Virus record (IMG/VR): IMGVR_UViG_3300026521_000148
Location: 1-64,000 of that record
Direction: 5' to 3' (one strand)
From: a virus
Length of the DNA stretch: 64,000 bases
In this document: positions 1 to 64,000 of the stretch, one piece after another
How the letters are laid out: each line of letters begins with the position of its first letter
Numbering within the stretch: position 1 is the stretch's first letter
Program-made: the position numbers and the translations under genes
The notes under the pieces: model-generated
Told to the model about the DNA's origin: nothing
The model's database searches: none
The model's input: the letters and a program-made list of their open reading frames with translations, nothing else

Positions 1-279
1 TCAACCTTTAGTAAGGTGTAGGGCCCAAGCGGGTGGACGGTAGTCCTTAAATCGAAACGGAGTTCATCTTGTTAGCAACTTCTCCGGAATTTAATAAGGA
101 GTACGCCTGTTTAAAATAATAAAAATTTGGGGAAAACATTTAAATGTCCATACCACATTCACAAGATTAAACAAGATGAAGATATGATCTATTCTACCCG
201 GTCTTTAAAGATCTTAACGAAAGGGGTAGGTGCACGTAATGGTGCCGGTAATACGTAGCGAGTATTATTGAATATTAAG
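1..279 (+). mobile_element. 3' part of a group I intron interrupting the terminase large subunit gene (5' end outside window)
   Basis: 18-59 matches the reverse complement of 9552-9593 (41/42 nt), which lies inside another intron; P8-like stem 63-73/170-180; S-like AAGATATGATCT at about 179-190; ends ...TAGCG..TGAATATTAAG like the other introns' 3' ends; coding resumes GCC GCC CGC (AAR). Confidence 0.8.
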
Positions 280-1656
280 GCCGCCCGCGAAGCCGCCGCT
301 GCATCAGGCTCACCGTATTATACATTGTTTACAACAACTCCAGGTAAGTTAAATATTAAAGAAGGTATATATGCATACGATGTATACCAAAAATCAGTTA
401 GATGGTCAGAAAAGTTTTTAGATGCTAAAAACCAAAAAGAGTTAAAAGGTATTATAGAGAAGAATAATAACGGTTATGAAGTTGTCTTATTAGAGTTTAA
501 CCATAGGCAACTAGGTTTTACAGATGAGTGGTTAAGAGAAAGATTAAAAGCAGCATTATCAACAGGTGAAACAGCTGAGTCAGACTTCTTTATGAAATGG
601 GTAGCTGGTACTATGTCATCACCTATCCCTAAAAACATACTTAATATTATAGTTAACTCTAGAGTTATAGAACCTAATGTAGAAATAGCTAAAGGCGGTT
701 ATATCATAAATTGGTTTATTAATTCTAAGAAATTGCATGAATTAAAAACTAGTGGTTTTATGTCTATAGGATTAGATACGTCAGATGCGCTAGGTGGTAA
801 GAACGATGATATAGGGCTTATCATAAGAGATACGAGAGATGGCTCTGTTGTAGGTGGTGGTAGATATAACGAAACTAACTTAGCAGCATTCGCAGATTTC
901 TTAGTATGGATATTAGAAGAGTATCCTAATTCAGTACTTATACCAGAGAGAAGAAGTAGCGCTTCAGCTATTATGGACTTTATGTTTAGGATTATGTTAG
1001 CTAAAAAAATGAACCCATTTAGAAGAATATTTAACCTTATAGTACAAGAGATAGAGAAGCATAGTGATAAAAGAAAAGAAACATTAGATAGATTACCTAC
1101 ATTAGAAACATTGTCTAAATATAAGAGATTATTCGGATTTTCTACATCTGGTAAAGGTGAGTACTCTAGAGAATTATTATATGGTAATATATTTAAGATA
1201 TCATTATCTTATACAGCAGATACAGTTAGATACGGACCACTCATATCGCAGCTAGGTAGTTTAAAGATAAAGAATAATAGGATAGACCATGGCGACGATG
1301 ATCACGATGACTTAGTATTCGGTTGGTTGTTATCTATGTATTTAATCATCATGGGTAAAAATACTAACTACTACGGTATGAATAGCAATCATGCTCTAAA
1401 TATAATAGTAGATAGTGAAGTTAGTGGTGATGGTAATAATAAAGAAAAGGTACAAGAACAACTTAAACTTAAGAGTTCTATAAATGATCTTATAGAAAGA
1501 TTAAAAGCAGTTAGGAATGATACCCTAGCATTAAAGATAATAAATAAGATACGTAAGTTAGAGTCTAATATAGATACAACTATATTAACGAATATGAATA
1601 TAGAGAATATTCTAGAAGGTATAAAGATCGCTAAGCGTGTCTTAAAAAGAAAATAA
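280..1656 (+). CDS. terL: Terminase large subunit, last exon (end of ATPase domain plus RNase H-like nuclease domain), phiKZ-like
   Basis: AAREAA..PY..FTTTPGK motif; nuclease acidic motifs GLDTSD, IPERRS, DDHDDLV; the TTG start at 268 in the ORF track falls in the intron tail. Confidence 0.8.
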   Translation, partial: AAREAAAASGSPYYTLFTTTPGKLNIKEGIYAYDVYQKSVRWSEKFLDAKNQKELKGIIEKNNNGYEVVLLEFNHRQLGFTDEWLRERLKAALSTGETAESDFFMKWVAGTMSSPIPKNILNIIVNSRVIEPNVEIAKGGYIINWFINSKKLHELKTSGFMSIGLDTSDALGGKNDDIGLIIRDTRDGSVVGGGRYNETNLAAFADFLVWILEEYPNSVLIPERRSSASAIMDFMFRIMLAKKMNPFRRIFNLIVQEIEKHSDKRKETLDRLPTLETLSKYKRLFGFSTSGKGEYSRELLYGNIFKISLSYTADTVRYGPLISQLGSLKIKNNRIDHGDDDHDDLVFGWLLSMYLIIMGKNTNYYGMNSNHALNIIVDSEVSGDGNNKEKVQEQLKLKSSINDLIERLKAVRNDTLALKIINKIRKLESNIDTTILTNMNIENILEGIKIAKRVLKRK

Positions 1657-1688
1657 AAAAAAAATAACACAACATAGTGTAGCTATAG

Positions 1689-1955
1689 CTACACTATGTT
1701 AAATCTTCTAAGTCTTTTTCTTGGTTGTTTGCTAAATACAACTTTTATATCTTTTGGCTCTAAAGAGTCTTCTATAGCATATCTAGCTATATCCTCTTTA
1801 GTAACCCATTCACTAAGCCTCATGTTTTTATATGTATCAGTAATCTTAGAAATATATAATGTATTAATTCTAAGTATTTTACTACCATTAGAATCAAGCT
1901 CTACTCCATATTTAAACTCAACAACATAGTTACCATATACTATTCGCATACACAT
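1689..1955 (-). CDS. Hypothetical protein
   Basis: 88-aa ORF with GGAGG-like RBS, overlapping the stop of the upstream gene. Confidence 0.6.
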   Translation of the reverse strand: MCMRIVYGNYVVEFKYGVELDSNGSKILRINTLYISKITDTYKNMRLSEWVTKEDIARYAIEDSLEPKDIKVVFSKQPRKRLRRFNIV

Positions 1956-2467
1956 TCCTCTTTTACTTTTGTTATAATTTTGTTAAGAATTTCATCTTTA
2001 CTTTCATCTAAAACATTAGATAACTTTTGGTGCTTAATTATATGTTCACTAAGTACTTCTAAGTTATCTAGAATGGTATTAAGATTCTTGTAAGACTCTT
2101 TGATTATCTTATAAATATAGTCTTCGCATAACTCTAATGTCATAGGTTCTAAGAATATATCAAAACCATACTCATTTATAATTACAGCAGTATCTCTTAT
2201 TTTTAAATCACTACTTAAATTATGAACTGTTACCTCTTTAAACTTCTTAACAATATCGTTAATGAGTAATAAGTTTTTCTCATTATTAGGTATGGAATAA
2301 TGATGGAATACCTTAATATGGAATTCTTCATCTAGACTGATAGATATTGTCTTACGATTTAAATCTATATATAGATTAAACAATGGTACTTTACTTTCTA
2401 GAACAAAGAGATCTTTTTTGATCTCTGTTGTCTTTTCTTTTAGCTTAAAAATATCACCAAATATCAT
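1940..2467 (-). CDS. Hypothetical protein
   Basis: 175-aa ORF, ATGA overlap with the upstream gene. Confidence 0.7.
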   Translation of the reverse strand: MIFGDIFKLKEKTTEIKKDLFVLESKVPLFNLYIDLNRKTISISLDEEFHIKVFHHYSIPNNEKNLLLINDIVKKFKEVTVHNLSSDLKIRDTAVIINEYGFDIFLEPMTLELCEDYIYKIIKESYKNLNTILDNLEVLSEHIIKHQKLSNVLDESKDEILNKIITKVKEECVCE

Positions 2468-3054
2468 ATTTCACCTTTTTCGAAATCACTAGGATCAACA
2501 CCACTAGCTATTAAATCTGCAACCATATCCCAAGCGTTATGAACAATGAATCTTTCTCTTGTTGTTAAAGGGTTTTCATCAGCGTAAAATAAAGTAGACT
2601 CATCACCAACATAGCCATCCATAACATGTAAATAGTCGTCTCTTAATTTTGGTTTCATGTCTTGTTCAACATTATCCCATTCATCTTCATAGCCACTACA
2701 TAAGTTATTTTCAAACTTTTTGTATAGAACTGGTTCAGCCATAACGTATCTACGCATGAGTAACCCTGGTCTATGTATAGTTTCCATATCTACATGGTAC
2801 AGAAATTTATCATTCATAGCACCATCAACTCTTGTTAATGCTTGTTTAGCTCTCCTTAAAACATCTGTGTTCGTTACATACTCATATGCATTTTTAACAG
2901 CGTTTACGAAAGTATCAGCATGGTTACCCATTCTGCTAACGAATCTCTCATAGTTCTCCCTAAAATAATTAGAAGAACGTTCATCACGCATGCCACCGAT
3001 ACTCATACGCATAACTGCATCAGGGTCACTCGTTCTTATGACGTTAACCTTCAT
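2464..3054 (-). CDS. Hypothetical protein (probable conserved jumbo-phage protein, early promoter upstream)
   Basis: 196-aa ORF with AAGGAG RBS and conserved promoter motif at 3080-3114. Confidence 0.75.
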   Translation of the reverse strand: MKVNVIRTSDPDAVMRMSIGGMRDERSSNYFRENYERFVSRMGNHADTFVNAVKNAYEYVTNTDVLRRAKQALTRVDGAMNDKFLYHVDMETIHRPGLLMRRYVMAEPVLYKKFENNLCSGYEDEWDNVEQDMKPKLRDDYLHVMDGYVGDESTLFYADENPLTTRERFIVHNAWDMVADLIASGVDPSDFEKGEI

Positions 3055-3079
3055 ATATGCTCCTTTATATCTATAATAT

Positions 3080-3114
3080 TAGTACTTGGTACTATCTTAA
3101 TAATATGGTTATGA
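3080..3114 (-). promoter_or_regulatory. Phage early-promoter-like motif with downstream hairpin
   Basis: Minus strand CATATTATTAAGATAG followed by TAGTAC-CAA-GTACTA; one of about 12 copies in the window. Confidence 0.65.
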
Positions 3115-3146
3115 AAAAAGATAGAACTATAGGTTACCCTATAGCC

Positions 3147-3359
3147 CTAGCATCTTTTAAATTTTATTTTATCATCTTCTTTTAATAAACAACCTAATCT
3201 AGATTTCTTTTTAGTCTTAGATAAAAACTCTTTATCTTCATCCATTATTACAATATTTTCTAACTTTAATTCTAACGCACCATCATTACTATATTTATTA
3301 TAGTTACCATCTAATAATTCATTTACATCGTGTTTATATATTTCAACTTTCATTACCAA
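3147..3359 (-). CDS. Hypothetical protein
   Basis: 70-aa ORF overlapping the protease stop, followed by a terminator hairpin. Confidence 0.55.
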   Translation of the reverse strand: MVMKVEIYKHDVNELLDGNYNKYSNDGALELKLENIVIMDEDKEFLSKTKKKSRLGCLLKEDDKIKFKRC

Positions 3360-4087
3360 TCCAATATAACTTCTTTTACTTCATGCTCCATTTTACGTAA
3401 TGTATTAACTAAGCATTTACCGTCTTCACAAATACTTTCATTACCACTAGTAATATTGTCAATATCAGTATAACATAAACCATTAACACATGCGGAGATT
3501 TCTTCTATACCTACAGCATTCCATTGTGAAGCTTTAGCTATACCGCCTTCATAGACATGATCCCAAGTAGAAACATCTATAACATCTCTAACTTTAGTTC
3601 TACCAACAAATTTTTCCCTTACTAGACTTCTAACACTGAAGTAAACATTTTCATCAGGATTATCTAAAGCCTCTTTTAAACTTGGTCCAAAGGGTCCAGA
3701 TGGTTTAAACCAAATATACACTATAGTAATGTTATACCCATCCCAACCGGGTTCACATTTACCTGTATCTATAAACTCAACAGCTTTGATATGCCCGCAT
3801 TTTCTAGATGTATCTAGTTTTATAGTACGTGCGACTATTTCTTTGTTGTTAAGACCTTTATAATCTGGATGCTCATCTTCTGATATGAGTGTTCCTTCCG
3901 TTATCCTTCTATTAAGAATAGTTTTCTGTAACAACAATGTATCAGGTTGTTTTATCCTATAAAAAACACCCTGTCTGTTGTAAGTATTAAAAGCACCAGC
4001 TAGTATTTTATAGTAGCCATTCTCGTCAACGATTATAGCATCTTTAACACCAGATGTTTCTTTCTTACTAACTAATTTAGTACTCAT
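3353..4087 (-). CDS. Prohead/head maturation serine protease (phiKZ gp175-like)
   Basis: GYY..LAGAFN..N..G..Y, SEDEHP (catalytic His), NVYFSVRS (catalytic Ser); position upstream of the virion RNAP block. Confidence 0.8.
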   Translation of the reverse strand: MSTKLVSKKETSGVKDAIIVDENGYYKILAGAFNTYNRQGVFYRIKQPDTLLLQKTILNRRITEGTLISEDEHPDYKGLNNKEIVARTIKLDTSRKCGHIKAVEFIDTGKCEPGWDGYNITIVYIWFKPSGPFGPSLKEALDNPDENVYFSVRSLVREKFVGRTKVRDVIDVSTWDHVYEGGIAKASQWNAVGIEEISACVNGLCYTDIDNITSGNESICEDGKCLVNTLRKMEHEVKEVILDW

Positions 4088-4100
4088 GTCTCATTTCCTT

Positions 4101-4439
4101 TTATTTTATTTTATTTAGGTATTCATCATTAAGAGCTTCAACTACCTCATTAAATGCTTTCATAACCATGTCAACAGCTACAGCTTCATCTACATAATAT
4201 TTATCGAAATAAAAAACACCATCTTTTTTATACAAAGCCCATACCTTACCATTAACCTGTAATGGACTAAAATGCTTTTGGAATAATTCGTTTATCCTTT
4301 TCTTATCAGCATCATATTCACATTTTAAAGCTGACATAAAATCAACATCCATAACTCTAGTACTACCACATACAATACTTAAGTTAAAACTTCTCTCTCC
4401 TATCATTTTCTTTATGATAAATCCCATTGTCTTTAACAT
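4101..4439 (-). CDS. Hypothetical protein
   Basis: 112-aa ORF within a co-directional cluster. Confidence 0.6.
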   Translation of the reverse strand: MLKTMGFIIKKMIGERSFNLSIVCGSTRVMDVDFMSALKCEYDADKKRINELFQKHFSPLQVNGKVWALYKKDGVFYFDKYYVDEAVAVDMVMKAFNEVVEALNDEYLNKIK

Positions 4440-4443
4440 TTGT

Positions 4444-5175
4444 TTACGCCTTTAATAATTGTTCTAGTTTGGTAGGTTTTTCATTTTTATTAACAATAGC
4501 TGCTAATGTACCAGTTTTAAAGTATGACCCAGCTACTTTAGATAACGTAGATCCAAACGAATAATAAATATTCATAAGTCCGACCCATTCAGGTTTTTTA
4601 CTATTAAGATCTTTTCTATCGTTAATGATAAGACGATAATCTTTAGTATTATCATTTTTATCTCTAGCTACCATAGCAACGAATACTTCAAACGGCAACG
4701 TATCCTTACCCAATTTAATACCAGCGAACTTAGGTAAATTAGCAAACACATCTAATAAATCCTCGTATTCTAAAAAGAATGGGATCTTACCAGACAAAAT
4801 AAAAAGATCAAACACTTTATAAGCATTATTACTATCTTTAACAACAGTTGTGTCTGATATGAGATCATCACCAGCCTCTATATGTAAAGTATAATATAAC
4901 TCGCCATCTATCTCTATATTTTCTATGCCACTCGGCTCTACATTATACATACCAGGTATAGTCATGATGGTGTAATTTTTATCCTCATCCACGACAGCCA
5001 GAATACCCATAACCTTACATACATTATCTAATATAGTTAATTCTTTATCTACAAATTTACTATGTACTAGTATATACATATCCTTATCAGTAACTATTCT
5101 TTTTTCCTTCTCTTTAAAATGTTTTGTTAAAACTGAAGGATTTCTTTTAAAATCACTACTCTTAAACGCTTCCAT
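4444..5175 (-). CDS. Conserved virion-associated protein (phiKZ gp176-like by synteny)
   Basis: 243-aa ORF with RBS, between the protease and the virion RNAP genes; C-terminal T.SK..GSYF..G...A..N...E.LL pattern. Confidence 0.55.
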   Translation of the reverse strand: MEAFKSSDFKRNPSVLTKHFKEKEKRIVTDKDMYILVHSKFVDKELTILDNVCKVMGILAVVDEDKNYTIMTIPGMYNVEPSGIENIEIDGELYYTLHIEAGDDLISDTTVVKDSNNAYKVFDLFILSGKIPFFLEYEDLLDVFANLPKFAGIKLGKDTLPFEVFVAMVARDKNDNTKDYRLIINDRKDLNSKKPEWVGLMNIYYSFGSTLSKVAGSYFKTGTLAAIVNKNEKPTKLEQLLKA

Positions 5176-5245
5176 ATAATCTTCCTTAATATATTTTTCA
5201 AACTAACATTTACATACAGTAAAAGAAAAAATAAAGAAACACAGG

Positions 5246-5365
5246 TTAGTTACCTGTAGCTTCTCTCCATTTACGGACGTATATACCAGCTTCACCGGCT
5301 TTTATATTCGTGAACCCGTTTTCTTTTAACCACGCGAAGAACGCTTTACTATCATTTTTATTCAT
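5246..5365 (-). CDS. Small 39-aa early protein MNKNDSKAFFAWLKENGFTNIKAGEAGIYVRKWREATGN (not in ORF track)
   Basis: AAGGA RBS, own copy of the early motif (5397-5436), terminator hairpin ACAGGT/ACCTGT over the stop followed by a T-tract. Confidence 0.7.
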   Translation of the reverse strand: MNKNDSKAFFAWLKENGFTNIKAGEAGIYVRKWREATGN

Positions 5366-5396
5366 TTTCTATCCTTTTATATTTAAGTTTTTATTA

Positions 5397-5436
5397 TATA
5401 GATAACTCTATACTACATTAATAATATATAAGTGAA
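5397..5436 (-). promoter_or_regulatory. Early-promoter-like motif
   Basis: Minus TCACTTATATATTATTAATGTAG followed by TATAGA-N4-TCTATA hairpin. Confidence 0.65.
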
Positions 5437-5469
5437 AATAACTGGATAAAGTATAGCAGGTAGAACCCA

Positions 5470-6948
5470 CTATACTAAATCAGTTTGTGTAGAAAGATAT
5501 AATGTAGCTATCTTCATAGCAGCATAACCAACAGCCATTTTAGGATTAGTATTTTTACCTAACATATATTTACCATCCTCTACAGCGTTTAAGAAGATCT
5601 CTAAGTTAGTATTTTTATGCTTAAAATATCTAAAAACATTTATAACAACTTTTTCAACATCACCAAGTTCAGAAATAGATAAACCATAGATATACTTTCT
5701 GATCTCCTCTTTTTCAAAATCAGTATGATCTGTAACACCTGAGTCTAAAATACCGAATATAAAATATGTACGTAATTTAGATATATCCTCATTATGTCTA
5801 GTGATAAGGATTTGCTTGTTGTAACCATCAGCTAGTTCTTCTAGCATAGCTTTCTTAATTGTTACATCCGATAATTTAACAAGTGTAGTAACAAAAATAT
5901 TTTTTATTGCTTTAACATCAGGGCTAACTAAGTTAGATAGATATGCACCAACTAATGATTTAATAGAACCTTTGTTAGAAATAAACTCTTTATACACATC
6001 TTCAAGAACATAGATATCAGTATGTTCATTACCATTTTTAATACCAATGATAAGTTGTTTTGTTTTAGAGTAACTGTCTAACCTATTCATTAACTTAGTT
6101 GTAATGTTATCTAGAACATGAACTAAAGAGTTAAGTTCTTTATATAATCCAGAAGATAACTCAGCCTTTCTTAATCTTGACCCAATTATAGCGCCAAGTA
6201 CTGTAACGGTACCGATATTATCTACGTTTAACGCGCCTAAACTCTTAACAACATCATTGCTTAGAATATCTTCTATCTCTTCATAAATAACATCTAAATC
6301 ATCTTCTGAGAAATCATCTTTTAAAGATAATAAAACTTCAGGGTCATTATCTATAGAGTTAATACTTAAATCTAAACGAATGTTATCTATAGCAGATGAA
6401 AAGTTATCTGTAAAACCAACAACACTATTTCTAGATAAATAACCTTTATCTTTTAATAATTGTAATGTATCTGGAGTACCTATAGTTTTTACAGAAAATA
6501 AATCCGTTAAAGATTCAGCTGGTTTAATAGCCTGTTTGTATTTATTAACAGCTTCTATAGTAGGTTTGATTTCCCCATCTATGATGTTTTTATACATATC
6601 TATTTCACTAGATAATCTGTTAACTATCTTATTCACAAGTTCATCATTAACTGGAGTAATGTTAAAAGAACTCATGTTAGGGTTATATCTATCCATATCT
6701 ACTAAGTTCATCCAGCTATCAGGTTTAAATTTAATAATACCTTTTGTATCTGGTTTTGTTTTAAGTTTATCTCTTAAGAGATCCTTATAGTAGTTACCTA
6801 AAATAGCTTCGATCATAGCATCTTCTTGCCCCTTTAAACCATTAATAGAGATAATGCTGCTTCTGTTGTTAACTCTAGAAATAATTAACTTAGCAAGTTG
6901 TACCATAAGCGCAACTCTTTTATCATTTTCGTCACGTAAAATTGACAT
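5470..6948 (-). CDS. Probable virion structural protein (phiKZ gp177-like by synteny)
   Basis: 492-aa ORF with RBS, in the protease-vRNAP block. Confidence 0.5.
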   Translation of the reverse strand: MSILRDENDKRVALMVQLAKLIISRVNNRSSIISINGLKGQEDAMIEAILGNYYKDLLRDKLKTKPDTKGIIKFKPDSWMNLVDMDRYNPNMSSFNITPVNDELVNKIVNRLSSEIDMYKNIIDGEIKPTIEAVNKYKQAIKPAESLTDLFSVKTIGTPDTLQLLKDKGYLSRNSVVGFTDNFSSAIDNIRLDLSINSIDNDPEVLLSLKDDFSEDDLDVIYEEIEDILSNDVVKSLGALNVDNIGTVTVLGAIIGSRLRKAELSSGLYKELNSLVHVLDNITTKLMNRLDSYSKTKQLIIGIKNGNEHTDIYVLEDVYKEFISNKGSIKSLVGAYLSNLVSPDVKAIKNIFVTTLVKLSDVTIKKAMLEELADGYNKQILITRHNEDISKLRTYFIFGILDSGVTDHTDFEKEEIRKYIYGLSISELGDVEKVVINVFRYFKHKNTNLEIFLNAVEDGKYMLGKNTNPKMAVGYAAMKIATLYLSTQTDLV

Positions 6949-7007
6949 AGTATTTCCTTTTATTATAATTTCAAACTAAAAACTTATAGGATTTTATCCT
7001 ATTATAT

Positions 7008-7178
7008 GAAACCTATATTAAAGTGCTGTGTGTATAGGTCTACTCTAGAGTAGTACTATGGCTAAGTCGTGCGAATTTGCCATATTCTCCAAGAAAAAAT
7101 AAAGAACTTAACAACTTTAAGAGCCATAGTATTCATGATGTAGCGGGGTGGTGTCCGCTACATCAAATCTTTTTTTTT
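7008..7178 (+). ncRNA. Candidate structured small RNA
   Basis: ORF-free; stems 7011-7018/7032-7039, palindrome 7040-7053, 7054-7063/7122-7131 (10 bp), terminator-like 7137-7146/7155-7164 with downstream T-run. Confidence 0.4.
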
Positions 7179-7641
7179 ACACTCTTTCATCCAGTGATCT
7201 GTAAATAATGTCATTTAACCTGTCATCGGTAGTCTCCGGTTTCTCCCAATTCTTACGCACAATTTTAAACATATCGAAAAACTTTTTGGCACCGTCATCT
7301 TTAGGTAACTCCTCATGACGTGTTTCTACCTTAGTGATCTTAACATCGCTAGTTTTAACGATATCTTCTATTACTGACTTAGTGGATAGCTGTAGCTCCA
7401 TTCTTTCCATTAATATCCCTAGCTCCCTTATAACCATTTTATCAGCTTGAGCACCATTCTCCAACGTCTTTATCTTTCTTTTAAGCCTAGCAATTTCGTT
7501 ATCTTTTTTAGATATAGTTATCTTTAAATACTTGATATCACTAACTAGATCCTCTACGGACATCTTAAGAAGATCTATTTCATTTTTATACCCTTCTATT
7601 ATACTATCTAATCTTTCCATAAACTTTTTACTAACTAACAT
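7177..7641 (-). CDS. Hypothetical coiled-coil protein
   Basis: 154-aa ORF, heptad-rich N-half, TAATG coupling to the upstream gene. Confidence 0.7.
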   Translation of the reverse strand: MLVSKKFMERLDSIIEGYKNEIDLLKMSVEDLVSDIKYLKITISKKDNEIARLKRKIKTLENGAQADKMVIRELGILMERMELQLSTKSVIEDIVKTSDVKITKVETRHEELPKDDGAKKFFDMFKIVRKNWEKPETTDDRLNDIIYRSLDERV

Positions 7642-8186
7642 TACAACTCCTCTTTAAAAGTATTTACTAAATTTATAAATGATTCTACCTCATCATTATC
7701 TAAGAATAGTTTAAAACTATTGCTACTCATATCTAACCTATGTTTAAGTGCGTTATAAACACTTAGTTTTAATTCTTTACCAGCTTTCTTTATATCGAAA
7801 GCCGTGGCAGTAAAGATTTTATAGTCTTCTTTATCTATATTATGGAATGGTGCCTTAGCCTCATTCGCGTATGAAGTACATGCTGGTTCACCATACCCTT
7901 TCTTATTAACAAGCATGGCTGTTAACATAGCAGGATGTCTAAATAACACCACACTATATCCATTATCTAAATTAGCTATGGATAATTCAGATGGGTACCC
8001 TAATATTATCGTTTTTAAATCATGGTTAATACAAGTTACGGTGGCGTTACACGTATTTAAACTAACTAATGATAAAGATTTATCCATGCCGCTAAGGTGT
8101 ACGCCGAATGCCCTACTGCCATTAAAACTACCTAAACGTCTAGATAGATGTTTAAACTTCTCCTCATGCTCTAACATATTTAACAT
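7641..8186 (-). CDS. Hypothetical early protein
   Basis: 181-aa ORF with AAGGA RBS and early motif at 8237-8260. Confidence 0.7.
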   Translation of the reverse strand: MLNMLEHEEKFKHLSRRLGSFNGSRAFGVHLSGMDKSLSLVSLNTCNATVTCINHDLKTIILGYPSELSIANLDNGYSVVLFRHPAMLTAMLVNKKGYGEPACTSYANEAKAPFHNIDKEDYKIFTATAFDIKKAGKELKLSVYNALKHRLDMSSNSFKLFLDNDEVESFINLVNTFKEEL

Positions 8187-8236
8187 AGTATATCCTTTAT
8201 TGTTAGTGACTACATACCAGGTAGTTTAACACTATG

Positions 8237-8260
8237 CTATATTAATAATATATAAGTGTA
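8237..8260 (-). promoter_or_regulatory. Early-promoter-like motif
   Basis: Minus ACACTTATATATTATTAATATAG. Confidence 0.65.
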
Positions 8261-8290
8261 TTAAAATACATAAAAAGTAAAAAGAAAATA

Positions 8291-8318
8291 TGTTAAGTGG
8301 GTAAATCCCACTTAACAG
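8291..8318 (-). terminator. Intrinsic terminator after virion RNAP beta
   Basis: TGTTAAGTGGG/CCCACTTAACA inverted repeat, T-rich run downstream on minus strand. Confidence 0.75.
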
Positions 8319-9421
8319 TTATTTAAAATACATTTCACAAGCTTTCTTACCTACCACATCTAATGTTGTCGCTAATGTACCCATTAATGTAGGACTAGAC
8401 ACGATACGTGCTAAGTTACCTTTCATACTGAACACAGCATCAACTTCATCTTTTTTATCATCAGTAACTATATCATAATCATACTGTGTTGTTAATGTGG
8501 ATTTAAGTTGTGATGCTATAACACATTTATCACCAGGTATCATACCACCTTGTACATCAATGTAGAATTTGATATGCAGCTTACCTTCCTCTAAGGGAAC
8601 ACCATTGATACTATAACTACTGTTAACTCTACCGTCATATTGTTTACCTGTATCATCGTCTACCATATAAGGTAGGCTAACATCAACTAGTTTTTTAAGT
8701 GATTTACTTAAATCCTTATACTCGCAGTTATGATACACTTTAACCTTAAATACTTTGCCTTTATACTTAGCTTTAGGCGATACCTTTATAAAACTTTGTA
8801 ATAAATCTAATGTTTGTTTATCTAATTTATCATCTTTTATAACGTTACTAACCATAGTGAATAATGCTGTGTTTGGATCAACATCTGTATTCATGTTTAC
8901 TAATTCAGCTATTTCATCTGACTTATCCATAACTAAATCACGTATCTTTATCTGACTTACAACAGTATCATCACATACTTTCTTACTTAACATTAAGGCA
9001 TCTTCATATGTTTCTTGTACTTCCTGCCATGCTATGTTTATAATAGTGTTAGCTCTATATATGACCTTAGTTGGATCAAATATATCGGGCTCGAAGAAAC
9101 TAAAATCATAATACAGTATATCGCCGTATTTAACTTTTTGTTTCTCTTTAACATTAGGTTTAAGTTTATGTATAAACGTAGTACCCGATTCCTCTTTACT
9201 AGTCCAATCTTTAAAACTATAAGTTTTCTTTTTACCATCTTTATATTTAACTGTTATTGTGTTCTTTCCTACTTTTTCAATAACACCATCATCTTTAGCA
9301 TAGCCTACAAATTTCTCATCCATTCTATATGCTACTAAGGATTCATAACCTGTTCTAACCGGAAATGCTTTCGGGTTATAAATCGGTATGATATGTGAGT
9401 TCTGAATATTGACGTAAAGTG
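8319..9421 (-). CDS. rpoB: Virion RNA polymerase beta subunit (phiKZ gp178-like), exon 2
   Basis: IQNSH, RTGYE, hybrid motif, TYEDA, GDK..IASQLKS; joins exon 1 as DDPKR-S-LYVNIQNSH; spliced CDS is 4194 nt (1397 aa). Confidence 0.85.
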
Positions 9422-10001
9422 CGTTGTATTCAGCAAGTGCGCTACTACTCACCAGTTCTCAGTATCTCTACACGAACTTCCCATCCATTACAGATGGATA
9501 CTAGACTATATCTTATCATTCCTAATGTTTTTTATATTAGGAAGACCCTTTCGTTTCGATTTAAGGACTGCCGTCCACCCGCTTGGGCCCTACTCTACTC
9601 GCTTTAACTACATATGTAGCCATGGGGTTATTACACTACCCATGTGATTAACTAGATCTATCACTAGTCTAGTATAGCTTTCGATAGTCGTTGAACACAT
9701 CCCATATACATAAGTACTTAGGGACTTCGCTGCGCTGATTAGAGTACTTAATAAAGGTTTTTACGTAACCTAGTAGGAACATTACCCTGTAGGTGTTACA
9801 GTATGTTTCCATCTGTAAGACGTACTTTATTAATTAGTATATACTCCTCCCCGCAATTAGAAAGGTAATTTATCACTACATTTAAGTAGCGGAGACCATG
9901 TTTAAATAATCTGTGTAATATAGGAAATAATTTTCCTTATACCACAAATCGCGTCCTTTATAATAATATTCATAAAAAGACTATTCAATACCCCAATATT
10001 G
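9422..10001 (-). mobile_element. Group I intron (580 nt, no intact ORF) in virion RNAP beta gene
   Basis: 5' exon ends in U (AGAT), intron ends in G; P1 GAGAU^CA pairs with UGGUCUC (9892-9898); P AAUUGCGGGG, Q CGCAGCGAAG, R UUCAACGACUA, S AAGAUAUAGUCU; removal restores frame and motif. Confidence 0.9.
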
Positions 10002-13000
10002 ATCTCTTAGGGTCATCAAGCATACTGAATGGCGCCAACATAGCTGATGTCGACAATATGTTACTTATTTTTAATTTATCAACACTCGTATCTTTCATAC
10101 CACGTATATTACCCAATAAAGGATTAGCACTCATATATGCAGTTATACCAACATCCCCACTATCTTTACTAGACTCAGATATAACACCTATATCATCAAT
10201 GTGTGTTTCTCTTGTACTAGCATTTAGACTATCTTTACTTCTACCGTTTGTGCCTAGATAAGTACTATCTTCTAACTGTTTTAAAGCTGCTATTGGATTA
10301 ATATCTTCTACTAAACTAGCAGCACTATCTTCGTTAATAGTCCTCCATGTAGCATATGGATCTACTACTAACCTACTCCTACCAAAGAACTCCTCATTCT
10401 TTTTCTTACGTATACTATCTACTAATGTTTTATAAACATACTGAGGAACACGTTCATATCCTTTCATAACGTAACCCTTGATACTATTAGGATGGTTATA
10501 AAAATCATCCAACAACATCTCACTAGCTCTTATAAGTAATTTTATAAAAGTAGTAGGCTCCCCCATAGTTTCTAATGTGGTTTCAGTAACTGGGTCTATA
10601 AAAAGATTTTCATAAACTTCTATATCAGTGGTAGCACTTAAACTTAATCCTATTTCGTTAAAAATAGTTTTAAATAGTTGTTTGTTATTTAATACATCTA
10701 TATCTACCTTTCTAAGTATCTTATCGTTATGTAAGAAACCATCTAGTATCATGTTGTTAAGATCGCTGCTCCTATCTATGACAAGAGTATTGAATTTAAA
10801 TCTAACGATTATAACATTCTCATCTTTAACCCTAACTCTACCGCCCTCTAGTACCTTATAATTAACTTTAAGATACTTAAGCATGCCATATAGACCCATA
10901 TAATAACTAAGTACTAAAGATACAGGAATATATGTAGCAGCTATTTTCATTAACGAATATTCTGGTTTTATAATAGTTGTATCTAAGCCAACTATCCCAT
11001 CTATAGTATTAACCTCTGTATATTTCTTATTTTTATAGATATATATAACATTATTAAAATCCATAACTAATAAACTATCTTTGTATGTACCACATAACAC
11101 ATACTTATCTTTCTCTATATCCTTCACTTCTTCTTTTGTTAAATCCATACGTTTATAGTAACTAAAAGAAAAAACAAAACTATCATATTTAAAAGATTTT
11201 ATATATCTACCATAGGCACTATAATCACTAGGGACTTTAACAGCGACTAGTTTCTGGCTATTATCTACCAAGTTTTTTACTTTACCATCATCAACAAGTT
11301 TTTTAAGTTGTTTCTTTAAAGCAAAACCTCTATCTAATTTTTTAGCAGGAGCTCTATCTATAAATATCTTACCTGTAGCACTAGTTAAACCAACTCTATT
11401 ATATGCTATCTTTTTAATAGGTACATCGGCTCTTTGTTTTCTTAGGATATACTGGTTACCAGATAATGTGTATCTACCCTTTTCATCTATGATAGGTAAC
11501 TTAACTTTAACATCATAACTAGACTTACCCATATCATTAAGCGATACAGTATATTCTTCATATGCTCCTAAGATATCATCGCGTTCTTCTCTCTTTATAT
11601 CTTTAAGTATAAGTCCTGCTTTACTAGTACTACCTATACTAGCTATAAGATCTTTTCTATAAACATTTTTCATATATTGTTTAGTAACAGCACCTAACGT
11701 ATCTTCTGCATCTTCTGGATTACCTGTCTTTGTTATGGGTATCTTTTTATCCTCTTCCTTTATCTTTAATTCTTCTTTAGATATAACTATTAAGTCTTTT
11801 ATCTTTTTACCATCTTTAAAAGGACTAGGCTTATTTAGGCCTTCTTCCAATGTTTCTACTAATTTTTTATATTTAGCAGGAGGTAATAACTTATTATTCT
11901 TTAACTCTTCTAACTGTGCTAAAGTAGTTCTCTTTATATCTGTTTTATCTATATCATCATCAGCCATAGTAGTATATTTGTTTATATAACTAGTAGCCAC
12001 TACCGTATCAGGATCTACAACCTCTTCTTGCACTGTTTCTTCTATATGAACTACATCTTCCTCTTTACTAGATTCTTTCTCTATATGTTTTATTAATTCT
12101 TCATCTGGTATATCCTCTATAACACTATCTTCTTTATCCTTAGTTATACCCATAAGAAGTTTATCAGAAAACTTATTATCATCAATATCTTCTGGAGTAA
12201 AACCAGGCATGAGTAAAACAGTTTTTAACATAACAAAGAAAGATTTCTGTAGTTGATGTCCATCTAGTTTAGTGTTGTTATCTATATTAGATATCTTTAA
12301 GAAACTATAAAGTTTTTCTAAATTAACGAATATACCTTTATCATTTTTAGTTAAAACTATAGTTGTATTTTTAGCTACACCTGTTTCTATAAGTTTATAA
12401 AATACAGATGTTTTACTCACATCATCATCTAGTAACTTAATGAATTCTAATAATAACAATCTACTTGTATCGTAGAATAACTTTATCATTTCTGTAGTTG
12501 GAGTTTCATATTTACTATACTTTTCCAAAATAGGTAAAGCATATAATGTATCAGGTATCTCCATGATAACAAACTGATGTAATGACTCATTACTATTATA
12601 CATTCTACTATTATCTATAAGATCATTAACTAATGTATGTATTGCATTCTGGAACATTTGATAATACTCTAGTATAGTAGAGTTGTACTTGTAAGAAAGA
12701 TGTACTGTATTAAAATTTATTACAGGTATAGTCTTTTTAATGTCATTTGGTTTTTTCATTAAGATATTATGGAACTTCTTTTCTCTAACAAGTTTAATAT
12801 CAAAATGTTTTTTCTTTATATCTTTATAAATAGTAGATTCTTTATGTCCGTTAGTTCTAGCTTTAAAAGGTGGGTTGTTATATTTGTATATATTAAATAC
12901 AAACTTCTTTTTAGCGAACCTAATGAAATAATGATCATTACTAACGTAATTACTACTGTTAGGGTTGAAAATATACAACATACTATAATATGGAAGCACT

Positions 13001-13092
13001 ACCATATTAAGATCTAATATCTTCGGAGTCATGAATGATTGTAAGTTTTTAAGACCAAACTTCTTCTCAAAATCACTGTATTTAGTGGTCAT
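10002..13092 (-). CDS. rpoB: Virion RNA polymerase beta subunit (phiKZ gp178-like), exon 1
   Basis: LRKQR.D.PI.K, GYERVP, TYLGTNGRS, DIGVISESSKDSGDVG, APF...DDPKR (equivalent of bacterial DDANR). Confidence 0.88.
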
Positions 13093-13175
13093 GCGTTATC
13101 CTTTGTTTTTAAATTCAAAGAAGTTCGTACCCTAGAACAAAAATAAAAAACATATAGAGTAGGTCATAACCTACT

Positions 13176-13526
13176 CTATACATCATAATCCCAAGATGTT
13201 TTATCCCAATCTATTTCCTTTTCATAGGTTATATCGAAATCGTCTTCAATATTAACTACGACTCCATTCTCTATATATAATAGATATTGGGCGTTTAGAT
13301 CATATATCTCTACTGTATAATTACCTACTAATATAGCTGGTAATTTATCTGGTAAATATTTTTCAGTCCAATAAGGACCTTCATTACCTAATAAATCTGT
13401 TAATACGAATTTATTATTTTTTATAGTATAGTGATCTAGATCGCACATAAGATCTTTTGTCTGGTAATCACCGCACGGTAAACCAAAATCATTTTTCTCT
13501 ATAACAACAGTATCAAACATTCCCAT
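13176..13526 (-). CDS. Conserved hypothetical protein (MGMFD...QTKDL.C type)
   Basis: 116-aa ORF followed by hairpin 13153-13180 and T-tract. Confidence 0.65.
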   Translation of the reverse strand: MGMFDTVVIEKNDFGLPCGDYQTKDLMCDLDHYTIKNNKFVLTDLLGNEGPYWTEKYLPDKLPAILVGNYTVEIYDLNAQYLLYIENGVVVNIEDDFDITYEKEIDWDKTSWDYDV

Positions 13527-13904
13527 TTAAGTATCCTTTATGTTTAAATTATATTTAGGTATACTAATAATATCGCCATCATCTAGCTTGCATAACCATA
13601 AACCATTTTTCTTTACCCTTATAACCATAACAGTTTTACCTATATATTCACGATGCGTTAAACCTAAATCATTACTACCATTAATTGTTATCGTCCTTCC
13701 TTTTACAGATAATGGTGCTTCAGATATATTACACTCATAACACAGCTTTTCTACGTTAATTTTAATATTGTCTACCATACCACTACTTATAAGATATCTA
13801 TTAGGGTATGCTGCGTAGGTACTATCGTCTATTCTTATAGTACGTAATACATCGCAATGTTCCCCACATCTTACACACGTAAATTTCCCATTATGCCCTA
13901 ACAT
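13527..13904 (-). CDS. Hypothetical protein with two CxxC motifs
   Basis: CVRC, CYEC; operonic arrangement. Confidence 0.6.
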   Translation of the reverse strand: MLGHNGKFTCVRCGEHCDVLRTIRIDDSTYAAYPNRYLISSGMVDNIKINVEKLCYECNISEAPLSVKGRTITINGSNDLGLTHREYIGKTVMVIRVKKNGLWLCKLDDGDIISIPKYNLNIKDT

Positions 13905-14362
13905 AAGAATTCCTTTTTGAATTTTATATAATTACTTATTAGGTAATTCTCATTACTTCTAAAAGCTTCATATCTTAGCTTTTCTCTAGTCTCTTCATCT
14001 GGTAAAGTTTCTAATCCAGCATATCCGCATTTACAATATTCCTTACTACCATAATCTCTACATATACGAGGTCTATGCTCATATACGCTACATAAACCAT
14101 CTTTTAAGAATACACAAGGGAGAGATGGCTCGACGCCTTCTCCCTTAAACGTTAATCTAGCACCAGGAACACCATCTGTGTTAGGTACTATTTTTATCTT
14201 CTTAAATAGAGATTTATGATTCTTTTTAAGTAACTCTATTTCACTCATCTCCATGATTACATCTCTAGTGCAGCATTCACCACACTCTTTACATGGTAAA
14301 ACGTCACAACCTTCACAATCAACACTACGTATCTTCTCCATGAATTTTTCTAACTCATCCAT
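13898..14362 (-). CDS. YkgJ-family Cys-cluster (zinc/iron-chelating, CxxCxxCC) protein
   Basis: CKECGECC...PCVFL..GLCSVYEHRPRICRDY. Confidence 0.85.
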   Translation of the reverse strand: MDELEKFMEKIRSVDCEGCDVLPCKECGECCTRDVIMEMSEIELLKKNHKSLFKKIKIVPNTDGVPGARLTFKGEGVEPSLPCVFLKDGLCSVYEHRPRICRDYGSKEYCKCGYAGLETLPDEETREKLRYEAFRSNENYLISNYIKFKKEFLC

Positions 14363-14387
14363 CGTCTATCCTTTATTATTTTTTTTA

Positions 14388-15245
14388 TCACTTGTATAGG
14401 TTCTTATTTAAATAACTCATAAGATCATCATATGTTTTAGCCACCATGAAGAACTCTCCTTTATGAACGAACTCTATACCATCTGGTAGCTCATCAGAAC
14501 ATCTTATACTTCTACCACGCTTACCATAACTACCTTTCTTATCAGGGATAGTTTGTGCGTTCCATGTATCTTTACCATCATCGTACCATATGATAACGTC
14601 ATATCCATCTAGTTCATTTATATCATGTATAACTTCACTCCAACCCTTTATATAGCCATCTGCAGATACCAACATACCGTCAACATCTGTAGCTCTCTTA
14701 AGTTTATCTACAGCCTCCATACGCATAACCCATCTATGTATATGGTCCCTTATGATAACAACACATACGTCACTAGCATCCATGAAGTTATCTAACTGCT
14801 CAACATCGTTATAAACATCTGCACCGTTATAACAACCTATGATCCTAGATAACTCCCATTCTTCACTAGGTTTTACACCTATATCGTTCTCATCTATCTT
14901 ATCTACTATAGGGCGTAATGTAGCATAAGCACCACCTAACTCTTCTTTAAAATACTCTAAAACCATCCCAGCACTACTATACCGGCATTCATCCTTACTG
15001 TACTGATGATGATCAAAATGCTTACACTCTTTACACTCAACTTTACCTATATCTATGATGTATCCTAACTCACCTTGTAATCTTATAAGTTCATTAACAT
15101 CTGTCTGATGCCTCATACGTATAGGCTCGTTAACTTTGTTACCCTTAAGCTTTTCAACTACCCTTATTAAACTATATGCAAATACTTCATCAGCATGAAA
15201 AGTACCACTATGTGTAACAACATTTATCTCTCTAACTTCATTCAT
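14388..15245 (-). CDS. MYG1 (UPF0160) family metal-dependent exonuclease/hydrolase
   Basis: VTHSGTFHADEV, DIG, FDHHQ, SSAG, ID..D.G, FVHKG.F motifs. Confidence 0.85.
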   Translation of the reverse strand: MNEVREINVVTHSGTFHADEVFAYSLIRVVEKLKGNKVNEPIRMRHQTDVNELIRLQGELGYIIDIGKVECKECKHFDHHQYSKDECRYSSAGMVLEYFKEELGGAYATLRPIVDKIDENDIGVKPSEEWELSRIIGCYNGADVYNDVEQLDNFMDASDVCVVIIRDHIHRWVMRMEAVDKLKRATDVDGMLVSADGYIKGWSEVIHDINELDGYDVIIWYDDGKDTWNAQTIPDKKGSYGKRGRSIRCSDELPDGIEFVHKGEFFMVAKTYDDLMSYLNKNLYK

Positions 15246-15273
15246 AACTCTAACCTTTAAATCTTAATATAAT

Positions 15274-15312
15274 TAGTATAACAACATATACTAGGTTAAT
15301 AATATATAAGTA
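15274..15312 (-). promoter_or_regulatory. Early-promoter-like motif with hairpin
   Basis: Minus ACTTATATATTATTAAC followed by TAGTATA-N6-TATACTA. Confidence 0.6.
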
Positions 15313-15327
15313 AATATATTTACAGAT

Positions 15328-15672
15328 AGTTAACTAGACATCATAAGGTGTGGTCTAGTTTCATTCTCCCACACCCACCCAAGCATATGGTATCTACCTC
15401 CTCATGATTCACTACGTTCACATGGGAGCTAACCCCTAACCCACTTCCCTTTATTCCTAGTAGTTGCTAGGTTGTGCTGTACCCGTTAGCTCCTTCATAC
15501 ACCACCCCGTTCCAGAGGCAGTGTATGAAGTAATTAGGCACAAGTTAAGAAAGGGTCGCTACGGCTCTCGTAACTAGATAGCAGTGATCGCAACCAAGCC
15601 AGGTCTCTATAGATAGAAGTTTAGTTGGTGATTTAGATATGATTATCTTTCTTAACATTTAATCAGTTAACT
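15328..15672 (-). ncRNA. Candidate ~345-nt structured noncoding RNA
   Basis: ORF-free and visibly more GC-rich than flanks; multiple long stems; G-U pairs mostly favour the minus strand; possible pseudoknot TTGTGC/GCACAA. Confidence 0.55.
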
Positions 15673-15712
15673 TCTTAAATAGAAAAAATAAAAAAAAAGA
15701 TAGGAATAGATC

Positions 15713-16033
15713 CTATCCTCTTAATCTCTCTTCATCACAGAAGAGTTTTGAGAAGCCTATTACAGCCTCTACTATATCTCTTGCTTTAAATATTATATAT
15801 GCTTTTGTTCTATCATCAGCTAACTCATATATACGTTGTGCTTTAGGTTTAGTGCCTTTAACTATACCGGTACCAACTCTATAACCGAAACACATTACAT
15901 TATTATCGTAAGCGTCTAAGAACGCCTCTAGTGTTTCTTGTCTCTGGTCTTTTGAGTTTGCTTCTCCTGTTATGTATCTATGACTCATAGCTTCGTTACT
16001 TAAACCTAATCTACCATTTAAACTTAACATCAT
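15713..16033 (-). CDS. Hypothetical early protein
   Basis: 106-aa ORF, AAGGAG RBS, early motif at 16087-16126, terminator over the stop. Confidence 0.65.
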   Translation of the reverse strand: MMLSLNGRLGLSNEAMSHRYITGEANSKDQRQETLEAFLDAYDNNVMCFGYRVGTGIVKGTKPKAQRIYELADDRTKAYIIFKARDIVEAVIGFSKLFCDEERLRG

Positions 16034-16086
16034 ATACTCCTTATTGTTAGAGGTATCATACTCGGATACTTAACTATATATGAAAG

Positions 16087-16126
16087 ATATACATATGTAT
16101 ATACTGTATTAATAATATATAAGTGA
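16087..16126 (-). promoter_or_regulatory. Early-promoter-like motif with palindrome
   Basis: Minus TCACTTATATATTATTAATACAG followed by the palindrome ATATACATATGTATAT. Confidence 0.65.
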
Positions 16127-16192
16127 AATTATGTGGATGAATGTAAGACATAAAAAATTAAATATATAATAGGGACCTAAGTCCCTACTATG

Positions 16193-17812
16193 TTATTCTG
16201 TGAACAAACTCATTATTATTTTGTTAGTTAAAACTTCAGCACTAAATGCTACTTTACCAGATGTTGTTATGTAAAATGATCTACTATTGAGTTTGGATAA
16301 TACTTCTTTACTATTATTTTTTGTCCATACGATATTAAGGCTTACTTTGTCACCGTCAAAGTCACCTCCCATTGCGTCGAGATAAATTTCAGGGACCTCT
16401 AACGCTGATACATATACTTCCCCTATTATAGGATACTCTACAGCAGTTTTATACTCTAAAGTGTCTGGTAACTTAACCTTAACACGTTTAGATTTTATCG
16501 TTGTCTTAAGATACAATAACGTAGGAGTAATACCGCCGTATTGAATAATTGGATATCTAGTAACATATGCTGGATAATCTCTTATGATATCGAATATGGA
16601 TAAATAAACTAACTCACCGTATGTTATAGGCCTAACGTTCTTTACATCCATATGTTCTGACATACTTTCAATACCCTTTAATATGTCTACCTTATCATCA
16701 TCCTCATGAACTAATAATAAGTAATGACCGTCCACTGTTATAGGTGAGTTTAATATCTCATTTTGGCCTAACTTGTTTATAGTTTCTTCTATACCATCAT
16801 CTGTTACCCATCTACTTCTAGTCTTCTCACTTATCTCCACTGGTTTCTTTTTAAGTGTCTTAGGGTCTATAAGCATGGCGTTTGTACTATTAACATCGAA
16901 TATGTCTTGTAAGAATCTAGTTCTTATATTAAACACAGTTATAGGTAATATACCTTTAGCGGCCTGAAATACACCTAATGACGATGTTATGCTATTTGGT
17001 CTATCTTCATCATCTAGATCAGTCATGATACTAGAACTACCTACGATAACATTACGAGTACCATACATAATAGCTCTTTTAGTCCATTTACCCTGTATGA
17101 ATTTAGACTTACCGTCTAATAAGTTTTCTAAATACTCATACACATCTAGAGCAGCTTTTTGTAATCTTTTTCTAACAGCACTTATATATTCGTTATCTTT
17201 ATTCTTAACATCAGATTTAAATACTTTAGCACTACTACTTATTGTTAATACTTTTCTGTATAAACCATTTATCTCGTTTTCTAAAGCTTTACCAGATTCT
17301 AATAATTTGTAATCCCTTATACCAGCTGGTATAACTAAGTACTTATTCATAACTATCTCTTCTGCTTTATACTTTTTTAAGAACTTTATCTTAAAAGCTC
17401 TTTGCGTAGAATCTGTTTCTTTAAACACAATATCGTCATAATGTTCTAGAAAGAAATGTAGGCCGTTCTTACCGTCTAGTCTATCAGACTCTACAAAGTC
17501 TTTTACTTTATGATCCCATATAGCAAATCTAGTTCCGTCTAGTATACCACCGTATAGACTATTTAGAGACACTAACTCTTTAAATACTCTAGGATGTAAT
17601 ATATCTATACCTAAATCTATATAACCGAATGTTGTGTTTCTTTCTTTAGAACCAACTTCTCCAAATATAGTAGTACTGAATAAGCCTTCATGATGGAACT
17701 CTGTACTATTCTGTAAGAATATATCTCTTGTCTTAACTTCTAACATTTGTTTAGTTATCTTATTGTTTAAGATAAGTAATTCTATATTCAACGGTTCGTT
17801 TTCATTATCCAT
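16193..17812 (-). CDS. rpoC: Virion RNA polymerase beta' N-terminal subunit (phiKZ gp180-like)
   Basis: GLFSTTIFG.VGS.ER, HPR, VIPAGIRD, GK..FIQGKW.KR...GTRNV, TRYP, intact catalytic GGDFDGD. Confidence 0.9.
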   Translation of the reverse strand: MDNENEPLNIELLILNNKITKQMLEVKTRDIFLQNSTEFHHEGLFSTTIFGEVGSKERNTTFGYIDLGIDILHPRVFKELVSLNSLYGGILDGTRFAIWDHKVKDFVESDRLDGKNGLHFFLEHYDDIVFKETDSTQRAFKIKFLKKYKAEEIVMNKYLVIPAGIRDYKLLESGKALENEINGLYRKVLTISSSAKVFKSDVKNKDNEYISAVRKRLQKAALDVYEYLENLLDGKSKFIQGKWTKRAIMYGTRNVIVGSSSIMTDLDDEDRPNSITSSLGVFQAAKGILPITVFNIRTRFLQDIFDVNSTNAMLIDPKTLKKKPVEISEKTRSRWVTDDGIEETINKLGQNEILNSPITVDGHYLLLVHEDDDKVDILKGIESMSEHMDVKNVRPITYGELVYLSIFDIIRDYPAYVTRYPIIQYGGITPTLLYLKTTIKSKRVKVKLPDTLEYKTAVEYPIIGEVYVSALEVPEIYLDAMGGDFDGDKVSLNIVWTKNNSKEVLSKLNSRSFYITTSGKVAFSAEVLTNKIIMSLFTE

Positions 17813-17912
17813 AGAAACTCCTTTTTATTTAATCAAAGAAGTTTTTATTTAGTATAATAATATATAGGTGGGGTAGGGGTTTTTAGTTTGAAATTATAAA
17901 TATAAAGGATGC

Positions 17913-20900
17913 ATGATGGCAGATGAATTTGAAGAATTCGATGATATAGACGCCCTGATGGCTGAAGGTGATGATTTTGACATGGGTGATTCATCCTCTT
18001 CAGATGGCCCAGTCTCCACTGTAGACCAAATAAGTGAAGGAGTTGTTGACTCTTTAAATATAGACGCAACAGCTGAAAAGATAAAGAATTCTATGCTAGA
18101 CTCATTGCCTGGTAATGTAGGTGATGGCGTTTATAAAGCAGAAAGTGCTGTAGATGATTTAACAGAAGCATTTGATAAAGAGATGAAGCCACTTAAAAAG
18201 GCTACATCAGCTACATTAGGTGGTATAGCCGATGTACTTCCTGATAGTATGGCCGATAGTGTTAAATCATTAAAGTCATGGATAGATGGTGATGATGAAT
18301 CTACTGGTAGTAATAATGAACCAACTGAAGATGAGAAGATAGCATCAGAAGTGGATCAACTTTTAGCTAAATCAGCTATCGAAGAGCAAGTTAATAGTAA
18401 ACTAGCATCCGTACAGCAGAAGAAAGACTCTGAATTATTAAGTATGATAGCTGAGGCTACTACTAAGACAGTAGTATACAAGTCAGAATATGACGCTAAC
18501 TATTATAAAAGAAGTTTAGAATTACAATTAAAACAAGTCTTAACAACAGTTAAACTTTATGATTTATTAAAACTAGATAGTGAGAATAGATCTAAACAAC
18601 TAGACGCTATTGTTAAGAATACAGCATTACCTGATTTTGCTAAATCTAGAACATCTGATATAGCTAAACAAATGATAATGGGTACGGCTAAGGATGTTGC
18701 TACTAACGCTTTCCTTAAGAATGATAGTATAAGTAATTTAACTAAGTTTGGTAAAGAGAAGATGTCTGGTGCATTAGGTGCCGCTACTGAAATGGTTGGT
18801 CTTGGTTCAGATTTATCAGAAATACTAACTATGCAGATGGAGCAAGGAGCTACGTTAACACAAGTTCTATCAAGTATGGCTACAGATATGGTTGTCGATA
18901 AAGCTGTATCTAAGGGAACTGATTACGCTCTTAAGAAATTATTCGAAACACAAGGCGGTGTTAAAGTACTCGGTGATTACGATACGTTTATATCAGACCC
19001 ACAAAAAGCTTTAGAAAAAGCAAAACAAGCACATATAGAAAATGGTGGTAGTGAAGAGGATCTTAAATATAAAGCTTTAGAATTAGGTAAAGAAGCTATC
19101 GGAGAACAGTATAAGACTAAAAGCGTTAATATATCCAATATAACGGATATGAGAGATGCTGCTCAGATAGATAATAAGTTTGTTAAAACAGTAGATACAG
19201 TTATACCTACCTATTTATCTAAGATGCTTAATGAGTTAACAACTATAAGAAAAATAGCTGGTAACTTACAGTTAAGTAATGACCAACAAACAAATAAAGT
19301 ATCGAGTACTAATAAAGGTAATAGTAGCTTAGGGAGCAATACTTTAGGTTTACAATCTAGTAGACCAAGTGACAATGTTCCTAAAACAGAAGATGAATTA
19401 GTATACGATTTTGAAAAAGGTAGATTTGTAACAAAGAAAGATGTTAAGAAAGTTATAAATGAAAAAATAGATAAACACGTAGCCAAACTAGCTGATGATA
19501 TCATAAGTAGCAATATAGATGAACTTATTGTTCCAGACCATTTATCTATAAAAGAAAGAACATCCATAGCCTTAGCTATTAGTGATTATATCATGTCTGG
19601 TAAATCCATAGCACCAGCATATATGCACGAGGATGGTTTTCTTAACTATTTTAAAAATGATAAAGAGTTAAAGAAGAAAGTTAGTAAGGGTTTATCGAGA
19701 CTAGAGTCTCCTGAAAATAAACTTATTTATGATCAAAGAGCTAAGTTAACACAATCTTTAGAAAGATTAAAGAAATCTAGTATCTCTAATTTTTCCGATA
19801 TAGCTAAATCTGCAGATTTAAATAATAGTGTAGATACATTATTAGAAATGGGTATCGTTGATGAAGATAACCCAAATGTTATATCTACTAAGAATGTTAA
19901 AGATACGTATAGTAAACGTATACGTAAACAAACAACAGGTAAAATAAAAGAAAGTAAATTATCACTCAGTGAACAACAATTAGTAGACTCCATAAAAGAG
20001 AAAGAAAATAAATTAAAAGAAAAAGCTAGAACAAGAGATGATAAGTTAAAAAGAACTAAGACTAGAACTCTTAGAAATTACAAAGATAATGAAGATGCTG
20101 AAAAGGCATTTAATAAAGGTATAGATAGTTACGGCAAAACAGAAGATGAATTAGATAAAGTACTTAATGAACTAATAAAAGATAAACCTATAGAAGAGGC
20201 TAACCTTATAGAAGAGGCGTTCAGTCTTGGACTTGGGCAAGGGTTAAGAGAAGCAGAGGAGTTAAAACGTTATAAAGAAGAGCGCGCCAATCTTGCTAAG
20301 AAATATGACAATAAAGTTAATAGAGCTACCAAGAAAATGGATGAAGATGAGAAGTCTTCTTTTATAGATAGACTAAGAGCTGAAACATTATTAGAGGAGA
20401 TAGGTTCATTTAGTAAAGGTGGTAGTACAGGTAAGGGTAAAGATGATGAAGTAGCTGGTATCATACATAGAAACGAATACGCTCTTAATAGAAAAGATAT
20501 ACAAGATCTAGCTAACTTTATATCTGAAGGTAACGTTAAGAAGATCGTTAAGTTCTCTACCAGTATATTAGAAGATATTAATAAAGAAGATAATGTGTTC
20601 GATATTAAAGATATCGATAAAGATATAGTAACATCTTTTATAAGTAAACATATACCAGATAAGGTTAAGGATACTTATACAGATTTAAAAAATAACACAA
20701 AAGAATTTATGGAAGGTGATGTTGTAAATGACTTCTACAATAACCATAAAGAAACATTCGATAGTGTTAAACAATTTAAAGATGATAAAGTATCTACTAT
20801 AAAGACTAGTTATACGAAAACAAAAGATAAGATAAGTAAATATATACCAGAAACAAAAGTTATAGAAGATGCTATAAGTAATATAACAAAAACACTATCT

Positions 20901-23900
20901 TCATCACTAGAATCTATAAGTAAAGATATACCTAAAAATATGACTTCTGTTAAAGAAAACCTAACATCATTTACAGAAACACTAGGAACTACATTAGGCG
21001 ATATGAAAACATCCTTATCCACAACATTCCAAGAACAAATGAAATCATTAGGAGAATTTACAGATTCTATATTTAGAAAAGGTACATTGTTATCTGAAGC
21101 GAAAGACTCTGTAGCTGGTTTAGCTTCCTCGCAGATAAAAAGTGTGAAGGAGTATGTTAATGGTAGTACTAAATCTATAAGAGATGAACTTGTAGAAAAA
21201 GGTGTTCTTAAGATAGACAAAGATGGTAAGATCATTAGTGTAAGTAGTGAGTCTATAAAAGATGAAATAAATAAAACTGTTGATAGTGTTAAGAATAGTA
21301 AAGATGATAATATAATATCAAAGTTAGTAAACACAACAACTAGTATGGTATCATCAGGTATTAATAGTGTAAAAAGTGTGTTTAGTAATACTATAGACGT
21401 TACTCCAGAGATGTTAGCAGATATAAAGAATATGGAAGAACTAGTTAATGAACATGGTGCGGGTCCGATTATGAAAAACTATCTAGCATCTAGACCATTA
21501 CCTAATAATGAATTAGCCGCAACTGATTTATACAGAGCTATGTTTACTGTTATGGATCCTTCTGGTCAAATGTGGGAGAAAGTTAAAGAGATGCCTGACC
21601 ACCTTAAAGATTTAGAAAAGTTACATGTTAAAGCTATAGAGGAAGGTCAGAAAGGTTTATTGGGTAGAGCTTTAGAAGCTTCTAGTAACGTTTTCGATAA
21701 GGGTAGTTCTTTATTAGGCGGTATGAAAGATAAGATCATAAATAGTCTACCTGAACCATTACGCGGTCCAGCTAAAAAACTATTAGATAATAAAATAACT
21801 AAGCTAGCTGGTAATGCATTAACTAATCTTAAAAAGATAGGTAAGGGAGCTTTAAAAACAACGCTAGATGAAATGCGTATCATAGGGCAAGAAGGTAAAG
21901 AATTATTTATTAATAAAGACGGTAAGTTACAGGTTCCTAATGCTTTAAAATTAGCTAAGTTCGCCGGTAAAGCTTATGGTAGATCTATGGTAGCTACTGG
22001 TAAGGGTGTTAGAGAACTATACGGTGGTGTATTAGGTAAAGTAGATTATAAAGGTAAAGGTTTCTTAGGTAGATTTAATAAAAATAACTATGAAGCACAA
22101 AGTGGTATTTTAACAGACACAGTAAAAGCAGCTGGTGGTCTTGCATGGGATTTTACAGCTGGTAAGTCTATAAAGAATACAAAGAAAGCTTTAAATAGAT
22201 TATGGGCTAAAGTTAAGCCACCTATCACAAGGGAATTATTCAATGCTTGGGCCGATGGTACGATGACAGCTAAGGATGTTGAGGATGCTCTTAAAACAGA
22301 TGAGGAAAAACAAATTTGGAGAGATTGGTTAAAAGCTAATACTCCGTCTGGTGTAACATTACCTAAAGTATTGTTGAAAACAGGCGAATGGTTCGTTAAA
22401 TCTACTGTAGGTACTGGTAAACAAGTTAAGAAAGGTTATGGTAGTGTATTCACAGCTGGTAAGTATGCTGCTAAGGTAGCTAAAGATATAGCCATGGAAG
22501 CTTCAGGTGCTAATGATATAAAACGCTCTATAAAGAGAACATTAACTAAACCAGATATAGATAAAAGTTTATATAGAAGTTGGGTTAAAGGTGATTTAAC
22601 ATCTAACCAAGTTAAAGATGCTTTACAAACACAAGAAGAGAAAGATAATTGGGTAAAATGGTTATCTGGTAATGCTACTAAGCACAGGTCCCTACCTAAA
22701 CTACTAAATATGACTGGTAAGTGGTTTGCTAAAGCTTTAGGTAAAACAGCAGCAGGTGTTGAAGTAGGATATAAATCAGGATTTAAGAAAAGTAAAAACG
22801 TTACAGGATTAGCTTCTAAAGTAGCATATGCTGTATCAGGTATAGATGAGTTACTTAATAGCAAAGATAGACATAATGTAAAATTTAAAACATTATTAGA
22901 TATCATACCTGAGAATATGAGAGCAGTTGTTATAGACGACATCAGTAATAACGCTAAAGAATTAGGTATAACTACAGATGAGTTAAGAATACTTAATGAA
23001 AATGTAAACAAACTAAAAAGAAAAGATAAACAAAAACTAGTTAGAAAGATGAGTGATCTTGTTAGTTTATATCTAGCAGAAGATGATGGTCTAAAAGATA
23101 AGATCGCTACTGATATTAAGAATCTTTTATTATACACACAATCGCTAAATAAACATAGTAAAGATACTGAATCTAATAGTAGTGTAAAAGGTGTTAAAGT
23201 ATCTACAACGAAAACATTCACAGGTAATAAAACATCTAAGGAGAAGGAATTTCTACTAGGTGGGTGGACTGGCGATGGATCCGTTAAAGATATAGCTGGT
23301 AAAGTACACAAAGAAGAATATGTTATAAACAATAAAAAAGTTAAAGAATTATTAAATATAGTTAAGAAAGGTAATATAGATAAAATAAATACATTTACAA
23401 CTTCTATAGCTAAAGACATAGTTAAGTCTTCTGAGAAGATAAATGAGAAGATAGATAAGTTAGATAATCCTTATGAACAAATGATAGAATTACTTAAATC
23501 TATTAATAAAAGTTCGTCTATAACGGCTAGTAAACCTGGTCTAGGTAGTAAGTTTATGGAAACATTTACTAACATCATATCCGATCTTAAAGGTACGAAA
23601 GATAAAGTTAAATCTAGTCTAACTAGAGTCGGTAACAGAGCTAGTGTACTGAAGAAGTTATACGGAGATAAAAAAGAACATGCTAAACGTACTATAAAAG
23701 AGAAGTTAAAAGATACTAAATCTGATTTATGGAAAACGCTATTAAAGTTCTCGCCATTGATTATAGGTGGTATAACTGGATTAGTTAAAAAATATATAAC
23801 AGAACCTTTCTCTAATATGTTTACGTCTATTAAAAATGTTTTTAGTGGTGGTCTATCTACAATAACTAACACATTAACAGGTGTTAAAACATTTCTAGGT

Positions 23901-25496
23901 GATGGTATATTAGGTTTAAAAACAGCTTTACTTAAACCACTTAATCTTATAACTAAACTCTTTGGCGGGCTATCGGATTTTATGGGTAGTAAATTTAAGT
24001 CTATAACTACTTCATTAAGTAGTTTTAAAGATAGTATTGTTAATAAAACAAAAAGCTTTTTTGGTACAGATAGTAAAGACGTCATAGATAAGCCAGAAAC
24101 GCACCTTAAAGACACGAAAGTATCAACTACGAGTAAAACTACGAAACCAGTTAAAAAAGGTTTCTTCAGTAATTTATGGAGTAGTGCTAAAGCGAAAGCT
24201 AAATCTATCTTACCATCTAGTAAAACATTGGGTGTTGATAAATTAAAATCGTTATGGGGTGTAGTTAAAGAAAAGTTATTTAAGAAAGTAGGTAAAAAAG
24301 CTGGTATAAGGCTAGCTAGTAAAACATTAGCTAAATTCGTTCCTGGTGTTGGTACTGCTTTATTAGCTTATGATGCAGCTAAAGTAGGATGGGACCATTT
24401 CCATAACAACACGCCATTATTAAATGCTACATCTAAACAGCTGTTAGGTTTTGATGTGTTTGAAGATGATGGTGAAAGTACTAGCGATGTTAAAAAACCG
24501 TTATTAGAAGCCATTAATAATACTGGGTATAAACCAGTTATTAGACCAGTTAATAATCCTAAGTTTAAATCAGATATTAAGCTAGATAGTGATGGTAATG
24601 TAACTACACCTACAATAGGTAAAGTTAAGATAGATACAAAAGATATAAAGGTCCCTATAGAGCCTCTTATACAAGATCTTAAGAGAGATGAAGGTGTTGT
24701 ATTACATAAATATAAAGATAGTTTAGGATATGAAACCATAGGAGTAGGACACCTATTAGATAAAAGAAAAGGTGGTAAAGATCTAAGAACTATCTTAGGT
24801 GTAGATAAGGATAATATAACTAGAGATGAAGCGGACGTTATATTGGTAGATGATATTAACAAAACAAGTAAAGAGTTATATAAAGCATTACCATGGTTAG
24901 AAACTAAACCGTTAAATATACAAAATGATCTAACTAACATGGCGTTTAATCTAGGTGTTGGTGGGCTACTTAAGTTTAAGAACACACTTAAGCACTTAGA
25001 GAATGGTGATTATAAGAGAACAGCAGCTGGTTTATACCAGAGTAAATGGAGAAGACAAGTTGGCGCTAGAGCAGATAGGATCATAGCCGATGTAGCTTCT
25101 ACTCCTAATGATACAGTTATAGAGTCTAGTTCGAATAATGTAGTTAAACCAGATGTATCTACACTAGTGAGTAAACAACAGACTAAGACTACAATAGATA
25201 AATCTAAACAACAATATCAACAGTTACCTACTAAAGTAAGTGTTAATATGGATACCGTACAGGAAAGTAAACATCTAAGTGATGTTAAGGAGATAAATGG
25301 TAAGACATATGAAGTATTAAAAGATTCTCTTAAGGTACAAACAGGTATGTACGATAAATTAGATAAGTTAGTATCGTTACAAGAGGAACAGTTAAAGATA
25401 ATGACAAATGCTAATAGTCGTAGGAAACAATCTAACAACACTAGATTTGAGAATGATTATAAAGGTAAGGTAGATCATAAAACAGCTAATTTTTAA
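17913..25496 (+). CDS. Large tail/tape-measure-like virion protein with C-terminal T4-type (GH24) lysozyme domain (phiKZ gp181 position)
   Basis: 2527 aa; YY.RSLELQ...IVKNTALPDF.K N-terminal motif; LKRDEG...YKDSLGY.TIGVGHL...NMAFNLG...SKW..QV..RA.R lysozyme at about 24670-25090; divergent from vRNAP beta'. Confidence 0.8.
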   Translation: MMADEFEEFDDIDALMAEGDDFDMGDSSSSDGPVSTVDQISEGVVDSLNIDATAEKIKNSMLDSLPGNVGDGVYKAESAVDDLTEAFDKEMKPLKKATSATLGGIADVLPDSMADSVKSLKSWIDGDDESTGSNNEPTEDEKIASEVDQLLAKSAIEEQVNSKLASVQQKKDSELLSMIAEATTKTVVYKSEYDANYYKRSLELQLKQVLTTVKLYDLLKLDSENRSKQLDAIVKNTALPDFAKSRTSDIAKQMIMGTAKDVATNAFLKNDSISNLTKFGKEKMSGALGAATEMVGLGSDLSEILTMQMEQGATLTQVLSSMATDMVVDKAVSKGTDYALKKLFETQGGVKVLGDYDTFISDPQKALEKAKQAHIENGGSEEDLKYKALELGKEAIGEQYKTKSVNISNITDMRDAAQIDNKFVKTVDTVIPTYLSKMLNELTTIRKIAGNLQLSNDQQTNKVSSTNKGNSSLGSNTLGLQSSRPSDNVPKTEDELVYDFEKGRFVTKKDVKKVINEKIDKHVAKLADDIISSNIDELIVPDHLSIKERTSIALAISDYIMSGKSIAPAYMHEDGFLNYFKNDKELKKKVSKGLSRLESPENKLIYDQRAKLTQSLERLKKSSISNFSDIAKSADLNNSVDTLLEMGIVDEDNPNVISTKNVKDTYSKRIRKQTTGKIKESKLSLSEQQLVDSIKEKENKLKEKARTRDDKLKRTKTRTLRNYKDNEDAEKAFNKGIDSYGKTEDELDKVLNELIKDKPIEEANLIEEAFSLGLGQGLREAEELKRYKEERANLAKKYDNKVNRATKKMDEDEKSSFIDRLRAETLLEEIGSFSKGGSTGKGKDDEVAGIIHRNEYALNRKDIQDLANFISEGNVKKIVKFSTSILEDINKEDNVFDIKDIDKDIVTSFISKHIPDKVKDTYTDLKNNTKEFMEGDVVNDFYNNHKETFDSVKQFKDDKVSTIKTSYTKTKDKISKYIPETKVIEDAISNITKTLSSSLESISKDIPKNMTSVKENLTSFTETLGTTLGDMKTSLSTTFQEQMKSLGEFTDSIFRKGTLLSEAKDSVAGLASSQIKSVKEYVNGSTKSIRDELVEKGVLKIDKDGKIISVSSESIKDEINKTVDSVKNSKDDNIISKLVNTTTSMVSSGINSVKSVFSNTIDVTPEMLADIKNMEELVNEHGAGPIMKNYLASRPLPNNELAATDLYRAMFTVMDPSGQMWEKVKEMPDHLKDLEKLHVKAIEEGQKGLLGRALEASSNVFDKGSSLLGGMKDKIINSLPEPLRGPAKKLLDNKITKLAGNALTNLKKIGKGALKTTLDEMRIIGQEGKELFINKDGKLQVPNALKLAKFAGKAYGRSMVATGKGVRELYGGVLGKVDYKGKGFLGRFNKNNYEAQSGILTDTVKAAGGLAWDFTAGKSIKNTKKALNRLWAKVKPPITRELFNAWADGTMTAKDVEDALKTDEEKQIWRDWLKANTPSGVTLPKVLLKTGEWFVKSTVGTGKQVKKGYGSVFTAGKYAAKVAKDIAMEASGANDIKRSIKRTLTKPDIDKSLYRSWVKGDLTSNQVKDALQTQEEKDNWVKWLSGNATKHRSLPKLLNMTGKWFAKALGKTAAGVEVGYKSGFKKSKNVTGLASKVAYAVSGIDELLNSKDRHNVKFKTLLDIIPENMRAVVIDDISNNAKELGITTDELRILNENVNKLKRKDKQKLVRKMSDLVSLYLAEDDGLKDKIATDIKNLLLYTQSLNKHSKDTESNSSVKGVKVSTTKTFTGNKTSKEKEFLLGGWTGDGSVKDIAGKVHKEEYVINNKKVKELLNIVKKGNIDKINTFTTSIAKDIVKSSEKINEKIDKLDNPYEQMIELLKSINKSSSITASKPGLGSKFMETFTNIISDLKGTKDKVKSSLTRVGNRASVLKKLYGDKKEHAKRTIKEKLKDTKSDLWKTLLKFSPLIIGGITGLVKKYITEPFSNMFTSIKNVFSGGLSTITNTLTGVKTFLGDGILGLKTALLKPLNLITKLFGGLSDFMGSKFKSITTSLSSFKDSIVNKTKSFFGTDSKDVIDKPETHLKDTKVSTTSKTTKPVKKGFFSNLWSSAKAKAKSILPSSKTLGVDKLKSLWGVVKEKLFKKVGKKAGIRLASKTLAKFVPGVGTALLAYDAAKVGWDHFHNNTPLLNATSKQLLGFDVFEDDGESTSDVKKPLLEAINNTGYKPVIRPVNNPKFKSDIKLDSDGNVTTPTIGKVKIDTKDIKVPIEPLIQDLKRDEGVVLHKYKDSLGYETIGVGHLLDKRKGGKDLRTILGVDKDNITRDEADVILVDDINKTSKELYKALPWLETKPLNIQNDLTNMAFNLGVGGLLKFKNTLKHLENGDYKRTAAGLYQSKWRRQVGARADRIIADVASTPNDTVIESSSNNVVKPDVSTLVSKQQTKTTIDKSKQQYQQLPTKVSVNMDTVQESKHLSDVKEINGKTYEVLKDSLKVQTGMYDKLDKLVSLQEEQLKIMTNANSRRKQSNNTRFENDYKGKVDHKTANF

Positions 25497-25512
25497 AAAT
25501 AAAAAAAGAATG

Positions 25513-25540
25513 CATAGTATGGACTTAAGTCCATACTATG
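25513..25540. terminator. Bidirectional terminator (perfect palindrome)
   Basis: CATAGTATGGACTTAAGTCCATACTATG between convergent genes. Confidence 0.8.
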
Positions 25541-26236
25541 TTATTTCTCCAAGAATGCTTTAACGATATCTTCGTTGGTTGTTTTCCCGTCAAGACCATC
25601 AAACAGATTATCTGACTTAAGATTGTCCATAATCTTATTGATAACGACTTCTTTAACTTTAAGTCTAAAAGCGTTATAATCTTTTGCATCAATATCCGCA
25701 ACATCAGCACCAAACTCATCTATGAACATATTAACGATGGTTCTAAGATGAATACCAGCTATGATACCATATACTTTAAGTTTATCATTTCTGATCTCTT
25801 CAGTAAGAACACCGCGTTTAACTTCGATCATAGGCATAATGCGGATAGCATCAATTTGATCATCATACTCACCAATAACATCTCTAATAAGATCTTCATC
25901 ACTAAGGATTCTGTCAACTGTTACTAATGTAAGGATGTTCCAGAAGTTAGGAATATCTCTTTTAATAGCAGATCTACGAATGAAAGCGTAATCATTTTTA
26001 CGCAGCTGTGAATTGATCCATACAGGTTTAGCATTTTCATAAGATAGAAATCTCATAACGTTACCGATGCTGTATGTCTTACCAAAGATACTCTTAAAGT
26101 TAGCAGCAAAATCAATACTTAATCTATGGCCCAATGAGTCCTCTTCTAAGTGACTACCTACTTTTAACATTACTGTATCATTACGTTGTGTACCAAGATC
26201 TTTAAGATCCTCTAAACTCATTTTCTCTTTACTCAT
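25541..26236 (-). CDS. Hypothetical protein
   Basis: 231-aa ORF with RBS. Confidence 0.75.
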   Translation of the reverse strand: MSKEKMSLEDLKDLGTQRNDTVMLKVGSHLEEDSLGHRLSIDFAANFKSIFGKTYSIGNVMRFLSYENAKPVWINSQLRKNDYAFIRRSAIKRDIPNFWNILTLVTVDRILSDEDLIRDVIGEYDDQIDAIRIMPMIEVKRGVLTEEIRNDKLKVYGIIAGIHLRTIVNMFIDEFGADVADIDAKDYNAFRLKVKEVVINKIMDNLKSDNLFDGLDGKTTNEDIVKAFLEK

Positions 26237-26240
26237 AAAA

Positions 26241-26651
26241 CTATCCTCTGTGTTTATTTAATAATGCAACTGCGAAAGCTGCCAGATGTAATCCATCTAT
26301 TCTACCAACTCCATCATCAATGATTGATTTATCTATGAACAATGGTGTTTCAATACTATTAAAGTCTATTAAATTTTTAATATACCTACTAACATAATCC
26401 CTAATATATGATGTTAAATCTCTACCATCTACAATGGTGTTATCCATAGATGTTTTAACAAGTAATAAAAACTTTAAGTTACTATATGAACCATCAGAAG
26501 ATTCTGATATATGTCTGTCTAAAGTATCTACATTTCTTTTACTAAAGAATGCTACTATGTTAACATCATTAAGGTAGTTCCTAAACTCTTGCGGTGTATC
26601 TTTTTTAACAGATTTAACTATCTCGCTAATATGTCCTAAAACCTCTAACAT
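26241..26651 (-). CDS. Hypothetical protein
   Basis: 136-aa ORF with AAGGAG RBS. Confidence 0.7.
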   Translation of the reverse strand: MLEVLGHISEIVKSVKKDTPQEFRNYLNDVNIVAFFSKRNVDTLDRHISESSDGSYSNLKFLLLVKTSMDNTIVDGRDLTSYIRDYVSRYIKNLIDFNSIETPLFIDKSIIDDGVGRIDGLHLAAFAVALLNKHRG

Positions 26652-26661
26652 ATAAAACTCC

Positions 26662-27258
26662 TTAATCGTTTTTACTTATAAGTAATTCATGCTCACTAAC
26701 TTTACCATGTATGCTTTTTATTTCTACTCCTATAGTAACATTATCGTTATCTAATAGTTCGAATACTAGAAAGATATAACTTTTCCAAGATATAACCTCA
26801 GATTCTAATACCTTAGCTATAGTAGCTTTATTCTTTTTACCACCTTTTTTATGGTAGTTAGTTATCAACTTGCGTTGGTCTTTTTTACTGTTTAATTTTA
26901 GATCTATTAGTAGATCATCAAAGTTTTGTTTAAGGATCTCTCCTGATGTTTTCTCCTTATAGTCTTCTTGTTTCTTTTTAGTAGAGATAACATATATTTT
27001 GTTGTTCTTAGTTACCTTTAATATTAAAATTATGTAATGTGCTTTTAATACCCTTAATAATAAGAACGTGAAACTATTCCATGTCATCTCGCCAGCTAAG
27101 ATTAACCTACTTATCGTAGTTCTATTCTTAGTACCTACATACCTATTTATAAAATAATTAATAGAATTTATAAAACCAGTTTCTATTAATATCTTCCTAA
27201 ATAGCTTTGTGAGTATGCCATCTTCACTACTCTGTATGGGTGACATCTCTTTAAGCAT
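26662..27258 (-). CDS. Hypothetical protein with internal tandem duplication
   Basis: Two similar halves (GIL.KLF..IL...NR.TI...MTWNSF.FL and GEILK.NF..LL...NKATI...ISWKSY.FL); AGGAGG RBS. Confidence 0.7.
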   Translation of the reverse strand: MLKEMSPIQSSEDGILTKLFRKILIETGFINSINYFINRYVGTKNRTTISRLILAGEMTWNSFTFLLLRVLKAHYIILILKVTKNNKIYVISTKKKQEDYKEKTSGEILKQNFDDLLIDLKLNSKKDQRKLITNYHKKGGKKNKATIAKVLESEVISWKSYIFLVFELLDNDNVTIGVEIKSIHGKVSEHELLISKND

Positions 27259-27278
27259 AACTTACCTCCTATTTATGT

Positions 27279-27728
27279 CTAACTATTGTGGATATCGATG
27301 CAGATATACACTATGTTAATAATATACTGTTTAAATAGTTTAGATCTGAAAAATAGATAACTATATTCTGGGTAACTAACACTATTAACATATGCGTTTA
27401 ATAAACTAACTAAGTCCTCTAAAAACTCTTTATAATAAGTATTATAATTAATACTCACGCTACCATTACTATCCTTTATGAAATCAATAAGCCGCATTTC
27501 CCTAAAACTATCACTCACGTGATAGTCTAAGAGAATGGCTGAGTCTTGGTTAATTAATAATTGCTTAGTTACACTTTTATAATAGAATATGTTAGGAAAC
27601 TTACTAGTTATAATAGTTTCCGTTAACCCATCCTTTATTATGTCTTTATCTTTTATACTACTTAACAACCTATCTACTAATTGTAGACTACCTATGACGT
27701 CGTCTAAATTTAGATCTTCATATTTCAT
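27279..27728 (-). CDS. Hypothetical protein
   Basis: 149-aa ORF heading a minus-strand cluster. Confidence 0.65.
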   Translation of the reverse strand: MKYEDLNLDDVIGSLQLVDRLLSSIKDKDIIKDGLTETIITSKFPNIFYYKSVTKQLLINQDSAILLDYHVSDSFREMRLIDFIKDSNGSVSINYNTYYKEFLEDLVSLLNAYVNSVSYPEYSYLFFRSKLFKQYIINIVYICIDIHNS

Positions 27729-27784
27729 TACGGTGCCTTAATCTGGTGTTTTCAATGAAGAAATTATATTAAAGGAATTATTTT

Positions 27785-28210
27785 ATGGAAAAATTAACTA
27801 ATCCATATGTTATGTTATTAGACGAGGAGAATAGAGTTTTACAAAAAACTAGAGCCCTTAGAGAAAAGATAGTAGATACGTTTATAGAGGAAAAGGGGGT
27901 CCCTACACGTTCTGGTGATATGCGTGTTGTTAATGAGTTATTAAATAGCTTAGACACCAACGTTACATCTGTTGTTGATCTTAGACTTAAACATGAAGAC
28001 ACTAAACAATCTGAAGATATGACTGAAGCTATTGTTAATATTTTTAAACAAATTAATGATAGAGGCAATACCATTGATGTAAAAAATAAACAAATAGATG
28101 TAGGTGAAAAAAGTATACCTGATGATGTAGTGCCAGGTGAAGATCTTATAGAGTATGAAGAATTAGATGTTGATTCTATCATGCCTACTATCGGTAAGGA
28201 AGCAAAATGA
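27785..28210 (+). CDS. Hypothetical protein
   Basis: 141-aa ORF with RBS, ATGA overlap with next gene. Confidence 0.7.
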   Translation: MEKLTNPYVMLLDEENRVLQKTRALREKIVDTFIEEKGVPTRSGDMRVVNELLNSLDTNVTSVVDLRLKHEDTKQSEDMTEAIVNIFKQINDRGNTIDVKNKQIDVGEKSIPDDVVPGEDLIEYEELDVDSIMPTIGKEAK

Positions 28211-29022
28211 TATTTAATGGTACTAAAACTATGTATAGCGACAGACTTAAAAACTATATGTCTCTAGGCTTACATTATGAACCACTCATAAATACAACAC
28301 TTAATGAGACTTTTGTTATAAAACCTAGATATGATTTTAACGATGATAACATACATTATCCAAAGATAAATGTTTTAGTCATAGGCAGTGATAACAATGA
28401 ACCTAATAAAGAGATAAATAAGTTTAATTTAAGAACGTCACCACATAGCCCACTTGATGCTAGTCTATTTAACCATATACCTTTTTATTTAAGAAAAGTT
28501 AGTGAAGTAGATATGTACCCACCTAGTGATAGGTATGTATTAAGAAAAAATATAACTATAAACGAGGAACTATATCTAGCGTGCTATGGTTATAGAATGG
28601 ACGACATAGTATATAAAGGAGATATAGTTTCTTTTAATAGTATAGATAAAGATTATGTTAATATCACGAAGATAGATACAAATGATGGTAGATATCTTAA
28701 TCCTACTCCTAGAGAGAGGATAGAGCTTTATAAGGCACCAGATTATTATCTTGGTACATTTTTTAAGTTATTCTTCTTTTTTAATAAAGATGAATTAGGA
28801 GAGATGTTAAATAGTTTTAAAACATTATATCCAACTAATCCTATAAATCGTATAACTGAAATGGGTATCTGTAGTAGTATATATTTAGAAGATGATAATG
28901 AGGTCGTATGGTGTGGTATAGAATATTTCATAGATACAGATTATAATATACAAGACGCTTATGATAAATCTTATTTAGAGTTCTACGTGGAAGTAGGTAA
29001 CTCAGAAGTTATAAGGGGATGA
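28207..29022 (+). CDS. Probable virion structural protein (conserved in phiKZ-like phages)
   Basis: NTTLNE, HSPLDASLFNHIPFY.R, Y.LRK, ITEMGICS patterns; located in structural operon. Confidence 0.5.
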   Translation: MIFNGTKTMYSDRLKNYMSLGLHYEPLINTTLNETFVIKPRYDFNDDNIHYPKINVLVIGSDNNEPNKEINKFNLRTSPHSPLDASLFNHIPFYLRKVSEVDMYPPSDRYVLRKNITINEELYLACYGYRMDDIVYKGDIVSFNSIDKDYVNITKIDTNDGRYLNPTPRERIELYKAPDYYLGTFFKLFFFFNKDELGEMLNSFKTLYPTNPINRITEMGICSSIYLEDDNEVVWCGIEYFIDTDYNIQDAYDKSYLEFYVEVGNSEVIRG

Positions 29023-29023
29023 T

Positions 29024-29536
29024 ATGCGTTTAGTTAGCGTAGATCCTGGTACAGTTACATGTGGAGTTGCTGTATGGGATCTTAATAAAGATTTCACAAT
29101 AGATAAGATGCGTTCTTTTACTATTTATATAAATGGCGATATGGAACTAGACAGACGTATGGGTTTACTTTATAAAATGTTTAAGCAATTTTTTATAGAG
29201 GAAGAACCATTTCAATTAGCTCATGAGACAGGCTTCATAAATAGATTTAGACCACAAGCATATGGACCAATATACACAACAATTTACCTTATACGAAAAG
29301 CATTTTCTGATACTGTATCTGATTATGGTTTATTTGGTTACCCGCCTAAAATGGTTAAATCAGTTGTTAGCATTGGTACTGCTGGTAAAGATGATATGCT
29401 AGCTGCTGTTACGTCTATAAATGAGTTAAAGTCGTTCATAACAGGTAAAGAAAGTGAGCACGAGATAGACGCTATTGCTATAGGGTATACACATATATTA
29501 AATATAAGAATGTATCCAGAAATTTTATTTATTTAA
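29024..29536 (+). CDS. ruvC: RuvC-like Holliday junction resolvase
   Basis: SVDPG...G, A.E, P...K..V..G.A.KD.M, HEIDAIAIG. Confidence 0.85.
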   Translation: MRLVSVDPGTVTCGVAVWDLNKDFTIDKMRSFTIYINGDMELDRRMGLLYKMFKQFFIEEEPFQLAHETGFINRFRPQAYGPIYTTIYLIRKAFSDTVSDYGLFGYPPKMVKSVVSIGTAGKDDMLAAVTSINELKSFITGKESEHEIDAIAIGYTHILNIRMYPEILFI

Positions 29537-29549
29537 AAAAAGGAATAAT

Positions 29550-30044
29550 ATGTTTACAACAATATTGTTTAGCAAAAAACTTAAATATATAGGCTACGTT
29601 ATTCTTTTCATTATGGTAGCTATTCCTATCGGTATAGTTTTTAATAACCTATATACATCTGTTTTACATTTAACAGGCGGTGAAACAAAGGATGAAAAGA
29701 TACAAAGACTAGAGCATAACCAACAAGTTTATGAAGATAGTATAAAGTCTATACAACAAGAACAAGTTATCGAAGCTAAAAAACAACACATCATAACTGA
29801 GATACAAGTTACCACTATAAAGGATAAGGTTATCCGTGATAGTTTTAAAGATGATGTTAAGAAAACAGTTGCTACTAAGGTAGCTAAAATACAACATAAA
29901 CAACAATCTACTAAAGCAGAAGAGAAACAGCCTCCTCCTATAACCGAGGTACATGACGAGGAACTCTATGATGAAGTAGGAACAGCTTTTATGGATGGTA
30001 TGGAAAATATATACCTAGAAACGATAAAGGATTACCCAGAATGA
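29550..30044 (+). CDS. Putative inner-membrane spanin (Rz-like)
   Basis: N-terminal TM helix followed by coiled coil; ATGA overlap with a lipoprotein gene. Confidence 0.55.
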   Translation: MFTTILFSKKLKYIGYVILFIMVAIPIGIVFNNLYTSVLHLTGGETKDEKIQRLEHNQQVYEDSIKSIQQEQVIEAKKQHIITEIQVTTIKDKVIRDSFKDDVKKTVATKVAKIQHKQQSTKAEEKQPPPITEVHDEELYDEVGTAFMDGMENIYLETIKDYPE

Positions 30045-30367
30045 AAACACTAGTACTAATGTTATATGTTTTATTATTTGTAGGGTGTGGTGAGAAGGTC
30101 ATATATGTACCTAAAACAAAAGTTGTCTATGAAGTAGTTCCAGGTGAACTACTTGTGGACGGCGTTAATGTTACTAAACCACCAAATAGAGAAGTATTTG
30201 TTAAGGCTGGTCCTATAGAGAGGGAATCTATACTAACTTCAACTATCATAGAGTTATATAGCGATATAAAAGAATATAAAACAAAATTATATAACATAAG
30301 GTTATTTAATAAAAAAATGGAGAAGTTAAGAGATGAAACATATGGAGAAACAACTAAGAAACCTTGA
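30041..30367 (+). CDS. Putative outer-membrane spanin lipoprotein (Rz1-like)
   Basis: Signal peptide with lipobox LFVGC; Pro-containing segment then helix. Confidence 0.6.
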   Translation: MKTLVLMLYVLLFVGCGEKVIYVPKTKVVYEVVPGELLVDGVNVTKPPNREVFVKAGPIERESILTSTIIELYSDIKEYKTKLYNIRLFNKKMEKLRDETYGETTKKP

Positions 30368-31370
30368 TCTATCTAAGATACATTTTCATTCATATGGCAT
30401 AGTGGCTATGGATAATGTAGATAACGAGAAAGAGATAAAGGTATTTCCTGTAGAGAAGCTATATTTAGAGAATGGTGAAACTATAGTTAAGAATGGTAGT
30501 ATAACTCAAGATGAGGATTACAAACCAACTACGTATACTGTAAAAGAAAAGATACTTACTACTATACCAGAAGATATAGAACCTAGACACATCATAAAGG
30601 AAGAGGCCTTATCGTTAGTTAAGACCAAGTACCTATATAGTACGTGGTTAAATATAAATAACCCAAATAGATACACGCCACCTAATGTTTGTTTAGGAGA
30701 GAAGGTTATTATTTATAAATATGGTAATAGTGATAGATATTTCTGGGATACATTAGGTTTTGAATTAAACTTAAGAAAAGAGGATCATGTTGTAGATGTT
30801 TACAGTGATAAACCAGAAATAAATGAAGATGATGTCGCCAATAATGTAGAGGAAGATTTAGAAGATACATATTACATTATGAAATCTCCTAAAAATAAAA
30901 TAGTTAAATTACATACTACTGATAAGTATGGAGAACTAACAACCTATGATATAACGTTAAATACTAAAGATGGCACATTAGAGGTATTAGATGGTAAAGG
31001 TAATTATATACTATTAGATAGTGATAAAGATACCTACACCACTAATATAAATAAAGACCTCATAGATACGGTTGGTAACGATAGGATCTCAGATATAAAA
31101 AATGATGAAAATATAACTATAGGTAACGAAAGAAAAACGGACATAGCTAAAAATGATACTGAAACAATAGGTGATACAAAAACTATATCTCTTAAGAAAA
31201 TAGCTATAAAGAATGATACGACTGAACTTATATCGTTGTTATCCGAATATATAGCTACACATATAACAGAACAACATATAGGCAATTTAGGAATACCTAC
31301 TGTACTGACAGGTGATTTCATAAGTAAGTACCAAGATATAAAATCTAGGTTAGATACATTAAAGGTTTAA
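30333..31370 (+). CDS. Baseplate central spike / gpV-like protein
   Basis: N-terminal SYGIVA...W....NR.TPPNV..GE.V..Y region, 8-residue beta-helix repeats (VGNDR, IKNDE, IGNER, IAKND), C-terminal HIGNLG.PT. Confidence 0.6.
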   Translation: MKHMEKQLRNLDLSKIHFHSYGIVAMDNVDNEKEIKVFPVEKLYLENGETIVKNGSITQDEDYKPTTYTVKEKILTTIPEDIEPRHIIKEEALSLVKTKYLYSTWLNINNPNRYTPPNVCLGEKVIIYKYGNSDRYFWDTLGFELNLRKEDHVVDVYSDKPEINEDDVANNVEEDLEDTYYIMKSPKNKIVKLHTTDKYGELTTYDITLNTKDGTLEVLDGKGNYILLDSDKDTYTTNINKDLIDTVGNDRISDIKNDENITIGNERKTDIAKNDTETIGDTKTISLKKIAIKNDTTELISLLSEYIATHITEQHIGNLGIPTVLTGDFISKYQDIKSRLDTLKV

Positions 31371-31372
31371 AA

Positions 31373-31864
31373 ATGGACGCAAATAACCCAGCTACATTAA
31401 TAGCTAGTGAATACAAACATATATGCGAAATAGGAGAAGCCGACAGTACAACTCTTTTAACCTTAATGGCTGTAGCTCTAGATACTGAGTTTCAGAAAGG
31501 TTTAGTGTCTATGAAAAATGTCGATATAACCCCACCTACCGATAGTTTAAAATTTACAGCACAAAGTAATCCTTCTGATAATGCTCGACATATAGCGGAA
31601 CAAGTTACATCATATTGGTTACAAACAATAACACCTACAGGTATACCACAATCGTGTGATAGTATAACTGGCGTTAGTAATGATGCTAGTAAAATAAAAG
31701 ACCCTATAGAAAGTAATCTATTAAGTATCTATAACGGTAGTATCTTAACGCCAAGTTTTTATCATTTCTGTGACGCTATTATAAAAGAAGTAAAAAAAAT
31801 AACATGGGTAGTAAACGAAGCTAGTAGTAAATGTGCTACAACATTCACTGTAACGATATCATGA
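31373..31864 (+). CDS. Hypothetical protein (likely baseplate/spike associated)
   Basis: 163-aa ORF directly after the spike gene. Confidence 0.6.
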   Translation: MDANNPATLIASEYKHICEIGEADSTTLLTLMAVALDTEFQKGLVSMKNVDITPPTDSLKFTAQSNPSDNARHIAEQVTSYWLQTITPTGIPQSCDSITGVSNDASKIKDPIESNLLSIYNGSILTPSFYHFCDAIIKEVKKITWVVNEASSKCATTFTVTIS

Positions 31865-31885
31865 AGAGTAAATACTCTTCATGAT
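31858..31885. terminator. Bidirectional terminator
   Basis: ATCATGAAGAGT-N4-ACTCTTCATGAT between convergent genes. Confidence 0.7.
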
Positions 31886-31887
31886 AG

Positions 31888-32556
31888 CTACCCTTTTACA
31901 CTCACCATATAGTCTTTAAGATATTCTGTTAACTCTAGCTGGAACCGCTCGTATTCATCTTTATACAATTCTTTGTATTTACTATCATTCTCCCATAGAT
32001 AACCATTTACACCAAACTTATCTCTTAAGTGATTAACAACATCATCTACTGTCCTGTTCTTAGCTTTATTATATTCTAAAGTTCTATTAAGAACATCTTC
32101 GAATATAGGCTTACCTTTATCAGCAGCTCTTATTAGCGTTATGTAGTCCACGTCTATAGGGAATGTATCATAATCTATCTTAATACTGGCTCTATGGTAT
32201 AGGACCATATTAGCTATAGTTGTTATCTCGCTACAATCAAGATCCCATGTGTGCTCAACCACGGGACACTCATTATCAACAGCAACCATCGTTTCTATAA
32301 CATAACGATACGCCTTAATGTTATGTATATCTCTATATTCATCATTAGAGAATATATCATGTAGATATACACCTAAAAACGATACTTTGCGATTTAGTTC
32401 ATAATTAAATTTGTTAGCTAACCTACAAAACTCAGACCACACGTTATCAACATGATCTATTTGGTGTGCTTTATCATTTTTTATATAGAACTCGTTTATT
32501 AGGTATTCTCTAACGACATTCTCTTCTTTTGTTAATTTAACATCTAAATTAGCCAT
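31888..32556 (-). CDS. HD-domain phosphohydrolase
   Basis: H..DH..NV, YLHDI, YHRAS, AADKG motifs; early promoter upstream. Confidence 0.8.
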   Translation of the reverse strand: MANLDVKLTKEENVVREYLINEFYIKNDKAHQIDHVDNVWSEFCRLANKFNYELNRKVSFLGVYLHDIFSNDEYRDIHNIKAYRYVIETMVAVDNECPVVEHTWDLDCSEITTIANMVLYHRASIKIDYDTFPIDVDYITLIRAADKGKPIFEDVLNRTLEYNKAKNRTVDDVVNHLRDKFGVNGYLWENDSKYKELYKDEYERFQLELTEYLKDYMVSVKG

Positions 32557-32582
32557 ACTTCTTTCCTTTTATATAATAATAT

Positions 32583-32617
32583 TAGTACACTGTACTATAT
32601 AAATAATATATAAGTTA
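32583..32617 (-). promoter_or_regulatory. Early-promoter-like motif with hairpin
   Basis: Minus ACTTATATATTATTTATATAG followed by TAGTAC-AGT-GTACTA. Confidence 0.65.
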
Positions 32618-32657
32618 AAATATATAGATATACAGTAGGATTTAATCCTACTGTATA

Positions 32658-33638
32658 TTATTTAAATACGTTTAAAAGTATATTGTAGCCTTCTTTAAAA
32701 GAACTAGCTACACTATCTGTTATAGATTTATCCTCATCTTCCATCTCTATCATTTTGATAGTAGCTACTAACATATCTACTAACTGGTAATATAAATAAA
32801 AAAGGAACGCTACTGCCGTTAACATCTTAGCCATATTACCGATATACATACTTATCTTTTTTATATCATCTTTACTTATAGAGGCTTTCTTACTTTTTAT
32901 AATGTCATAAAGAAGATCTAATTTACTATTTATCTCTTCATTAAGTTCATAGATTCTTTCTAAGTTTTCCATTCTATAAACGTTACCTAATTTTAAAGTT
33001 AAGTTTATAGTTTCATTAAGTTCTCTAAAATTTTTAGTTAGTCTCTTTAACTCCACTCTATCCTTAAGTAACTTATCATGTGTTACTGTGTCTAAAGATT
33101 TGTTAATGTTTTTAACATTTGAAGCTAAAGCGGATACTTCATCTTTATCTACATTAACATTTAATTCATCTTTTTTACTATCTAATAAACTATCTAAGAA
33201 ATTTATAAACCTATTCATAGAGTCTTCTAACCCGTTGACATAACTACTATTAGCAGCTAATAGTTCCATCAACTCTTTATACGTTAACTTAAGTCCTAAT
33301 ATAACAGGAGCTTTCCTATTCTCCACGCTATGGAACTTTATTCTGTCGCTAACTTTTATAAATGTAGGTCTAGCTTTATGTAAGTTAGTAATAGAAGGTG
33401 TCTTAGTTTTATACTCCATAAGGTCTTCTATAAAGATATTTGTATTTTGAAAGAATCCCATAACACCTTTAATGCTATTTTCAAAAGCTTTATCTATTTT
33501 ATAAAGAGTTTTGTCTAGTAGTTCAAAACCTTCATTCCCGACATCTATATCTTCATTACCAACAAGATCTTTTATAAGCCCAGTTGAAACTTCATCAACT
33601 TTTTTACTATACATATTGTATACATTACTAGTAAACAT
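32658..33638 (-). CDS. Probable internal head protein with N-terminal protease-cleavage motifs
   Basis: 326 aa, helical; VGNE repeated twice near the N-terminus, matching S/A/G-X-E sites of gp175-type proteases. Confidence 0.5.
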   Translation of the reverse strand: MFTSNVYNMYSKKVDEVSTGLIKDLVGNEDIDVGNEGFELLDKTLYKIDKAFENSIKGVMGFFQNTNIFIEDLMEYKTKTPSITNLHKARPTFIKVSDRIKFHSVENRKAPVILGLKLTYKELMELLAANSSYVNGLEDSMNRFINFLDSLLDSKKDELNVNVDKDEVSALASNVKNINKSLDTVTHDKLLKDRVELKRLTKNFRELNETINLTLKLGNVYRMENLERIYELNEEINSKLDLLYDIIKSKKASISKDDIKKISMYIGNMAKMLTAVAFLFYLYYQLVDMLVATIKMIEMEDEDKSITDSVASSFKEGYNILLNVFK

Positions 33639-33726
33639 CGTTATCCTTTGCTATAATTTCAACAGATGTATTACTATATAGTTAATTTACACATATAAAC
33701 AATTAACTGAATTTTAGGAGTAAGAT

Positions 33727-36138
33727 ATGAAATTAATAAGTTTAGAATTAAAAAATTATACAAGACTTTATGTATCAGGTATAAAACATATTATATACAC
33801 ACCAGAAACATCGTTTAATATTATACTTGGTAGAAATGGTTCCGGTAAATCATCTCTAGTTAAGGAGATGTTCCCGAATGTAGATGAACTTAAAAATGAC
33901 TACGGTAAAGGCGGTTATAAGATACTTAGACTTGAACATAATAGTAATAAGTATGTTATAAGTTATAATAGAGATAATAACAAACATAGTTTTATAGTTA
34001 ACGATGAAGAACTTAATAAACAGTATATACAGAAGACACAGAAGATATTGATAGAACAACATTTTAAACTTAATAAACATATATACGAGATGTTATTGTC
34101 TACTAATAACTTTACATCTATGTCTGTATCAGAAAGAAAGAGATGGTTCACAGATATATTAACAACCGTAGATTATGATTACGCACTTAACCTGTATAAT
34201 AAAACTAAAGTTAGACTTAAAGAATTAACTTCATTTATGAAATTAGTGCAAGCTAAACTCATGAAGAATTCAGACCTTATGAAGGAATTAACTCCTGAAT
34301 ATATAAAAGGTCTAGAAACAGAGAAAGAGATGTTGTATAAACTAGTCGACCATATGTTATCTATGAAAAGTAATGAACAACAGATGCAACCAGTTAATAT
34401 CAATCTTTTAGAACAGAAAGTGAATGAATTAGAACATTATATGTCTAAAATAGAACAAGGTAAGAATAAAGAGTTTTATAATAGAGAAATCTTTTCACTA
34501 TTAAAACAACGTGATGATATACGTGAAAGAAGTAAAAAAATACAACAACAACTATCTAAAATAGATGAACTTAAAATAGATAAAGGTGTTTCTTTAAAAG
34601 ATTTAGAAGAAGAGAAAAATAGTCTATTATCTAAAATAAAAGAGTTACTTGTTAGATACGATGTTAATGATATAGATGAACTAATATTAGAGACGTCTTC
34701 ATATAGAAATTCGTATAACTCATTGTTAATGAAAGCTGAGAGTATACAGCCATTAGTTAGTTATCATAGTACAGATGTAAGTAAGTTAAGAGATTTATTA
34801 AAACATAAAGAAGGTAAGTTATCATTACTATCTGAACAGTTTATAAAACTAGATAAAGAATTTATGTTACTAAGTTCTTTTAAAGAGCAGCCCGATGTAA
34901 CATGTCCATCTTGTTCTAACATATTTAAACCTAACTTTGATAATGGTAAATATATTAAACTTAAGGAAGAGATAAGTAAGATATATAAAGAAAAAGAAAA
35001 GATAACAGAAGAATATGAAACTATCAAGTTTCAGTTAGAACAGACTCTTGATCTAAATAATACGTTAGATAGTCTAACAGATGAGCTAGATAGTTGTTGT
35101 AAACATATGAAAAAACGTTTAGAACCTCTTATAACAGAACATATCGTATCTATATTTAGTTCTACTTTAGCTGTACTACCAGATTATAACGAACTGCTAT
35201 CTTTAAGAGATAAGTTAGCAGAATTAGATAGTAAAATAAACGTTTATAAAAAACTATCTTCTGAAAAGCTAGATTTCATAGCTAATAGAAAGAAAGAACT
35301 TATAGATGAGCATATATCCAATATACACAAGATAGAAAGTATAAATAATACTATAGATAGTTATAAGTTAAAGTTAAAACAACTGGACACAATAATATCA
35401 CTACAAACTGACATATCTTCATTAATCAGGAGACAACATAAATATAAACTTAACGTACGGGAGGTAGAGTTTAATAGATATATAAACAATGTTGTTTTAG
35501 AACTTAAGAGAGATATAACTGATATAGAAACTAAACTATTAGAATTTGATAGGCTTAAGTCTAATAGTGAAGAGTTAGAGTTAGAGTTAAAAGAATATGA
35601 GATTAAACTTAAAAGCGTTAAAGAGTTAGAGAAACTATTATCACCGACTAAGGGTTTAATAGGCGAATCTATAAATACAACTATGAACTCTATACTTAAC
35701 AGAATGAATGAGATCATTAATAAAGTATGGTCTTATGAAATAGATATATTACCATGTGATATAAATGAAAGTGATTTAACATTTAGATTCCCTGTTAATA
35801 TTAATAGCGCTAAAATCATACCCGATATAAGTAAAGGTAGTAGCTCTATAAAAGATATCATAGACTTAGCATTTAAAATAACAGCTATGGAATTCTTAGA
35901 GTTACTAGATTACCCTCTTATCCTAGATGAGTTAGGTAGTACATTTTCAGTTAGTCATAGAGTTAGTGTATATGATTTTGTAGACGAGTTAAGTAAAGGT
36001 TATTTTAATCAGGTATTTATGATAAGCCATTTTGACGATATGTTTGGTAGATTTAAAAATACAGATGTTATTGTATTAGACAATGATGGTATAAACTTTA
36101 CAGGTACGCATAATAAAATCATAGAGATAAAAAGATAA
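33727..36138 (+). CDS. sbcC: SbcC/Rad50-like SMC ATPase
   Basis: Walker A GRNGSGKSS, long coiled coil with CPSC zinc hook, signature-like SKGSSS, Walker B LILDE, ISH. Confidence 0.9.
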   Translation: MKLISLELKNYTRLYVSGIKHIIYTPETSFNIILGRNGSGKSSLVKEMFPNVDELKNDYGKGGYKILRLEHNSNKYVISYNRDNNKHSFIVNDEELNKQYIQKTQKILIEQHFKLNKHIYEMLLSTNNFTSMSVSERKRWFTDILTTVDYDYALNLYNKTKVRLKELTSFMKLVQAKLMKNSDLMKELTPEYIKGLETEKEMLYKLVDHMLSMKSNEQQMQPVNINLLEQKVNELEHYMSKIEQGKNKEFYNREIFSLLKQRDDIRERSKKIQQQLSKIDELKIDKGVSLKDLEEEKNSLLSKIKELLVRYDVNDIDELILETSSYRNSYNSLLMKAESIQPLVSYHSTDVSKLRDLLKHKEGKLSLLSEQFIKLDKEFMLLSSFKEQPDVTCPSCSNIFKPNFDNGKYIKLKEEISKIYKEKEKITEEYETIKFQLEQTLDLNNTLDSLTDELDSCCKHMKKRLEPLITEHIVSIFSSTLAVLPDYNELLSLRDKLAELDSKINVYKKLSSEKLDFIANRKKELIDEHISNIHKIESINNTIDSYKLKLKQLDTIISLQTDISSLIRRQHKYKLNVREVEFNRYINNVVLELKRDITDIETKLLEFDRLKSNSEELELELKEYEIKLKSVKELEKLLSPTKGLIGESINTTMNSILNRMNEIINKVWSYEIDILPCDINESDLTFRFPVNINSAKIIPDISKGSSSIKDIIDLAFKITAMEFLELLDYPLILDELGSTFSVSHRVSVYDFVDELSKGYFNQVFMISHFDDMFGRFKNTDVIVLDNDGINFTGTHNKIIEIKR

Positions 36139-36153
36139 GATATACTAGCTACG

Positions 36154-36615
36154 CTAGTATATCTTACATATTTCATATGGTAAATTATTAAGAACGACTA
36201 TTTTGTTATTGTTTCTATACATTATATAATTGTTTAGTTCATCTGTTACAACGATATTTACGTATTCAGGATCTTCTCTACTGTTAACATTATATTCTAT
36301 ACATAGTTTATTATCATCTACATGATGCCATCTGATTACAGGCTTATAAAGAATTATGACATTATCAAATTTATCTATAACTAATCCAGATTGTGAAACT
36401 ATCTGCTCTTCTTCGAAATATTTTACCTCTCCTTTATACAATGTTTCTAATAATAAATCTGGTCGTTTTTCATATGTTGTTACCTTATATAATCTTTCTA
36501 AGGTATCATCATGTATATCTAATTCATCTTTAGATTTTATAATACCTAACCTACCATTAGATATAACCAATAATATGTTATATTCATCTTCTTTTAATAA
36601 CGCTACCTTATACAT
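36154..36615 (-). CDS. Hypothetical protein
   Basis: 153-aa ORF with AAGGAG RBS. Confidence 0.65.
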   Translation of the reverse strand: MYKVALLKEDEYNILLVISNGRLGIIKSKDELDIHDDTLERLYKVTTYEKRPDLLLETLYKGEVKYFEEEQIVSQSGLVIDKFDNVIILYKPVIRWHHVDDNKLCIEYNVNSREDPEYVNIVVTDELNNYIMYRNNNKIVVLNNLPYEICKIY

Positions 36616-36727
36616 ATTAACTCCTTTTATTCAAAAGAAAAAAGCGTATAGTAATTTATATATGCTTTTGATACACAAATGCATAGTATAGCGCGATATC
36701 GCGCTATACTACATTCTACACTATAAT

Positions 36728-37045
36728 TTAATATCGGCGTATCAGTCTTTTAAAGATTCTGTATTTCACCCATATCCTATGTTCCAATAATTCTTCTAGG
36801 CTATCGTATTTATAACTTGGCTCACCTATAGATGTTCCTAAGTTCTCAATTTTTAAACATCTATTACGTGTGTAAAAATATACATTCTTATCCAGTTTTG
36901 CTATGTACAGTTTATAGAAATAATATTTTCTACACATCTCACATCCGCCATTGATGCCTATCATATATAGCCTGTCATCATTCTGTTTTGGTGTGAATAC
37001 TACTAATAATAGAAACATAATGGTACCAATTATAAAATAATCCAT
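36728..37045 (-). CDS. Hypothetical membrane-anchored protein
   Basis: N-terminal hydrophobic helix; GGAG RBS. Confidence 0.6.
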   Translation of the reverse strand: MDYFIIGTIMFLLLVVFTPKQNDDRLYMIGINGGCEMCRKYYFYKLYIAKLDKNVYFYTRNRCLKIENLGTSIGEPSYKYDSLEELLEHRIWVKYRIFKRLIRRY

Positions 37046-37057
37046 GTTTACTCCATT

Positions 37058-37219
37058 CTATTTATCGATATCATAATACCCATACGTAACTATGGTTAAA
37101 AATAACTGAGTCTCTGTGTATTCAGGGTGCGTTACTCTTAAGTATATATTACCTATCATAATGTAACCTACAAAAGCAATAGCTACCAGCGTTACTAATG
37201 CGTCTTTAATCTTTTCCAT
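37058..37219 (-). CDS. Small 53-aa membrane protein MEKIKDALVTLVAIAFVGYIMIG... (not in ORF track)
   Basis: AAGGAAG RBS, early motif with hairpin at 37243-37272, TM helix. Confidence 0.65.
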   Translation of the reverse strand: MEKIKDALVTLVAIAFVGYIMIGNIYLRVTHPEYTETQLFLTIVTYGYYDIDK

Positions 37220-37315
37220 GATTCTTCCTTATTTACTTTTATTAGTACACTGTACTATTTTAATAATATAAAAATAAAAAAGATTAGAATGTATGGTGGG
37301 ACATCCCACCATACA

Positions 37316-37528
37316 TCACATTTCTAATATTTGTTTATACACAGGACAATCTGGATCATCCTCTTCTACTTTACTAAGATAATTCATTAATGTTAATGAA
37401 CTTGTTTTAGGTAAGTTAAGGTTACCGCTTATCTTGTAAATATCTAGAGCAGGTAGATTGTTGTGTGGTGCGAACACCTCTGCTAACTCTACTAGTCTAT
37501 TACTAAGTAATAAGGCAAAGTTTAATTC
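37316..37528 (-). CDS. rpoC: Non-virion RNAP beta' N-terminal subunit (phiKZ gp55/56.1-like), exon 4 (ELNFALLL...)
   Basis: Begins after intron terminal G at 37529; completes DFDGD-ELN; spliced product 477 aa. Confidence 0.85.
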   Translation of the reverse strand, partial: ELNFALLLSNRLVELAEVFAPHNNLPALDIYKISGNLNLPKTSSLTLMNYLSKVEEDDPDCPVYKQILEM

Positions 37529-38156
37529 CGTCGCTTTCAGCAAGTGCGCTACTACTCACCAGTTCTCAGTATCTCTACATGAACTTCCCATCCATTACAG
37601 ATGGATACAAGACTATATCTTATTCCTTATATAACTACACGAGTTATATAGGATCACCCCATTTCGTCTTTAAGGGGACAATACCCCACCACTTGGCGCT
37701 ACTCTACTTTCTTTAACTACATATGTAGCCACAGGGTTACTACACTACCTGTGTGATTAACTAGATCTATCACTAGTCTAGTATAGATTTCGATAGTCGT
37801 TGAACTCACACACTCTAGTCATACTAGATCACTCTCGTGGTTTAAGGTGCTTCGCTGCGTCGATCGGAGTCTAATCAATAGGTTTTTACCATGCTAGTAT
37901 TTCTATTACCGACACTAGTTACATAGTCTGTTTCCAGCTATGGGTGGTACTATTAATATAACAACTCCTCCCCGCAATTAGAGGTGTATCAACTACCTTA
38001 CGGTAGAGCTAATCATTACTGATTAGGGAGACCAATTAAATTATTTTTATAGTATAACCATTCCGTTCCGAGTTTTTTTACCAATGTTTTTCTATCGATA
38101 TTAAGGAACTTTGCAGCTTTTCTTAAACTAATCTCGTAAATACGGACTATTTTTTA
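37529..38156 (-). mobile_element. Group I intron 3 of nvRNAP beta' (628 nt) with endonuclease remnant in the P1 loop
   Basis: P1 GGAGAU^UAA pairs with UUGGUCUCC (about 38027-38035); P/Q/R/S elements present; 3' 86 nt are 84/86 identical to the vRNAP beta intron. Confidence 0.88.
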
Positions 38157-38168
38157 ATCTCCATCAAA
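38157..38168 (-). CDS. rpoC: nvRNAP beta' exon 3: 12-nt micro-exon TTT GAT GGA GAT (FDGD)
   Basis: Preceded by intron-terminal G, ends in U, supplies the otherwise missing part of the catalytic NxDFDGD motif in phase 0. Confidence 0.85.
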
Positions 38169-39483
38169 CCCACTTCTCTCGAAGTGTGGACCATATCATG
38201 ATCACTTACATACCCATAGAGTAATGTAGGACCCTCTCCGTTTCGCCATATTAAAATACAGCTACTCTACTTTCTTTAATATCTTTATAAGATACCAACC
38301 AGTTATTACGTCATGGTTGTGATTAACTAAGTCTGTTACCAGCTTAGTATAGATTTCGATGGCCTCTGAACACATACCATACCTCTATGAAGGTTAGGCA
38401 CTTCGTTGCGTCGATTAAGATCTATTTAACAAGTTTTTACTATGCCCTTAGTTCCACTATTACGGCTAGGGTATCATAGTCTGTTTCCAGCTATGAGTAG
38501 TATTGCTAACATAACGATCTCTTCCCGCAGTTAGGAGAGTTTGCTTATATAGTTACCTATATAAGGGACTTCTTATCTTAGTATTTAAAATAACAATTTT
38601 ATTCCTAGAGTCGATATAGTATCTCTAACTAGGGTGTTGCCGGGTACATTATATAATTTACCTATATAAACGAGTGAATTGGTCGCCACCATTTCACCAT
38701 CTTTAATAAACCAATATTTACAAATATTAGTCAACTTTTTCTTTAACACTTCCTCTATATTGTCTATATCTAAATAATTCAACACAGCGAAAGCGTAACC
38801 ATTCTCTTTAGCATATCTCTTTTTTACTATGTCACTAGCCTGTCGTTTCTTAAAACCATGTTCACCACCCCAGATTTTTACTGGAGTATAATGTTGGCCA
38901 CTATGAAACTCTAATAACATATTTACTATAGGTATATAAAAATCATACCTATATTGTTTACCATTTATAGATACCCTGAACTCACGTTTATATTCTATAC
39001 CATACTTATCTAATATACTACTTATAGCTAATTCACCTGAGCTACCACCACACTTAGGACACCCATGGCCACGTAATAATAACTGTGGTGTTGTATCGAA
39101 CTCACCATGTATCGGACAACCTATGGTTATGTTAGTTCTATTGTTTTTATAGTTAACTTTACTATAATCAAGTTTATTACCAAACTTCTCCCTAGCTTTC
39201 TTTATGAACCTTTCTGTATTCATTTTACTGTTACCTGAACATTCGCTACACCCGAAGCCGTTTAAGTGGTCTCCTGGTCTTTGCTGGTAGTCACCATGTA
39301 TCTTACATGTTATGGTTATTTTTGTGCTTCTGTTTTTGTATACTGCGTTATCGTAAGTATAACGTCCGTTATGGACTTTAGTGGCTCTACCGATGAACTC
39401 CTCGGTAGTTAACTTTTTACCCATTCTATACCCCTGTTTGTTTGTTTTATGCGTTGTTTTTTATTTATCTACTAAGAAATTTT
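38169..39483 (-). mobile_element. Group I intron 2 of nvRNAP beta' (1315 nt) with endonuclease ORF in the P1 loop
   Basis: 5' exon GGAU pairs with GUCC located after the ORF; CUUAGUA/UACUAAG flank the ORF; P AACUGCGGGAAG, R UUCAGAGGCCA, S GAUAUGGUCC; minimal P9 CACUUC/GAAGUG then G. Confidence 0.88.
38585..39424 (-). CDS. Intron-encoded homing endonuclease candidate: C..HG/C..C zinc repeats plus Vsr/DUF559-like PD-(D/E)XK nuclease
   Basis: Two repeats ITITCKIHG...GCSEC and ITIGCPIHG...GCPKC; SSGE..I...E F...YDFY....EFHSGQH...D..K..YA..NG. Confidence 0.75.
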   Translation of the reverse strand: MGKKLTTEEFIGRATKVHNGRYTYDNAVYKNRSTKITITCKIHGDYQQRPGDHLNGFGCSECSGNSKMNTERFIKKAREKFGNKLDYSKVNYKNNRTNITIGCPIHGEFDTTPQLLLRGHGCPKCGGSSGELAISSILDKYGIEYKREFRVSINGKQYRYDFYIPIVNMLLEFHSGQHYTPVKIWGGEHGFKKRQASDIVKKRYAKENGYAFAVLNYLDIDNIEEVLKKKLTNICKYWFIKDGEMVATNSLVYIGKLYNVPGNTLVRDTISTLGIKLLF

Positions 39484-39597
39484 ATCCATATTATAAGCGC
39501 TAGCCACGAGAACGGATATAGAGACCGTTGTATCGTTAGCATCATGCTTAAATTTTGTTATATATAGTTTTTGTATGCTGCCTTGGAGCAACGAAGG
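39484..39597 (-). CDS. rpoC: nvRNAP beta' exon 2 (PSLLQGSIQKLYITKFKHDANDTTVSISVLVASAYNMD)
   Basis: 114 nt, flanked by G and U splice residues; gives NRN-PSL (cf. bacterial NRAPTLH) and YNMD. Confidence 0.88.
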
Positions 39598-41283
39598 CTA
39601 GTTGCATACTATATTGTAACACATAAGTATTACAGTACGCAACACAGACTATATCATATATATATAAATCTTATAGGTCTGCTTAACCTATTGTTAATCG
39701 ATCGTCTCGACACCATATTTTTCCTCTAACGCCCTATTATTAAGAGACGCCATTACGCCAATAGTTAACCCTAACTCTTTAGCTAGCTCTACTCGACTAT
39801 AGATATATCTATTATTAAGTTTGTACAACTTACCATCTATAGATTTACCATGCTTACTAAGTATTAATTGTTTATTAGTATAAATATCCTTTAAAGGATA
39901 ATCATCACATAATCTCGTAATGACATAACCACTAAATATACCAGCTCTATTAAACTTCTTAGCAGCAGTTTCTACTTTAGCGCTTATAGTTCTAGGTTTA
40001 ACATTTAGTTTATTAGCAAAGTCTGTGACAGCCTGATATTCAGTAATGGTACCGTTAACTGGATCATAGACTCTGATACCATTACATATCTTTTTGATGG
40101 GTTTAGACCATATAGCTGTTCTATCGCGCTGTGCTCTCTCCTTATCTTCTAGATCTAAAGTTATCTTAGATGTATCTATAGGTTTATACGAGAACGTGTA
40201 TCCGCCTATGTATTTAGTGTCTTGTTTTAATAGATCCTTACTAAACGATGTATGAACTATACCTGTGGCGAATGATGCGTGGTATAAGTTATTATATTCT
40301 TTTACCTCGCCTGCCATATGGTCTAGTACATATACGAGTCTATCTGAATCACCAGTAAAATGTACTTTAGCAGTTATCTTATATCTACCGTTTATAGGAT
40401 ATTTACTAGATCTAGGTATATAAGCTATGAGGGTATCATTACTTATCTTCAGGTATTTACTAAGCTCTTCAAGACTGATGAAGTTCTTTTTAGTACCTTC
40501 TTTTATATCCTCTAAGATACATTTGAAGTTATCTTTGCGAAGGCCCTCTTTGAACGCATGTTTAACATTCTCCGAAGCAGATACCGCTTCTAAGTTAGAT
40601 ATATGGTTATTGTATTTATTACCATCTTTATGATTGATCTGGTATTTATGGCCATCCCGTAGTTTGATATCTTCTGGTTTACCGAAGGCGTTAATAACCA
40701 TTACATGTATGCTGCGATTGAGTTTACCGCCATCATCTAGAGGCAGGTTAATCCTCTCATAGCCTCTGTTAGATTTAAAGGTCTTTCTTATTTTACCTGT
40801 TAATGTATTAAGTACTTTACCAGTATTGGATATAAGATATCCTTTACAATTCTCTATCTCCCTCCATTCCTCTTTCATTTTTTGTTTCCTTGTTGTTTTT
40901 AAGATTTATATATATCGTGGCGTTTCGATTTAAGGATCGCCTGATCCACTATAGTATAACTATAGCCCTACTCTACTGGATTTAATACCATATGGTACCA
41001 GAGAATTTTATATCTCTGTCACTCCTCTTAAGATCACTCTTAAGACGCATCGTTCGATAGTCGTTGAGCACATCCCATATACATAAGTACTTAGGGACTT
41101 CGCTGCGTCGATCGCTCCAGTGTATATCTTTTCACTATGCCTACTTATCCTTAATTACGGTGTAGGTGTCATACTACATTTCTGTGTATGAGTAGTAATA
41201 TACGACTTATGGAGTTTCCCGCGATTAGCCACGTTCTTTAGACAGAGTTATTAAGCAGCTAACTCTGAATGGAACCCTATTTG
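39598..41283 (-). mobile_element. Group I intron 1 of nvRNAP beta' (1686 nt) with HNH endonuclease in the P8 loop
   Basis: P1 GGAAU^...GUUCC; P AAUCGCGGGAAA, Q CGCAGCGAAG, R CUCAACGACUA, S GAUAUAGUCU located after the ORF; ends ...AACUAG. Confidence 0.9.
39694..40878 (-). CDS. Intron-encoded HNH homing endonuclease (NUMOD4 + HNH + NUMOD1-like repeats)
   Basis: EEWREI...YLISNTGKV, H.MV..AF, INHKDGNKYNNHISNLE.VS.SEN..HA; RBS present. Confidence 0.88.
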   Translation of the reverse strand: MKEEWREIENCKGYLISNTGKVLNTLTGKIRKTFKSNRGYERINLPLDDGGKLNRSIHVMVINAFGKPEDIKLRDGHKYQINHKDGNKYNNHISNLEAVSASENVKHAFKEGLRKDNFKCILEDIKEGTKKNFISLEELSKYLKISNDTLIAYIPRSSKYPINGRYKITAKVHFTGDSDRLVYVLDHMAGEVKEYNNLYHASFATGIVHTSFSKDLLKQDTKYIGGYTFSYKPIDTSKITLDLEDKERAQRDRTAIWSKPIKKICNGIRVYDPVNGTITEYQAVTDFANKLNVKPRTISAKVETAAKKFNRAGIFSGYVITRLCDDYPLKDIYTNKQLILSKHGKSIDGKLYKLNNRYIYSRVELAKELGLTIGVMASLNNRALEEKYGVETID

Positions 41284-42378
41284 ATTCCTGTTACCCAATA
41301 CAGCGATACCTTTACCTTTAGCTTCACGTATTAGTTCATCACCTATATCTGCTATCTCTTGGTCGAACATAAGAGTAGCGTTAAACACCTTAGCAGATGC
41401 TTGTTTATAAGTATAACCTCTTCTTTTAAGTTTGTTAAGAACATGCGGTCTAAATGTTGTTGTTAGTATGGACCATGGGACATGTATAGTGTCATAATCA
41501 TATTCCCTACCTAATGAAGAAACAACACATCTAAATGTAAAATGAGCTCTTGTACCATAAATATTCTTACGGATAAGACCGCCTTTTCTAGACACGAGAT
41601 CTTTAACATAGTTAGTAAATAACTCTGCTGATTTACTTATGATCTTAGCTGTGTTAGTTTCTAACCGTTTATTTGTCATAGTGATATCGTTAGACGTATT
41701 GATAGCTAATAATGCTAAGTCTATGATATCAGATAGTAAAACAGATGTGTAGTTACCCTTATTAGTTGTTTCCATAACAAACAACTTTTTGTTAATAAGA
41801 GGTATGTGGTCTGAAAAGATTTTATCATGATCTTCTCTATATAACTTAAGTAATGCATCTAGCTTAACTTGTTTAGTTAATGTTTTATAATATGCATTAT
41901 TCTTAAGAAATATGATGATCTTCTCTAAATTGTTAACAACATTAAGATAACTTCTACCGCCTATGATCTCTTTTAAAGATAATAGAACTATCGGTATAGA
42001 TGGTGGGTTATAAGTTGTGTCTGATAACCATCTTAAACCATCTACTTTAGTATTAATAGTTCTCGATAAATCAGCCCAAAACTTAGGGTTAATAAATACC
42101 AACTCTTTTCTAAACTTCTCTACCCACAATATAGGCTCCACTGAGTCGAATACGTTAACAACAGTTGTGTCGCATCTAGGACATGTTCTACCCAACAGGT
42201 AGGCTTTCTTATAATAACCGCACTCACACTGAGGTATCATAGAGATCTCATCGTCATACGTTGTATAGATAAGATCTTTGATATTATCAGTACTGAGTGA
42301 AATATCATTAAGTAATAGTTTCCTATTAACCCTTTGATATAAGTCATCTAGTTGTATATAACTTTGTACAATAGCCAT
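41284..42378 (-). CDS. rpoC: nvRNAP beta' N-terminal subunit (phiKZ gp55-like), exon 1
   Basis: Zinc-binding P.CECG...G.TCPRC, KGGLIRKNIYGTR..F.FR.VV, VPW, ends at NRN. Confidence 0.88.
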
Positions 42379-42403
42379 ATAGAACTCCTTTAAAAAATGT
42401 ATT

Positions 42404-42440
42404 TAGTGACTAGCACTATATTAATAATATGGTTATGAAA
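42404..42440 (-). promoter_or_regulatory. Early-promoter-like motif driving nvRNAP beta'
   Basis: Minus TCATAACCATATTATTAATATAG followed by TAGTG-N5-CACTA hairpin. Confidence 0.65.
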
Positions 42441-42485
42441 AAAAATAGAAAGGAAATACAACAGTAGGAGCTGACGCTCCTACTG

Positions 42486-42977
42486 TTATTTTATTTCATA
42501 TACATAAAGACTTATCTCTTTTATAGCGAATATACTTTTCTTACGATAATCTATAAGAACCAAGTTATCTCTCAAGCTCTCTATTTTTAAACAATCGTCT
42601 AATTTTACTAATATAGTCTTAGGTGATATGTAACTTTCATTTGTTGTGAATTTTACGCCACTAGTTAACTTTAACAATAACTCCTCTATCCGTTCCTCTT
42701 TTTCTTTACTAGATATAGTTATTATATAACCACCAGTTGCTTCGTCTGATGCCCTTATTGTATAAATAAGATCCAATAAATCTAAGTTAGCAAATAGAAC
42801 TTTAGCCACTTTGTTAATAGGTTTTATATCTCCTGTATGAGAAACTTCTATTTTAATTTCATCGTTAAGATAAAACTTTAATAACCTCTGGTGCATTAAC
42901 ATTACTTTAAGCATATTAGTTACATTAAAGATATTAACTAAATCAAATTTACTACCTTTTGCGAATAACATATCCAT
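42486..42977 (-). CDS. Hypothetical protein
   Basis: 163-aa ORF with RBS, terminator 42459-42487 downstream. Confidence 0.7.
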   Translation of the reverse strand: MDMLFAKGSKFDLVNIFNVTNMLKVMLMHQRLLKFYLNDEIKIEVSHTGDIKPINKVAKVLFANLDLLDLIYTIRASDEATGGYIITISSKEKEERIEELLLKLTSGVKFTTNESYISPKTILVKLDDCLKIESLRDNLVLIDYRKKSIFAIKEISLYVYEIK

Positions 42978-42989
42978 CTTATATCCTTT

Positions 42990-44018
42990 TTATTGTCTCT
43001 CTATCTTACACACAACCGTTATCTTATTAATCTCGAATGTTATAGTCTCCTCATCAGTAGACTTGATGCATTTTTTATCTAGTATGATATTCTTACTATC
43101 ACTTCTAAATGAGCCTGGATGCTGGTTGGCTTTTTCGTCTTTACTCATTACTTTAGCTACATTAAGATATAGATTACCATGCTTCTCTAGATTATCTAGC
43201 GGTAAACTATTTGGTGATGAATTAAGTATATCATAACTATCACCTGTTTCACTATCCATAGCCATAAATGGAACAACGACTTTCTTACCGGACATATCTT
43301 CTATGTTCAATAACTCAATAAGTTCTTCGAACTCCATATCTGGATTATAAAGATGTTCCTCTACAATAGCTATAAGGTGGTCGAACTGGAATGTTATAAT
43401 AGAATTATACGCATCTAAGAAATCCTTATAGAACTTACCAGATACGTTTTTCTCACTACAGTATTCCTCTACAACCTTTATAGGTAACTTATTAAAGTGT
43501 AAACTATACTTAACTCTACCAGGTCTGTTACGTATAAACTCAGATACCCTTCTCGGTTCATTTTCTGTTATAAGTATGACGCGCTCTTTACCAGATATAT
43601 TACTAAGGACAGTCAACATCTTATCCTGTTGCTGAATAGAGAAGTTTTTACCAAACTCATCGAAGAATAACACAACACTATCTAATTCATCTAGGAATCT
43701 TAATAGATTAGTAGAAAACGACACATTAGTTATTTCTACAACTTGCATCCCGTGCTGTATGGCTCTGTTGCAGAGTGTTGCTGATATAACTGTTTTACCA
43801 GAACCTTTTTGTCCAGTTAATAATAATCCACCCGTATAAGACATTCTTTCAAAACTATTCCAGTAGAACTCTACATATTTATCCATACCACCATAAAGTT
43901 TACTTGGTACTTTATAGTTAAGCTCCTTCCTTTCTAAGTAGTATTCTTTTGTCTTAGGGTTCTCTCTTACTTCGAATACACCTGGGTAAGTTAATGATCT
44001 ATAGAACATAGTTATCAT
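42990..44018 (-). CDS. AAA+ ATPase
   Basis: Walker A GQKGSGKT, Walker B LFFDEFGK, LITEN, arginine finger NRPGR. Confidence 0.85.
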   Translation of the reverse strand: MITMFYRSLTYPGVFEVRENPKTKEYYLERKELNYKVPSKLYGGMDKYVEFYWNSFERMSYTGGLLLTGQKGSGKTVISATLCNRAIQHGMQVVEITNVSFSTNLLRFLDELDSVVLFFDEFGKNFSIQQQDKMLTVLSNISGKERVILITENEPRRVSEFIRNRPGRVKYSLHFNKLPIKVVEEYCSEKNVSGKFYKDFLDAYNSIITFQFDHLIAIVEEHLYNPDMEFEELIELLNIEDMSGKKVVVPFMAMDSETGDSYDILNSSPNSLPLDNLEKHGNLYLNVAKVMSKDEKANQHPGSFRSDSKNIILDKKCIKSTDEETITFEINKITVVCKIERQ

Positions 44019-44325
44019 CCTCAGCTATAAGCTTAAGAACTCTCAGGTGTCTATCAGTCATATCGAAACCTTCTCTAGGCATGATCGTTAGGTATATCGT
44101 TTCATCATCTATATCTGCTATACCTATAGGTAATACAGGTTTACTATAATTTTCTGTTATGAAAACAGATAGATTAAACTTCTCTATACATCTTTGTATA
44201 GCGTGTTCATCATCTTTAACGATTCCTATATAGGAATCATCTATAACCTTAACCCCATTACCGACATTGGATAATATATCAGCGATATTATATAGAATAT
44301 CTTTATCCATATCCAACTCCTTCAT
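43999..44325 (-). CDS. Hypothetical early protein
   Basis: ORF overlapping the ATPase start; early motif at 44337-44372; true start may be the second Met after the GAAGGAG RBS. Confidence 0.6.
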   Translation of the reverse strand: MKELDMDKDILYNIADILSNVGNGVKVIDDSYIGIVKDDEHAIQRCIEKFNLSVFITENYSKPVLPIGIADIDDETIYLTIMPREGFDMTDRHLRVLKLIAEDDNYVL

Positions 44326-44388
44326 ATATTTAAAATTAGTACATTGTACTATATTAATAATATGGTTATGAAATTTTATAGAAACAAG

Positions 44389-44991
44389 TTACTTTATTTT
44401 ATCTATAAGTAGTTTAGCCTTAGTCTTATAATACTCTAATGTTTTTTGACATGCTGCTAGTCTACCAGTACATGTTATGTTATTTGTAACATTTTTTAAT
44501 CTGTCCTTCTCTTTAATATCAGCATCTTCATAACTTAGTAAATAATCCCCAGAAACATCTTCAACACTACTAGTACATTTTAACCCTGTATAAGCACTAA
44601 CTTGGTCAGCTACTTCCTGTGCTATAAACTCAACATCCATTTCATCTCTAACATAACCTAAGTTAACTAGTATAACTCTTTGTTTATAAATAATACCAGT
44701 AGCTTCCGGCATATTTACTATATATCTAGATGGTATATAGAATAATTGCTCAGCTTCAGTGATTAACGTTACTATAGGTATATCGTTTATATAATCATTT
44801 TCGTAATCTTCTATAGTAAGACCTTGGTTAATATATATGATAGTTTTAACATCAATATCATCTTTAACTAATTTCTTTATAGATTCTATACCGAAAACTT
44901 TATAAGTTATATTTGGGTTTAGTATAGCGCTTAATGGTTCTTGTAATGTGAACGTCCCTTTTAATCCTATGGGCGGTAATAATGGTTGCAT
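44389..44991 (-). CDS. Probable conserved virion protein of phiKZ-like phages
   Basis: PP.G..G.F.L..P N-terminus, Y..D....IVTL...YIP..YI..P; C-terminal coiled coil. Confidence 0.5.
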   Translation of the reverse strand: MQPLLPPIGLKGTFTLQEPLSAILNPNITYKVFGIESIKKLVKDDIDVKTIIYINQGLTIEDYENDYINDIPIVTLITEAEQLFYIPSRYIVNMPEATGIIYKQRVILVNLGYVRDEMDVEFIAQEVADQVSAYTGLKCTSSVEDVSGDYLLSYEDADIKEKDRLKNVTNNITCTGRLAACQKTLEYYKTKAKLLIDKIK

Positions 44992-45048
44992 GATAACTCC
45001 TTATTTTTAATCAAGAAAAAGAAAAATAGTAGTTAGGATATATCCTAA

Positions 45049-45627
45049 CTACTTTAATATTTTAGACTCAGTAAATTCATTATGTAATGGTTTCCCAATA
45101 ACTCTAACATGTAGAACATTAATGCCTTCATAGTTAAATAGTTTTATGACGTCATCACTACCGTACCCAACAGCATAATATAACTCGTCACCATCGTCAA
45201 CTTCATAAATACTTAATTTAGTATTTTCTTTTGTTAAGTTAAATTCATCCAACCATTTATTGTTTGTTACCTTTGGTTTACCACATAATAAACCAAATGC
45301 ATCTATAATTATACCTAAGTACCTTTCAACTGTTACAATGTATTCATCTATACTTTTTATAACTGTTTTTCTTATAGTGTATTTTCCTCTATAACTAATG
45401 TTAAGTTTAACTACAACAGAACCATTCTTTTTCTTATAGACATTTATAGACTTAAAACCAGTGTTAGTTCTAGACGTATAAAGATACTGCTCATCCCTAT
45501 ACTTCACAGCTTCTTCATAATTATCAAAAGTTATCTCTTCTTCTCTACCGTCATACATTTTAGTAACAACTATAACACCATTTTTAGCACTTATATTCAT
45601 TTCTCCTAAATCATAAATCTTTTCCAT
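45049..45627 (-). CDS. Hypothetical early protein (possible AP2-like DNA-binding segment)
   Basis: Start moved to MEKIYD because of AAGGAAG RBS and early motif at 45652-45688; EEAVKYR...NTGFKSI pattern. Confidence 0.55.
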   Translation of the reverse strand: MEKIYDLGEMNISAKNGVIVVTKMYDGREEEITFDNYEEAVKYRDEQYLYTSRTNTGFKSINVYKKKNGSVVVKLNISYRGKYTIRKTVIKSIDEYIVTVERYLGIIIDAFGLLCGKPKVTNNKWLDEFNLTKENTKLSIYEVDDGDELYYAVGYGSDDVIKLFNYEGINVLHVRVIGKPLHNEFTESKILK

Positions 45628-45760
45628 GACAACTTCCTTAAATAAATTTATTAGTATATACATACTATATTAATAATATATAAGTGATTACAGGTAGATA
45701 ATATACTATCTATTAAAATACTCATTGGGCTACTTTCATGAATAGAATAAAAAAGGACAT

Positions 45761-47203
45761 ATGATGGATAATATAGAAGAGAATGATAATATTGTAGTAG
45801 CTTTTGTTTATTGTGATGGTAGTGCTGGGCCGACTAATCCCGGACCAACAGGTTATGGGGTACATATAACGATAGCTGATTCTAAAACTAAACCTAAGAA
45901 TGTATTAGGTAAATACAAGTTAACACCTGACGGATATAAAACAACAGTTGATTTTAAATTAAGAGATGACAAAACATTACTAGGGTTACTTCATTGTGTG
46001 GAGTTATATGGTTATACTGATGATACGAGTACAACTAACAATACAGCAGAATTAGATGCCGTTATCGAGTCTATAAGTAAAATAAAACATATAGAAAAGA
46101 CTATAGATATGAAAATAGATAAGTTAGATTTTAAATGCGACTCCACTTACGTCCTTAACGCTGCTAATAAGATTCTAAATAACGAAATGGATTTAGAAAA
46201 TGTAGTTGCTAATGCTGATAGAATAAAGAAACTATCTGAATCTATACATAGTATAAAAAATGATTATGTTGTTTCTTTTAAAAAGGTTAATGCGCATACT
46301 GATGATCTAGGTAATAATAGAGCAGATATGTTAGCTAACATGGGTAGGATGTTACGTAAAAAACCGAATAGAGCTAATTTTAATATTTATATAGGGGATA
46401 GTGATTTCTGGAAGGATCCTGTAGTAGATGCAGATCTATACCACTTTAAACAATTATTTAGTTTCTATCCTGATGTAGTTACTGCTGATAGAAGTTATTA
46501 TGGTCTTAATTATAAGAAAGAATCTGAGATAGGTAAGAAGATGAGTTATGTTAGTTACACTATATTAAAAACAAAAGAAACCAATAAAGTTATTTTTGAT
46601 ACTATAAAAACTATTAGGGATGTATTAGGGGAGTCTTATGTACCGTATATAATAAGACTTAAAGAATTACTTAATAAAAATATATTAAGAGATTATCTTA
46701 GATATAAAGACGATTACTTAATATTAAGTAATAATAAGTATCTAACTATTAAAACTATACAGGGTGAAGAAGTTGCTAGGGAGTTATATCCGGCTGGGTT
46801 AAGTAACATAGTGCAAGATAAGTTTTTAGATTACGAAAAAGAGTTACATGAGTATTTTAAAGATGATAAAGTATTACCTATAGATTATATAGATATAACT
46901 GATATGTTGTATACTAAAGATGCTAAAGGTAAGAACATACTTAAGAAAGATATAAAGAATGATAAGTTTATAATAAAAACAAGTTATGAGAAAACTAAGA
47001 TAAATCTGGTTATGAAATATGACCTACCTCCTAGAAATACATTACGTAGATTAGAGAGTAAAGATCCTAAGGCTATATTAATGGTTACTGATAAGGGTGG
47101 TATGATAGAATATAAGATACTCATACTCCTTAATAATGATGATGTTATCTTAACAGTTAATGCATATAGTAATAAACTTATAAAAAAGAAAACTAAAAAG
47201 TAG
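45761..47203 (+). CDS. rnhA: RNase HI domain protein with C-terminal extension (phiKZ-like)
   Basis: YCDGSAGPTNPG, TNNTAEL.A, CDS.YV, VNAH....GN.RAD.LA. Confidence 0.85.
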   Translation: MMDNIEENDNIVVAFVYCDGSAGPTNPGPTGYGVHITIADSKTKPKNVLGKYKLTPDGYKTTVDFKLRDDKTLLGLLHCVELYGYTDDTSTTNNTAELDAVIESISKIKHIEKTIDMKIDKLDFKCDSTYVLNAANKILNNEMDLENVVANADRIKKLSESIHSIKNDYVVSFKKVNAHTDDLGNNRADMLANMGRMLRKKPNRANFNIYIGDSDFWKDPVVDADLYHFKQLFSFYPDVVTADRSYYGLNYKKESEIGKKMSYVSYTILKTKETNKVIFDTIKTIRDVLGESYVPYIIRLKELLNKNILRDYLRYKDDYLILSNNKYLTIKTIQGEEVARELYPAGLSNIVQDKFLDYEKELHEYFKDDKVLPIDYIDITDMLYTKDAKGKNILKKDIKNDKFIIKTSYEKTKINLVMKYDLPPRNTLRRLESKDPKAILMVTDKGGMIEYKILILLNNDDVILTVNAYSNKLIKKKTKK

Positions 47204-47295
47204 TATATGGGATCACCCATATACTATATATCCTCTTTTCATTTTGTTGCTAATTTATTCGGTATCTCTATTGAATTTTATTTAAAGGAGTTACT

Positions 47296-48066
47296 ATGCG
47301 TATTTTAATACCATTGTTTATTTTGTCATTTTTATTACATGCAGGATGTCCTGTTAAAACTTATATACCTGTAAAGGCTAAAGAGTTAGCACCTATTATA
47401 GTTTCAGAAGTCGCTACTATAATACCTGAATATAACAGACCTTATTATTTCCAGTCACTTATAGAACATGAATCATGTGTTGCGTTATGTGGTAATGGAT
47501 ATTGGGCTAGAAGATGCTATAGCCCTGTATCCGAGCTTAAAACTAAAAGAGAGCAAGGTGTTGGTTTTTTTCAGTTAACTAGAACATTTAGAAAAGATGG
47601 TAGAATAAGATGGGATATCGTAGCAACGCTAAAAAAGAAACATCCCAAAGAACTACATGAACTAAACTGGGACAATATAAAACAGAGACCTGATTTACAA
47701 ATAAAGGCTGGTCTTTTACTATGGCGTGATAACTATAGAAAGTTAGCGTCAACCATACCAGTAGAGGAGAGAGTTTATTTTGCTGATAGTATCTATAATG
47801 GTGGTGGGTATGTATATAAAGAAAGAAGGATATGTAAACTAAGAAAAGGTTGTGATCCTGATGTTTGGTTCGATAACGTAGAACTAATAAAGGACGTTAG
47901 AGGAAAAAAGAAATTATATGGTAATAGAACAGCATGGGATATAAATAGACATCATGTTAAAGATGTTACTAAAACAAGAATAGATAAGTATAAAAAATAT
48001 GACGAGTCTAAGATATCATATTGTAAAGAAAATAACGGAACCATAACTTTTGGGTATAAGTTTTAG
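47296..48066 (+). CDS. Secreted lytic transglycosylase (SLT-like), probable signal-peptide endolysin
   Basis: Signal peptide, IEHES catalytic Glu, E.G.G..QLT, YNGG. Confidence 0.75.
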   Translation: MRILIPLFILSFLLHAGCPVKTYIPVKAKELAPIIVSEVATIIPEYNRPYYFQSLIEHESCVALCGNGYWARRCYSPVSELKTKREQGVGFFQLTRTFRKDGRIRWDIVATLKKKHPKELHELNWDNIKQRPDLQIKAGLLLWRDNYRKLASTIPVEERVYFADSIYNGGGYVYKERRICKLRKGCDPDVWFDNVELIKDVRGKKKLYGNRTAWDINRHHVKDVTKTRIDKYKKYDESKISYCKENNGTITFGYKF

Positions 48067-48089
48067 TAGTATGTGGTTAATACCACATA

Positions 48090-48266
48090 CTACTGTTTCT
48101 TTTCTATAATATTTCTATACTTATCTGGTATAGATTCATATACCTCATTAGCTTTTTCTTTGTTAAGTTCTTTTAAAACTTTATCACACCACACATAACA
48201 CATATACTCATCGAAGTTAGTAGCGTCATAGTGTTTCTTAAAATAATATAACTTTTCTCTATCCAT
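48090..48266 (-). CDS. Small 58-aa hypothetical protein MDREKLYYFKKHY... (not in ORF track)
   Basis: Overlaps the stop of the upstream ORF and ends in the terminator hairpin at 48066-48094. Confidence 0.55.
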   Translation of the reverse strand: MDREKLYYFKKHYDATNFDEYMCYVWCDKVLKELNKEKANEVYESIPDKYRNIIEKKQ

Positions 48267-48498
48267 TATTTAGCCCACCTGGAACAACTACGGTTATCTT
48301 AAGTCCTTCAGACTCTACATTTTCTATAAGATATTTCTCCACACATGCGTTATCTGTAAATGTGTACTTAGGTATATGATATCTCGTTTCTACCTTATTC
48401 GTATCTCTTATCTGGAGCATGATAGTACTTTCATTTACATCATGCTCAAACTTTAAACTAAATTCCACGCCTGATAGGCTTGTTAATGTCTTATCCAT
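48259..48498 (-). CDS. Hypothetical protein
   Basis: 79-aa ORF with AAGGA RBS. Confidence 0.6.
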   Translation of the reverse strand: MDKTLTSLSGVEFSLKFEHDVNESTIMLQIRDTNKVETRYHIPKYTFTDNACVEKYLIENVESEGLKITVVVPGGLNNG

Positions 48499-48507
48499 AA
48501 CATTTCC

Positions 48508-49536
48508 TTATTTATTATTTATCTTATCACATAGTACTTTTAATACATAGTTTTTATCTTTAGAATACCTAACATCATCTGGTATAGTAATGTTAGTATC
48601 GTCTTCGATTTTTCTATAAAGTAATGTGAATCTTTTATACTTTGTTAGTCCATCTGTATTAAAACTAATTATATCAGGAAACTCTTCCTCTAATTTATAC
48701 CGTAAATCATCAGTCCATGTCCTGTTGATATAGTCTATAATAACTTTATGGCTACCGTAAGTATCAAAATCGTCCTCATACATATCTATAACAGATTTTT
48801 TTACATCATATACAAACTTCCTAACTATATGAGATTTAATATCGTTTATATCTATATTAAGTATATCTTCTAGTAAACCCATAGGACACCATTCTTTATC
48901 CTCATAAGCGCTACCTTGTAATACTTTAGTTCTGGGTATAAATGTATGTGTACCATATAACGGTTCCGGTAGGTCTACATTTATATATAGATAATCATCA
49001 TAGTTAACGTCTAATTCTAGTAACTCTTCATTAGGTATATCTAAATTAACTAAATATCCTAACGTAACAGTAAACTCCTCATAAACACCATCTCTATAGA
49101 ACTTATCATAATCTCTTAAAACATAGTTACTTTTATCAAGTTGCCTAACTATAGTTAATGGATCATCTTTCATTGCTGTATATAACTCTTCACTTATAAC
49201 TCTATCAGACTGTTTTGTTTGTAAATGCCTGATGTCGTCTTTTGTTCTTATTTCTATCTTAACAGGTATAAGGTTAAGTAAATCTTTAACCTCTTGCCCT
49301 ATGTACAATAAAGGAACAGGGTATTCTAAATACTTATAACTTTTATCCTTAAGCAAACTAAGATCTTCTAATGCCGGGTTATTGGATTTAGTTATTATGT
49401 TAAGTTTATTTATGAGATTCTGAACATCGGTATCAGAAGGAACGACAGGAAACAATAATGCTTCCTTAAGTGTCGTTACTGTAAGAGTTTTATAATAAGT
49501 GAATCGAAATATATCTCTATTCTCATCAACTAGCAT
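48508..49536 (-). CDS. Hypothetical protein
   Basis: 342-aa ORF in the ligase operon. Confidence 0.7.
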   Translation of the reverse strand: MLVDENRDIFRFTYYKTLTVTTLKEALLFPVVPSDTDVQNLINKLNIITKSNNPALEDLSLLKDKSYKYLEYPVPLLYIGQEVKDLLNLIPVKIEIRTKDDIRHLQTKQSDRVISEELYTAMKDDPLTIVRQLDKSNYVLRDYDKFYRDGVYEEFTVTLGYLVNLDIPNEELLELDVNYDDYLYINVDLPEPLYGTHTFIPRTKVLQGSAYEDKEWCPMGLLEDILNIDINDIKSHIVRKFVYDVKKSVIDMYEDDFDTYGSHKVIIDYINRTWTDDLRYKLEEEFPDIISFNTDGLTKYKRFTLLYRKIEDDTNITIPDDVRYSKDKNYVLKVLCDKINNK

Positions 49537-49876
49537 TATATGCTACTATAGAAGCTGCTATAATGATAGCGTAAGCTAATATACGTATAGACTTAGCTAT
49601 AAGGGCGGAACCAGCCCCTTGTGGTGTTTCAACTGCCTTAAGCCTTAAATCCTCTTCTTTACCATATATAACATCTATAAAGAAGTCGGGTAAGAACTCT
49701 ATAACAACAATACTAGCTAACGCTATAACAAAGATATTTATCGTCATGATCATGCCTACACCAAATGTTAGGTTCTGAAATACTTTAGTATCAGGGTCCG
49801 TACTTAAATAGTACAACACGAACATAACTATAGTAATAACCATAGCCAACTTTCTTTTTATTTTAACTATATCCAT
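49526..49876 (-). CDS. Three-TM membrane protein (possible holin-like)
   Basis: Three hydrophobic helices; AAGGAG RBS. Confidence 0.55.
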   Translation of the reverse strand: MDIVKIKRKLAMVITIVMFVLYYLSTDPDTKVFQNLTFGVGMIMTINIFVIALASIVVIEFLPDFFIDVIYGKEEDLRLKAVETPQGAGSALIAKSIRILAYAIIIAASIVAYNAS

Positions 49877-49898
49877 TATAGCTCCTTTTTGATTTAAC

Positions 49899-51833
49899 TC
49901 ACTTTATTAAAGTTAATAGTTCTTCATAAGTGAGTATCTTTTTATTAAGTAGTTTAGCTTTATTTAGTTTACTACCGGGACTTTCACCATATACTAACAT
50001 AGTGGTATCTTTCGTAACTGAACTAACTATATCCCCACCACTATCCTCTATTATCTTTTTAACTTTAGATTTACCATTAGGGAAGCTGCCTGTTAAAACT
50101 ATCTTCTCCCCAGATAACTTACCAACTGTATTAGACTTTACTTTTAAATTAAGAATTTGTTTAAATTCACTTATCATGTTCTTATGTTTATGCATATAGT
50201 TATCAAATGCTTCAGCTATCTCCTCACCTATGCCATCCTCTTTCATAAGTTCTTCTTTAGTAAAGTTTAGTAAATCCATACCGTATTTAGCTGTTAATCT
50301 TTTAGCTAATGTCCTACCGAAGTTAGGGATACCTAAAGCAGCTATAAACCTATCTAATTCTACATCTTTACTAGTATCTATAGATTTAAGGAGTTTATCG
50401 ACTCCTTTCATAGTGAACCCACCTACTGAATAAACATCATCTGGTTGTAATTTATATATATCTACTAAAGATTTTATATAACCAGCATCTACTAATTTAT
50501 TTATAACACTAGGTCCAAGTCCATCTATATTCATATAGTCTCTACCTACAAAATGCATAATCTTTCTACCTATACGAGAAGGACATTCTTCGTTAGGACA
50601 TTTTATATAAGTATCCTCTTTAATAACACCTGTACCACACGTAGGGCAATGTTCTGGTTCTTTAACTACTTTAACTGTATCATCTCTCCTTTCTTTAAAT
50701 ACATGTGTTATCTTTGGTATGATGTCACCAGACTTTATAAGTATAATGTAATCATTTATACGTATATCCTTTCTTTTTATCTCTTGGTAATTATGTAATG
50801 TCACTCTGGATACAACTGACCCATCTATAAGCGTTGGTTCTAATATAGCTACTGGTGTTATAATGCCTGTTCTACCTACTTGTGTTTTAATATCTATGAT
50901 CTTAGTAGTCTTCTCTACTGGTTCAAATTTCATAGCTACTGACCATTTAGGATATTTAACGGTATAGCCTATTTTATCATGCATAGTAGTTTTATTTACC
51001 TTAAATACGACGCCATCTAGTCCATAATTGTAACTATCCCTCTTATTAGTATATTTACTAACAACTTCTTCTAATAGATCGGGTCTACATACAAACATTT
51101 GTTCAGCTGCTTTAAAATTAAGGTTCTTTAATATCTCATTACCTTCCTGTAATGACTCTATGTCGCTATCCTTTAACTCCCATGCTAAAAACTCTAATCC
51201 CCTTTCTTTAACAACTCTACTATCTAAACTTCTAATAGCGCCAGCTGCAGCATTTCTAGGGTTAGCTAATAATGCCTCCCCGTTATTTTCACGTTTCTTA
51301 TTAATTATATCAAACCTCTTCTTAGACATAACAACCTCACCATTTACTATAATCTTTCTCTTTAAAGATATTGTTAATGGTATATTTCCTATATATTTAG
51401 CATTACTAAAAACATCTTCACCTATGAGTCCATTACCTCTAGTTATAGCATGTTTTAACTCACCATCTTCATAAACTAAACTTAACGTTAGTCCATCATA
51501 CTTTGGTTCAGCTATTAGACATAATCTACCATATTTATCTATAATGTTTTCGTACCATTTAACAAAATCATCTATAGTAAATATATCTTGTTGTGAGTAT
51601 AATCTTATCTCATGCTCTAATTTCTTAAAACTACTAGCAACTTCATACCCGACCTTTTGAGTAGGTGATAATGGATGGATAAAATTATGTTTAAGTTCGT
51701 ACTCTTTTAACTCTTTCATAAGGTTATCATATTCATCATCACTTGCTAATAGTGTATCAGAATTATAATATGCGTCAGAAAGCTTTTTAAGGTACCTTAT
51801 AGCCTCTGAATATTCTTCCCTAGTAGATATCAT
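49899..51833 (-). CDS. ligA: NAD-dependent DNA ligase
   Basis: EPKYDG, TRGNG..GED, NPRNAAAG, DGVV.K, VGRTG, Zn finger CPTC...CPN..C, HhH repeats, BRCT. Confidence 0.95.
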   Translation of the reverse strand: MISTREEYSEAIRYLKKLSDAYYNSDTLLASDDEYDNLMKELKEYELKHNFIHPLSPTQKVGYEVASSFKKLEHEIRLYSQQDIFTIDDFVKWYENIIDKYGRLCLIAEPKYDGLTLSLVYEDGELKHAITRGNGLIGEDVFSNAKYIGNIPLTISLKRKIIVNGEVVMSKKRFDIINKKRENNGEALLANPRNAAAGAIRSLDSRVVKERGLEFLAWELKDSDIESLQEGNEILKNLNFKAAEQMFVCRPDLLEEVVSKYTNKRDSYNYGLDGVVFKVNKTTMHDKIGYTVKYPKWSVAMKFEPVEKTTKIIDIKTQVGRTGIITPVAILEPTLIDGSVVSRVTLHNYQEIKRKDIRINDYIILIKSGDIIPKITHVFKERRDDTVKVVKEPEHCPTCGTGVIKEDTYIKCPNEECPSRIGRKIMHFVGRDYMNIDGLGPSVINKLVDAGYIKSLVDIYKLQPDDVYSVGGFTMKGVDKLLKSIDTSKDVELDRFIAALGIPNFGRTLAKRLTAKYGMDLLNFTKEELMKEDGIGEEIAEAFDNYMHKHKNMISEFKQILNLKVKSNTVGKLSGEKIVLTGSFPNGKSKVKKIIEDSGGDIVSSVTKDTTMLVYGESPGSKLNKAKLLNKKILTYEELLTLIK

Positions 51834-52156
51834 CTAATCCTCCCTTCTATAGCGTCTAGTGGTCTTATAGGTTTATTTTTACCACAACCTTTTCTTAAAA
51901 TATATTTACCATTAAACATAGGTAATAAGCAAAGTTTATATCTCTCACAATACCAACCTAGCTTATTGTTATTTTTAATGTTAACAGGGTAACGTGGTTT
52001 ATTAACTGGGTTACCTACACAATCCCTTATTTCCAATGTTAAGACGTCTCTATCTAGTTTAATATTAAGTTTATCACTTTCTTTAAACAACATAGTTAAA
52101 AAAGATAAAACATCTTTAACAACGAAGCTACCGAAATCTACACTATCCATAGCCAC
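51830..52156 (-). CDS. Hypothetical early protein
   Basis: 108-aa ORF, ATGA overlap with ligA, early motif at 52176-52210. Confidence 0.6.
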   Translation of the reverse strand: MAMDSVDFGSFVVKDVLSFLTMLFKESDKLNIKLDRDVLTLEIRDCVGNPVNKPRYPVNIKNNNKLGWYCERYKLCLLPMFNGKYILRKGCGKNKPIRPLDAIEGRIR

Positions 52157-52287
52157 TCCTTCATATGTTAATAATTAGTATAACTATACTATATTAATAA
52201 TATATACTTATAATATAATCAATACCAAAAGTAATCTTTTTAAAAGAACTTTTAATCTGAACATAATAGTATAAAAAGGATGAAAAT

Positions 52288-53478
52288 ATGAGTGAAAAGA
52301 ACACAAATAGTGGTAGTAATAAATGTTTATTATATAGCGATAAACTTATAAAATTTATAGATGAACCGATGTTCTTTGGTAGCGGTAAGAACACGCAACG
52401 TTATGACGAAATGAAATACGAGTGGTTCGACAAGAATAATAATAAACAACAGGGGCATGACTGGGCATGGGATGAGATAACTAGTTCTGGTGATATCGTA
52501 GACCATGAACAGAAGCTTAGCGATGCTATGCGTTTTGTAACTAAGAAAGGATTACAGAGGGCTATCTTCTTAGATAGCGTTAACGGTCGTGGTCCAGTGT
52601 TAATGTTTGGACAAGTAACAACTATACCTGAACTAGAAGCTGTTATAACAACATGGCAGCACTTCGAAGTTAATAAACATAGTAGAACTTATACAAAACA
52701 CTTAAGAGCTTTGTATACTAACCCAGGTGAAGTGTTCGATGAGTCATTCACAGATCCTAATCTAACTAAGATAGCTAACTCTATCGCTGGTCCATATAAT
52801 GCTGCATATAAAGCTGTTATAGAGTATATCTATAAAACTCTATTCGATATAGAGTTAACAGAAGAGGATATGCGTAGAATTAAATCAGCTTTCATCATGG
52901 CTTGGGTAGAAGTTAATATTTTAGAAGGCATAAGATTCTATCCTTTCTTTAGTACAGTATGGGCTTACAACCATACACATAAATACATGAATGAACTAAC
53001 AGGTGATCTTATTTTTATCGCTAGAGATGAGAATGAACATCTTAAGTTAACACAACATGTTATCCATAAACTAAAGATGTACGAGATGGAAGGATTTAAA
53101 GATATCTTTAAGTCACTTATACCAAAAATAAAAGAAAGATATTACACAGCTCTATTAGAAGAATTTGAATGGATAGATTATCTGTTTAGTAACGGCAGTT
53201 ATGTAGGTATGAATGCTAAGATATGTAAAGCTTATGTTGTATATTTAACTATAAGAAGAATGCGTGCTATAGGCATAGAGCCTGATGTTGATAGAATAGG
53301 AGGAGTTCTTATAGAAGATAACCCTATCCCTTGGACAGAAGATTATATCGTTAATGATGATGAAGAGAAGTTACCTCAGGAAGAGAACGTTCTTAATTAT
53401 ATAGTTAATGCAGTTAACGATGATCTAACTCCTTCGAAAAGAAAAGAGTTATTAACAACATATTTAAAAAATCTATAA
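52288..53478 (+). CDS. nrdB: Ribonucleotide reductase class Ia beta subunit
   Basis: PMFFG; iron ligands LDS, FE..HSR.Y (radical Tyr), LEGIRFY, RDE..H; C-terminal QE....Y. Confidence 0.93.
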   Translation: MSEKNTNSGSNKCLLYSDKLIKFIDEPMFFGSGKNTQRYDEMKYEWFDKNNNKQQGHDWAWDEITSSGDIVDHEQKLSDAMRFVTKKGLQRAIFLDSVNGRGPVLMFGQVTTIPELEAVITTWQHFEVNKHSRTYTKHLRALYTNPGEVFDESFTDPNLTKIANSIAGPYNAAYKAVIEYIYKTLFDIELTEEDMRRIKSAFIMAWVEVNILEGIRFYPFFSTVWAYNHTHKYMNELTGDLIFIARDENEHLKLTQHVIHKLKMYEMEGFKDIFKSLIPKIKERYYTALLEEFEWIDYLFSNGSYVGMNAKICKAYVVYLTIRRMRAIGIEPDVDRIGGVLIEDNPIPWTEDYIVNDDEEKLPQEENVLNYIVNAVNDDLTPSKRKELLTTYLKNL

Positions 53479-53487
53479 GGAGAAAAG

Positions 53488-56400
53488 ATGAGTCAAATTT
53501 TAATAAAGAAACGTAGCGGCGTAATGGAACCACTTGACGATGAGAAATATCACCAGCATGTAGAGGAAGCAGTTAAAGGTATAAAGGGTGTATCAGCATC
53601 GCAAATAGAGATGGACGCAGCTATGAATATAGTCGACGGTATGCGCTCTACAGAGATACAACACGCATTGATCATGTCGGCTAGTAATAAGATACCAACT
53701 GACCCAAGATACAACAAACCGGCAGCTAGGCTACTTAACCAAGATTTAAGAAAAAGAGTTTATGGTGATTATAAACCAGATGATTTTGTTAAACATATCG
53801 TTGGTAATATCGAAAATGGTGTATATGATAAATCCTATTTAGAAGAGAACTACACTGATGATGAGTTTAAAGAGTTATTGTCTATCATAGATTATGATAA
53901 AGATGATAAGTTCACATATTCTGGTTTAAAGAAAAATACTGATGGGTATTTGATAAAGCGTTATGGAGAGATAAAAGAAACTCCTCAAGAATCATACATC
54001 ATGATAGCTATATTCGCATTTGCTAAGTATAAAGAAAAATATGATGTAGAAACAAGAGCATATTGGGTTAAAGAGTTATATACAGCATTAAGTGATTTTG
54101 AGATAAGTCTACCTACACCTATCATGGGTAAACTAAGAACAACTTTTAGAAACTTTATAAGTTGTGTACTTATTCCATTAGGAGATACGAAAAGAAGTAT
54201 AGCTAACGCATTCTCTACTATATTAACTGTTGTTGCATCTGGTGCCGGTATTGGGTTAGGCGGGTACGATATCCGTGGCCAAGGTGCTGATATAGATGAT
54301 GGTAGAATGCAACATGTTGGTACATTCCCTATTATTAAAGCCAGTGAAAAAACTACTAAAGCTTTTGTACAACCAGATAGAGACGGTAGCACTACTGTAT
54401 TCTATGCTTTTTACAATGTAGAGATCTTGAAGATGATGACATGGGGTAATGCTAAAGGTACTGATGATACAAGAGCTAGAGATCTAGACCATGCCATTAA
54501 CTTTAATAAGTTATTCTTCGAGAGATTAAGAGATGGTAAAGATATAACATTATTTTTTACAAATGATGTACCTATGCTTAAAACATGTCTTGGTGATTTT
54601 AAAACTTTTAAAAGATTTTACGAACAATATGAAAATACTGTTCCTGTAGAAAGACAAACTAAGGTACCTGCAGAGGTTATATTCGATAATTTTATAGATG
54701 AACGCGTGTTACAGTCTAGAGAGTATGCCGCTTTCATGGATGCGGTGCAAATGCATGGTGGTTATGATGTACCTATTAATCAGTTAAACCTTTGCGTTGT
54801 TGGTAGTACAGAAATATTAACAAAAGAGTATGGTAACATAGAAATAGGTAAATTAGTTAATGATATGGGAGTTACTAGTACGGAATGCTGGAATGGTGAG
54901 GAGTGGTCACAAACAGAATTATTTAAAACAAGTGACGGTCAAAAAGTTTGGACTATCATACTCAGTAACGGTGTTAAGCTGGAGGTAACGCCATACCATA
55001 AATGGTATGTTAAGAAAGATCCTAATAAGTACGATAGTCCGATAATCGAAAAAAGAACACACGAGTTACTAATAGGTGATAAACTAGAAAAATTCCTATT
55101 ACCAGATGATGTCAAATTTGGCGATAAACTGATATTAAATCCCTATACATCTGGTTTCTTCACATCTGATGGAACCGATTTAGGGCAAAATAAACGCATC
55201 CGTCTGTATAACGAAAAAACAAATTTATTAGATAAGTTATTTAAGAAGATTAGGTATAAACGTTTTTTTAAAGCTAACGAAAATAATAACTCAGTTATTG
55301 AGGTATATTATTCGTCTAACTATTTAGAGGATAAATTTTTTGTACCAACATCAGAATATAGAAAATCTGATGTATTAAAATGGTTAGCTGGTGTGTTGGA
55401 TGGCGATGGAACAGTACTTAACAATAACGGGGCTATGTCTATACAACTAGCGTCTGTTAATGAAGAGTACCTTACTAAGATACGCTTACTTTTAGTAAAT
55501 TTCGGTATCGATGCGAAAATCTCGGTTTTTAATAACGAGCGCGTTGTTCCTCTACCAACGAATAAGGGCGATGGTAGTGCGAAATTATATAAATGTAAAA
55601 AGGCATGGCGCATTACTATACCTGGTAATGATGTTAATACGTTAATAAAACACGGCATAAAACTACATAGATTAGATATAAGACACCATGACTATAATAG
55701 AGATGCTAGGAGTTTCGTGACAGTTAAAGCTATAATCGACGATGGTGGCATTAGTGATACCTATTGCGGTACAGAACCTAAAAGAAATAAATTATTGTTC
55801 AATGGCGTTTTAACAGGTAACTGTAACGAGATCGCACAGCCGACATTTCCACTTGAGTCTTTGTATAATATTAAAAGAAATATTAGATTTTATACAGAAG
55901 AAGATATGAAACACTATTATGAATTAAGACATCAGTTATTCTCGTTACAATCTTACGAAAATAAGTTTTCTTACACTATAAGAAAACAGATGACTAGACA
56001 CTTTGAGTTTGTTAATAGTGATCTCGGAGCTACTGTAGATGAAACTTTACCTTATGATTATTTCGATCTATTAGGTCTACCTGTTATGGATGAAACAGGT
56101 GTTTGTATTATTGCTGGTATAAATATAGGACATGTTAAAGTGGAAAGGCTCCCTATAGTTTCTGAATTGTTAGTTAGGGTTCTTGATGAGCTTATTGACT
56201 ATAACAAATATGAATCTTCATACATGGAGAAAGCTGCTAAGATGCGTAGGGGCATAGGTATAGGTTTTAGTGATGTATTTCACTTATTAGCTATTAATGA
56301 AGTTAAGTATAATACTAAAGATGGTATGGAGCTGATTAATGAAAGATGTGAGTTAGCTACCTACCATATGATAAAAACATCTATACAACTAGCAGAAGAT

Positions 56401-57042
56401 TTTGGTCCTTGTTTATTAAGTTACGATAATAAGTATAGTAAAGGTATATTCCCTATAGATACGTATGAAAAGAATGTTGATGAGTTGGTGTCTAGATCAC
56501 CATTAGGGTTAGATTGGGATGGTCTTAAAGTTAGAGCTAGAAAATCCGGTACTAGACATAGCACACTATTCGCTAATGCGCCATATGGTAACTCTGCGAT
56601 ACCTTCAGGTAGTACATCTGGTATAGAGCCACCTAGAAGTCTTATCTATAAGAAACATGGTTTATATAATGTTGTTCCTGATTACGAAACACACAAAGAT
56701 TTCTACACTACAGCATGGAGTGATGAATTTAACAATGCTGATTACTTTAAGTTTACAGCTGTTGTTCAGAAGTGGTGGGATCAAGCATTAAGTCTTAATG
56801 AGTATAGAAACTTATTAAAATACGTAGATGGTAAGATACCTAAATCAGAGTTAATGAGAGATATACTTATAGCTATGCATTATGGACATAAATCTATGTA
56901 CTACCTTAATGTTAAGTCTAAAGAAAAAGATAAAGACGGAGATGGTGATGATAGTCTGTATAAAGCAGATATAAAAGAAGAGATTATTATAGAAGATGAA
57001 GATGATAGCATAAGCTGTGAAAGTGGTAGCTGTTCTATTTAA
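53488..57042 (+). CDS. nrdA: Ribonucleotide reductase class Ia alpha subunit containing an intein (841 aa after splicing)
   Basis: ATP cone, ETPQ, PTP.M...RT....SC, NL[intein]CNE, TSGIEP, DQA.S.N, KS.YY, C-terminal CESGSC. Confidence 0.93.
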   Translation: MSQILIKKRSGVMEPLDDEKYHQHVEEAVKGIKGVSASQIEMDAAMNIVDGMRSTEIQHALIMSASNKIPTDPRYNKPAARLLNQDLRKRVYGDYKPDDFVKHIVGNIENGVYDKSYLEENYTDDEFKELLSIIDYDKDDKFTYSGLKKNTDGYLIKRYGEIKETPQESYIMIAIFAFAKYKEKYDVETRAYWVKELYTALSDFEISLPTPIMGKLRTTFRNFISCVLIPLGDTKRSIANAFSTILTVVASGAGIGLGGYDIRGQGADIDDGRMQHVGTFPIIKASEKTTKAFVQPDRDGSTTVFYAFYNVEILKMMTWGNAKGTDDTRARDLDHAINFNKLFFERLRDGKDITLFFTNDVPMLKTCLGDFKTFKRFYEQYENTVPVERQTKVPAEVIFDNFIDERVLQSREYAAFMDAVQMHGGYDVPINQLNLCVVGSTEILTKEYGNIEIGKLVNDMGVTSTECWNGEEWSQTELFKTSDGQKVWTIILSNGVKLEVTPYHKWYVKKDPNKYDSPIIEKRTHELLIGDKLEKFLLPDDVKFGDKLILNPYTSGFFTSDGTDLGQNKRIRLYNEKTNLLDKLFKKIRYKRFFKANENNNSVIEVYYSSNYLEDKFFVPTSEYRKSDVLKWLAGVLDGDGTVLNNNGAMSIQLASVNEEYLTKIRLLLVNFGIDAKISVFNNERVVPLPTNKGDGSAKLYKCKKAWRITIPGNDVNTLIKHGIKLHRLDIRHHDYNRDARSFVTVKAIIDDGGISDTYCGTEPKRNKLLFNGVLTGNCNEIAQPTFPLESLYNIKRNIRFYTEEDMKHYYELRHQLFSLQSYENKFSYTIRKQMTRHFEFVNSDLGATVDETLPYDYFDLLGLPVMDETGVCIIAGINIGHVKVERLPIVSELLVRVLDELIDYNKYESSYMEKAAKMRRGIGIGFSDVFHLLAINEVKYNTKDGMELINERCELATYHMIKTSIQLAEDFGPCLLSYDNKYSKGIFPIDTYEKNVDELVSRSPLGLDWDGLKVRARKSGTRHSTLFANAPYGNSAIPSGSTSGIEPPRSLIYKKHGLYNVVPDYETHKDFYTTAWSDEFNNADYFKFTAVVQKWWDQALSLNEYRNLLKYVDGKIPKSELMRDILIAMHYGHKSMYYLNVKSKEKDKDGDGDDSLYKADIKEEIIIEDEDDSISCESGSCSI
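54793..55821 (+). mobile_element. 343-aa intein with LAGLIDADG homing endonuclease
   Basis: Starts CVVGSTEILT, block B VTPYHKW, GFFTSDG and WLAGVLDGDG, ends TYC......FNGVLTGN followed by extein Cys. Confidence 0.92.
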
Positions 57043-57051
57043 AAAAACAAT

Positions 57052-57083
57052 ACATAACTATGGACCATGGTCCATAGTTATGT
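57052..57083. terminator. Bidirectional terminator (perfect palindrome)
   Basis: ACATAACTATGGACCATGGTCCATAGTTATGT between convergent operons. Confidence 0.8.
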
Positions 57084-58294
57084 TAAAATTTATATATAAA
57101 ACCAATACTAAACGCAACCATATCTTCATAAGTAGCACTATATTCGTCTATAGGTGATGTTTTAGGAACACCAAATATTTGTGTTGTTTTATTTGTTGTA
57201 TTCTTATAATAACCAAACATAGCTTTAACCATGAAATCTTTTTTAATAGTTATTGTATCATACATTTTAAATGTGTACCCTAATGCACCACTATTGTTTA
57301 TAGACAATGGGACACCAACAGTCATGTTGTCATAACCGGGAGATACATATTTACCTTCGAACCCTAACCTCATACTGCGATGAAGTATAACATCATCAAA
57401 TATCTTAGAATAACCTAATAATAGGGAATACCCGTGTGTTTCATATTTACCAAAATAACTATTACTTGGAGGTGTTTCTATAAACTTGTTTAAAAGAGTA
57501 CTATCCCCTTTTGTTTTAGACATAGAGCCTATGATATAAAATGTATCACCTATGGTTTCTAATCTATCATATACGAACTCTATGCCAACTAACTTTAGAT
57601 CTTTAGTACCTGCGTCATAGAGTATCTCTTTATATGTATAATAATTAAAATCCATACTTAATTTATCAGTTATATCACTCTTAATCAAAACAGTATATCC
57701 ATAACTACCGTTAAATGCTTTCATAGTTTTTCTGTTATCGTATGTGTATTGATTAGTATCCATAACGTAAGCTGTATCTACGAACTCTCCTTTTGATATC
57801 CTACCACCAGTTATGATTGTATCTCTATCTCTCCATGTTAACAATAGTCCTTCTAACTCAAAATCTACTAAACCATATATACCTATACCGTTAGTACTAT
57901 CATAAAGATCTGTGTTATTAAAACTACCTGTTTTAAAGTTTAATATACCTGTTGTTAAATATAGATTATTTATTAAATGTTTAGTATAATAGAAGTTCTC
58001 TACATTTATAACATCATAGTCACCTAACTGATGTTTATATTTATTATTGTAACCTGTACCGGTAACCCCTATGTAACTTATAGTACTAGCGATTTTATCT
58101 TTATCTATAAGTAATAGAGTGTTATTTCTAAGTACAGTTCTAACTAACGTACCATTATCTCTATCGCCATCATCAATCGGGCTATTATAATAACCAACTG
58201 CTTTATCCATTAACAGATATGTATTACTCTTTATGTCGTCTAGTGCATGTAGACCACATATAACTACTAATAAACCTATTATAATGTTTTTCAT
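57083..58294 (-). CDS. Putative outer-membrane beta-barrel protein
   Basis: Signal peptide; alternating Tyr/Gly-rich beta strands; C-terminal beta-signal-like FSIGFIYKF ending in Phe. Confidence 0.7.
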   Translation of the reverse strand: MKNIIIGLLVVICGLHALDDIKSNTYLLMDKAVGYYNSPIDDGDRDNGTLVRTVLRNNTLLLIDKDKIASTISYIGVTGTGYNNKYKHQLGDYDVINVENFYYTKHLINNLYLTTGILNFKTGSFNNTDLYDSTNGIGIYGLVDFELEGLLLTWRDRDTIITGGRISKGEFVDTAYVMDTNQYTYDNRKTMKAFNGSYGYTVLIKSDITDKLSMDFNYYTYKEILYDAGTKDLKLVGIEFVYDRLETIGDTFYIIGSMSKTKGDSTLLNKFIETPPSNSYFGKYETHGYSLLLGYSKIFDDVILHRSMRLGFEGKYVSPGYDNMTVGVPLSINNSGALGYTFKMYDTITIKKDFMVKAMFGYYKNTTNKTTQIFGVPKTSPIDEYSATYEDMVAFSIGFIYKF

Positions 58295-58608
58295 TTCTTA
58301 TCCTTAAAGATATAGAACGAATTCGATCCCATGTCGGTATTTTCATCATGTGTTAAACAAAAACATGCTTCTTTCATAAGTTGTTCCTTTTTAACACCAC
58401 AAACATAATAAGATAACTTATTATTATTACAAACTCGTTTCCAACTTACAACTGTTTTTATGTCTGGATCTATACATAATTCATTAAGTACGTTAGTACA
58501 CTTTTTCTTACTATACTTACAGCCTACATTTATAGTCGGCAGTATAGCAGGTTCAGCATGAAGTATGACAGATATAAACAAAACTATAGATGATATTTTC
58601 TTTATCAT
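58291..58608 (-). CDS. Exported Cys-rich small protein
   Basis: Signal peptide ending VILHA; 7 Cys; ATGA overlaps on both sides. Confidence 0.7.
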   Translation of the reverse strand: MIKKISSIVLFISVILHAEPAILPTINVGCKYSKKKCTNVLNELCIDPDIKTVVSWKRVCNNNKLSYYVCGVKKEQLMKEACFCLTHDENTDMGSNSFYIFKDKK

Positions 58609-59927
58609 ACTCGTTCCTTTTTCTTTTCTACTACTTTAAATACTAATCTAAAGATGGTGCCTTGTTTAGTTGTTTTTAACACTTCAACACTACCTCCTAT
58701 AGATTCTAACTCTTTTTTATTTATATACATACCTATACCCCTGAGTTTACTACTCTTACCATCTCTAGCTATTTCACCGTTAGCTTTTTTAGTAGTGACG
58801 CCTTGCTCAAATATTATATTAGGATCTTTTACTATATTACCATGTTTATCTTGTATGCCTATACCGTTATCTACTAATAGCATCTCTACTACATTAGTAT
58901 CTATCATTTTTAACATTATAGATAGCTTACTAGCTTTTGCTTCTTTACTATTAACTATATGGTTTTTTAATATTCTACCTGTCTTACTATTCCCTAACTC
59001 CCTACAAGGCCTAAACCTTTTAGCTATATCCCTGCCCTTAACAATAGTGACATCTATTTTCCTAACTGATAATGAATTAACAAAATTTGTTATAGTAGTT
59101 ATTATCTCGTATATACTAGCTTCTGTTTCTTGGTACTTTAACTTCTTAGTATTTGATATAGTATGTATAACTTCTTCTATTGTCTCTACTGCCATTATGC
59201 TGTTAGAGTACATATCGTCTATTTTAACTAGATCATAAGTTTTTTTATCAACAAGCTCACATTCTGCTAAACAACTAGGTTTCTCTGTTAAGTGTTTATA
59301 CATAGACGTTATTAAACTTTTTAATAGTGCTAGTGGTAAATTTATTTCATGACCTATAGATTCACCAAGATCTCTCTGTAACGCTATCTCTAACTCTTCT
59401 TCTTTAGCTTTATCCCTTATATCTAAAATCTTTATACGTTCGTATTTATATATAAAAAATGGTATAGTGAAAAAAAGAAATAGAAAAAAATAGTTAATAA
59501 TCATTAACGTATTAACAGAATCAAAATACGCTGAATCATCTACTATTATTCTATTACCTTTAAACTCTATAACTGTATCATAATCTTCATTAAACACATT
59601 ACAAAATAAAGGTTCAAACTTACTTATATCAACGGTATCTCTTCGTAAGATACCGTTGATACTTTTATAAGTCACGCCATTACTACTCTCTAATTTATCG
59701 CATGTTACTGTGTTGCATATGAGATTAAGATCCACTCCATTAAGTCTATCAACGGTTTCTAATCGTGTATAATATTTTTCTAAAGATGTCTTATATGTAC
59801 TATACATAGTTATAACATTAAATAACGTTATAGTAACTAAGACTATGAAACCTAACTTTATATATTCTTTACCTGTTTCTTTAGTTAAAACTCTATTAAG
59901 AATATCTTTATTAATATTAAACATCAT
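58605..59927 (-). CDS. Membrane sensor histidine kinase
   Basis: Two TM helices around a ~95-aa periplasmic loop; H box SIGHEINLPL, N box KNHIVNSKEA, G1 DNGIGI, F box IFEQGVTTK, G2 RGIGMYI. Confidence 0.9.
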   Translation of the reverse strand: MMFNINKDILNRVLTKETGKEYIKLGFIVLVTITLFNVITMYSTYKTSLEKYYTRLETVDRLNGVDLNLICNTVTCDKLESSNGVTYKSINGILRRDTVDISKFEPLFCNVFNEDYDTVIEFKGNRIIVDDSAYFDSVNTLMIINYFFLFLFFTIPFFIYKYERIKILDIRDKAKEEELEIALQRDLGESIGHEINLPLALLKSLITSMYKHLTEKPSCLAECELVDKKTYDLVKIDDMYSNSIMAVETIEEVIHTISNTKKLKYQETEASIYEIITTITNFVNSLSVRKIDVTIVKGRDIAKRFRPCRELGNSKTGRILKNHIVNSKEAKASKLSIMLKMIDTNVVEMLLVDNGIGIQDKHGNIVKDPNIIFEQGVTTKKANGEIARDGKSSKLRGIGMYINKKELESIGGSVEVLKTTKQGTIFRLVFKVVEKKKERV

Positions 59928-60553
59928 TAATCCTTATATAATAACTCATAGATGCGCTTATATCTTTCTGAGTTTTTATTAAGATAATAGTTACTAAAGT
60001 TTAAACCTGTAGCATCCTCAAATTTCTTAAAGAAAAAACCAACTGTGGGGTTCTTCTTATTAAGAGTGTGGGCTGTACAAAATATAAATTTAAGATCAGG
60101 ATTTCTTTTATATAACTCTAAAAATACGTCTATACCATCATACTCGACATAATCACCATTAGTTAATTTAACACCATATCCTAATGTTATATCTAATATA
60201 GCGTAGTCAACATGTTCATAATTTTCGTGTATGAACTTATGCGCTATAAAACCAGCTTTAGGTCCTAAACATGTTATTATATTAAAATCTTCATTAACGT
60301 CTTTATCATACACTCTTTTTATGTCTTTAAAATCTTCCCCATACAGATACCACATATTTTGTATATCATCTAGTATTAATATGGTCTTACCATTCTCTAC
60401 TCTAGATATACCAGGGTTACCGTATTTATCATAGTCTATACTTTCAACACCATCTTGTATATCTGTTAGTAATTTATCCAATTCTTTATTATTATATTCT
60501 TTATTATTATCATTTTTTTCTTTTTTAAAAAATCTTTTAAATATGTTTAACAT
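59927..60553 (-). CDS. Stand-alone response regulator receiver-domain protein
   Basis: TILILDD, DYAILDI (phospho-Asp), DGIDV, FIFCTAH, YYLNK; no recognisable output domain. Confidence 0.8.
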   Translation of the reverse strand: MLNIFKRFFKKEKNDNNKEYNNKELDKLLTDIQDGVESIDYDKYGNPGISRVENGKTILILDDIQNMWYLYGEDFKDIKRVYDKDVNEDFNIITCLGPKAGFIAHKFIHENYEHVDYAILDITLGYGVKLTNGDYVEYDGIDVFLELYKRNPDLKFIFCTAHTLNKKNPTVGFFFKKFEDATGLNFSNYYLNKNSERYKRIYELLYKD

Positions 60554-60563
60554 ATCGATTCTC

Positions 60564-61028
60564 CTATATAAGGTTAGTTAAGGCTTTTAGACCTAATGTT
60601 AATAAACTATGCATAGCTGAAACAGCCTTCTCAACAGCTACTGGTTCTAGATGGTATAGTATAGTAAAAAATAAAGTTGTTGTAAAGACAACACTCATAC
60701 CTTTTAAAGCATTCTTATATGTAAAAAGTTTAGCCTCTTTTTCCTCTTTAAGTTTTTCTACCTCTACTAACATTTCTTTGTATTTATTAAGTAGTGCCAT
60801 ATCTAGATCTATGATATGTATAAGTGACCTAACATGATGATGACGTATAGCTTGTAGCTCTGCTGTATAATTGTTAGTTAATAAAATAAGTATCTCTTTA
60901 AGCTCTCTATCTATAGAGTCCATAGCTATAAGTTTATTAACACTAGCATTCTCTTCCGTCCTAGATTCCATTGTTGTATTAAATATGTTTTCTTTTAATT
61001 CAAATAGTTTTTTATTTATATCTTCCAT
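60564..61028 (-). CDS. Hypothetical membrane protein heading the two-component operon
   Basis: Helical N-terminal region with C-terminal TM segment; GGGAG RBS. Confidence 0.7.
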   Translation of the reverse strand: MEDINKKLFELKENIFNTTMESRTEENASVNKLIAMDSIDRELKEILILLTNNYTAELQAIRHHHVRSLIHIIDLDMALLNKYKEMLVEVEKLKEEKEAKLFTYKNALKGMSVVFTTTLFFTILYHLEPVAVEKAVSAMHSLLTLGLKALTNLI

Positions 61029-61102
61029 GGTAACTCCCTATGCGTAAAATCAAATAAATTAAAAGAAAAAACTACTACTAGCCTAACTAGGCTAGTAGTA
61101 TG

Positions 61103-61567
61103 TTAGTTTGCATCGCTGCGTTCATTTTTTTCAGTATTTACTGCTTCTTCATCACCAGGAATACTAGCTGCTTCTGCGGCTGCCTTAGCTAAACCAGCAG
61201 GATTTATCTGTTCCATTTGTTTTTGGAACTCTTCACGTTTTTTACGTTCTTCTTCTGCTTGTTTACGAGACGCTTCAATCTCTTCAGCAGTAGGGAATGC
61301 TTGTTCAATCTTTTCAAACATTTGATCTTCAGTAAGACTATCTGCTAAACTGATAACATTGTTGTAAGCTACTTCTAAACCTTTTGGCGTTTTAGCTAAA
61401 AGAACAACACTTACTTCATGACTTGTAATTGTTTCATCTTTTTCATAATCACAAGTTAAAACATTTTCTTGTACCTGTACTTTAGCGATAAATACATTTT
61501 TATCTTCACCAGCTCTTTCTAAGAACGCTGTTACTTCTTCTAGTGCTTTTTGTTTTACATTTTCCAT
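61103..61567 (-). CDS. Hypothetical acidic/coiled-coil protein
   Basis: 154-aa ORF, RBS, terminator 61073-61100. Confidence 0.75.
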   Translation of the reverse strand: MENVKQKALEEVTAFLERAGEDKNVFIAKVQVQENVLTCDYEKDETITSHEVSVVLLAKTPKGLEVAYNNVISLADSLTEDQMFEKIEQAFPTAEEIEASRKQAEEERKKREEFQKQMEQINPAGLAKAAAEAASIPGDEEAVNTEKNERSDAN

Positions 61568-61655
61568 ATGGGTTTCCTTAAATTTGTTTTACTACTTAGT
61601 AGTTCATAATATACATCTTCCTATAAAAAAGATATACAACTCTATCCATGTTAAC

Positions 61656-61692
61656 ATAGCGATTACTCACTATCTTAATAATATAAGTATAA
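61656..61692 (-). promoter_or_regulatory. Early-promoter-like motif with GNRA-capped hairpin
   Basis: Minus ACTTATATATTATTAAGATAG followed by AUAGUGA-GUAA-UCGCUAU. Confidence 0.55.
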
Positions 61693-61722
61693 AAAATAAT
61701 AGAACTAACAGGTATTAACCTG

Positions 61723-62121
61723 TTAGTCTACTAATGTCGCAATGTTATACATAGCTGCTTCTAGCCCTATACCTATATCACCTATTTTAATATCTCTCCA
61801 ATTATTATCATTATCTTTCCATTGGATAGTTTTATTATAAACAGCATCATAAGCATCATTAAATGCTACCCCACCTCTAACTGCTTCATTAACTTTAAAA
61901 TTAGCTAACGCTAGTATAGAACTCATAAAATTGATACTACCTTCATCAGCATCAAATACATTACCATTAAGTTCTATAGTAGCTGTTCTTATCTTATACT
62001 TTTTCCTAGCTTTACTATTTTCAACAGCAGCTGGTTCTAAGATAGGTGTTATTTTAGCTTTACCATCTATAAACTCCATTCTGTGTCTTAATCTAGCTAG
62101 ATTTAAATCTCTATTTTTCAT
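61723..62121 (-). CDS. DUF4376-like tail fibre assembly/chaperone protein
   Basis: I..NG..FDADE.S...M...I.WKD.DN pattern. Confidence 0.65.
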   Translation of the reverse strand: MKNRDLNLARLRHRMEFIDGKAKITPILEPAAVENSKARKKYKIRTATIELNGNVFDADEGSINFMSSILALANFKVNEAVRGGVAFNDAYDAVYNKTIQWKDNDNNWRDIKIGDIGIGLEAAMYNIATLVD

Positions 62122-62154
62122 AAGTAATCCTTTAAAATCTACGAGTGTTAATAT

Positions 62155-62436
62155 TCACTTCAATTCATTCGCTTGTTGTTCGGGCTGTTTCTTTTTCACA
62201 TAGTTTAATAAGAAATCAGTAACACCTGTATTTCTCAGTAATCTTTCACCGAACCAAAATACAATAATGACTATCATGATATCGCTTAACTTGTCTATAT
62301 AAATATCTGGTAAATCATCGTGTTTAAAAAATGTGTATACATAAAGTATCGTGAATACATATGTTAAAACAGGTCTTATAGACGACTTTAATTTTAATAC
62401 CCAATTAGGACTATAGTTATCTGTATTTAATTCCAT
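62155..62436 (-). CDS. Holin (3TM/GTA-type family)
   Basis: W...L...IRPVLTY...TM...FWFGER pattern. Confidence 0.7.
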   Translation of the reverse strand: MELNTDNYSPNWVLKLKSSIRPVLTYVFTILYVYTFFKHDDLPDIYIDKLSDIMIVIIVFWFGERLLRNTGVTDFLLNYVKKKQPEQQANELK

Positions 62437-62954
62437 GGTAATTTCCTTAGATTTATTAATGGTTTATATTCAGCATATTTAACATTAGGATCTTTATAAA
62501 TAGAAACTAAATTAAATAATAGGTTAGGTGATACACTAGAAGGCTCTAAGTACCACATAGGTTTATAGCCATCTATTTTTAATACGTTACTAGCTACTTC
62601 AGAACAGAACCACATATCACTTCTATCTTTAAACGGTAAAACAAAACCTATTATACCAGCGTAGTCATATTTTTGATCTACTATAGATTCTAGGAATTCA
62701 ACTATTACATCTTGATTATTTATAGGTACATGTACGTAATCGTATCTACTAGCATTTATATCATTTAGTATATGTTCATTTTTAACTACTTTACCCCTAC
62801 CCTCTTTTGCTTCGTAACTAACATATTCACCATTTACTTTTAAAATTATTGCTACATGGCTATAAGGACCATTTGTCCAAGCTGCTATAAGCTTACTTGT
62901 AAAAGCAGTATCATTTACATCGGTTCTTCTAAATCCCAATATCATAGTATCCAT
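62427..62954 (-). CDS. Permuted papain-like (NlpC/P60, YiiX/YebB-type) amidase
   Basis: GPYSHVAI (His), YD..G, WFCSE (Cys), SP..L. Confidence 0.75.
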   Translation of the reverse strand: MDTMILGFRRTDVNDTAFTSKLIAAWTNGPYSHVAIILKVNGEYVSYEAKEGRGKVVKNEHILNDINASRYDYVHVPINNQDVIVEFLESIVDQKYDYAGIIGFVLPFKDRSDMWFCSEVASNVLKIDGYKPMWYLEPSSVSPNLLFNLVSIYKDPNVKYAEYKPLINLRKLPWN

Positions 62955-62956
62955 AT

Positions 62957-63265
62957 CTAACCCCTAAATAATAAAAATAAAACAGTTAACGTTATCATAA
63001 CTGCATTTTTAGATGTATATATGATATCTAATATATCAGGAGTATGTTTACTTTTATTAAAATAGTCATATACCTCTTTACTAGTAGCTACTAATACTAC
63101 TATAACTGTAGCTAAAATAAATATAGTAGCCATAGACATAGTAATAAAGAAAGAAACTAATGTTAACACTATAAGGCTTATAGTATATAAAACATCACCG
63201 TAATACGCATGTAATAACTTATCATTAGGGATAAATTCATTAAGTCTTTTTAAGATCTTCTCCAT
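62957..63265 (-). CDS. Small membrane protein (DK.LH...KE..D...D..D type)
   Basis: NDKLLH, KEVYD, TPDILDIIYT and three hydrophobic segments. Confidence 0.6.
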   Translation of the reverse strand: MEKILKRLNEFIPNDKLLHAYYGDVLYTISLIVLTLVSFFITMSMATIFILATVIVVLVATSKEVYDYFNKSKHTPDILDIIYTSKNAVMITLTVLFLLFRG

Positions 63266-63339
63266 AGGAATCCTTTAATTTTAAATCATATAAATTAAAA
63301 AATAATAGAACATAGTAGGACATCAGTCCTACTATGTTG

Positions 63340-63999
63340 TTATTTGTATTTTCTAACTATACCAGCGATAGCAACTTCTCTTTCATAGAGCTTATCTACT
63401 AATGCAACACCTTCTTCTGCTAATTGATCATCAGCACGTGTTTCGATTTCATTAAATCTTTGAACAGCGTAATCGATAGTAGCTTTTGTAGCTTCAGGTA
63501 GATTAGCTTTAGCGTCATCAGAAGTGATAGCCCATAATGCAGAGATAGCTGAGAATGACAATGAAACCATCTTAGCTAGATCAGCGATAGAGTCTTCATT
63601 GTTACGAACAGTTAGGTCTCTTTCATGCGCTATAAGTTTCTTCTCTTGTTCTCTAGGTAATGAAGTTATCTCGATAGCTGGTTCAGGTCTAACTTCTGTT
63701 GTCTCTTCACCACGGTATGCTAATAACCATTGGTTATCTTTTTCAATAGCTTCCATTCCTTCTACTGCTTGTGTTATTTCACCTTTTTCAACGATAGGTT
63801 GTTTAACGCCATAATCATCGAAAACATATGTAGTTTTGTCAAGAAGCTGTGCTTTTCTTTCATTAAGCTTTTCAATAACAGCTTCGTCTGTAACCGCTTC
63901 TACAGCTGGTTCTATAACAACACCTGTCTCTTCATCGATAACTTCTTCTTTACCAGATAGTTGTAATCCGATATTTTCTAGTTCTTTGTTTAGCTCATA
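63340..63999 (-). CDS. 3' part of a tail-fibre-associated hypothetical protein (5' end beyond window)
   Basis: Frame stays open from 63756 to the window edge (YELNKELENIG...EEVIDEETGVVIEPAVEAV). Confidence 0.65.
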   Translation of the reverse strand, partial: YELNKELENIGLQLSGKEEVIDEETGVVIEPAVEAVTDEAVIEKLNERKAQLLDKTTYVFDDYGVKQPIVEKGEITQAVEGMEAIEKDNQWLLAYRGEETTEVRPEPAIEITSLPREQEKKLIAHERDLTVRNNEDSIADLAKMVSLSFSAISALWAITSDDAKANLPEATKATIDYAVQRFNEIETRADDQLAEEGVALVDKLYEREVAIAGIVRKYK

Positions 64000-64000
64000 T

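Follow-up and report, generated by a model that had tools for sequence, protein, structure and literature searches.

The window, by which we mean the whole 64,000 nt stretch of DNA analysed here, comes from an 80-kb record of an uncultured giant phage from a hydrothermal-vent sample, and the record covers about 29% of the phage genome. Between positions 42378 and 37316, on the minus strand, lie four open segments that together encode a β′-like RNA polymerase polypeptide. Exon 1 (41284-42378, 365 codons) starts at an ATG at 42378 with AAGGAG upstream and ends ...GNRN; exon 2 (39484-39597, 38 codons) reads PSLLQG...AYNMD; a micro-exon (38157-38168), UUUGAUGGAGAU, encodes FDGD; and exon 4 (37316-37528, 70 codons and a stop) begins ELNFALLL. 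Joining 42378-41284, 39597-39484, 38168-38157 and 37528-37316 (1095, 114, 12 and 213 nt) gives a continuous protein of 477 residues, with all junctions in phase 0. No single open reading frame (ORF) of 37316-42378 contains the catalytic motif, as the first-pass annotation had stated, and our translations of its four-segment join agree with those it gave. The sequence YNMDFDGDELN, with methionine in place of alanine at the second position of NADFDGD, is formed only when exon 2, the micro-exon and exon 4 are joined, and the micro-exon supplies two of the three aspartates in the metal-binding loop N(A/M)DFDGD.

The joined protein presents the three-aspartate metal-binding loop of β′ in its conserved context. 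Over RNPSL and N(A/M)DFDGDxLN, and hence across all three junctions, it aligns without gaps to intron-less homologues (FLC9 gp381, 201phi2-1 gp107, L033 and L044), and eight distinct relatives are intron-less through the motif. Removal of the introns restores the conserved reading frame, as judged both from these alignments and from intron-less alleles at the first insertion site. Exon 1 matches PHROG 2987, annotated 'RNA polymerase beta subunit' (E 3e-78), and by tblastn it aligns to 248 jumbo-phage records; among them is 201phi2-1, whose gp107 carries an annotation of similarity to phiKZ gp55. A megablast search of the region against phage records gave no match. An equivalent exon 2 of 36-38 codons is present in L009, L038 and the phiKZ-like phage SL2, and in relatives at about 80% identity exon 2 also ends at the intron 2 site. 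Exon 4 is a separate ORF of 75-77 residues in three relatives (67-76% identity), where it starts a few codons before ELNF. The window also contains a second, intact β′-like gene at 16193-17812. A second, uninterrupted copy of the gene described here may lie in the remaining ~71% of the genome. We looked for chimallin in the 80-kb record and did not find it, and nucleus formation is not indicated for this phage.

The three interruptions have the hallmarks of group I introns. The 5′ exons end AAU, GAU and GAU, so that each intron has a U before its 5′ splice site that forms a U-G pair with the guide in P1, and the introns end ...CUAG, ...GUGGG and ...CGACG, with the terminal omega-G at 39598, 38169 and 37529, respectively. 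These base and helix checks agree with what the first-pass annotation had read from the letters, and a covariance-model search located two separate RF00028 cores on either side of 38157-38168 and a third in intron 1. The three introns score 28.9-42.1 bits, under the RF00028 gathering score of 50 bits; Rfam at the gathering threshold returned no match on the whole window, matches being obtained with E-value thresholds. In an alignment of five introns, compensatory changes are seen in 35 of 70 predicted pairs, including pairs of P3, P5 and P6a. Introns 2 and 3 are homologous to each other (68% identity over 292 nt). We judge the three introns to be members of one family, IA-like with a long P7.1/P7.2 insert.

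Intron 1 (39598-41283, 1686 nt) matches RF00028 at 40988-41293 (29.6 bits, E 3.7e-7, under the gathering score), its core being split by an ORF in P8. Its P1 pairs GGAAU|C with GGUUCC (41271-41276); P3 (41228-41233 with 40916-40921) and P7 (41058-41064 with 39647-39654) were located by script, and the P8 stem (40901-40915 with 39658-39672) encloses the ORF. A P10 was not detected for intron 1; group I introns can do without this helix. The ORF (39694-40878, minus strand, 394 residues) encodes an HNH homing endonuclease with NUMOD4, HNH_3 and NUMOD1 domains (29.8, 30.1 and 34.6 bits, all above the Pfam cut-off) and matches PHROG 59 (E 2e-34). The first site is empty exactly at the predicted position in L036 and L037, whose exons have 76% nucleotide identity, and is filled in L038, L009 and SL2; the L038 intron is 72% identical to intron 1, and its ORF shares 57% identity with that of intron 1.

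Intron 2 (38169-39483, 1315 nt) follows a 5′ splice site after AUGGAU. Its ribozyme core (38169-38584) gives a match over the full model (1-253) at 38170-38571/38584 (42.1 bits, E 6.9e-11, under gathering; E 1.4e-5 in a second run). The model places the last G at 38170, one base off, and the reading frame fixes it at 38169. The P1 of intron 2, GGAU/GUCC, is only 4 bp both by eye and by script, and its guide (38566-38569) is separated from the 5′ splice site by more than 900 nt, with the intron's ORF between the two; P2 is a hairpin at 38544-38565 and P10 is weak, at only ~3 bp. P3-P6 covary with those of sister introns, and P7 is kept through a compensatory change of U-A to C-G. The ORF (38585-39424, minus strand, 279 residues) is homing-endonuclease-like, with two zinc-finger modules and a C-terminal nuclease-like domain. 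It matches PHROG 559, 'HNH endonuclease' (E 6e-53), as well as PHROG 9084, 'homing endonuclease', and weakly the Pfam families DUF723, DUF4379 and CapR; no solved structure matching it was found. A homologue with 36% identity occupies the equivalent place in L048, directly after ...NGDW, and among the 13 loci in viral contigs that encode relatives of this endonuclease, none adjoins a β′ gene or a related intron. The intron start AAAATTTCTTAGTAG occurs at the identical site in L037. At least five relatives, other than those with the intron 3 site filled, have the second site occupied, among them L035, L036, L037 and L038, and L043 and L044 are neighbours one base away. A search of viral contigs for the exact exon 2/intron 2 junction pattern gave four chance matches, none of them in a β′ gene.

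Intron 3 (37529-38156, 628 nt) has no intact ORF and matches RF00028 at 37587-38052 (38.4 bits, E 2.7e-7, or 6.4e-7 in a second run, under gathering). Its P1 is formed in both the minimum free energy and the centroid folds, and pairs GGAGAU, the last six bases of the micro-exon, with GUCUCC at 38027-38032, as the first-pass annotation had proposed for this half of the exon. P7 pairs 37794-37800 with 37611-37618, and a P10 of 7 bp joins AAUUAAA of the 3′ exon to UUUAAUU (38034-38040). Homologues of intron 3 lie at the identical site in L010, L012, L013 and L009, the site being filled in at least five relatives, and the P1 of L013 (GGGGAU/GUCCCC) differs from that of intron 3 by a compensatory change. 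In four relatives (L010, L012, L013 and L045) the third site is the only one occupied. Intron 3 is also 76% identical to another intron of the window, at 9423-9984 in the β gene, for which the RF00028 match (9480-9918) has 50.6 bits and passes the gathering score. An open stretch of 45 codons in the P1 loop (38019-38153, minus strand) has sub-threshold matches to Pfam HTH_8 (E 8e-4) and to NUMOD1 (E 4e-3), and is probably a helix-turn-helix remnant of a lost endonuclease gene. Homing-endonuclease genes are retained in introns 1 and 2.

The sequence TTYGAYGGNGAY occurs twice in the 64 kb, against 0.08 copies expected, once in the micro-exon and once in the intact β′-like gene noted above. The micro-exon would serve two ribozymes, as the 3′ exon of intron 2 and, through its last six bases, as the P1 substrate of intron 3. 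It is 12 nt long because two different insertion sites (NMD|FDGD and FDGD|E) lie 12 nt apart and both are occupied. We also considered a twintron and rejected it, since FDGD must be present in the mRNA; without the 12-nt exon the β′ catalytic loop would not be intact, which accords with the reading first put forward for this locus.

We infer that the three introns are spliced from the phage RNA. An intact enzyme would need three self-splicing events of two transesterifications each, in which guanosine would attack after the uridine that pairs with G in P1 and the freed 5′ exon would then attack after the last G of the intron. The order 1, 2, 3 is the most likely, given that this is the order of transcription. 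The spliced mRNA is predicted to read ...AAUAUGGAU-UUUGAUGGAGAU-GAAUUAAAC, with AATATGGAT-TTTGATGGAGAT-GAATTAAAC as the 30-mer over the joined junctions, and the junction peptide should span AYNMDFDGDELNF. The stretch is represented in one DNA run and one metatranscriptome. The RNA contigs of the latter overlap exon 1, the HNH ORF and portions of the introns, and none of them spans an exon-exon or exon-intron junction. Depth in these RNA contigs is greater on intron cores than on exon 1, but contig depth does not allow the parts of a gene to be ranked. A further RNA contig agrees with the 3′ end of intron 1 as far as 39600, after which come 30 letters that differ. For phiKZ, long-read ONT-cappable-seq RNA data did not reveal splicing of the introns predicted there (PMC10914365).

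From these observations, we consider it very probable that the gene encodes the N-terminal catalytic half of the β′ subunit of a non-virion RNA polymerase (nvRNAP) of a phiKZ-like jumbo phage, that mobile group I introns have entered it on three occasions, and that its 12-nt exon arose from two adjacent homing sites. Independent homing into two neighbouring sites, each occupied alone in other phages, is the simpler origin. That both sites are filled here is most readily explained as a side effect of selfish introns homing into an active-site hotspot, and not as a regulatory device.

The first-pass annotation had gone further, proposing that splicing may be ordered and that skipping of the micro-exon could act as a switch on middle or late transcription. 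Regulated inclusion or skipping would yield an alternative subunit reading ...YNMD|ELN..., without two catalytic aspartates, that might tune or time the nvRNAP. The exon is indeed 12 nt, so that skipping would stay in frame as had been claimed, the skipped message reading AATATGGAT-GAATTAAAC; introns 2 and 3 are homologous, as noted, and by eye the GGAU at the end of exon 2 could form 4 bp (two of them wobble pairs) with the guide of intron 3. There are precedents in phages: in Twort a 23-nt exon between homologous tandem introns is skipped (PMC10136302), and exon skipping is reported for SIOphi (PMC11878797, PMC10136302). However, the two guides differ (GUCC and GUCUCC), which favours inclusion (PMC10136302), and the sites are singly occupied elsewhere and many relatives are intron-free, which argues that the layout is not a conserved device. 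We found no support for ordered splicing, skipping or a transcription switch, and the comparative data fit independent homing; regulated skipping is very unlikely in our estimation. We give just as little credence to the broader idea that the choice between inclusion and skipping, or the order of introns 2 and 3, sets the amount of active β′, so that the intron pair would be a timer or brake on phage transcription.

Our preferred reading of a functional gene colonized by selfish introns must also be weighed against the view that the gene is decaying, in which splicing would have been lost from all the introns or, at a minimum, from intron 2, whose P1 is short, and another polymerase gene would be used. 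Against this view, all four exons have conserved open frames that stay in phase, the bases at the splice sites are canonical, ribozyme pairing has been kept through compensatory changes, and the relatives at ~80% and at 67-76% identity keep the end of exon 2 and encode exon 4, respectively. What speaks for decay is that the Rfam scores lie under gathering, that intron 3 is without its endonuclease gene and that 71% of the genome is unseen, and we regard it as slightly less probable even than regulated skipping. Least credible of all is an assembly artefact, by which two strain variants, each carrying just one of introns 2 and 3, would have been fused into one contig. The DNA run does contain variant contigs and repeat-induced joints among related introns; nevertheless, a chimeric path would have to use words of less than 12 nt, an independent Logan contig of 595 nt (37835-38429) from this run, which may be that of the source sample, crosses the micro-exon and both intron flanks with zero differences, and a similar layout appears to recur in the cultured phage Goslar, whose genome is finished.

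Such exons escape gene finders and public annotation, so that the motif appears absent and the gene is filed as truncated, and cloning or modelling of such polymerases needs the true joined sequence. Goslar is an example. Its β′-N gene (HOV27_gp247 / Intron_gpI / HNH gp186 / gp185) appears to be split by two group I introns that flank an exon of 13 nt, CGACGGUGACGCU, which would lie at L002:5197-5209 (NC_048170.1 168202-168214), whereas a single intron and a truncated CDS are annotated in the record. The joined product would read YNADFDGDALN, and its predicted junction peptide spans YNADFDGDALNTTMNNHIVPDIWTAK. For the first Goslar intron, P1 (CCGACUU/GAGUCGG) and P10 (CGACG/CGUCG) fit; for the second core there is a partial Rfam match only (E 0.07). 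The Goslar insertions differ from those described here, one falling within the F codon, behind its second base, and the other following DGDA, and its last exon has no close relatives in the phage collection. The layout of a micro-exon between two introns probably recurs in a metagenomic relative, with an exon of 9-10 nt. Across related phages, ~20 nt of the metal-binding loop contain at least six distinct intron insertion sites, which makes this stretch a good natural system for studying homing endonucleases that compete over one active-site target.

Such competition has a counterpart in PhiPA3 gp210, an HNH endonuclease in a group I intron of the virion RNA polymerase β gene that acts in phage-phage competition (PMC11620839). 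There, as here, the intron directly follows conserved catalytic aspartates of a jumbo-phage RNA polymerase gene, although it is a single intron in another subunit of another polymerase; the β-gene intron of the window, at 9423-9984, is a related case. The orthologous gene was examined in SL2 (Phikzvirus; phiKZ gp55 / HNH gp56 / gp56.1 type), in line with the earlier statement that the phiKZ-type gene is interrupted: an HNH-bearing spacer lies at the intron 1 site (RN|P), and after it come an exon 2 of 36 codons and a further spacer adjoining the catalytic motif. In SL2 this second spacer is at N|ADFDGD, so that ADFDGD is whole on the last exon and there is no micro-exon. Organellar mini-exons of fewer than about four codons are a regular feature of mitochondrial genes, where gene finders overlook them (PMC10352661); those, however, belong to organelle genomes, where splicing is often protein-assisted, and ours to a phage. 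In Twort orf142 (PMC10136302, citing Landthaler and Shub 1999) there are likewise three group I introns, two homologous ones (introns 2 and 3) flanking a very short exon, of 23 nt, that is subject to skipping. The exon here differs in being about half as long, in encoding catalytic residues of an essential enzyme and in having guides that differ, and, with its halves used by two ribozymes, it is a natural test of how tandem group I introns avoid or use skipping, at a length below that of the Twort exon. Set beside these systems, the layout is striking, but it represents an unusually dense instance of behaviour already familiar from selfish introns of this kind.

The interrupted gene (37316-42378, minus strand) lies in the window, which covers the opening 64 kb of an IMG/VR virus record (80,350 nt, completeness rating 29%); nearly all of this DNA is contained in a hydrothermal-vent metagenome run. 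Its first exon (42378-41284) matches PHROG 2987, 'RNA polymerase beta subunit' (E 3e-78), and a tblastn search matched 248 jumbo-phage records at identities of no more than 33%, among them 201phi2-1 gp107, whose annotation notes a similarity to phiKZ gp55, the N-terminal β' subunit of the non-virion RNA polymerase (nvRNAP). A second β'-N-like ORF of 539 residues (16193-17812, minus strand), presumably the virion RNA polymerase counterpart, has an intact GGDFDGDK motif; the window thus encodes two β'-like subunits, of which only the one at 37316-42378 is interrupted. The window has two occurrences of the pattern for FDGD where 0.08 would be expected: one copy is in this other β' gene and one lies precisely between two intron cores.

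That second copy is the 12-nt micro-exon at 38168-38157. Our translations of the four stretches agree with the first-pass annotation and, once joined to exon 2 (39597-39484) and exon 4 (37528-37316), exon 1 and the micro-exon yield a product of 477 residues; the exon lengths of 1095, 114, 12 and 213 nt place every junction in phase 0, as had been claimed. The script-joined product shows no gap at any of the three junctions when aligned with the genes of Burkholderia phage FLC9 and Pseudomonas phage 201phi2-1, neither of which is interrupted, and the matched stretches read ...RNPSLxRGS... and ...N(A/M)DFDGDxLN...; the closest uninterrupted relative, L033 (57% identity), aligns just as well.

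An Rfam search of the window at the gathering score reported no match. With E-value thresholds instead, the full group I model RF00028 aligned with the window at 37587-38052 (38.4 bits, E 2.7e-7) and 38170-38571 (32.6 bits, E 1.4e-5), and a record-wide search gave matches in intron 1 (40988-41293, E 3.7e-7), intron 2 (38170-38584, E 6.9e-11) and intron 3 (37587-38006, E 6.4e-7), so that the two separate cores proposed to flank 38157-38168 were both found. Two further introns in other genes of the record bring the total to five in 80 kb; one of these, beyond the window at 66838-67125, has the record's top score (75.3 bits), and the other (9423-9984, minus strand, 50.6 bits) lies between ORFs 13092..9985 and 9452..8319. 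The five form one family, with 76% identity between intron 3 and the intron at about 9480 and 68% identity, over 292 nt, between introns 2 and 3. When five ORF-less members were aligned, two-sided changes maintained 35 of the 70 predicted pairs, including pairs in P3, P5, P5a and P6a. P7 reads GACUA/UAGUC in four members, and intron 2 shows a compensatory change to GGCCA/UGGUC; RNAalifold was unable to draw P7 and P3 at once. Intron 1 (39598-41283) carries its HNH ORF (39694-40878) within the P8 loop, bounded by a perfect 15-bp stem and flanked by the P3 and P7 strands.

The intron at 9423-9984 interrupts an RNA polymerase β-subunit gene at ...DDPKRS-LYVNIQNSH... (hyphens mark splice or insertion points), where the 5' exon ends in AAGAGAU and the S codon is cut after its first base. 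Its guide, GGUCUCC, is identical in intron 3, and it has a 55-nt block (98%) in common with intron 1.

The splice-site signals also bore out the earlier reading: U ends all three 5' exons, G ends all three introns, and a U-G pair occupies the cleavage site in each P1. P1 pairs GGAAU-C with GGUUCC in intron 1 and, over 4 bp only, GGAU with GUCC in intron 2 (38169-39483), whose 840-nt ORF (38585-39424) separates the 5' splice site from the guide sequence and whose P10 is weak; its splice-site assignment is the least secure of the three. In intron 3 (37529-38156) the second half of the micro-exon, GGAGAU, is indeed the P1 strand, paired with GUCUCC, and UUUAAUU directly 5' of the guide forms a perfect 7-base P10 with AAUUAAA (exon 4 bases 2-8). 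The MFE and centroid folds both contain this long-range P1, which encloses a loop of 118 nt. The loop region (38019-38156) includes an open stretch of 45 codons, weakly similar to HTH/NUMOD1, which continues the micro-exon's frame past an immediate TAA and specifies a 45-residue helix-turn-helix-like peptide without a start codon; judged from its sequence, it is probably the remnant of an endonuclease gene.

A chimeric assembly was ruled out as the source of this arrangement by a 595-nt contig of the DNA run that traverses the micro-exon with no differences, with the reservation that this run may be the source sample itself. One metatranscriptome from another study contained 21% of the sampled words; exact contig matches cover parts of the introns, the HNH ORF and exon 1, and no contig crosses a junction, with the caveat that DNA can be present in RNA libraries. 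One RNA contig (run X2, record 11) follows intron 1 over its final 75 nt (39600-39674), to two bases short of the intron's end, and then carries on with 30 letters that do not belong to exon 2; a circle, a relative or an alternative product could each account for it.

We infer the same layout in two relatives, on the basis of their sequences. In L035, a metagenomic relative (L035:7177-7939), NAD is followed by a group I intron (64.6 bits, above gathering), an exon (T)TTTGATGGT of 9-10 nt encoding FDG, a 293-nt spacer and an exon beginning DQMN. The spacer gave no match in an Rfam search; it offers a P1 (UGGU/GCCA) next to a P10 of 6 bp (GAUCAA/UUGAUU). The first L035 intron can have a final G or a U preceding its 5' splice site but not both, the two requirements being one base out of step. 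The β'-N region of Escherichia phage Goslar (L002:3757-5552; NC_048170.1, about 167859-169654) is publicly annotated with one intron and a truncated CDS. P1 (CCGACUU/GAGUCGG) and P10 (CGACG/CGUCG) of its HNH-bearing first intron imply a following 13-nt exon CGACGGUGACGCU at L002:5197-5209 (record 168202-168214), with introns on both sides and a predicted joined sequence YNADFDGDALNTTM; the second core is GC-rich and only a partial RF00028 match (E 0.07), and the last exon begins CUGAAC. With the small exons included, YNADFDGD(A/Q)(L/M)N appears in both joined proteins, which align without gaps.

Occupancy of the three insertion sites varies among relatives, which pins down the intron boundaries and accounts for the micro-exon. 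Site 1 (RN-PS) has no intron in L036 and L037, whose exon DNA is 76% identical, and is filled in L009 and in L038, which has a 72%-identical intron carrying a 57%-identical HNH gene; alleles read AGAAAC-CC without the intron and AGGAAU-CC, the guide-pairing version, with it. The phiKZ-type gene of Pseudomonas phage SL2 (Phikzvirus; L062:4138-5970) has spacers at RN-P, with an HNH gene, and at N-ADFDGD, its pieces being annotated as separate CDSs. Site 2 (NAD-) is occupied in L035, L036, L037 (whose intron shares its first 15 bases with intron 2) and L038; an intron lies one base further on in L043 and L044 and a break one codon further on in L048 and L054, L048 having a homologue of the intron 2 endonuclease (36% identity) at the same position. 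Site 3 (FDGD-) alone is occupied in L010, L012, L013 (same as L050/L051) and L045, and together with site 1 in L009, by homologues of intron 3; the exon-guide pairing GGAGAU/GUCUCC becomes GGGGAU/GUCCCC in L013. Exon 4 is a separate ORF of 75-77 residues in three further relatives, starting three to seven codons ahead of ELNF, which is what occupancy of site 3 in them too would predict. Eight distinct relatives are uninterrupted through the motif. The 12-nt exon thus owes its existence to the joint occupation of two independent homing sites that lie 12 nt apart. In the site-3 introns at L010:1430-3299, L012:8279-10103 and L013:8279-8759, placing the 5' splice site after the U-G pair leaves A rather than G before the 3' exon; a one-base shift gives a final G, but E becomes K in two.

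Each intron would follow the standard group I pathway. The first half of the micro-exon would abut the terminal G of intron 2 and the second half would lie within P1 of intron 3, with no sequence overlap of roles, and two ribozyme cores of roughly 400 nt would need to work within 6 nt of each other, presumably in sequential reactions. Because transcription completes the core of intron 2 ahead of intron 3, splicing would probably proceed by default in the order 1, 2, 3, with no special mechanism needed, and either order would give the same product. The unlikely alternative that the micro-exon is skipped, or that skipping is used, draws on the first-pass observation, which holds, that joining exon 2 to exon 4 would stay in frame and remove two catalytic aspartates, and on exon skipping as described for Twort and SIOphi (PMC10136302, PMC11878797). 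The guide sequences of introns 2 and 3 differ, however, and inclusion should be favoured. The layout is read most economically as selfish introns homing into a hotspot at the active site.

No description of a phage micro-exon bearing the β' catalytic aspartates was found in searchable papers, and the exon matters in practice for the annotation and expression of these polymerases. Group I introns are known in jumbo-phage polymerase genes, also at catalytic residues (PMC11620839, PMC10914365), multiple introns per phage gene, the short exons that separate them and exon skipping are described in PMC10136302 and PMC11878797, and mini-exons of fewer than 4 codons are known from mitochondria (PMC10352661). 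By analogy with PhiPA3 gp210, for which such protection was shown in phage competition (PMC11620839), occupied sites may shield the gene from matching endonucleases of rival phages.

Follow-up and report, generated by a model that had tools for sequence, protein, structure and literature searches.

Introduction

Two-component signalling is generally seen as a property of cells, and the examples reported from phages are usually catalogued as isolated morons of host origin. The closest described counterparts of the locus reported here are class I (HisKA-type) histidine kinases that work with a single-domain receiver, such as HK853-RR468, KinA-Spo0F and DivJ/PleC-DivK, with CheA-CheY as the reference for the receiver. 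Two further systems are relevant for their logic. The Rcs envelope-stress system consists of RcsF threaded through OmpA/C/F, together with IgaA and RcsC/D/B. In T4 lysis inhibition, RI and RIII act on the holin T by direct protein binding. Divergent receiver domains of jumbo phages, termed cREC, have been described as never occurring with histidine kinases and as linked to NAD/ADP-ribose enzymes (Iyer et al. 2021, PMC7824862). Our literature search returned no description of the cassette reported here; in one preprint, two-component genes appear only as items in a list of phage morons.

The locus resembles the class I pairs in its kinase, membrane-bound or dimeric, which combines an H-box His with an ATP-binding domain of the N/G1/F/G2 type and is encoded next to a (beta-alpha)5 receiver that has the D-D-D-T-K pocket and lacks an output domain, which suggests output through protein contact. 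It differs from them in being virus-encoded, with a receiver and a DHp domain too divergent for Pfam in the window (the whole 64,000-nucleotide stretch of an IMG/VR virus record that was analysed). The phage receiver is extended at its N-terminus and carries an inserted beta-hairpin behind strand 3; in the phage kinase, the DHp loop bears Cys and the His+4 residue is hydrophobic. A tail-anchored coiled-coil protein accompanies the pair in every case, and a secreted protein and a barrel usually do so too. The Rcs system is the nearest known logic, by analogy only: a small periplasm-facing protein, disulfide-bonded in the RcsF type, and an outer-membrane barrel feed an inner-membrane histidine kinase. 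The phage locus shares no sequence or fold similarity with Rcs, its small protein has no lipobox, and it has no IgaA, phosphorelay or DNA-binding regulator. T4 lysis inhibition offers a phage periplasmic sensor tuning lysis to envelope events, as we propose here for a cassette near holin-like and hydrolase genes; there is no homology, however, T4 uses direct binding rather than phosphotransfer, and the link to lysis in our case is positional and incomplete. The receiver shares with cREC (PMC7824862) a divergent receiver domain on a jumbo phage but, unlike cREC, always adjoins a kinase. We consider it probable that the locus is a phage-owned two-component operon, inherited in a large uncultured lineage of phiKZ-like jumbo phages and expressed in an infected diderm host.

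Results

Five co-directional genes occupy the minus strand of the window from 61028 to 57083, and the open reading frame list reproduces the coordinates and order given in the initial annotation. They encode a C-terminally anchored, coiled-coil-like protein (g1, 61028-60564, 154 aa), a stand-alone receiver (g2, 60553-59927, 208 aa), a two-TM histidine kinase (g3, 59927-58605, 440 aa), a small exported Cys protein (g4, 58608-58291, 105 aa) and a putative outer-membrane barrel (g5, 58294-57083, 403 aa). The 10-nt gap between g1 and g2 contains a GGAG site. The last four genes are joined as had been described: g2 and g3 have one base in common (TAATG), and ATGA overlaps connect g3 to g4 and g4 to g5. 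At the 5' border, a minus-strand hairpin with a T-run (61073-61100) terminates the upstream gene and is followed by an AT-rich spacer and then GGGAG before g1; a hairpin lies upstream of g1 in all seven lineages. A second terminator forms the 3' border. It is a 14-bp palindromic hairpin with a T-run (57052-57083, minus strand), in common with nrdA, which is convergent and lies downstream of the operon. Such hairpin-plus-T-run sites number 8 in the interval 56900-63400, against 1.2 expected. The stop/start overlaps and the terminators on both sides favour a single unit of transcription and translation. The GC content of the operon (27-30%) equals that of the rest of the window, so the reported phage-like AT content stands. 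A shared promoter class was considered on the basis of ATTTAnTTGAT 5' of g1, and dropped because its single occurrence in the window equals chance expectation.

The kinase is the most readily recognised member of the set. Pfam HATPase_c (PF02518) matched g3 with 31 bits (cut-off 26.4), and hydropathy placed two hydrophobic segments at residues ~21-45 and ~137-161, bounding a predicted periplasmic loop (aa 46-136, ~59520-59792) that carries a conserved CxxxxC. The DHp domain, with its Cys-bearing loop, holds His193 (codon 59349-59351) within an H-box of the form ES..HE..P, and a CA domain follows. Nine sequences with 22-57% identity share invariant S190, H193 and E194 of the H-box, N326, S327, E329 and A330, and D353, G355, G357, F373, G376, R396, G397 and G399. 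The earlier description of a two-TM kinase with all H, N, G1, F and G2 boxes is accordingly accurate. The family profile matched CheA, SrrB, BceS and HK853, the alignment spanning both DHp and CA domains of HK853 and BceS; Pfam HisKA was seen only in the kinase homologue of lineage L005, at 23.1 bits, under the 26.9 cut-off. Judged from its sequence, g3 has every residue for ATP binding and His autophosphorylation. HisKA kinases need a Thr or Asn at His+4 for phosphatase activity, and g3 has neither, so its regulation may differ from that of textbook kinases.

Recognition of the receiver depended on fold and residues. The g2 protein is CheY-like, with ~55 aa of N-terminal extension. Its AF2 model (pLDDT 90) has the (beta-alpha)5 CheY fold and matched CheY, Spo0F, DrrB and DesR in Foldseek, where the top matches were all receivers (TM 0.6-0.7 on target). 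The pocket is retained in 54 relatives: D62 in 51, D63 in 54, the phospho-acceptor Asp121 (codon 60191-60193) in 54, T/S160 in 54 and K193 in 49. These results agree with the proposal of a receiver-only regulator that has kept its D/D/T/K residues. The window receiver nevertheless scored 12.5 bits against PF00072, below the gathering threshold of 30.2 (E 0.17); 13 of the 54 relatives matched at E<=0.01, and the four phage records searched with PF00072 gave no match. A profile of the 54 sequences found CheY among PDB chains at E 5e-5, and a shallow, four-sequence receiver profile found no match among PDB sequences. We conclude that g2 is a divergent receiver subfamily.

The g1 protein, always the first of the cassette, begins with a cytoplasmic part that is helical and coiled-coil-like; a single hydrophobic helix near the C-terminus and a short tail follow. 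The hydrophobic helix is weak in the window copy, falling below the hydropathy threshold, and clear in relatives, which upholds the earlier reading of a membrane protein. Homologues lie directly 5' of the receiver in L004, L006 and L007 (BLASTP); the L008 homologue was recognised by profile, and those of L005 and L009 by position and alignment. No Pfam or PHROG family matched g1. We regard it as a candidate for the protein that the receiver pairs with or acts on.

The two genes that follow the kinase encode products predicted to leave the cytoplasm. An N-terminal hydrophobic segment, a signal-peptidase-like site ('LHA') and seven Cys residues in g4 bear out its description as an exported Cys-rich protein. 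C37 and C84 are kept across lineages, and homologues are found between kinase and barrel in L002, L004, L007, L008 and L009. Searches of Pfam, PHROG and the Atlas gave no family or fold match, the Atlas model of g4 being poor. An RcsF-like lipoprotein was ruled out, as no conserved Cys occupies a lipobox position. We regard g4 as probably a periplasmic accessory of the kinase.

The g5 sequence begins with a signal-like N-terminal hydrophobic helix and ends in FIYKF, its IYKF forming a C-terminal signal, and the terminal Y-K-F is invariant in six relatives. AF2, run on a six-sequence alignment, returned an all-beta barrel of ~18 strands (pLDDT 69.7, pTM 0.72), a model of moderate confidence. 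Sequence and model together thus give a signal peptide, a closed antiparallel barrel and a C-terminal aromatic signal, as predicted for a beta-barrel with a terminal Phe, here porin-like. Foldseek matched the model to AlgE, OprB, chitoporin, MOMP and general porins (E 3e-13 to 1e-9), the best matches being substrate-specific channels such as AlgE and OprB. By sequence, g5 had no Pfam or PHROG match and fell in none of Alginate_exp, OprB, Porin_1 or MOMP; its only sequence relatives are the six, all in its own phage lineage, and 401 Campylobacterota genomes yielded a single marginal match. Phage barrels in BFVD (OmpC-like and phosphate-selective porin entries) are likewise phage-encoded with an outer-membrane barrel fold, but their identity to g5 is only 11-12%, and none of them is reported to be coupled to a kinase-receiver pair.

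We compared phage and bacterial genomes to assess the ownership and conservation of the cassette, relatives being located with hand-made degenerate DNA patterns. The order g1-g2-kinase was found in all seven lineages seen, with kinase and receiver intact over deep divergence and always accompanied by g1. After the kinase, L007, L008 and the window clade have g4 and g5, and in L009 the two are recognised by position. Both are absent at this place from L005 and L006, and are therefore not essential to signalling. The core of the cassette is the membrane protein, receiver and kinase, and the secreted protein and barrel are accessory. The receiver family comprises 238 clusters, and it occurs on contigs 75-252 kb long that encode a phiKZ-type RNA polymerase; the carriers are phiKZ-like phages. 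Phage genomes of 205 and 252 kb bounded by direct terminal repeats (DTR) carry the cassette once each, and each has exactly one HATPase_c, no canonical receiver and no DNA-binding regulator.

Searches for cellular copies gave a consistent picture. The receiver family went undetected in 1,203 sampled bacterial genomes, in a search that was positive in three of three virus records, and a pattern scan of ~185,000 species genomes gave 51 matches, all of them ordinary weak receivers or chance. Only six kinase relatives came up among 5.8 billion proteins, all in the same lineage. DNA and protein searches with the operon, the kinase and two receivers found no match in 50,697 cultured-phage records; all carriers are uncultured, and the window record is itself an incomplete metagenomic contig (29% by CheckV). 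The homology and synteny comparison thus places the cassette in phage records only, one relative being deposited under a MAG labelled Arcobacter sp. on a 165-kb contig. In independent metagenome contigs the operon is bordered by nrdA on one side and the same small open reading frame on the other. Since both borders recur in independent assemblies, the chimera with host DNA that the initial annotation had named as a potential refutation is excluded.

The same annotation had set the operon between nrdA and tail/lysis genes. The nrdA side is as described; the upstream side agrees in part, having a hydrolase flanked by small membrane open reading frames. This candidate lysis cluster lies outside the operon (62155-63265, minus strand) and consists of a 102-aa multi-TM ORF, a 175-aa C92/YiiX-like NlpC/P60 hydrolase (62427-62954, minus strand; phrog_1128, E 8e-28) and a 93-aa TM ORF. 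The hydrolase had an Atlas feature score of 0.95 and TM values of 0.71-0.80 to YiiX/Peptidase_C92 clusters; its L006 homologue reached 25.5 bits on PF05708 (cut-off 27) and adjoins an M15 endolysin. In three or four of six lineages the cassette has cell-wall hydrolase genes close by, at most a few genes away: the C92-like gene is three genes upstream of the operon in the window, C92 and M15 are directly upstream of g1 in L006, an M15 endolysin is three genes upstream in L009, and a weak endolysin match is three genes downstream in L005. The three clear cases have some synteny in common and so may not be independent. This proximity makes control of lysis timing our leading, though tentative, guess for function; the proposal draws positional support from these lineages but not from the two DTR-bounded genomes. 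In the 205-kb genome, ~50 kb separate the M15 gene from the cassette; neither C92 nor M15 was matched in the complete 252-kb genome, whose sole SLT match is in a 1,799-aa ORF ~135 kb away.

Discussion

As phage records are the only ones in which the set was found, its carriers probably have their own means of sensing the infected cell's envelope, which may serve to time lysis. The kinase would sit in the inner membrane with a periplasmic loop of ~90 aa. In most lineages a secreted protein supplied by the phage may work with this loop, and the phage's own outer-membrane pore may let a cue in or signal the condition of the outer membrane. Asp121 of the receiver would be phosphorylated by the kinase, and the phospho-receiver would then act by contacting a protein at the membrane, for which the cytoplasmic coiled-coil part of g1 is the most likely candidate. 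In the most speculative step, the output would delay or trigger lysis, so that a kinase-receiver pair would do the work that lysis inhibition does in T4.

The trans-envelope module envisaged at the outset (pore, periplasmic protein, inner-membrane kinase and output-less receiver) has all its parts in the window; it describes only part of the family, as two lineages dispense with the barrel and the secreted protein. The idea that the kinase loop covaries with the presence of g4 and g5 failed, since L006 keeps the loop without them. For the redox, host-density and motility roles also suggested, we found nothing specific beyond the conserved Cys residues and the CheY-like fold. In its boldest form, the proposal is that a jumbo-phage clade builds an envelope-spanning sense organ without cellular counterpart, in which phosphotransfer decides lysis, for example on superinfection or a diffusible cue; we regard this version as doubtful.

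A complete pair with a membrane partner, often joined by a periplasmic protein and a pore, constitutes a vertically inherited family of hundreds of sequence clusters. If active, it would give lytic giant phages a sensor of their own for watching the infected cell's envelope, in place of reliance on host signalling. An output that does not involve DNA binding would also fit a phage whose DNA may be shielded from the cytoplasm, as happens in nucleus-forming relatives. His193 and Asp121 provide a concrete handle on the timing of late events such as lysis.

The pair could instead serve to cross-talk with host two-component pathways, with no closed circuit: the receiver might serve as a phosphate sink or imitate CheY at the flagellar switch, or host regulators might be phosphorylated or dephosphorylated by the kinase, so that envelope stress, motility or metabolism is reprogrammed. 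Such a role would explain why the nearest sequence and fold matches of the receiver are CheY proteins, why it has no output domain and why no target is identifiable in the phage, and interference with two-component systems of the host has been described for a phage protein, PIT4 (PMC10714779). Kinase and receiver are nevertheless always adjacent, translationally coupled in the window and co-inherited over deep divergence, the pattern of a cognate pair, and both are so far from any cellular sequence, as the scarcity of kinase relatives illustrates, that mimicry of a particular host partner is disfavoured. We therefore judge a hijack of host signalling to be unlikely, and favour a circuit owned by the phage.

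The barrel and secreted protein might also be the point of the operon, altering the cell surface by replacing or masking receptors, or by opening a nutrient or ion pore, with the kinase pair only tuning this envelope remodelling or superinfection exclusion. Lambdoid phages carry porin genes, a precedent to which the porin-like phage barrels of viral structure libraries can be added, and the operon ends with the barrel gene, whose product best matches substrate-specific channels such as AlgE and OprB. A receiver without a DNA-binding domain, however, cannot regulate barrel expression, and two lineages retain g1, g2 and the kinase without barrel or g4, so the conserved function is the signalling core; we find remodelling very unlikely. 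The Arcobacter label on one relative and the incompleteness of the window record could be taken to mean that host DNA was mis-assembled or mis-binned with a phage contig, or that the operon is a functionless, decaying moron. That reading is largely refuted and extremely improbable: the borders recur in independent assemblies, the catalytic residues are invariant, the composition is that of the flanks, neither the 1,203 bacterial genomes nor the 51 matches of the species-genome scan yielded a copy, the cassette lies inside DTR-bounded phage genomes beside virion RNA polymerase genes, and the 'Arcobacter' contig is itself of jumbo-phage size.

Organization of the cassette

The window makes up the first 64 kb of an IMG/VR virus record that is 80,350 bp in full and estimated to be 29% complete. 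It carries split multisubunit RNA polymerase genes (phrog_3148, 2986 and 2987), typical of phiKZ-like jumbo phages, and in the RNA polymerase beta subunit it shares 36-38% identity with Vibrio phage pVa-21 and the Pseudomonas jumbo phages. Five ORFs of 154, 208, 440, 105 and 403 aa (g1 to g5) run along the minus strand from 61028 to 57083 and represent, respectively, a membrane partner, a receiver, a kinase, a secreted protein and an outer-membrane barrel. The initial annotation had recognized this block as a two-component operon with overlapping genes, and we confirm both the operon and its junctions: g2 and g3 have one base in common in TAATG, and g3/g4 and g4/g5 overlap by ATGA. A 10-nt gap with a GGAG site separates g1 from g2. 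Hairpins with T-runs lie just upstream of g1 (61100-61073) and just after g5 (57083-57052), the latter common to the convergent nrdA; eight such sites were observed in 56900-63400, against 1.2 expected. Together with a GC content equal to that of the flanking phage DNA, the junction overlaps and bracketing hairpins make g1-g5 look like a single transcription unit with translational coupling.

Upstream of g1, a strong hairpin followed by an AT-rich spacer is present in every lineage (window 61029-61102 (-), and loci L004-L009 on other contigs), and four lineages have in common a TTGAT..TTTA-like element ~20-35 nt before the g1 start codon. The pattern ATTTAnTTGAT occurs once in the window, upstream of g1, a count equal to the chance expectation.

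An intact receiver and kinase

Taken alone, g2 is nearly invisible to Pfam (Response_reg, E 0.17), and a four-sequence profile gave no match in the PDB. An exhaustive profile search recovered a g2 family of 238 clusters at E<=1e-3, 150 of them at E<=1e-10, and nearly all among the matches listed measure 190-310 aa. Across 54 aligned members, D63 and the phospho-acceptor D121 are invariant, as is Thr/Ser160 (54/54), with D62 retained in 51/54 and K193 in 49/54. Thirteen members individually match Response_reg, and the family profile matches CheY chains. The AlphaFold model of g2 (pLDDT 90) has matches that are all receiver domains, including CheY, Spo0F, DrrB and DesR. The protein has a poorly conserved N-terminal extension of ~55 aa and no output domain. 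Thus g2 falls short of the Pfam score threshold but has the residues and fold of a receiver, just as g3 has those of a kinase.

The kinase scores above the Pfam HATPase_c threshold (31 bits; threshold 26.4), and its family profile aligns to CheA, SrrB, BceS and HK853. Across nine members with just 22-57% identity, S190, the phospho-acceptor H193, E194, N326, S327, E329, A330, D353, G355, G357, F373, G376, R396, G397 and G399 are invariant; these residues constitute the H-box, N-box, G1, F and G2 motifs. The kinase and the receiver pocket are therefore intact and under long-term constraint, and their genes are adjacent and coupled. Two hydrophobic segments flank a loop of ~90 aa that opens with a conserved CxxxxC.

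A second cysteine cluster lies in the hairpin loop of the DHp domain (aa 216-226, about 59250-59282), where the window kinase has two cysteines (SCLAEC). The kinases of L006-L008 have a longer insert here with four or more (C..C...C..C), which in L008 gives a weak Pfam 'zf-like' match; a metal or redox site within the dimerisation domain is possible. Thr or Asn at the His+4 position is required for phosphatase activity in HisKA kinases. In g3 this residue is hydrophobic, which may bear on phosphatase activity and is offered as a lead only.

A 194-aa antisense ORF inside g3 (58654-59238 (+)) appeared 'conserved' by BLASTP in L002-L004. Most likely it is no gene and mirrors the conservation of the sense frame in AT-rich DNA.

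The membrane partner and the envelope proteins

The N-terminal part of g1 is helical and includes a conserved LILL-x-SN-x-KAE stretch; a single hydrophobic helix follows near the C-terminus, plain in relatives and weak in the window's own g1. The g4 protein has a signal peptide and seven cysteines, but only two cysteines and a W-x-R motif are constant across lineages; it has no lipobox, and family and structure-atlas searches gave no informative relative. The g5 protein has a signal-like N-terminus and an invariant C-terminal Y-K-F. Its model is all-beta with ~18 strands (pLDDT 69.7, pTM 0.72) and matches AlgE, OprB, chitoporin, Campylobacter MOMP and general porins (E 3e-13 to 1e-9). In Pfam and PHROG, g5 has no family, and it is not a member of any named porin family. 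Its only sequence relatives are six proteins from its own phage lineage; porin-like phage barrels are present in BFVD.

Distribution among phages

No relative of the cassette was found among 50,697 cultured-phage records. JGI metagenomes contained five g3 relatives at 49-58% identity, and a degenerate N-box DNA pattern retrieved the contigs of three g3 relatives, all with a gene order identical to that of the window. On one (L002), a convergent nrdA 72-80% identical to the window's follows the barrel gene; on another (L004), a homologue (54% identity) of the window ORF at 61103-61567 precedes g1. Both borders of the operon are therefore reproduced in independent assemblies, which answers the concern in the initial annotation that the operon might be a chimera.

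A receiver DNA pattern retrieved five further IMG/VR contigs of 75-252 kb (L005-L009). In 5/5, the receiver is directly followed by a kinase of the g3 family and preceded by a g1-like gene. The full five genes occur in L007 and L008. Their records, of 205 and 252 kb, are bounded by direct terminal repeats, the larger is rated complete, and in both the cassette adjoins genes for the virion RNA polymerase. L009 has five genes by position, with g4 supported also by profile. In L005 and L006 the cassette stops after g1, g2 and the kinase, and ORFs of 815-829 aa come next; g4 and g5 were not found within the portions of these records searched. Since the first three genes are kept where the last two are missing, g1, receiver and kinase are the constant core, and g4 and g5 a frequent accessory pair. 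The kinase and receiver are thus always joined by a third, membrane-anchored partner, g1. HATPase_c occurs exactly once per phage record, and no canonical receiver was found in these records.

The kinase of L005 (cassette 6727-7731 of a 118.7-kb record) is just 334 aa long, with two closely spaced membrane helices and no periplasmic loop; an 829-aa ORF follows it, and upstream is a gene for a tail-collar fibre. L006 keeps the periplasmic loop though it is without g4 and g5.

Searches in bacteria and a candidate host

At E<=1e-10, the g2 profile found nothing in samples of 401 genomes each from Campylobacterota, Pseudomonadota and Bacteroidota; in virus records, the search found 3/3. The receiver DNA pattern applied to ~185,000 species genomes hit 51 places, none a family member (best E 7e-7, ordinary receivers). 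One receiver homologue (P0166, NCBI MGE3593804.1; 54% identity) was deposited as part of a MAG with the label Arcobacter sp.; its contig measures 165,374 bases. As this is the size of a jumbo phage, the contig is probably a phage binned with its host. It provides a lead to an Arcobacter-like host for this phage group, in line with the 30% GC.

As judged from these comparisons, the system is a virus-owned variant of two-component signalling, tied to the envelope and confined, in the genomes searched, to phage records. The initial interpretation as a trans-envelope sensing module is thus upheld in part, namely for a genuine, envelope-linked phage two-component system that is not a chimera.

Proposed mechanism and comparison with known systems

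Both the N-terminus and the catalytic part of the kinase would be cytoplasmic and its loop periplasmic, and host Sec and BAM would export g4 and g5. The secreted g4 may act on the kinase loop, and the barrel may let a cue in or report the state of the outer membrane. Phosphorylated g2 would work through protein contact, with g1 as the obvious candidate partner. Such an output, which needs no DNA binding, would be well matched to a phage that hides its DNA, if this is true of the present one; nucleus-forming relatives seclude theirs.

The g3/g2 pair would work like class I kinases with single-domain receivers (HK853-RR468, KinA-Spo0F, DivJ-DivK). The nearest known logic is the Rcs system, in which a barrel plus a small disulfide protein feed into a kinase, and the nearest phage precedent is T4 lysis inhibition, a periplasmic control of lysis; both are analogies without homology. 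The jumbo-phage receivers of Iyer et al. were explicitly never linked to kinases (PMC7824862), whereas the g2 family is always beside one. We found no paper describing this cassette in the literature searched; one preprint includes two-component genes in a list of phage morons but does not analyse them.

Association with lysis genes

Three genes upstream of g1, the window encodes a 175-aa C92/YiiX-like NlpC/P60 hydrolase (phrog_1128; Atlas feature score 0.95, TM 0.71-0.80) between two small membrane ORFs, a candidate lysis cluster at 62155-63265 (-). The corresponding cluster of L006 (6302-7357) has a homologue of this hydrolase and a Peptidase_M15_3 endolysin directly before g1. That of L009 (11123-11635) has an M15 endolysin three genes upstream (phrog_894, E 4e-33) and, further upstream, homologues of the window membrane ORF and its neighbour. 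L005 has a weak endolysin match three genes downstream. The 205-kb genome has an M15 gene ~50 kb from the cassette; neither C92 nor M15 has a match in the complete 252-kb genome, where the sole SLT match is in a 1,799-aa ORF ~135 kb away. The association of cassette and lysis genes is real in some lineages and not general, and the positive cases partly share synteny. Control of lysis timing is the best single guess for the role of the cassette, albeit a rather doubtful one; its rivals are cross-talk with the host and remodelling of the surface.

The M15_3 endolysin stands beside C92 in L006 and in its place in L009, which suggests that the hydrolase has been exchanged within a fixed lysis cluster.

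An intein in the neighbouring nrdA

The nrdA gene (53488-57042) carries an intein of ~341 aa (54799-55821 (+)) with a LAGLIDADG endonuclease (Pfam LAGLIDADG_3, 39.8 bits, above the cut-off; Intein_splicing match weak). The intein starts with CVVGSTE and ends with TGN before a Cys, and the nrdA homologue of L002 runs through exactly that point without one.
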